IMG/VR virus record: IMGVR_UViG_2695420514_000012 | Length of the DNA stretch: 6,981 bases | Source of the DNA: a virus | Lineage: Duplodnaviria > Heunggongvirae > Uroviricota > Caudoviricetes | Reading direction: 5' to 3' (one strand) | In this document: in pieces, positions 1-6,981 of the stretch | Position numbering within the stretch: the stretch's first letter is position 1 | Layout of the letters: each line of letters begins with the position of its first letter | Program-made: the position numbers and the translations under genes | The notes under the pieces: generated by a model | What the model was told of the DNA's origin: nothing | Databases searched by the model: none | Seen by the model: only the letters and a program-made list of their open reading frames with translations

Positions 1-1
1 A

Positions 2-133
2 GCTGTTTACGGTGCGCAGGGGGTCAAAGTGCCACTGAATGATGCGCTTCTTCAGTGGGAGAAGGAGCATACAGAAGGCACCTCAGATCCATTTGCTGAG
101 ATTGAGAAGGCATTATTTGTTGCTGCTCGGTGA
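2..133 (+). CDS. 3' end of an upstream gene (partial, start lies outside the window); probably the tail assembly chaperone (G-T type) by synteny
   Basis: Open frame from position 2 to TGA at 131-133, translating to AVYGAQGVKVPLNDALLQWEKEHTEGTSDPFAEIEKALFVAAR*. Same strand and similar GC to the tail genes downstream. The identity as the T/GT chaperone is inferred only from its position upstream of the tape measure gene; I do not recognise the sequence itself. Confidence 0.4.
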   Translation, partial: AVYGAQGVKVPLNDALLQWEKEHTEGTSDPFAEIEKALFVAAR

Positions 134-142
134 TCTTTTCAC

Positions 143-173
143 TTGACTGGATTATTATTCCCATTTTATTGAG
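143..173 (+). promoter_or_regulatory. Putative sigma70-type promoter for the moron ORF
   Basis: TTGACT at 143-148 is a near-consensus -35 hexamer. The -10 is ambiguous: TTTTAT at 164-169 or TATTGA at 167-172 in the AT-rich stretch about 15-18 bp downstream. The assignment is weak and an upstream promoter could drive this gene instead. Confidence 0.25.
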
Positions 174-190
174 AAAGTAAGGAAACATTG

Positions 191-532
191 ATGGAATTTT
201 TACTTATTTCAATAGTTTTGGGACTAATTCCAGCTATTATTGCGAAAAGCAAAGGTCGCTCATTTTTAGGATGGTGGGTATATGGTGCGATGATCTTTAT
301 TGTTGCTCTGGTTCATTCGCTGGTAATCCAAAGAGATGAGAAGGCACATGAACAACAAATGGTAAGCAATGGCATGAAGAAATGCCCTTACTGTGCGGAG
401 TTGATCAAAGAAGAGGCTATTAAATGTAAGCATTGCGGTAGTGATTTAATTTGCAATGCAGATAGTTCCGTTTCACAAAAAACGGATGATGAATATCTTC
501 AGGAAGCAAGGCGTAAGGCCGGACTTCTTTAA
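191..532 (+). CDS. Hypothetical small membrane protein with two predicted TM helices and a C-terminal CxxC-x10-CxxC zinc ribbon (moron gene)
   Basis: ATG at 191 is preceded by AAGGA (179-183) at 7 nt spacing; the ORF track start at 188 is a TTG one codon upstream. Stop TAA at 530-532. The protein [51 protein letters not shown]... has two hydrophobic segments (about aa 3-18 and 25-46) separated by the basic loop KSKGRS, then CPYC(aa 65-68)...CKHC(aa 79-82), then an acidic tail. The coding region is visibly more AT-rich than all flanking tail genes. Function is unknown. Confidence 0.7.
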
Positions 533-540
533 AGAATACA

Positions 541-564
541 AAAACCGCTTCGGCGGTTTTTTTT
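541..564 (+). terminator. Rho-independent (intrinsic) terminator downstream of the moron ORF
   Basis: AAAACCGC-TTCG-GCGGTTTTTTTT: a 4-bp GC stem (545-548 with 553-556) extendable by A:U pairs (541-544 with 557-560), a UUCG tetraloop (549-552), and an uninterrupted T8 tract (557-564). It lies 9 nt after the moron stop and 10 nt before the tape measure start. Confidence 0.75.
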
Positions 565-574
565 CGTCCGGAGA

Positions 575-3500
575 ATGAGTGTGGCGACATTACGTGAACT
601 GATTATTAAAATCTCGGCAAACTCCCGGTCATTCCAGTCAGAGATCTCCCGGGCTTCGCGTATGGGGCAGGATTACTACCGCACCATGCAGAACGGAGGC
701 CGACAGTCTGCTGCTGCATCCCGTGAAATGCGGCGTGCACTGGCAGAAGTGACGGATCAGATAAATACAGCTAAATCTTCGGCACTGAATATGGCTGGGG
801 CATTTGCCGGGGCTTTTGCTACCGGTCATCTTATTTCTCTCGCCGATGAGTGGAATTCAGTAAATGCCCGTCTGAAGCAGGCCTCACAGTCCAGTGATGA
901 TTTTCAGGCATCACAGCGTGAATTAATGGCGATCAGCCAGAGAACGGGGACGGCGTTTTCTGATAACGCCAGCCTTTTTGCCCGTTCTGCAGCTTCCATG
1001 CGGGAGTATGGTTACAGTTCTGAGGAAGTACTGAAAGTCACCGAGGCGATCTCTACTGGCCTGAAATTATCCGGTGCCAGTACAGCAGAAGCCAGTTCGG
1101 TGATCACGCAGTTCAGTCAGGCTCTGGCGCAGGGGGTGCTGCGCGGTGAAGAGTTTAACTCGGTGAATGAGAACGGCGATCGTGTTATTCGTGCGCTGGC
1201 TGCGGGAATGGGAGTTGCCCGTAAGGATCTGAAGGCCATGGCGGATAACGGAAAGTTAACTGCCGATAAGGTTGTTCCTGCACTGATTAGTCAGCTTGGG
1301 GCATTACGTGATGAATATGCGGCAATGCCTGATACGGTTTCATCCTCTGCAACCAAAGTTGAAAACGCCTTTATGGCCTGGGTTGGTGGTGCGAACGAGG
1401 CAAGCGGAGTGACGAAGACGCTCTCCGGTGTGCTGAATGGTATTGCAGGCAATATTGACACCGTGGCAACCGCTGCCGGTGCTCTGGTTGCTGTCGGGGT
1501 AGCCCGATATTTTGGCAATATGGCGGCTTCTGCTGGATCTGCAACTGCCGGATTAATTACTGCAGCCAGAAACGAAGTAGCTCTTGCGGAAGCGCAACTC
1601 CGGGGGACACAGATAGCAACCGCCAGGGCGCGTGCGGCGGTTTATCGTGCGCAACAGGCGGTTGTTGCTGCTCGCGGTACCGAAAGGCAGGCAGCAGCAG
1701 AAGCGAAGCTGACAGTTGCCCAGGCGTCGCTTACCCGTAATATTGCGGCCAGAACAGCGGCACAGACAACGCTGAATAATGTTACGTCAGTGGGGAGCCG
1801 TCTGTTAAGTGGTGCGCTGGGGTTGGTTGGTGGTGTGCCGGGACTCGTCATGCTGGGGGCGACGGCTTGGTACACAATGTATCAGAATCAGGAGCAGGCC
1901 AGAGAATCTGCACGCCAGTATGCCGCAACAATCGACGAAATTCGCCAGAAAACGTCGGCAATGTCGCTTCCTGAAACGTCAGATAATGAAGAAAAGACGC
2001 GGCAGGCACTGAAGGAGCAGAACAGGTTAATTGACGAGCAGAAAAGTAAGATCAAATCCTTACAGGAAAAAATTGCCGGCTATCAGTATGTGCTGGCAAA
2101 CCCGGGCTGGACAACCGATAACGGTTTTATGATTAACCATATGACGTCGGTAAAAACTGTCACAGAAGGGCTTGCAGAAGCAACAAATCAACTGGCAGTT
2201 GAACAGTCTCGCCTAACTCAAATGCAGGGTAAAGCGCAATCCATTCAGGATGTGCTTGCCGGGCTGGAGGAGCGGCGGGTTGCGTTGATCCGTCAACAGG
2301 CAGCGGAACAAAACAAAGCGTATCAGTCCATGTTGATCATGAATGGGCAGCATACCGAGTTTAATCGCCTTCTCGGGCTTGGTAATGAATTACTTCAGCA
2401 GCGACAGGGGCTGGTGAATGTACCGTTACGGCTGCCACAGGCCACCCTGGATGATAAACAGCAGACCGCACTGAATAACAGCGAGCGCGAACTGGCTCTG
2501 TCCCGCCTGAAGGGGGAAGCCCGTGAGCGTGCCCGACTGGGTTATGCTGCGGATGATCTCGGCTTTGTGGGAGAGGCGTATCAGACAGCCAGACAGAATT
2601 ATATCAATAACTCACTGGATGCCTGGCGAAATAACCAGGCAAATAAACCCAAAGCGCATAAAAAGACCGAAGCGGAAAAAACAGAAGATATTTATAAACG
2701 GCTGATTAAACAGCAAAAAGAACAAATAGCACTGGCAGGTCAGAATACTGAACTGGCCAGGATGAAATATCAGGTCAGTCAGGGCGAATTATCAACCCTG
2801 TCAGAAGCGCAGAAAAAAACGCTTTTACAGAATGCGGCACTCATCGACCAGAAAAAGATTCGTGAGCAGCTTGCCGCGTATGAAAGCAGTCTGGCGGACA
2901 GTAATGCCAGCGCCCGGGCATCTGACGACGCGCAGTTGCTGGGATATGGTGAAGGCTCACGGATGCGTGAACGACTCCAGGAAATGTGGAGTATCCGGCA
3001 GGCGTTTGAGCAGAAAAATAACGAGCTGCTGAGACAGTATCAGGCCGGAGAAATTGAAGAAGCCCTGTGGAAACAGGAAAAATCGCTGAATGAAAAATAT
3101 CTGGAAGAGCGTCTCAGCGATCAGCAGGATTATTATGCAAAGGCTGATGCTTTACGCAGTGACTGGAATGCCGGACTCCAGGAGGGGCTGACGAACTGGG
3201 CAGACAGTGCCACCGATTATGCTTCGCAGGCGGCAGATGCTGTCGTTTCCACTATGGACGGGCTGGTATCAAATATTTCCGATGCACTGGCCGGAAATGT
3301 TGTGGACTGGCGAAACTGGGGGAGTTCAATCCTCCAGGAAGTTTCAAAAATTCTGATGAACGCTGCCATCGTTAACGGGCTGAAGTCACTTTCCAAAAGC
3401 ATGTCCGGTGCCGGAGGATGGCTTGGTACGGTCGGCGACTGGCTTTCCGGTGCAGTGGCAAACGCAAAAGGTGGTGTTTACACATCGGCAAATCTGAGTG

Positions 3501-3820
3501 CTTACAGTAACACTATTGTGGATACACCGACGTATTTTGCTTTTGCGAAAGGTGCCGGGCTGATGGGCGAGGCCGGGCCTGAAGCTATCATGCCACTGAC
3601 ACGGGCAGCGGACGGCTCTCTTGGGGTCAGAGCCATTGGCAATGTGAATGGTGGCGGGGGATTTGTTTATTCTCCCGTGTATCACATCAGTATTCAGAAT
3701 AAAGGGAGCAATGGCGAGATAGATACGCAGTCAGCTAGGGGGCTGGTGGATCTGATCGACAGCAGGGTTGTGTCAATTATGCAGTCATCACGTCGGGACG
3801 GAGGATTATGCAGTGCCTGA
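575..3820 (+). CDS. H: Tail length tape measure protein (lambda gpH-like C-terminus; 1081 aa)
   Basis: Single 3246-nt ORF ending TGA at 3818-3820. The C-terminal third (roughly from ...DWNAGLQEGLTNWADSATDY... through ...GAGGWLGTVGDWLSGAVANAKGG...) resembles the lambda H C-terminal region as I recall it. The N-terminal part is Ala/Gly/Ser-rich and helical like a tape-measure core; there is a hydrophobic Gly-rich segment (LLSGALGLVGGVPGLVMLGATAWYTMY) and a long Q/E/K/R-rich predicted coiled coil. It sits immediately upstream of M-L-K-I-J. Start is ambiguous: ATG 575 has GGAG only 1 nt upstream, whereas the in-frame GTG at 581 has canonical 7-nt spacing. Confidence 0.92.
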   Translation: MSVATLRELIIKISANSRSFQSEISRASRMGQDYYRTMQNGGRQSAAASREMRRALAEVTDQINTAKSSALNMAGAFAGAFATGHLISLADEWNSVNARLKQASQSSDDFQASQRELMAISQRTGTAFSDNASLFARSAASMREYGYSSEEVLKVTEAISTGLKLSGASTAEASSVITQFSQALAQGVLRGEEFNSVNENGDRVIRALAAGMGVARKDLKAMADNGKLTADKVVPALISQLGALRDEYAAMPDTVSSSATKVENAFMAWVGGANEASGVTKTLSGVLNGIAGNIDTVATAAGALVAVGVARYFGNMAASAGSATAGLITAARNEVALAEAQLRGTQIATARARAAVYRAQQAVVAARGTERQAAAEAKLTVAQASLTRNIAARTAAQTTLNNVTSVGSRLLSGALGLVGGVPGLVMLGATAWYTMYQNQEQARESARQYAATIDEIRQKTSAMSLPETSDNEEKTRQALKEQNRLIDEQKSKIKSLQEKIAGYQYVLANPGWTTDNGFMINHMTSVKTVTEGLAEATNQLAVEQSRLTQMQGKAQSIQDVLAGLEERRVALIRQQAAEQNKAYQSMLIMNGQHTEFNRLLGLGNELLQQRQGLVNVPLRLPQATLDDKQQTALNNSERELALSRLKGEARERARLGYAADDLGFVGEAYQTARQNYINNSLDAWRNNQANKPKAHKKTEAEKTEDIYKRLIKQQKEQIALAGQNTELARMKYQVSQGELSTLSEAQKKTLLQNAALIDQKKIREQLAAYESSLADSNASARASDDAQLLGYGEGSRMRERLQEMWSIRQAFEQKNNELLRQYQAGEIEEALWKQEKSLNEKYLEERLSDQQDYYAKADALRSDWNAGLQEGLTNWADSATDYASQAADAVVSTMDGLVSNISDALAGNVVDWRNWGSSILQEVSKILMNAAIVNGLKSLSKSMSGAGGWLGTVGDWLSGAVANAKGGVYTSANLSAYSNTIVDTPTYFAFAKGAGLMGEAGPEAIMPLTRAADGSLGVRAIGNVNGGGGFVYSPVYHISIQNKGSNGEIDTQSARGLVDLIDSRVVSIMQSSRRDGGLCSA

Positions 3821-4154
3821 GTCTGAAGTTTTTAACTGGATCCCCCGCGAGGGGATGGAGACGACACGAAAGCCATCTGTTATTACAGTAAAGTTCGGTG
3901 ACGGATATGAACAGCGACGGGCTGGTGGTCTGAATGCGGATCTGAAAACCTTTAAACCGGTATTTCGTGTCACAGATGAATATTCCCGCGCCGCGCTGGA
4001 CAGTTTTTTATCCCGTCATGCCGGGATGCGTGCTTTTTTGTGGCGCCCGCCAAAACACAACAGGACTGTCAGGGTTGTCTGCAGGGAGTGGAGTACTTCG
4101 GATAATGCCATGTATACCGATTTTAACTGTACCTTTGAAGAGGTCACTCACTGA
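3813..4154 (+). CDS. M: Minor tail protein M (tail tip assembly)
   Basis: GTG at 3813 is preceded by GGAGGA (3800-3805) and overlaps the H stop by 8 nt; stop TGA at 4152-4154. The product is about 113 aa and carries ...KFGDGYEQRRAGGLNADLKTF...FLWRPP..., recognisably homologous to lambda gpM (109 aa) though diverged. The ORF-track start at 3768 is an in-frame upstream extension inside H and is not used; an ATG at 3855 is a less likely alternative start. Confidence 0.85.
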   Translation: MPESEVFNWIPREGMETTRKPSVITVKFGDGYEQRRAGGLNADLKTFKPVFRVTDEYSRAALDSFLSRHAGMRAFLWRPPKHNRTVRVVCREWSTSDNAMYTDFNCTFEEVTH

Positions 4155-4852
4155 TGCAGGATATACAACAGGAAACACTGAATGAGTGTACAAAAGCGGA
4201 GCAATCCGCACTGGTCGTGCTCTGGGAAGTCGATCTGACCGAAGTCGGTGGCGAGCGTTATTTTTTCTGTAATGAGCAGAACGAAAAAGGTGAGTCAGTC
4301 ACCTGGCAGGGGCGACAGTATCAGGCGTACCCTATTCAGGGAAGCGGCTTTGAGATGAACGGCAAAGGAGCCAGTGCAAGACCAACGCTGAAAGTCTCTA
4401 ACCTGCACGGCATGGTCACCGGGATGGCGGAAGACCTGCAAAGTCTGGTCGGCGGAACGGTGGTCAGGCGTAAGGTTTACGCCCGTTTTCTGGATGCGGT
4501 GAACTTCGTCAACGGAAACATCGAGGCAGACCCGGAGCAGGAGGCGATCAGCCGCTGGCGCATCGAGCAGTGCAGCGAACTGAGCGCAGTGAGTGCCTCC
4601 TTTGTACTGTCCACGCCGACGGAAACGGATGGCGCTGTTTTTCCGGGACGTATCATGCTGGCCAACACCTGCACCTGGACCTATCGCGGCGATGAGTGCG
4701 GTTATCACGGTCCGGCGGTCGCGGATGAATATGACCAGCCAACGTCCGATATCACGAAGGATAAATGCAGCAAATGCCTGAGCGGCTGTAAGTTTCGCAA
4801 TAACGTCGGCAACTTTGGCGGCTTCCTTTCCATTAACAAACTTTCGCAGTAA
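4154..4852 (+). CDS. L: Minor tail protein L (tail tip assembly, Cys-rich C-terminus)
   Basis: ATG at 4154 overlaps the M stop (cTGATG); stop TAA at 4850-4852. The 232-aa product is the same length as lambda gpL, and the sequence MQDIQQETLNECTKAEQSALVVLWEVDLTEVGGERYFFCNEQNEKG... through ...CSKCLSGCKFRNNVGNFGGFLSINKLSQ is close to lambda gpL as I recall it. Confidence 0.93.
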   Translation: MQDIQQETLNECTKAEQSALVVLWEVDLTEVGGERYFFCNEQNEKGESVTWQGRQYQAYPIQGSGFEMNGKGASARPTLKVSNLHGMVTGMAEDLQSLVGGTVVRRKVYARFLDAVNFVNGNIEADPEQEAISRWRIEQCSELSAVSASFVLSTPTETDGAVFPGRIMLANTCTWTYRGDECGYHGPAVADEYDQPTSDITKDKCSKCLSGCKFRNNVGNFGGFLSINKLSQ

Positions 4853-4856
4853 TCCC

Positions 4857-5600
4857 ATGACAGAGACAGAATCAGCGATTCTGGCGCACACCCGGCGATG
4901 TGCGCCAGCGGAGTCGTGCGGCTTCGTGGTGAGAACGCCGGAGGGGGACAGATATTTTCCCTGCGTGAATATCTCCGGTGAGCCGGAGGATTATTTCAGG
5001 CTGTCGCCGGAGGACTGGCTGCGGGCAGAGCTGCAGGGTGAGATTGTGGCGCTGGTCCACAGCCACCCCGGTGGTCTGCCCTGGCTGAGTGAGGCTGACC
5101 GGCGGTTGCAGGTGCAGAGTGATTTGCCATGGTGGCTGGTCTGCCGGGGGGCGATTCACAAGTTCCGCTGTGTGCCACATCTTACCGGGCGGCGCTTTGA
5201 GCACGGGGTGACGGACTGTTACACGCTGTTCCGGGATGCTTATCATCTGGCGGGGATTGAGATGCCGGATTTTCATCGTGAGGATGACTGGTGGCGTCAC
5301 GGTCAGAATCTCTATCTGGATAATCTGGAGGCCACAGGGCTGTATCAGGTGCCGTTGTCATCAGCACAACCGGGCGATGTGCTGCTGTGCTGCTTTGGTT
5401 CATCGGTGCCGAATCATGCCGCCATTTACTGTGGTGACGGCGAGCTGCTGCACCATATTCCTGAACAACTGAGCAAACGAGAGAGGTATACCGACAAATG
5501 GCAGCGACGCACACACTCCCTCTGGCGTCACCGGGCATGGCACGCATCTGCCTTTACGGGGATTTACAACGATTTGGCCGCCGCATCGACCTTCGTGTGA
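4857..5600 (+). CDS. K: Tail tip assembly protein K (MPN/JAMM-like plus NlpC/P60-like domains)
   Basis: ATG at 4857 lies 4 nt after the L stop; stop TGA at 5598-5600. The product MTETESAILAHTRRCAPAESCGFVV... contains an HSHPGG...SEAD JAMM-type motif and, downstream, a Cys (GVTDCYTLF) and His (PNHAAIY) consistent with an NlpC/P60 fold, as described for lambda gpK. The ORF-track start at 4815 is an upstream in-frame extension inside L. Confidence 0.9.
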   Translation: MTETESAILAHTRRCAPAESCGFVVRTPEGDRYFPCVNISGEPEDYFRLSPEDWLRAELQGEIVALVHSHPGGLPWLSEADRRLQVQSDLPWWLVCRGAIHKFRCVPHLTGRRFEHGVTDCYTLFRDAYHLAGIEMPDFHREDDWWRHGQNLYLDNLEATGLYQVPLSSAQPGDVLLCCFGSSVPNHAAIYCGDGELLHHIPEQLSKRERYTDKWQRRTHSLWRHRAWHASAFTGIYNDLAAASTFV

Positions 5601-6145
5601 AAACGGGGGCTGAAGCCATCCGGGCGCTGGCCACGCAGCTTCCGTCGTTTCGCCAGAAACTGAATGAGGGCTGGTATCAGGTGCGCATTGCCGGACGTGA
5701 TGCAGGCGAAAATGAATTATCAGCCCGTCTTAATGAACCGCTGGCAAATGGTGCCATGATCCATATTGTGCCGCGCCTGGCGGGAGCCAAAAGTGGCGGT
5801 GTGTTTCAGGCGGTGCTGGGTGCGGCGCTGATTGCGGTGGCATGGTGGAACCCCGCAGGTTGGTTGGGGGCTGCCGCAATTACAGGAATGTATGGTGCGG
5901 GGGCCAGTATGATCCTTGGCGGTGTGGCCCAGATGCTGGCCCCTAAACCCAGAACTCCCCGCACACAAACAACGGATAACGGTAAGCAGAACACGTATTT
6001 CTCGTCACTGGACAATATGGTTGCCCAGGGCAATGTTCTGCCTGTTCTGTACGGTGAAATGCGCGTGGGGTCACGTGTGGTCTCTCAGGAGATCAGCACG
6101 GCAGACGAGGGGGACGGTGGTCAGGTTGTGGTGATTGGTCGTTGA
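5498..6145 (+). CDS. I: Tail assembly protein I
   Basis: ATG at 5498 with GAGAGG upstream; stop TGA at 6143-6145. The product MAATHTLPLASPGMARICLYGDLQRFGRRIDLRVKTGAEAIRALATQL... ends ...NTYFSSLDNMVAQGNVLPVLYGEMRVGSRVVSQEISTADEGDGGQVVVIGR, matching lambda gpI as I recall it, with a Gly/Ala-rich hydrophobic linker in the middle. It overlaps the 3' end of K by 103 nt in a different frame. Confidence 0.9.
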   Translation: MAATHTLPLASPGMARICLYGDLQRFGRRIDLRVKTGAEAIRALATQLPSFRQKLNEGWYQVRIAGRDAGENELSARLNEPLANGAMIHIVPRLAGAKSGGVFQAVLGAALIAVAWWNPAGWLGAAAITGMYGAGASMILGGVAQMLAPKPRTPRTQTTDNGKQNTYFSSLDNMVAQGNVLPVLYGEMRVGSRVVSQEISTADEGDGGQVVVIGR

Positions 6146-6163
6146 TGAAAAACGTTTTATGTG

Positions 6164-6192
6164 AAACCGCCTCAGGGCGGTTTTGTCGTTTC
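6164..6192 (+). terminator. Terminator-like hairpin in the I-J intergenic spacer (possible attenuator or RNA-stability element)
   Basis: AAACCGCC (6164-6171) pairs with GGCGGTTT (6176-6183) around loop TCAG (6172-6175), giving 8 bp with 5 G:C pairs, followed by the T-rich but interrupted tail TGTCGTTTC. It is weaker than the 541-564 terminator because much of the U-tract is used in the stem. Confidence 0.35.
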
Positions 6193-6205
6193 TGGAGCGA
6201 GAGGA

Positions 6206-6981
6206 ATGGGTAAAGGTGGCAGTAAGGGGCATACCCCGCGCGAAGCGAAGGACAACCTGAAATCATCCCAGCTGCTGAGCGTGATAGACGCCATCAGTGA
6301 AGGGCCGATTGAAGGTCCGGTGGACGGATTAAAAAGTGTGCTGCTGAACAGTACGCCGGTGCTGGACAGTGAGGGGAATACCAATATCTCCGGTGTCACG
6401 GTGGTGTTCCGGGCAGGTGAGCAGGAGCAGACACCGCCGGAGGGATTTGAATCCTCCGGTTCAGAAACCGTTATCGGTGCAGAATTAAAATATGACAATC
6501 CGCTCACCCGGACCATCACGTCGGCAAACATCGACCGTCTGCGCCTGACCTTCGGTGTGCAGGCACTGGTGGAAACCACTTCAAAGGGGGACCGGAATCC
6601 TTCGGAAGTTCGCCTGCTGGTTCAGATACAACGTAATGGTGGCTGGGTGACGGAAAAAGACATCACCATTAAGGGCAAAACCACCTCGCAGTATCTGGCC
6701 TCGGTAGTGGTGGATAACCTGCCGCCGCGCCCGTTCAGTATCCGGCTGCGCAGGATGACGCCGGACAGCACCACAGACCAGCTGCAGAACAAAACGCTCT
6801 GGTCGTCATACACCGAAATCATCGATGTGAAGCAGTGCTACCCGAACACGGCACTGGTCGGCGTGCAGGTGGACTCTGAGCAGTTCGGCAGCCAGCAGGT
6901 GAGCCGTAATTATCATCTGCGCGGGCGCATTCTGCAGGTGCCGTCGAACTATAACCCGCAGACGCGGCAATACAGCGGTAT
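6206..6981 (+). CDS. J: Central tail fibre / host specificity protein J (5' portion, runs off the window end)
   Basis: ATG at 6206 with GGAG (6194-6197) at 8 nt spacing; open to the window end, so it is absent from the ORF track, which lists only stop-terminated ORFs. Translation MGKGGSKGHTPREAKDNLKSSQLLSVIDAISEGPIEGPVDGLKSVLLNSTPVLDSEGNTNISGVTVVFRAGEQEQTPPEGFESSG... is near-identical to the lambda gpJ N-terminus as I recall it. Confidence 0.93.
   Translation, partial: MGKGGSKGHTPREAKDNLKSSQLLSVIDAISEGPIEGPVDGLKSVLLNSTPVLDSEGNTNISGVTVVFRAGEQEQTPPEGFESSGSETVIGAELKYDNPLTRTITSANIDRLRLTFGVQALVETTSKGDRNPSEVRLLVQIQRNGGWVTEKDITIKGKTTSQYLASVVVDNLPPRPFSIRLRRMTPDSTTDQLQNKTLWSSYTEIIDVKQCYPNTALVGVQVDSEQFGSQQVSRNYHLRGRILQVPSNYNPQTRQYSG

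Follow-up and report, generated by a model that had tools for sequence, protein, structure and literature searches.

A zinc-ribbon moron beside the tape-measure gene of a lambdoid prophage, a candidate superinfection-exclusion factor

The DNA analyzed here is a 6,981-nucleotide stretch from a tailed phage (Caudoviricetes; IMG/VR record IMGVR_UViG_2695420514_000012), which we refer to in its whole length as the window. Between the tail assembly gene T and the tape-measure gene H, it carries a small open reading frame (ORF) for a protein that combines a predicted two-helix membrane hairpin with a four-cysteine zinc ribbon. The ORF is a true moron in the sense of Juhala and Hendrix, i.e., a minority accessory gene that is present or absent between collinear phages and has a deviant GC content. 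Relatives of the gene recur next to the tape-measure gene across unrelated siphophage tail modules. We tentatively propose, as a serious possibility, that the protein is an inner-membrane superinfection-exclusion factor acting on tape-measure-mediated DNA entry; we read it in this way because it shares the slot of HK97 gp15, because the adjacency to the tape-measure gene recurs, and because one relative fuses a hairpin of the T4 Imm type to the same ribbon. Proteins of this kind are already known, namely, small phage or prophage membrane proteins that block DNA entry, including a moron at the same slot. What appears to be new is that the large family named “zinc ribbon domain-containing protein” would be a divergent form of the Imm-hairpin-plus-ribbon architecture, that the family is linked in position to the tape-measure gene in siphophages that are not related to one another, and that the tape-measure-adjacent subfamily has its own C-terminal helix. 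No description of a zinc-ribbon moron next to the tape-measure gene turned up in a search of the literature. A paper on tail-assembly interference (Tai) proved to be unrelated.

The features of the region are listed in Table 1. The identical reading frame is annotated in RefSeq in Escherichia coli SC516 (WP_000394908.1, “zinc ribbon domain-containing protein”), in a prophage with an HK97-type head module and a lambda-type tail. There, the gene directly upstream of the ORF is T (WP_000978929.1), and H is followed in order by M, L, K, I, and J. The GC content is 0.35 to 0.40 across the ORF, compared to 0.52 to 0.58 in the flanks. The alignments of the five best phage matches (94 to 95% identity) to the window are split into two or three pieces each, and the ORF is absent from PhiR49_2 and four other phages with flanks of that identity. 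In PhiR49_2, H starts 46 nt after T with no ORF between them, and the window has no homology to this phage between about nt 99 and about nt 541, so that the last ~35 nt of T also differ from those of the phages that have no moron.

Among 5,426 complete E. coli genomes, about 870 have the same tape-measure type at ≥95% identity; the ORF region is found in 45 of the 5,426, and an empty T/H junction is found in 843. Since near-identical phages do without the ORF and occupied junctions are far outnumbered by empty ones, the gene is dispensable for tail function. An earlier note on this DNA, made from the sequence alone, had called the ORF a prophage moron, and the low GC content, the absence from phages 94 to 95% identical, and the empty E. 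coli junctions all bear this out. We read the ORF as a moron that was acquired independently and lies within the tail operon of a lambdoid prophage.

Table 1. Features of the moron and its surroundings in the window
Feature	Position (nt)	Strand	Basis
Tail assembly protein T gene, 3' end, stop TGA 131-133	1..133	+	SC516 annotation, tblastn
Promoter-like element: -35-like GTGATC 130-135, 17-nt spacer, -10-like TATTAT 153-158	130..158	+	Lineage comparison
Shine-Dalgarno-like AAGGAA, 6 nt before ATG	179..184	+	Sequence
Moron ORF, 113-aa putative membrane zinc-ribbon protein (phrog_8436); ATG 191, TAA 530-532, read from the window sequence	191..532	+	ORF, HMM matches, homologs, dN/dS
Hydrophobic helix 1 (aa 3-18), motif IPAxIA; invariant G11, P14, A18	197..244	+	Hydropathy, AlphaFold2 helix 2-21, alignment
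Basic loop KSKGRS (aa 19-24); K21, G22 invariant; R23, S24 in ≥90% of sequences	245..262	+	Alignment
Hydrophobic helix 2 (aa 25-46); invariant F25, W28, W29, Y31, G32, A39, H42	263..328	+	Hydropathy, AlphaFold2, alignment
Zinc ribbon (aa 62-86), signature KCPxCAExIKxEAxKCxxCG	374..448	+	Pfam PF13248 (E 1.1e-8), alignment
Ribbon Cys codons	383-385, 392-394, 425-427, 434-436	+	Sequence
C-terminal helix (aa 97-113), specific to tape-measure-adjacent subfamily	482..529	+	AlphaFold2 helix 99-109, locus comparison
Terminator-like hairpin AAAACCGC-TTCG-GCGGTTTT, then T run	541..564	.	Scan, comparison
Tail tape-measure protein H, 1081 aa, proposed target or partner	575..3820	+	ORF, phage matches, SC516 annotation

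The ORF is real and under purifying selection. Comparison with a second E. coli allele gave pS 0.51 and pN 0.067, i.e., a dN/dS of 0.08, and none of the four cysteines C65, C68, C79, and C82 varies among 56 aligned homologs; together, these results argue that this is no chance ORF. Both the conservation of the four cysteines and that of the coding frame, which the earlier note had named as checks on its proposal, are thus borne out. The 56-sequence alignment has 20 invariant columns; besides the cysteines, those of the ribbon are K64, A69, E70, and A76, and those of the hairpin are given by segment in Table 1. The invariance of these hairpin residues is unusual for a membrane anchor. One frameshifted copy of the ORF was seen, in E. 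coli 2014C-3075. The family is large: a first homolog search returned 1,623 clusters, and a profile search of 1.84 billion representatives (50% clustering) returned 203 proteins at E≤1e-30 and 3,496 at E≤1e-10.

The two hydrophobic helices and the basic KSKGRS loop between them, described in the earlier note, are reproduced by the hydropathy profile (segments at aa 3 to 18 and 25 to 46) and by an AlphaFold2 model based on the 56-sequence alignment, in which helices span residues 2 to 21, 25 to 45, and 50 to 59. In the same model (mean pLDDT of 79), the strands of the ribbon lie within residues 62 to 86, residues 91 to 96 are disordered, and residues 99 to 109 form a further helix. The CPYC (nt 383 to 394) and CKHC (nt 425 to 436) knuckles are separated by exactly 10 residues, as the note had stated. 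The tail that follows, which it had called acidic, is instead of mixed charge, with five acidic and four basic residues in aa 87 to 113; C88, within this tail, is not conserved among homologs. Insertion of the two-helix hairpin in a membrane and binding of zinc by the four cysteines are both predicted from these sequence features.

Profile searches for superinfection-immunity or zinc-ribbon families, as suggested in the note, recovered the second kind and not the first: Zn_ribbon_3 (PF13248) matches aa 62 to 86 at 34.7 bits, compared to a gathering cut-off of 27 bits, and the 42-position Imm_superinfect model gave no hit to the protein even at E≤10. The best family match is phrog_8436 (E 2e-50, with aa 1 to 111 on profile positions 1 to 108 of 110), which PHROG annotates as of unknown function. 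An NCBIfam scan of the protein returned ribbon-level noise and nothing meaningful, and the entries returned by a BFVD fold search were all named “zinc-ribbon containing domain protein.” A PADLOC-DB 2.0 scan gave no match to a defense model, only two spurious ribbon-level hits (E 1e-3 and 7e-3). For the exclusion or defense role raised in the earlier note, the circumstantial evidence (the gp15 slot, the recurrent adjacency, and the Imm-type fusion) is in favor; the results with PADLOC and Imm_superinfect, and the short relatives in nonphage chromosomal contexts, are not.

The position of the gene is conserved well beyond E. coli. In IMG/VR, relatives turned up on at least 566 viral contigs, and we examined the best 80 loci (61 to 100% identity). 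In tblastn comparisons, all 80 of these have T 56 to 138 nt upstream, and 79 have a tape-measure homolog 44 to 65 nt downstream, even as the tape-measure proteins adjoining these relatives diverge to 39% identity. Cronobacter prophages and Salmonella phage FSL SP-016 share the same T/tape-measure arrangement. More-distant relatives, at 32 to 37% identity, lie just upstream of the tape-measure gene in Pseudomonas and Klebsiella phages: in Pseudomonas phage vB_PaeS-D14C, where the relative is unannotated; in Pseudomonas phage YMC11/02/R656, where it has the chaperone genes on its other side; and in Klebsiella phages ST846-OXA48phi9.2 and ST11-VIM1phi8.2. For ST846-OXA48phi9.2, matches to TMP_2 and TMP_4 confirm that the protein encoded next downstream is a tape-measure protein. 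In Microcystis phage Mae-JY04, a relative again has the chaperone genes on one side and the tape-measure gene on the other, this time in reverse orientation, which implies that it is transcribed on its own.

The C-terminal tail follows the same pattern. In the species-level genome collection that we used for a survey of the tail, each of the six loci whose proteins carry the C-terminal tail (K(T/S)D(E/D)EYLxEARxK and following residues) is succeeded within 55 nt by the start of an ORF of 728 aa or more, and the 86- to 92-aa forms have neither the C-terminal tail nor a large ORF as a neighbor. A tblastn search of phages with the tail peptide returned family members only. There are exceptions to the adjacency: 173-aa forms lie at a prophage end, after the tail spike; the relative in Klebsiella KP12-type phages is placed elsewhere; a relative in a Marinomonas phage is in the early region; and certain Pseudomonas relatives lie upstream of gpJ, which is another HK97 moron site. 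We note also that the T/H junction may merely tolerate insertions and that coinheritance of tail modules would likewise give adjacency.

A promoter-like element and a Shine-Dalgarno-like element precede the ORF, and a terminator-like hairpin follows it (Table 1). Among 44 distinct upstream sequences of relatives, GTGACA or GTGACT, a 17-nt spacer, and TAGGAT recur in register, ending 27 to 32 nt before the ATG, and in an alignment of 15 divergent lineages the ATTAGGATT block is nearly invariant and the spacer is variable. The GTGATC of the window overlaps the T stop codon, and part of the conservation of the -35-like hexamer is due to the TGA within it; there is no such alternative explanation for the -10-like block. 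A generic promoter scan of the window flagged nothing upstream of the ORF, and at the level of consensus we take the element to be probably a weak promoter. The GG of the Shine-Dalgarno-like element is invariant or nearly so in the alignment of divergent lineages. The hairpin was flagged on the minus strand by the scan; on the plus strand it has a CCGC/GCGG core followed by T8. Since the hairpin and T run are also present in PhiR49_2, which lacks the ORF, and at the 843 empty E. coli junctions, they are a feature of the junction and not of the moron alone. In Cronobacter the hairpin keeps its pairing through compensatory changes. An Rfam scan of nt 1 to 700 gave only sub-threshold hits, driven by the hairpin.

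We propose that the protein may be expressed in lysogens from its own promoter. On a different reading, the protein is an accessory of the lytic cycle that is expressed late with the tail genes and acts at the membrane, e.g., by blocking secondary adsorption or injection or by tuning the timing of lysis, with no defense expressed in the lysogen. The gene is co-oriented with and embedded in the late tail operon in most lineages, and a long residence in the module is suggested by the Enterobacterales lineages, in which the ORF family has 62 to 65% identity, compared to 39 to 42% for the neighboring tape-measure protein. Furthermore, T4 is a lytic myovirus, and its Imm protein, the only characterized relative by architecture, is expressed during lytic infection. 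These points have to be set against the dispensability of the gene at the E. coli junctions, the conservation of the promoter-like motif, and the reverse orientation in the Microcystis phage, which implies independent transcription, and we regard a purely lytic role as unlikely, the least probable of the alternatives considered here.

Outside phages, the core of the protein (aa 1 to 86) is found at 50 to 60% identity in 176 of about 185,000 species genomes, among Gamma-, Alpha-, and Betaproteobacteria, Desulfobacterota, Acidobacteria, Nitrospirae, Firmicutes, Bacteroidota, and others, mostly as 86- to 92-aa proteins with no tape-measure gene nearby. This rare, broad, and highly similar distribution fits mobile cargo. 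The surroundings of individual copies vary: a Pantoea copy lies in a degraded island with no phage genes, a copy from an uncultured gammaproteobacterium has unannotated neighbors and no phage genes, and a copy from a member of the Desulfobaccales adjoins an integrase. The Paraburkholderia copies lie between a VWA-PP2C-kinase cluster and Metallophos and AAA_27 genes, with SNF2 nearby, a setting of conflict-type genes.

Because short forms occur in many phyla without a tape-measure gene, the ancestral function need not concern phages. It is conceivable, then, that the moron encodes a small inner-membrane factor in lysogenic conversion or host physiology (e.g., in the stress response or acting on a transporter, a protease, or the divisome) that was captured from a widespread bacterial family. 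The short bacterial forms without a tape-measure gene, the Pantoea and gammaproteobacterial contexts without phage genes, and the precedent of HK97 gp15, which likewise derives from a host family (YebO; PMC3594210), would all fit such an origin. However, a host-physiology role leaves unexplained both the strict tape-measure adjacency in several unrelated tail modules and the subfamily-specific C-terminal helix, while the sporadic, cross-phylum spread at high identity looks like mobile cargo and the Paraburkholderia copies sit among conflict-type genes. To our minds, this alternative is unlikely.

The hairpin itself raises another alternative. With two transmembrane helices and a charged C-terminal domain, the protein resembles class II holins, and the conserved intramembrane polar and aromatic residues H42, W28, W29, and Y31 suggest a helix-helix or pore interface. 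The protein might thus be an abortive-infection or holin-like effector, whose hairpins would oligomerize into a pore and depolarize the membrane on infection so that the cell dies before phage release. T4 Imm is reported in a review to be holin-like at the molecular level (PMC6832632), and the homolog in the Marinomonas phage ends 5 nt before an amidase/endolysin gene. The latter gene, however, encodes a T7-lysozyme-type amidase and lies in an early or replication region, not in a lysis cassette. In SC516, the prophage carries a separate holin-lysozyme-Rz cassette about 10 kb upstream, and the ORF is not placed, as a class II holin would be, in a lysis cassette beside the endolysin. A search for a conserved operon partner found unrelated small secreted proteins or lipoproteins as upstream neighbors in four contexts, so there is no conserved sensor partner, and the PADLOC scan gave no match. 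On this evidence a holin-like effector appears quite unlikely.

Positive-inside counting across the family did not settle on which side of the membrane the ribbon lies. The loop averages 2.4 K/R and about 0 D/E, the 15 residues after helix 2 average 2.7 K/R and 3.3 D/E, and the N terminus is a single Met followed by a near-invariant Glu; taken alone, the basic loop and flanking charges predict that the loop is inside and the ribbon is outside the cytoplasm. Nine variants have a third helix at the C terminus, mostly with 2 to 3 K/R before it (one has none) and 0 to 1 after it, in the manner of a tail anchor. These variants, together with the four invariant cysteines, which suit the reducing cytoplasm, suggest that the ribbon is inside. 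The extra C-terminal domain of the YMC11-type relatives was modeled by AlphaFold2 as beta-alpha-beta-beta-alpha-beta, and its best PDB matches, which are not significant (E>4e-3), are to cytoplasmic UreE-C, ACT, and Lrp-type domains. We had suspected that this domain might be a periplasmic SPOR domain, which would have fixed the topology, but the idea was dropped: the fold is generic, and no SPOR domain is among the PDB matches listed. On these features we lean toward a cytoplasmic ribbon, which seems roughly twice as probable as the opposite arrangement.

In the exclusion mechanism that we favor, the conserved two-helix hairpin would insert in the inner membrane and hold the zinc ribbon, together with the short C-terminal helix, at the membrane surface; of the two faces, the cytoplasmic one is the more probable. 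A weak promoter of the gene itself would drive expression in the lysogen, with further expression late as part of the tail operon. The outer-membrane receptor would be left untouched, and the step blocked would be the one at which the incoming tape-measure protein opens a conduit for DNA through the inner membrane, so that phages with the same or related tape-measure types would adsorb but fail to deliver their DNA, and the cell would survive. With its gene next to the tape-measure gene, the exclusion factor would stay together with its target type through recombination of tail modules. Both the exclusion activity and the tape-measure target are proposals.

A wider version of this proposal, with a small but real chance of being right, is that the ribbon, tethered to the membrane by interchangeable two-helix hairpins, is the working part of a large cross-phylum class of exclusion proteins. 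It would recognize, at the inner membrane, the tape-measure protein or the DNA end that emerges with it, each factor would be linked to the tape-measure type that it blocks, and the subfamily-specific C-terminal helix would determine specificity or bring in a host factor. If this is true, siphophage tail modules take along a cassette in which a lock lies beside its key.

The passage of siphophage DNA across the inner membrane and the role of the tape-measure protein in it are poorly understood. The few exclusion proteins that act at the DNA-entry step, such as HK97 gp15, Ltp, and SieA, are the main genetic handles on it, and the family described here is much larger than these. Were tape-measure-specific exclusion to hold, it would provide a one-gene system for mapping the interaction between the tape-measure protein and the membrane. 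It would also explain some unexplained patterns of phage resistance among lysogens, which bears on the prediction of host range in phage therapy, and many “zinc ribbon domain-containing protein” entries could be reannotated.

The link to T4 Imm runs through gp065 of Pseudomonas phage YMC11/02/R656, a 195-aa protein named “immunity to superinfection” in RefSeq. In it, an Imm_superinfect hairpin (PF14373, E 1.6e-18) is joined to the same ribbon (CPYCAEMIKCAAIKCRYCG) and to a C-terminal domain that is ferredoxin-like. It is 33% identical to the window protein over aa 3 to 86 (E 5e-15) and matches phrog_8436 (E 1.7e-18), hairpin included. The two proteins share a homologous zinc ribbon (CPYCAEMIKxAAIKCRYCG in gp065) and the position at the tape-measure gene, after the chaperone genes. 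Unlike the window protein, gp065 has the canonical Imm_superinfect hairpin and the extra domain, and its close relatives lie upstream of gpJ. The RefSeq name of gp065 and its relatives, also given as “superinfection immunity protein,” was transferred from the Pfam family, so that the Imm-hairpin-plus-ribbon architecture already has a transferred database name. The combination of Imm_superinfect and Zn_ribbon_3 is common (663 clusters), and in other Pseudomonas phages the same ribbon is carried on a third type of hairpin.

T4 Imm belongs to Pfam Imm_superinfect (PF14373, E 7e-16) and blocks DNA injection at the inner membrane (PMC11436027). It shares with the window protein a two-helix hairpin that has an (I/L)P-x-x-IA motif, a basic loop, and, in helix 2, an aromatic G-W motif, but it has no zinc ribbon, and BLASTP of the window protein against it found nothing. 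With the ribbon removed, hhalign of the window-type hairpin against the Imm_superinfect-type set, run to look for remote homology of the hairpin (LPxxIA, basic loop, GW..GW..AL.WA), gave a probability of 45% and a score of 22.8 over 40 columns, with one 10-residue gap that shifts the G-W motif to the start of helix 2; the controls (1 reversed and 30 column-shuffled) reached at most 19.3 and were typically about 10. We infer that the two hairpins are probably distant relatives and that, at the least, they are interchangeable membrane anchors for the same ribbon.

The closest parallel in position is gene 15 of HK97, the founding moron, i.e., the element for which the term was coined. It lies between T and the tape-measure gene, with an annotated terminator after it; the slot is that of the ORF in the window, where a hairpin likewise follows directly. 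Each of the two products is a small protein predicted to lie in the inner membrane, neither is needed by its phage, and just as the gp15 family is host derived, short forms of the window family are spread in bacteria. On the other hand, gp15, with a single transmembrane helix, lacks a zinc ribbon and is a member of the YebO family (PF13974), BLASTP of the window protein against gp15 gave only E 0.3 over 11 residues, and a Pfam search of the window protein gave no YebO hit. The resemblance is positional and architectural and not by descent. Exclusion is proven for gp15, compared to the window protein, for which we infer it: produced by the prophage and located in the inner membrane, gp15 stops HK97 and HK75 from injecting their genomes but does not mask the receptor, and a swap of the HK022 tail region, including the tape-measure gene, lifts the block (PMC3594210, PMC10883804).

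Similar parallels can be drawn with SieA of P22, Ltp of TP-J34, and Sie2009 of Tuc2009. In sequence and architecture these proteins are unrelated to the window protein, being lipoproteins or larger membrane proteins without a zinc ribbon. Like the candidate described here, they are prophage-encoded proteins of the cell envelope, and they block injection after adsorption; the implicated targets are the tape-measure protein for Ltp and the ejection proteins for SieA (PMC10883804).

The moron is a membrane zinc-ribbon gene lying between the tail assembly gene T and the tape-measure gene. The final ~35 nt of gene T (window 99-133, …AEIEKALFVAAR in the window) are unlike those of moron-less phages and therefore place a mosaic boundary inside T; the moron came in along with a different T C-terminus. 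Between T and the ORF, 27-32 nt 5' of the start codon, sits a near-invariant block, ATTAGGATT (ATTATTATT in the window), which is found across lineages with differing intergenic surroundings and is a candidate -10 element or binding site for a regulator. On the other side of the ORF, the terminator-like hairpin is also carried by 843 E. coli genomes with an empty T/tape-measure junction, and compensatory changes in the Cronobacter hairpin preserve the stem. In moron-less phages the hairpin might be left over from a lost moron, stabilize the mRNA, or act as a terminator that Q overrides. We note that the hairpin of the empty junctions falls within what is expected to be a continuous late tail operon.

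Features of the moron region and its relatives (coordinates after an L-number are within that locus of a relative)
Feature	Position	Strand	Source or annotation
Near-invariant intergenic block	window 149-159; equivalent position in L037-L088		
Terminator-like hairpin after ORF	window 541-564; L001 about 1655-1678		
ORF copy	L019 1501-1933		E. coli 2014C-3075; unannotated
86-aa minimal form	L017/L018, around 5001-5261		Paraburkholderia
Tandem pair annotated as zinc-ribbon proteins, before tape-measure gene	L110 2983-3539		Klebsiella phage ST11-VIM1phi8.2
Family member	L026 3501-3746	+	Marinomonas phage P12026; unannotated
Family member	L023 3465-3776	+	Pseudomonas phage vB_PaeS-D14C; unannotated

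The copy in E. coli 2014C-3075 is a decaying allele (88% identity), with 1-nt and 6-nt deletions near the first CxxC knuckle. In the P12026 and vB_PaeS-D14C records an opposite-strand small ORF, probably a mis-call, is annotated in place of the family member. The sister phage of ST11-VIM1phi8.2, ST846-OXA48phi9.2, has a single 143-aa gene (phrog_8032) at the position of the tandem pair.

The Paraburkholderia form has a VWA-PP2C-Ser/Thr kinase cluster on one side and, on the other, a Metallophos + AAA_27 (SbcCD-like) pair; in a variant locus there are a transposase and an SNF2/DUF3670 helicase. This stretch resembles a variable conflict island. The 173-aa forms at Enterobacter-type prophage ends (L007-L009) are in the cargo region 3' of the tail spike, where a small lipoprotein gene stops 10 nt upstream and a gene for either an O-antigen acyltransferase or a YafO toxin is among the neighbors.

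In Pseudomonas-type phages of IMG/VR (loci L112-L120 and L128-L141), proteins 79% identical to the tape-measure-adjacent "superinfection immunity" protein of phage YMC11/02/R656 are encoded not ahead of the tape-measure gene but 0.9-1.7 kb upstream of gpJ (FNIII-A_GpJ). The same holds, within this set of loci, for third-hairpin-type proteins with the same ribbon and C-terminal domain. HK97, too, has morons at its I/J junction, gp22 and gp23.

Follow-up and report, generated by a model that had tools for sequence, protein, structure and literature searches.

Positions 540 to 564 of the window, by which we mean the whole stretch of 6,981 nucleotides analysed here, are shaped like a canonical Rho-independent terminator of the coding strand. 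The element probably functions as such a terminator and is part of the junction between the tail genes T and H of the HK97-type tail module, in an HK97-like E. coli prophage. It lies between the ORF of a 113-aa zinc-ribbon protein, which ends with TAA at 530–532, and the tape-measure gene H, and it reads AAAAACCGC-UUCG-GCGGUUUUU+UUU on the plus strand, with a C(UUCG)G tetraloop. The 48-nt gap before H runs AGAAUAC-AAAAACCGC-UUCG-GCGGUUUUU-UUU-CGUCC-GGAG-AAUGAGU-GUG; the hairpin starts 7 nt past the TAA and the T-run stands 5 nt ahead of GGAG, the Shine-Dalgarno (SD) sequence of H. Four GC pairs (CCGC/GCGG) form the core of the stem, and the remaining stem is A:U, made by the A5 tract with the first U's in up to five pairs. 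This GC-rich stem-loop is on the coding strand and 3′ of a coding region, and the T8 stands behind the stem without a gap. An earlier note made from the letters of the window had placed a hairpin with a T8 tract here, inside the tail operon, which the sequence confirms. The coordinates of all features are collected in Table 1.

Table 1. Features of the window around the T-H junction and at the I-J junction.
Feature	Position	Strand	Basis
Tail assembly gene T, 3′ end, stop TGA 131–133	2..133	+	Pfam Phage_tail_T, PGAP, L001/L002 comparison
Candidate promoter region of inserted ORF	130..170	+	Own consensus count; two weak options
Inserted ORF (moron cargo), 113 aa	191..532	+	Pfam Zn_ribbon_3, phrog_8436, PGAP start 191 in L005
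Terminator-like hairpin	540..564	+	Form and statistics of sequence, conservation in relatives
5′ arm of hairpin, AAAAACCGC (A5 540–544, CCGC 545–548)	540..548	+	
Loop of hairpin, UUCG	549..552	+	
3′ arm of hairpin, GCGGUUUUU (GCGG 553–556)	553..561	+	
T-run of hairpin, T8	557..564	+	
Shine-Dalgarno GGAG of H	570..573	+	Read from sequence; conserved in zinc-ribbon and cargo-less junctions
Tape-measure gene H	581..3820	+	Pfam Phage_HK97_TLTM E 8e-95, TMP_3, Tape_meas_lam_C; start alignment
Second terminator-like hairpin, AAACCGCC-UCAG-GGCGGUUU then UGUCGUUUCUGG	6164..6184	+	Fold and score

The RNA folding check proposed in the earlier note came out in favour of the hairpin: the fold of 541–564 had −9.9 kcal/mol and a z of −3.65, a value equalled by none of 200 shuffles. 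The fold of 533–564, with A540 included, reached −11.3 kcal/mol with nine pairs, and the 12-nt GC core by itself only −5.4 to −5.9 kcal/mol. Apart from this T-run, the 6981 bases contain no stretch of seven or more T. All T-runs, plus and minus strand alike, were given a hairpin plus T-tract score of the d'Aubenton-Carafa type, whose values are trustworthy for ranking only. By this ranking the hairpin (d = 22.2) was the top site of the window on either strand, the runner-up being at 6167–6184 (d = 12.4), and 22.2 was reached anywhere, on either strand, in 2 of 200 whole-window shuffles that preserved the dinucleotides. The hairpin is more than a chance occurrence. The built-in terminator scan reported the site on the minus strand only, since its greedy stem extension consumes the first five T's in A5/T5 pairs and so misses the plus-strand site; this call is an artefact of the rule and not evidence against the plus-strand site. 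Rfam, searched over the whole window at gathering thresholds, gave no match, unsurprisingly, since it does not curate simple terminators as families.

Canonical E. coli intrinsic terminators, reportedly described by d'Aubenton Carafa in 1990 and reviewed by Peters, Vangeloff and Landick in 2011, resemble the element in the C(UUCG)G tetraloop, the contiguous U8 and an upstream A-tract able to extend the stem, whereas its GC stem, with four pairs, is short against the 5–14 pairs usual for them. The description "strong intrinsic terminator" in the earlier note stands for the canonical form, but "strong" is unproven, with four GC pairs and a core of −5.9 kcal/mol that is near the weakest of the 19 variants compared at the site (median −9.9, range −5.5 to −13.2). 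Despite this near-weakest core, the T-run of the window hairpin is the longest among the 19 variants. The efficiency of termination may be modest and might hinge on the UUCG loop together with the stem extension by A/U pairs.

The distance from the hairpin to H depends on which start is taken. An in-frame ATG at 575 is 10 nt past the T-run and is not conserved as a start. The GTG at 581, 16 nt past the T-run and 7 nt past GGAG, aligns with the ATG of relatives, as visible in ...GAGAATGGCG... and ...AATAATGGCC..., and is used by PGAP in a near-identical prophage and also in the record of vB_EcoS-640R1. The 10 nt given earlier thus hold for ATG 575 only, and with the conserved start become 16 nt. 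GGAG is downstream of the predicted termination point. The H product has 1079 aa and shares 92% identity with its HK97 counterpart at the N-terminus. Downstream of H follow genes in the M, L, K and I positions and the start of J, named after the annotation of the near-identical prophage.

The DNA ahead of the hairpin behaves as a moron. Window 98–542 is extra with respect to close relatives and its GC content is unlike that of the flanks (28–45% over 100–550 vs 50–60% in T and H). From about base 98 the T gene differs from cargo-less relatives, its last 11 codons being of a different but homologous type, and homology to these relatives resumes at 543, so that 98–542 can be delimited as an exchanged cassette. 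Nine named phages that share both flanks lack this segment, as do 62 IMG/VR loci and the majority of 902 E. coli genomes. In a megablast search against phage records, 13 E. coli phages were matched, nine of them on both sides of the ORF and without about 400 middle bases. The 43-aa T fragment at the left edge matched Phage_tail_T with an E of 0.0011, below the curated cut-off, and was called "phage tail assembly protein T" by PGAP in the near-identical prophage.

The cargo ORF is preceded by its own SD (AGGA 180–183). Its product has a hydrophobic N-terminal half, which is probably membrane-spanning, followed by a CxxC...CxxC zinc ribbon (Zn_ribbon_3 in Pfam, residues 62–86, E 1e-8), and it matches phrog_8436, a family of unknown function, with an E of 2e-50. 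PADLOC returned spurious weak hits only for the cargo, and no similarity to HK97 gp15 was found by BLASTP (E 0.3 over 11 residues). The protein occupies the site of the superinfection-exclusion gene 15 of HK97; a role of the cargo in exclusion is a guess.

Two weak promoter options were recognised ahead of the cargo, and the built-in promoter scan called none at 130–170. Option 1 combines a −35 GTGATC (130–135) and a −10 TATTAT (153–158) over a 17-nt spacer; option 2 combines TTGACT (143–148) and TTTATT (165–170) over a 16-nt spacer. A T-A-x-x-A-T hexamer (TATTAT, TATGAT or TAGGAT) occurs 28–33 nt ahead of the cargo ATG in all eight zinc-ribbon cassettes examined, and a −35 of GTGA type, 17 nt before that hexamer, overlaps the T stop. 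Counterparts of option 1 at the same distance to the cargo start are GTGAC(A/T)-17-TAGGAT in six other zinc-ribbon cassettes and ATGATC-17-TATGAT in one more (L003). Judged from these sequences, option 1 would be the better promoter candidate, if a weak one.

The T-H junction was compared in relatives. IMG/VR was searched with the first 200 H residues of the window and of HK97, and one genome per species was searched with an alignment of seven H N-termini; 10 other enterobacterial genomes were included. This gave approximately 175 T-H junctions in total, with some contigs found twice. A GC hairpin was present 11–19 nt ahead of the H start in all of them, directly followed by at least six T in all but two types, one with UGUUUU (L156/L169) and one decayed (L171). 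About 20 different hairpin sequences occur at the site, the loops varying and the stems being kept.

Across the loci compared (L006–L178) the junction harbours at least nine unrelated cargo genes, nearly all predicted to be small membrane proteins, lipoproteins or secreted proteins: zinc-ribbon proteins of 110–115 aa, gp15/YebO-like proteins of 59–62 aa, a 92-aa protein, lipoproteins of 113, 121 and 137 aa, and secreted proteins of 113, 125 and 199–200 aa. In two loci (L104, L113) with a 541-nt gap, the scan found no ATG-started ORF of at least 40 aa. The hairpin type tracks the cargo type and not the H backbone. In one locus (L006) the H N-terminus is 100% identical to that of the window, yet the cargo is a lipoprotein, the hairpin is CCGC-AGAA-GCGG and the ribosome-binding region of H is different.

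Within cargo families the stem is kept while the sequence changes. In the 125-aa family a compensatory change from A-U to G-C distinguishes CCCACC/GGUGGG from CCCGCC/GGCGGG (L095 vs L127), and U.G wobbles occur in L131, L136 and L075. The 137-aa family displays the loops UAAAAA, CGUU and AAUU plus one U.G wobble, and one member of the gp15 family has a U.G wobble where another has C-G. Altogether the structure was kept despite sequence change by one compensatory pair and three wobble changes. Among zinc-ribbon cassettes, which differ by 17–35% at the DNA level, no invariant stretch is longer than the 22-nt block AAACCGCTTCGGCGGTTTTTTT. The core hairpin is unchanged in Leclercia, Enterobacter, Superficieibacter and the uncultured enterobacterium UBA5654, where H is 64–78% identical and the zinc-ribbon cargo is conserved together with the same hairpin. 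The compensatory changes that the earlier note looked for in relatives carrying the same cassette are thus not there; the hairpin shows no changes at all, and compensatory and wobble changes occur only in sister cassettes at the same site. We infer from these alignments that the invariant zinc-ribbon hairpin may be a minimal stem that tolerates no change, its stabilising tetraloop included.

The distance from the stop codon to the stem ranged from 7 to 26 nt across cargo families. A ribosome at the stop codon occluding the hairpin, considered as a conserved read-through device, was rejected as a general explanation on account of this variation; such occlusion may nevertheless apply to this cassette (7 nt) and to the cargo-less junction (8–10 nt).

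The hairpin is also found where there is no cargo. The same AACCGCTTCGGCGGT(7–9) lies 8–10 nt past the T stop in 62 of approximately 166 viral (IMG/VR) loci, the 62 being without an inserted ORF, and in named phages that likewise have none. In these 62 cargo-less loci, all with CCGC-UUCG-GCGG, the T-H gap is 45–47 nt. Phages vB_EcoS-640R1 and Evi have the T stop, then GTCAACAT, then the same AACCGCTTCGGCGGTTTTTTTTCGTCCGGAGAATGAGTGTG. Of the complete E. coli genomes, 902 matched window 100–700 and only 45 of these had the cassette ORF; among the remaining matches listed, nearly all start at window 543, within the 5′ arm, and most of the 902 genomes probably carry the same hairpin, judging by these alignments. 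Two more cargo-less junctions, found in distant relatives, have other hairpins, GCCCGC-GCU-GCGGGC with U6 in Phytobacter and CCGC-UGCG-GCGG, with the T-run decayed to UAUUUAA, in the symbiont Candidatus Pantoea multigeneris (L171, 1472–1500), where the element may be eroding in a degenerating prophage. The segment GTCAACAT between the T stop and the hairpin contained no usable trace that would distinguish deletion of an ORF from an ancestral cargo-less state.

In one group of near-identical cargo-less loci the length of the T-run varied between T8 (n = 37), T7 (n = 17) and T9 (n = 2). This variation resembles homopolymer slippage and never goes below seven.

The zinc-ribbon cargo is always accompanied by a terminator-like hairpin, and the identical hairpin occurs also where there is no cargo. 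On the sequences compared, the hairpin is a constant part of the junction and not private to the moron. The earlier note took the hairpin as support for independent expression of 191–532; with the same hairpin present in 62 loci without cargo, it is not evidence for this, and the claim of independent expression rests on the promoter, which is weak. Likewise, as many cargo-less genomes carry the hairpin, confining moron transcription cannot be the sole reason for its existence.

An element of this kind is already known. The first moron described was gene 15 of HK97, at the same T-H position, and morons are defined by having their own promoter and terminator, gp15 being expressed from the prophage (PMC3594210). 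Their architecture in lambdoid phages is a promoter, a gene and a terminator inserted in the late operon (Juhala et al. 2000, as summarised in PMC3594210). The HK97 record (NC_002167) has a "putative terminator" at 8398–8422, immediately behind gene 15 and with 12 nt left to H, and the HK544 record (JQ086374) has a "rho-independent terminator" at 8350–8372, in the same place. In both phages, as in the window, a GC hairpin with T7–T8 follows a small membrane-protein insert between the tail assembly chaperone gene (G/T) and H, 12–16 nt before the H start, in a tail module of the same type. The window differs from HK97, which has ACCCGC-UAUCA-AGCGGGU, by its CCGC-UUCG-GCGG, with four GC pairs vs 5–6, and by a 113-aa zinc-ribbon cargo vs the 62-aa YebO-like gp15; it differs from both HK97 and HK544 in that its hairpin is found also in many cargo-less genomes. 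Like lambdoid morons, the segment is extra DNA of a GC content below the flanks with a terminator-like hairpin at its 3′ end in a probably Q-dependent late operon. Unlike the lambdoid moron model, its promoter is weakly predicted and its terminator is common to cargo-less relatives, and the terminator may predate or outlive the cargo. In HK022, whose tail module is different, T and H are separated by no moron and no hairpin; the feature therefore belongs to the HK97-type module and is not shared by lambdoid phages at large. With the annotations of HK97 and HK544 as precedent, the window presents a new sequence variant with a different cargo.

The window ends short of the late regulator, and Q was seen in a proxy, the prophage of E. 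coli CUVET18-1475 (L005), which is 99.5% identical over window 100–700. In this prophage a Q gene (PF06323, E 2e-91) is followed on the same strand by tRNAs, lysis genes, terminase and HK97-type head and tail genes. Polymerase modified by Q, as in phage lambda, is expected to ignore intrinsic terminators, and a Q gene in a near-identical prophage makes read-through in lytic growth plausible. Because plaque-forming HK97 carries such hairpins in its tail operon, they presumably cannot block late expression. The proposal that the tail genes would be left unblocked by Q-mediated read-through is in this way made plausible by the gene of the proxy prophage, and otherwise follows by analogy with lambdoid late operons.

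Other hairpins are found in the same operon. A second one in the window (−15.2 kcal/mol, z −3.4), that of the second-best score given above, is situated in the 60-nt gap between I (stop 6145) and J (start at about 6206), without cargo; HK97 has the morons gp22 and gp23 at this junction. In the CUVET18-1475 prophage ACCCGCC-GCU-GGCGGGU with UUUUUAUUUU (U6) lies at 7603–7629 between the tail-completion and major tail genes, also without cargo, and this hairpin before the major tail gene was present in approximately 68 of 72 related IMG/VR loci, in variants that include a U.G wobble. When the 72 loci were scanned over 5.6 kb each, two recurrent positive-scoring sites only were found, before H and before the major tail gene. 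The HK97 record has putative terminators on either side of gp12, after gene 15 and before I, and the counterpart of the hairpin before the major tail gene is annotated there as a putative terminator. Taken at the level of sequence, terminator-like hairpins punctuate the HK97-type tail operon with or without morons.

The best-supported reading of the element at the T-H junction is that of a working terminator for unmodified polymerase which is bypassed by Q-modified polymerase. RNA polymerase without Q modification, be it from the weak promoter ahead of the zinc-ribbon ORF or, in a lysogen, from stray transcription, would transcribe CCGC-UUCG-GCGG. The hairpin would then form and extend into the A5/U pairs, and the U8:dA hybrid would release the transcript, with 3′ ends at about 560–564, upstream of the ribosome-binding site of H. 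A lysogen would accordingly contain a transcript of approximately 390–400 nt with the inserted gene only and no tape-measure message, whereas after induction Q-modified polymerase from the late promoter would read through. The insulation logic of a moron, as proposed earlier, fits the moron-like segment, the terminator form and the precedent of HK97, but the hairpin is not specific to the moron and the promoter is weak.

An alternative is that the hairpin belongs to the punctuation of the lytic operon independently of any moron, and that together with those before V and J it would set the ratios of the products (V, G and T much; H and J little), either by partial termination or as a 3′ hairpin shielding the V-G-T message from 3′-to-5′ exonucleases after processing. 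The occurrence of the same hairpin in the 62 cargo-less loci, and of others at the cargo-less junctions of Phytobacter and the Pantoea symbiont, speaks for this, as do the cargo-less hairpin and T-run before the major tail gene in most of the 72 loci, the hairpin before J in the window, the terminators annotated along the HK97 tail operon and the bracketing of the V-G-T block by hairpins. However, as Q-modified polymerase should by textbook knowledge disregard intrinsic terminators, the mRNA-stability version alone remains. Each cargo family moreover has its own hairpin type, and the hairpin and the H ribosome-binding region switch with the cargo while the H coding sequence is identical (L006 vs the window), which fits hairpins travelling with cassettes. 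We regard this alternative, which is compatible with a terminator for unmodified polymerase, as unlikely. It is far less probable that the hairpin is a passive remnant or hitch-hiker: what is left of the 3′ end of a zinc-ribbon moron after loss of its ORF, and a stretch of identity for recombination, with no selected function now. The cargo-less junctions of E. coli do bear only the hairpin type otherwise tied to the zinc-ribbon cargo, the window and cargo-less phages become homologous again within the hairpin, and the cargo-less hairpin of the Pantoea symbiont has an altered loop and a decayed T-run. Such a remnant is at odds with a hairpin and T-run that are invariant over 17–35% divergence of the flanks in several genera, with a structure kept in different sequences of sister cassettes, a compensatory pair included, and with none of approximately 175 junctions being without a hairpin.

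Least probable of all, and in our judgement highly improbable, is that the hairpin controls translation of H by sequestering or exposing the SD, or that it terminates antisense transcription from H. For the former, UUCUUU at 525–530 can pair with GGAGAA at 570–575 around the hairpin in a 56-nt fold. This pairing of the flanks has a z of only −2.0, and its 5′ partner is absent from cargo-less junctions and from cassettes of the L077 type; SD sequestration by these segments was rejected. For the latter, the hairpin read on the minus strand is AAAAAAAACCGCCGAAGCGGUUUUU then GUAUUCUUU, which the built-in scan calls, with a minus-strand d of 2.1. There is, however, no converging minus-strand gene or promoter, and relatives conserve the plus-strand T-run (T6–T9) and not the upstream A-run. 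Termination of unmodified polymerase on the plus strand remains the preferred reading.

A broader and in our judgement unlikely proposition is that the hairpins before V, H and J are resident, cargo-independent punctuation which creates safe harbours for morons, so that the terminator precedes and outlives the moron. If this were true, a gene landing between a stop codon and the hairpin would have insulation from the start, and cassette swaps would find their right-hand homology arm in the hairpin plus the ribosome-binding region of the gene behind it.

The element alone is of little weight: the feature was already described in 2000, for HK97, and the window adds a further case that had not been annotated. 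A hairpin and T-run that close each T-H cargo gene and persist without cargo nevertheless offer a practical annotation rule for morons of enterobacterial prophages, with the caution that a terminator beside an inserted gene is not in itself proof of independent transcription. As a small and experimentally tractable system, the junction could also help to decide whether terminators inside an operon act for the prophage, for lytic growth or for the exchange of cassettes.

The proxy prophage and the window are distinct. The CUVET18-1475 prophage is probably defective, and the window comes from another strain. An IS110-family transposase is found between the tail genes L and K of that prophage (L005, 13889–14908); the window is without it, and L and K overlap there at 4815–4852.

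Follow-up and report, generated by a model that had tools for sequence, protein, structure and literature searches.

Siphophage tape measure proteins (TMPs) act as rulers, at 0.145-0.15 nm per residue (PMC5099701). In phage lambda, whose tape measure gpH (the product of gene H) is 853 aa long, the tail is built of 31 gpV discs, the C-terminus of gpH binds gpI and gpH* forms a trans-envelope channel (PMC12617516); injection of the lambda genome uses ManYZ (PMC6832061, PMC13190303). The corresponding protein of phage HK97 is gp16 (NP_037710, 1089 aa). Work by Cumby et al. in 2015 reportedly gave the TMP, PtsG and FkpA connected roles in HK97 genome injection. HK97 gp15 is a known superinfection-exclusion gene, and HK97 tails are longer than those of lambda, a point that is not used as evidence here.

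The window analysed in this study is the whole of a 6,981-nt stretch of DNA from a tailed phage (Caudoviricetes; IMG/VR record IMGVR_UViG_2695420514_000012). It contains an intact, uninterrupted open reading frame (575..3820 on the plus strand; 1081 aa from ATG 575) whose product exceeds lambda H by 226-228 aa, as a sequence-only reading of the window had correctly observed. That reading further took the protein for a recombinant joined within H; the comparisons below indicate instead that it is very probably a standard siphophage tape measure of the HK97 gp16 family, encoded in an HK97-like prophage that carries L-K-I-J genes of lambda type.

GTG 581 (1079 aa) is a likelier start codon than ATG 575 (1081 aa), because the GGAG at 570-573 is spaced 7 nt from the former and only 1 nt from the latter. 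Initiation at the GTG yields the N-terminus MATLREL, as in HK97 gp16, and a length of 1079 aa that agrees with RefSeq usage and with the annotation of phage PhiR49_2. Only 12 prolines occur in the 1081 aa; no tandem repeats were found in the tape measure gene, and a defence-system search with its product returned no match.

Table 1. Features of the 6,981-nt window, with the evidence by which each was placed.
Feature	Position (nt)	Strand	Evidence
3' end of tail assembly chaperone T frame	2..133	+	phi467 match, CREC-2 equivalent
Inserted moron upstream of tape measure gene	97..566	+	Not present in phi467 or PhiR49_2
Tail length tape measure gene, HK97 gp16 type	581..3820	+	ORF, PHROG 339, three Pfam domains, HK97 gp16 alignment
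N-terminal tape-measure core, Pfam TMP_3, aa 85-274	827..1396	+	E = 7.8e-58
Hydrophobic Gly-rich, transmembrane-like segment, aa 406-435, LLSGALGLVGGVPGLVMLGATAWYTM	1790..1879	+	Kyte-Doolittle, conservation
Q/E/K-rich, predicted helical spacer, aa 438-862	1886..3160	+	Composition, low-confidence AlphaFold2 model
Lambda-family C-terminal tape-measure domain, TIGR01541, aa 724-1042 (counted from GTG)	2750..3706	+	E = 6e-65
Gly-rich, largely non-helical C-terminal region, presumed tip-binding end	3377..3817	+	17% Gly, conserved motifs
Minor tail protein M, Pfam Phage_min_tail	3813..4154	+	GTG start, 8-nt overlap with end of tape measure gene
Lambda-type tail tip block	4134..6981	+	Single blastn match to lambda, 89.1% over 2873 nt

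Family membership and modules of the tape measure protein

BLASTP against HK97 gp16 produced one alignment, which pairs aa 3-1081 with residues 1-1084 at 55% identity, and the PHROG 339 profile is matched by query positions 1-1078 over positions 1-1114 of its 1123. The two proteins are collinear end to end, agree in length within 1% and are encoded at the same place, after the G/T chaperone genes and ahead of M. TMP_3, Phage_HK97_TLTM (aa 397-688) and Tape_meas_lam_C (aa 863-934), all of which score far above the Pfam cut-offs, follow one another in the same order as in HK97 gp16 and in the TMPs of HK544 and of Stx1 phages. Along this shared frame, aa 1-240 are about 90% and aa 700-920 are 50-75% identical to HK97 gp16, and identity falls to 21-42% across most of aa 320-680. 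The last 45 aa also differ from those of HK97 (38% identity), carrying the RRDGG of lambda and Stx phages; the GEAGPEAIMPL motif is common to both proteins.

Close and distant members of the family are abundant. At the DNA level the gene is 95-98% identical over 100% of its length in 10 phage records, among them Evi, phi467 (97.6%) and PhiR49_2 (96.6%), and NCBI gives the name "phage tail tape measure protein" to proteins up to 99% identical. Among complete E. coli genomes, 894 contain at least 80% of the window, with a best match of 96.3%; the gene is full length in all 80 of the viral loci compared, and 17,401 representative clusters match the protein at E <= 1e-10. Relatives with 27-56% identity that align collinearly over the full length share the same layout and span 1027-1124 aa; the protein is longer than lambda H because the whole HK97-type family is longer, not because it is a fresh chimera. 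The gene is intact and well catalogued, and many hundreds of E. coli prophages carry it with little change; being routine, correctly annotated and present in a large fraction of E. coli genomes, it has little importance as a discovery.

Outside the family, the N-terminal ~440 aa, including the hydrophobic Gly-rich segment, align to 8rk3 chain A (1158 aa; E = 7e-25), and aa 67-298 align to 9occ chain M (780 aa; E = 4e-24). Both chains come from unrelated siphophages, and in the same phmmer search of the PDB the rest of each gave no significant alignment to the window protein.

The protein has three collinear modules, namely a TMP_3 core, a hydrophobic segment with a predicted helical spacer of about 425 aa behind it, and a lambda-family C-terminal domain with a Gly-rich, presumed tip-binding end. 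In the first, the NCBIfam model tape_meas_nterm (TIGR02675) falls inside the TMP_3 domain, whose length is invariant (189 +/- 1 aa in 17 diverged relatives). Ala, Gly and Ser make up 38% of aa 1-400, in line with the sequence-only reading, which had also rightly placed a hydrophobic Gly-rich segment (at nt 1803..1883) a few nucleotides from the position found here. This segment opens the Phage_HK97_TLTM domain, is likewise present in HK97 gp16, and combines a 19-aa Kyte-Doolittle peak of 1.81 with 21% Gly. It forms a conservation island, being 65% identical to HK97 (aa 401-440) against 30-42% in its flanks, and the family alignment shows no variation at G417, G418 and G421.

Glutamine, glutamate and lysine account for 28.5% of the spacer, compared with 13.5% of the first 400 aa. 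In 17 relatives the spacer measures 424.5 +/- 11 aa, despite a mean identity to the window protein of 26-40%: the family keeps the length of the spacer, not its sequence, which is the behaviour expected of a molecular ruler. The region had been described as a long Q/E/K-rich coiled coil, and its composition bears out the Q/E/K richness. Canonical heptad windows in aa 438-862, by contrast, show no excess over shuffled sequences in a crude test (z = 1.0); this weakens the coiled-coil part of the description and is compatible with non-heptad helical bundles. An AlphaFold2 model, built from a shallow alignment of 13 sequences that are all at least 94% identical, places 83% of aa 1-965 in helix at a mean pLDDT of 40.6, so that even its secondary structure is no more than indicative.

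In the third module, the TIGR01541 match reaches 219.5 bits (cut-off 104.75), and the Tape_meas_lam_C Pfam core occupies nt 3161-3376 (E = 6.5e-14). The Gly-rich region beyond it carries the family-wide motif NAKGGVY...GEAGPEAIMPLTR, as seen in the family alignment, and closes with a terminal helix ending in RRDGGLCSA; identity across the family is 68% in aa 961-1000.

Lambda-like parts of the locus

The window protein and lambda gpH share their role, their gene position and the kind of tip partners with which they are encoded (M, L, K, I and J). In both, a homologous C-terminal domain (Tape_meas_lam_C/TIGR01541) precedes a Gly-rich region, and the extreme C-termini are similar. The one significant BLASTP match to lambda H covers aa 755-1080 (25% identity, E = 5e-20), phmmer against the PDB aligns aa 651-1080 to lambda gpH in 8iyk (chain H), and only columns 785-1079 of the family profile match lambda H, at residues 581-851, with an hhalign probability of 99.2%. 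These three comparisons agree with the earlier statement that resemblance to lambda H is limited to the C-terminal part, here approximately the last 300 aa. No relationship extends to the N-terminal 70%, even when profiles are compared: gpH has a TMP_2 core in place of TMP_3 plus Phage_HK97_TLTM, and TMP_2 (PF06791) finds no match in the window protein even at E <= 10. The first two thirds do therefore represent a different type of tape measure, as had been suggested. HK97 gp16 itself gives a shorter match to lambda H, of 198 aa at 32% identity. Tape_meas_lam_C occurs behind several different N-termini, and tape measures are modular over deep time.

The end of the protein aligns to gpH residues 818-849, which the Ur-lambda structure shows bound to gpI (PMC12617516). 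Over the last 45 aa the two proteins are 33% identical, with the motifs QN.G.NG.I and RDGGL common to both, and the C-terminal 95 aa of the gpI encoded in the window are 87% identical to lambda gpI; the C-terminus of the window protein presumably binds the tip through gpI. When the extreme C-terminus was set against gpI type in four phages, the TMP identities of 33%, 38%, 43% and 18% were suggestive, four cases being too few for co-variation.

The flanking genes place the lambda-like DNA more precisely. Gene order runs from the T chaperone through the tape measure to M-L-K-I-J, and the full context recurs in PhiR49_2 and in CREC-2, a fully annotated HK97-like prophage. Positions 2-96 match the end of a phi467 gene annotated beside a tail assembly chaperone, the CREC-2 equivalent of which is 'phage tail assembly protein T' in RefSeq. 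The start of M agrees with the phi467 and PhiR49_2 annotations; M is 40% identical to its lambda counterpart and 64% identical to that of an Stx1 phage, and it is not lambda-like in DNA. HK97 has L-K-I-J genes of its own type, whereas those of the window (L, 4154-4852; K, 4857-5600; I, 5498-6145; J, from 6206) are of lambda type, L being 93% and I 78% identical to lambda. The blastn match to lambda begins 20 nt before the end of M. A sharp, recent-looking junction with lambda-like DNA thus lies where M stops and L starts (~nt 4151), not inside H, and the true lambda/HK97-type mosaic junction can now be placed at the M/L gene boundary.

Recombination and integrity of the tape measure gene

According to the sequence-only reading, a lambda-H-type C-terminal third had been joined to a foreign core, with the breakpoint inside H. 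The confinement of lambda H likeness to the C-terminal ~300 aa fits such a join, as does the proximity of lambda-type DNA, with L-K-I-J at 89% DNA identity. A segment of H recently derived from lambda would, however, be about as similar to it as L is (93%); the lambda-like part of H, a few hundred bases upstream of L, is 25% identical and has no DNA match, which disfavours such an origin. Moreover, the junction with lambda-type DNA maps to the M/L boundary, the three-domain layout is shared with HK97 gp16 and with thousands of diverged relatives, and similarity to known TMPs, phi467 and PhiR49_2 included, is uniform over the whole length. These observations make a join within H extremely improbable and remove it as a false lead. 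The lambda likeness of the C-terminal third reflects old common ancestry of a catalogued domain rather than a recent join. For a gp16-family protein, the difference from lambda H would be a product of old modular evolution, in which one C-terminal domain and a tip of the J/I/L/M type go with varied N-terminal cores, and allele exchange within the HK97 family would add further variation.

HK97-type alleles do exchange segments inside H, as exemplified by HK544 and by two of the viral loci, L063 and L078. HK544 matches HK97 (94-100%) in nt 581-850 and again from ~2858 to the end, and is window-like (84-100%) in between; L063 and L078 depart from the window in M and the C-terminal third of H together. 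Since identity to HK97 along the protein also ranges from 21% to 100%, the window allele could itself be a fairly recent recombinant of two HK97-type alleles joined near aa 91 and aa 730-760, one parent being represented by HK544 or HK97. HK544, with its HK97-like ends and window-like middle, is however an equally possible recombinant. The arrangement of the window is in addition the majority one (69 of the 80 loci are at least 85% identical to it in every segment present), and the Stx1 phages are evenly diverged over the gene (51-85%), without a sharp step; we regard a recombinant origin of the window allele as doubtful, with a modest chance of being right. Decay is another matter: many E. 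coli prophages are cryptic, and the window by itself includes neither head nor lysis genes, so the gene might be the remnant of a defective prophage and no longer functional. Against this stand the uninterrupted 3.2-kb frame, the intact tail genes on its flanks, the near-identical alleles of the isolated temperate phage PhiR49_2 and the Stx2f phage phi467, and a length that is tightly conserved across the family, all of which render loss of function very unlikely.

Tail length, genome entry and the upstream moron

By analogy with lambda, TP901-1 and HK97, on which the following scheme is modelled, several copies of the gp16-family tape measure would be held by their C-termini in the tip complex and coated by the G/GT chaperones, and the tube protein would polymerise up to the TMP N-terminus. 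As polymerisation would stop there, the length of the protein would set that of the tube, at ~0.15 nm per residue; it is a fair inference that the tube would be ~26% longer than that of lambda, with ~39 discs against 31, and at 39-40 discs would measure some 165-170 nm. In the literature searched, no measured tail length was found for HK97 or any close relative, phi467, Evi, PhiR49_2 and the vB_Eco prophage records included. At infection the TMP would be ejected, and its hydrophobic segments may help to build a channel across the envelope. For the window protein, homology is in this way the source of the predictions on tail length, copy number, cleavage in the Gly-rich region (which in lambda yields gpH*), membrane insertion and receptor dependence. 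Dependence on PtsG and FkpA is not transferable from HK97, given the 21-42% identity over most of aa 320-680.

Upstream of the tape measure gene lies an inserted moron with a GC content of 0.36-0.42. Its ORF (191..532) has its own ribosome-binding site; the product, a small membrane protein of 113 aa, combines two hydrophobic helices with a zinc ribbon and matches Pfam Zn_ribbon_3 and PHROG 8436. The insertion occupies the slot of the HK97 gp15 exclusion gene; the protein has no similarity to gp15. A hairpin terminator (-12.8 kcal/mol) follows at 540-566, and a promoter scan gave no convincing candidate for the moron, with two sites against 1.5 expected and neither upstream of the ORF. Weak PADLOC matches of the moron (E about 1e-3) fell in the zinc-ribbon region and were disregarded as motif-level similarity.

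More speculatively, the variable middle of the TMP (aa ~320-700) and the moron might form a functional pair like the HK97 TMP and gp15, the moron protein residing in the lysogen's inner membrane and blocking injection by any phage with a tape measure that relies on the same entry route. We consider this pairing unlikely. Were it correct, diversification and exchange of the TMP middle would amount to a switching of inner-membrane entry factors and an escape from exclusion proteins, and the moron would encode a new superinfection-exclusion protein, unrelated to gp15 and located in the same genomic slot. The analysis flags an uncharacterised moron at the position of a known superinfection-exclusion gene; the element was found in 9 of 80 related loci.

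An HK97 gp16-type tape measure protein

The window encodes an ordinary tail length tape measure protein (TMP) of the HK97 gp16 type, with a match to PHROG 339 that spans residues 1-1078 and a single end-to-end BLASTP alignment, at 55% identity, to HK97 gp16 (1089 aa), the TMP of HK97. Its three Pfam domains recur in identical order in HK97 gp16, in the related phage HK544 and in a Stx1-phage TMP, whereas lambda H consists of TMP_2 plus Tape_meas_lam_C; the expectation of a core different from that of lambda was thus borne out, TMP_3 and Phage_HK97_TLTM standing where lambda has TMP_2.

The protein is also longer than the 853-aa lambda H, so that the size comparison made in the sequence-only reading was right. 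Translation more likely begins at GTG 581 than at ATG 575, given the Shine-Dalgarno spacing and the annotations of all relatives: GGAG at 570-573 lies 7 nt upstream of the former and just 1 nt from the latter, and the resulting 1079-aa product, whose N-terminus (MATLREL) is as in HK97 gp16, is the form annotated by RefSeq and in the record of the isolated temperate phage PhiR49_2. Both the Ala/Gly/Ser-rich N-terminal 400 aa (38% by composition count) and the hydrophobic, Gly-rich segment described earlier are present. The long Q/E/K-rich coiled coil held up in its composition but not as a continuous coiled coil, since a crude heptad test found no excess of canonical heptad windows over shuffles within aa 438-862 (z = 1.0); in an AlphaFold model of low confidence (mean pLDDT 40.6), the protein is 83% helical as far as aa 965.

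This TMP is already known and routinely annotated. NCBI curated models cover both of its ends (tape_meas_nterm and tape_meas_lam_C), and proteins up to 99% identical, named "phage tail tape measure protein" by NCBI, occur in E. coli, Shigella and E. albertii, with a 96% identical one in E. fergusonii. Over 100% of its length the gene is 95-98% identical to its counterparts in ten phage records, among them the Stx2f phage phi467, Evi and PhiR49_2; the full-length gene is found in all 80 of the 80 best viral-contig loci, and of 5426 complete E. coli genomes 894 contain 80% or more of the window. In strain CREC-2 the gene lies within a fully annotated HK97-like prophage adjoining potB (terminase, portal, HK97-family protease, capsid, tail tube, chaperones G and T, TMP, M, L, K, I, J, Lom and Stf).

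Features of the window and of its tape measure protein (aa counted along the ORF)
Feature	Window (nt)	Protein (aa)	Remarks
Insertion	97..566		GC 0.36-0.42
Insertion ORF	191..532		113 aa; own ribosome-binding site
Hairpin terminator	540-566		feature of the insertion
TMP ORF	575..3820 (+)	1-1081	uninterrupted
TMP_3		85-274	Pfam
Phage_HK97_TLTM		397-688	Pfam
Hydrophobic, Gly-rich segment	1790-1879	406-435	Kyte-Doolittle peak 1.81
Gln/Glu/Lys-rich stretch		438-862	28.5% by composition count
tape_meas_lam_C		724-1042	NCBI model, 332 positions; aa counted from GTG 581
Tape_meas_lam_C		863-934	Pfam
Gly-rich end		935-1081	17% Gly
M start (GTG)	3813		8-nt overlap with TMP gene end (3813..3820)
K/I overlap	5498..5600		103 nt
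I/J hairpin	6163..6185		GC-rich

Relation to lambda H and the M/L boundary

BLASTP (aa 755-1080, 25% identity), phmmer against the PDB (aa 651-1080, matching lambda H chain 8iyk_H) and a profile built from 17 diverged members of the family (columns 785-1079 only; probability 99.2%, E = 1.2e-19) agree that likeness to lambda H is confined to the C-terminal end, as had been noticed from the sequence; the N-terminal 70% of that profile has no match to lambda H. The accompanying proposal, that the protein is a recombinant joined within H, is not supported, as similarity to known tape measures is instead uniform along the whole length, reaching 95-98% in DNA and 99% in protein and running end to end with HK97 gp16. 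A recent join to lambda inside H was rejected, the lambda-like third being so distant from its counterpart; the match of HK97 gp16 to lambda H is shorter (198 aa at 32%). The lambda-like third is a matter of ancient shared domain ancestry and not of a recent join. An exhaustive HMMER search matched 17,401 representative clusters with E <= 1e-10. Many of these relatives, 1027-1124 aa long, are collinear over the full length although just 27-56% identical, so that the three-domain layout is old and stable.

The sharp mosaic junction is the M/L gene boundary, because lambda-like DNA begins there: blastn against lambda gives a single match (89.1% identity, window 4134 to 6981) that starts 20 nt before the M end and comprises L, K, I and the start of J, and in the lambda alignment the switch falls exactly at the M stop/L start (~4134..4156). 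Identity to lambda is 93% for L, 78% for I, 40% for M and 25% for H, and H and M have no DNA-level similarity to lambda.

A longer, TTG-initiated M ORF from 3768 probably does not mark the true start of that gene. The overlap between the K and I reading frames has the same length in the lambda annotation (K 14276-14875, I 14773-15444). Between I and J, the hairpin (AAACCGCCTCAGGGCGGTTT) resembles a terminator: it precedes a T-rich run that lies shortly before the J start at 6206, and its centroid stem folds at -14.3 kcal/mol (z = -1.9 vs shuffles).

Modular domains and allele exchange

Tape measures are modular over deep time. Tape_meas_lam_C also stands behind TMP_3 in 845-1038 aa proteins without the HK97 middle, and it follows TMP_2 in lambda and TMP_2 plus TMP_4 or unrecognised N-termini in other proteins; the TMP_3 core with its hydrophobic segment is shared with 8rk3_A and 9occ_M, otherwise unrelated siphophage TMPs.

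HK97-family alleles, moreover, swap segments inside H. Over nt 581-850 and again from ~2858 to the end, HK544 is the same as HK97 (94-100% DNA identity), but between these points it is 84-100% identical to the window, to which HK97 is there only 32-80% identical; in protein, the HK97 middle is only 21-42% identical over most of aa 320-680. In two viral loci (L063 and L078) the H C-terminal third (85% and 68%) and M (72%) diverge jointly from the window, with the remaining H at 83-98% and L at 90-91%, which points to joint exchange of the H C-terminus and M. The window arrangement is that of the majority, 69 of 80 viral loci showing 85% identity or more in each of the segments they have.

Tail length, injection and the upstream insertion

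The mode of action is proposed by homology to the TMPs of other phages. TMP length sets tail length at ~0.145-0.15 nm per residue (PMC5099701), and the lambda tube has 31 gpV discs (PMC12617516); scaling from lambda (853 aa) to 1079 aa would give ~39 discs and a tube about one quarter longer, so that a tail longer than that of lambda, as first predicted, is plausible. A ruler role fits the spacer that separates the hydrophobic segment from the C-terminal domain; among 17 relatives this spacer keeps a length of 424.5 +/- 11 aa despite being merely 26-40% identical to the window. Conservation is concentrated in islands, namely the TMP_3 core, the NAKGGVY...GEAGPEAIMPLTR block and the hydrophobic Gly-rich segment, and the last of these is the best candidate to enter the membrane at injection. 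For HK97, injection reportedly depends on linked roles of the TMP, inner-membrane PtsG and the periplasmic chaperone FkpA (Cumby et al. 2015). ManYZ is the partner of the lambda TMP (PMC6832061; PMC13190303), and after ejection gpH*, lambda gpH cleaved in its Gly-rich region, makes an envelope-crossing channel (PMC12617516). The window protein has a C-terminal domain homologous to that of gpH, and its end aligns with the lambda gpI-binding stretch, with the motifs QN.G.NG.I and RDGGL in common.

Upstream of the TMP gene, window 97..542 is a low-GC insertion relative to phi467 and PhiR49_2, which lack it; of 80 related viral loci 9 carry it, as does CREC-2. Its product combines two hydrophobic helices with a CxxC...CxxC zinc ribbon (Pfam Zn_ribbon_3) and belongs to PHROG 8436, listed there as of unknown function. 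The insertion shares its slot, between the T chaperone and TMP genes, with the HK97 gp15 moron, whose product, a superinfection-exclusion protein of the inner membrane, acts on the incoming tail (PMC3594210). The two sequences are unrelated, and an exclusion function for the 113-aa product is speculation. Similarity to phi467 ends at nt 96, ~12 codons short of the T stop codon (131-133), so that the insertion appears to replace the last codons of the T frame.

Follow-up and report, generated by a model that had tools for sequence, protein, structure and literature searches.

The 6,981-nucleotide stretch of DNA analyzed here (the window) is the tail region of a lambdoid E. coli prophage. All of its genes lie on the plus strand, in the order T (3′ end), moron, H, M, L, K, I and J (start), and the coordinates of genes and other features are collected in Table 1. 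M starts with a GTG codon and overlaps the stop codon of H by 8 nt, and the TGA stop of M has one base in common with the ATG of L at 4154 (M stop and L start at 4152–4156). The overlap between K and I is 103 nt. Two minus-strand open reading frames over M (3806–3973 and 4008–4211) were discarded as unsupported, lying as they do within conserved plus-strand genes. Promoter-like sites are found across the window at a frequency near chance (7 compared to 4.7 expected), and a minus-strand match of this kind at 4147–4120, near the border of M and L, is weak (9/12). A search of the window for Rfam families that might mark this border found none.

Table 1 Genes and other features of the prophage tail region, in window coordinates.
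Feature	Position	Strand	Evidence
T (tail assembly gene), 3′ end, partial	1–133	+	Matches annotated "phage tail assembly protein T" of E. coli CREC-2 (L002 11855–12133)
Moron insertion, ~430 bp, 37.5% GC; ORF 188/191–532	112–540	+	Indel compared to PhiR49_2 and BP-4795; Pfam Zn_ribbon_3; PHROG 8436
GC-rich hairpin followed by T run, terminator-like, between moron and H	540–561	.	Terminator scan
H, tape measure protein, 1081 aa, HK97/BP-4795 type	575–3820	+	Pfam Phage_HK97_TLTM, TMP_3, Tape_meas_lam_C
M, distal tail protein, 113 aa, non-lambda allele	3813–4154	+	Pfam PF05939, 110.9 bits
Mosaic joint, BP-4795-like to lambda-like ancestry	4132–4150	.	Maximum chi-square; blastn start; E. coli matches confined to L
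L, tail tip hub protein, lambda-like, 93% protein identity	4154–4852	+	Pfam Phage_tail_L, 330 bits
K, tail assembly protein, 247 aa, lambda-like	4857–5600	+	Pfam Prok-JAB and NLPC_P60
I, tail assembly protein, both ends lambda-like	5498–6145	+	Pfam Lambda_tail_I; protein alignment
Divergent patch, Gly/Ala-rich center of I, third allele	5660–5930	+	Windowed DNA identity; informative sites
J, central tail fiber, first 258 codons, lambda-like, 95% protein identity	6206–6981	+	Pfam FNIII-A_GpJ

The closest relatives over the window are E. coli prophages and the isolated phages PhiR49_2 and vB_EcoS-640R1, with 94.7–96.3% DNA identity, and no record in the searched collections exceeds 96.3% across the whole window. 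In 894 of 5,426 complete E. coli genomes, matches at one site account for 80% or more of the window. The closest complete genome is that of E. coli CREC-2 (NZ_CP200002), in which the window corresponds to coordinates 12001–18982 of the locus analyzed (L002) and the region lies beside potB, in a prophage with HK97-type head genes. CREC-2, PhiR49_2 (PV340570) and vB_EcoS-640R1 (ON470612) have the same H-M-L-K-I-J order as the window, including the joint between M and L described below. The nearest relative changes along the window.

The original prediction held that M is clearly diverged from lambda gpM, with which it would share conserved islands only. Comparison with the lambda reference (NC_001416) bears this out. 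M is 40.4% identical to gpM (44/109 residues), and all three of the islands named in the prediction are present, reading VKFGDGY, GLNADLKT and FLWRPP in the window and VRFGDGY, GLNANLKT and FLWTPP in lambda. The corresponding protein identities are 93.1% for L, 90.4% for K, 80.3% for I and 95.0% for residues 1–258 of J. On the other side of M, H (1081 aa, compared to 853 aa in lambda) is about 25–27% identical to lambda H, and the resemblance is limited to the C-terminal 363 aa (25%). The DNA identity to lambda shows an abrupt step at the M/L border, with 60-nt segments of M at 32–63% and most of those from L to J at 88–100%. Segments spanning 4023–4142 are 40–50% identical to lambda, and identity is 77% from 4143 and 90–100% further along; in K it is 90–98%. 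A blastn search against lambda with a word size of 7 gives one single alignment, of window 4134–6981 to lambda 13409–16280 with 89.1% identity, and none upstream of 4134. Among the sampled E. coli matches, those confined to L begin at window position 4150, and the DNA homology between lambda and BP-4795 likewise starts at the M/L border. The prediction had also described L, K, I and J as close to identical to lambda. This is overgenerous, since the region is about 89% identical in DNA and the center of I has diverged strongly.

The genes upstream of the border have their closest classified relative in BP-4795 (Marienburgvirus), with which they are collinear. The H protein is 77% identical to the BP-4795 tape measure protein (ORF67) and 55% identical to HK97 gp16, and for the M protein the identity is 65% with BP-4795 M and 39% with HK97 M. 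Window L, by comparison, is 34% identical to HK97 L. Together with the lambda identities, these values identify H-M as an HK97/BP-4795-type shaft and L-J as a lambda-type tip. The L-K-I-J DNA of BP-4795 differs in this respect, being about 65–90% identical to both the window and lambda, and BP-4795 is therefore without the lambda-type tip block. The expectation that H and M come from another lineage than the tail-tip genes is thus confirmed; the moron, which had been assigned to the same lineage as H and M, turns out to be a separate insertion (see below). Within H, the first ~300 residues are nearly identical to those of HK97 gp16 and the remainder is much less conserved.

M has the profile, predicted fold and gene position of the distal tail protein family. 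It matches Pfam PF05939 (Phage_min_tail) over profile positions 1–107 of 108, with a score far above the cut-off of 39, as well as the lambda protein in the tail tip structure (8IYK_M, E = 8.6e-25), and it sits between the tape measure gene and L, as gpM does (ORF map and Pfam). An AlphaFold2 model built from a 30-sequence alignment has a mean pLDDT of 80.4, and its top Foldseek match is a chain of the lambda tail tip (8IYK_E; TM 0.85/0.88, rmsd 2.1 Å). The predicted fold of M is thus the tube-like β-sandwich of gpM. A single-sequence AlphaFold2 model (mean pLDDT 40) was discarded; the 30-sequence alignment was needed. Window M and lambda gpM (PDB 8IYK, 8K35) agree in Pfam family, length, gene position and predicted fold, and differ in that protein identity is only 40% and synonymous divergence is saturated. 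In lambda, gpM is a hexameric distal tail ring whose β-sandwich side binds gpV (PMC10721106) and whose E-loop side stacks on the trimeric ring formed by gpL(HDI) and gpJ(HDII) (PMC10721106, PMC12617516, PMC11101478). Window M, being homologous, would likewise assemble into a hexameric ring that separates the tail tube from the L/J hub. Both FGDGY and GLNADLKT map in or around a hairpin of residues 23–48 that, judged by the topology of the model, is tentatively a candidate for the E-loop; confidence is low for residues 21–40 (pLDDT 62–64).

We used BP-4795 as the third taxon in a formal comparison, as its alignment to the window extends over the whole of H to J (about 73–76%). This comparison is confined to three reference lineages; HK97 and PhiR49_2 were compared by alignment and BLASTP only. 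In M, the window agrees with BP-4795 at 87 informative sites and with lambda at 31. The corresponding numbers are 22 and 141 in L, 17 and 77 in K, and 15 and 147 in J. Left of position 4133 the window agrees with BP-4795 at 87 sites and with lambda at 28, compared to 97 and 512 to the right (Fisher p = 3e-36). The best breakpoint in a maximum chi-square analysis falls between 4132 and 4134, about 20 nt ahead of the overlapping M stop and L start, and its value of 182 compares to a top value of 27 in 2,000 permutations (permutation p < 0.0005). At the border, the synonymous divergence (dS) from lambda decreases by a factor of 6 to 10, from a saturated value of about 2.0 for M to values of 0.34 (L), 0.18 (K) and 0.26 (J). 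For L, the dS of 0.34 to lambda contrasts with 1.59 to BP-4795. The GC content at third codon positions (GC3) also steps up, with values of 0.51 (H) and 0.50 (M) upstream of the border and 0.64 (L), 0.66 (K) and 0.69 (J) downstream of it. The identity step, the three-taxon switch, the drop in dS and the step in GC3 are four independent measures, and on their account we place a recombination junction at the M/L border, where the original prediction had expected one.

The M/L joint is a standard lambdoid module junction and a true change of ancestry. As at other lambdoid mosaic junctions, identity changes abruptly, within about 20 nt; the nearest relative is a different one on each side, which amounts to phylogenetic incongruence; the stretch where the change occurs, 4132–4150, adjoins a gene border, that of the M stop and L start; and the flanks are found recombined elsewhere. 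The L-J block is attached to lambda-type V-G-T-H-M genes in the TUM2330 prophage, to window-type H-M together with HK97-type head genes in CREC-2, and to window-type H-M in PS1Thumoskin9.

At the level of single nucleotides, the final 10 nt of the window ahead of ACTGATGCAGGATAT are unlike both lambda and BP-4795, and from 4150 all three agree closely. The last four codons of M (EEVTH, window 4140–4151) likewise resemble neither of the two. M ends in EQVVN in both lambda and BP-4795, which are identical over 25 nt across the M/L overlap. We considered ACTGATGCAGGATAT as a universal linker between M and L. It is common to the window, lambda and BP-4795 but absent from the HK97 M/L joint, and is therefore the conserved 5′ end of lambda-family L genes and no general linker.

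The position of the crossover deserves some discussion. It might truly lie within the 5′ end of L, at about 4230–4240, or there might be two close joints, the first 80 nt of L being a third, lambda-related allele. Identity to lambda is 77–78% in 4143–4262 and reaches 90–97% only past about 4233, and the informative sites in 4167–4258 are mixed, with 17 at which the window agrees with lambda, 7 at which it agrees with BP-4795 and 6 that are specific to the window. Against this, the single best break found by maximum chi-square is the one at 4132–4134, the segment 4163–4262 is still nearer to lambda (78%) than to BP-4795 (68%), and both the lambda blastn alignment and the sampled E. coli matches confined to L start at 4134–4150. 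We therefore regard a crossover inside L as improbable, although, since the first 80 nt of L are about 77–78% identical to lambda, the crossover at the end of M could be slightly fuzzy or accompanied by a small extra patch at the start of L. The direction of the exchange could be either, with the lambda ancestor or the window ancestor as the recombinant.

A different objection is that no recombination took place and that M, being less constrained, merely evolves faster than the genes from L to J. M is indeed small, with few motifs that are invariant across the family, and among the tail genes it has the lowest protein identity between lambda and BP-4795. Yet dS, which is largely blind to protein constraint, jumps as well (2.0 compared to 0.18–0.34), the nearest relative switches from BP-4795 to lambda at the border, GC3 shifts at the same place and the whole transition spans about 20 nt. 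Moreover, H and everything upstream of it in CREC-2 belong to another family than their lambda counterparts. Since site grouping, dS and GC3 are independent of protein-level constraint, we reject fast evolution of M as a very unlikely account. Least probable of all, to the point of being negligible, is an assembly or binning artefact that fused two prophages, for although an E. coli genome harbors several lambdoid prophages whose L-J genes resemble each other (the median number of matching places is 3), a situation that invites misassembly, the joint is present at about 100% identity in a closed chromosome, at least 80% of the window is covered at a single site in 894 complete genomes and the joint also occurs in independently isolated phages, and a joint seen in hundreds of closed genomes and in isolated phages is no product of assembly.

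Recombination at the M/L border is also the reading that fits the distribution of the joint among relatives. PS1Thumoskin9 is about 100% identical to the window over ~2240–4500, that is, across the joint, and 82–98% identical past 4500. In H, its identity to the window is 65–80% in 541–1800 and about 100% from 2240 onwards, so that H is itself mosaic. Because the joint is intact in PS1Thumoskin9, which differs elsewhere, we conclude that the joint was inherited as a unit and that newer breakpoints lie inside H and L. The occurrence of the chimera in isolated phages and in about 900 of the 5,426 genomes further means that it is old and has already been sequenced.

On the tip side of the joint, the lambda-like block of CREC-2 is 4.6 kb long and 92% identical to lambda, and ends inside J at about codon 830, near lambda coordinate 18,000. 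The center of I (5660–5930) interrupts the resemblance within the window. Its DNA is 37–64% identical to lambda and 39–61% identical to BP-4795, compared to 56–71% between lambda and BP-4795, and its informative sites fall into classes B, L and O with 32, 27 and 43 sites, respectively. It represents a third allele with indels, lambda and BP-4795 being closer to each other than to the window. In gpI, the Gly/Ala-rich linker holds the predicted transmembrane helices H1 and H2 (PMC1779556, PMC11101478).

Several smaller differences were noted in the same block. In K, at window 4977–4997, the lambda reference (L001 5254–5273, NC_001416 about 14253–14272) reads GGAGG-CTATTTC, where the window, CREC-2 and the TUM2330 prophage (95% lambda-like) read GGAGGATTATTTC. 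Owing to the one-base difference, the first ~45 codons of K, which correspond to the N-terminal part of the JAB domain, are not in frame with the rest of the gene in the lambda reference, in which K is annotated with 200 aa compared to 247 aa elsewhere. In the L-K spacer, at window 4851 just past the L stop, the window has one base fewer than lambda, BP-4795 and CREC-2 (GCAGTAATCC compared to GCAGTAAATCC). Within the I-J spacer (6146–6205), which has about 90% identity to lambda, lies a GC-rich hairpin (AAACCGCCTCAGGGCGGTTT); the I-J spacer of BP-4795 is longer and unrelated to that of the window.

The moron at the other end of the window is a separate insertion with its own history and does not travel with H and M. 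Of 902 E. coli genomes with the T-H flanks, only 44 have it, and it is missing in PhiR49_2, BP-4795 and PS1Thumoskin9, where T adjoins H. As expected of a moron, it is an extra gene of atypical base composition, with 37.5% GC compared to 50–59% in the adjoining genes. The insert also substitutes the last codons of T. The terminator-like hairpin that follows it is retained in PhiR49_2 and BP-4795, both of which are without the moron, and no promoter-like site was found upstream of the moron ORF in the scan of the window, where the number of such sites is near chance overall. The ORF is predicted from its sequence to encode a small membrane protein with a zinc ribbon: the N-terminal half of the 113-aa product is hydrophobic, and the protein matches a zinc ribbon family (PF13248) and falls into PHROG 8436, of unknown function. 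PADLOC gave only sub-threshold noise for it. The HK97 gp15 moron, which has been treated in connection with superinfection exclusion (PMC3594210), occupies the same slot between T and H. The two morons lack sequence similarity to each other, and gp15 was discarded as a homologue (BLASTP E = 0.3).

Taken as a whole, the window is best explained as a two-lineage recombinant tail cluster with its crossover at M/L, inherited as an old unit and divided at the border between shaft and tip, and we give this reading a probability of about 0.93. T, H and M are of the HK97/BP-4795 type, as are the head and tail-tube genes that lie upstream in its close relative CREC-2, and the genes from L to the proximal part of J belong to the lambda type. 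The crossover took place within the final 20 nt of M, where the M stop and the L start overlap (4132–4150). Later exchanges account for the breakpoints inside H and L and for the divergent center of I, and the moron was inserted separately on top of these. The joint in the DNA probably coincides with a border in the particle that is known from papers on the lambda tail structure, between the six-fold shaft (tube, tape measure protein and M ring) and the three-fold tip (L, J and I). Such a hybrid may be tolerated because the M ring would dock on the L/J ring by a generic, tube-like stacking surface with motifs that are conserved family-wide. The FGDGY, GLN and F.W.PP motifs are invariant even in HK97 M. 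For this reason we dismissed the idea that the islands in M represent a specific co-adaptation to the lambda-type tip, as the same residues are kept in HK97 M, which is paired with an L of only 34% identity to that of the window. Their invariance in spite of a very different L suggests instead a generic family core, which may explain why shaft and tip are exchangeable. In lambda, the C-terminal helix of gpH (residues 818–849) associates with the C-terminal part of gpI (PMC10721106, PMC12617516, PMC11101478).

Both the phenomenon and this exact chimera are already known, the latter from public phage and E. coli records. That lambdoid phages evolve as patchworks has stood in textbooks for over 20 years. 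Hendrix, Juhala and colleagues reportedly described a "pervasive genetic mosaicism" of HK97, HK022 and lambda, with lambdoid module junctions of this kind. Tail genes have also been analyzed with respect to their co-transfer in blocks (PMC9836094). The M/L joint resembles known lambdoid junctions in its abrupt change of relatedness at a gene border in the late operon, in flanks that are recombined elsewhere and in tail genes that move as blocks. There is no difference in kind; it is one instance, in which an HK97/BP-4795-type shaft is combined with a lambda-type tip.

One could go further and regard the M/L border as a preferred and recurrent exchange point, set by the change from six-fold to three-fold symmetry, with FGDGY, GLNxxLKT and FLWxPP as a universal docking surface. 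We consider this doubtful. If it were true, there should be many independent M/L joints, and residues in M should co-vary with V and H rather than with L and J.

The significance of the present results is mostly one of annotation, in that they provide a clean and well-delimited case of lambdoid modular exchange. A lambda-type tip, consisting of L, K, I and the proximal part of J, works with a shaft, a tape measure protein and an M ring that are only distantly related to those of lambda. For the typing of prophage tails this means that host-range genes are not inferable from the type of the head or the shaft. The M/L joint also suggests a site at which tail gene clusters may be cut for the engineering of chimeric tails.
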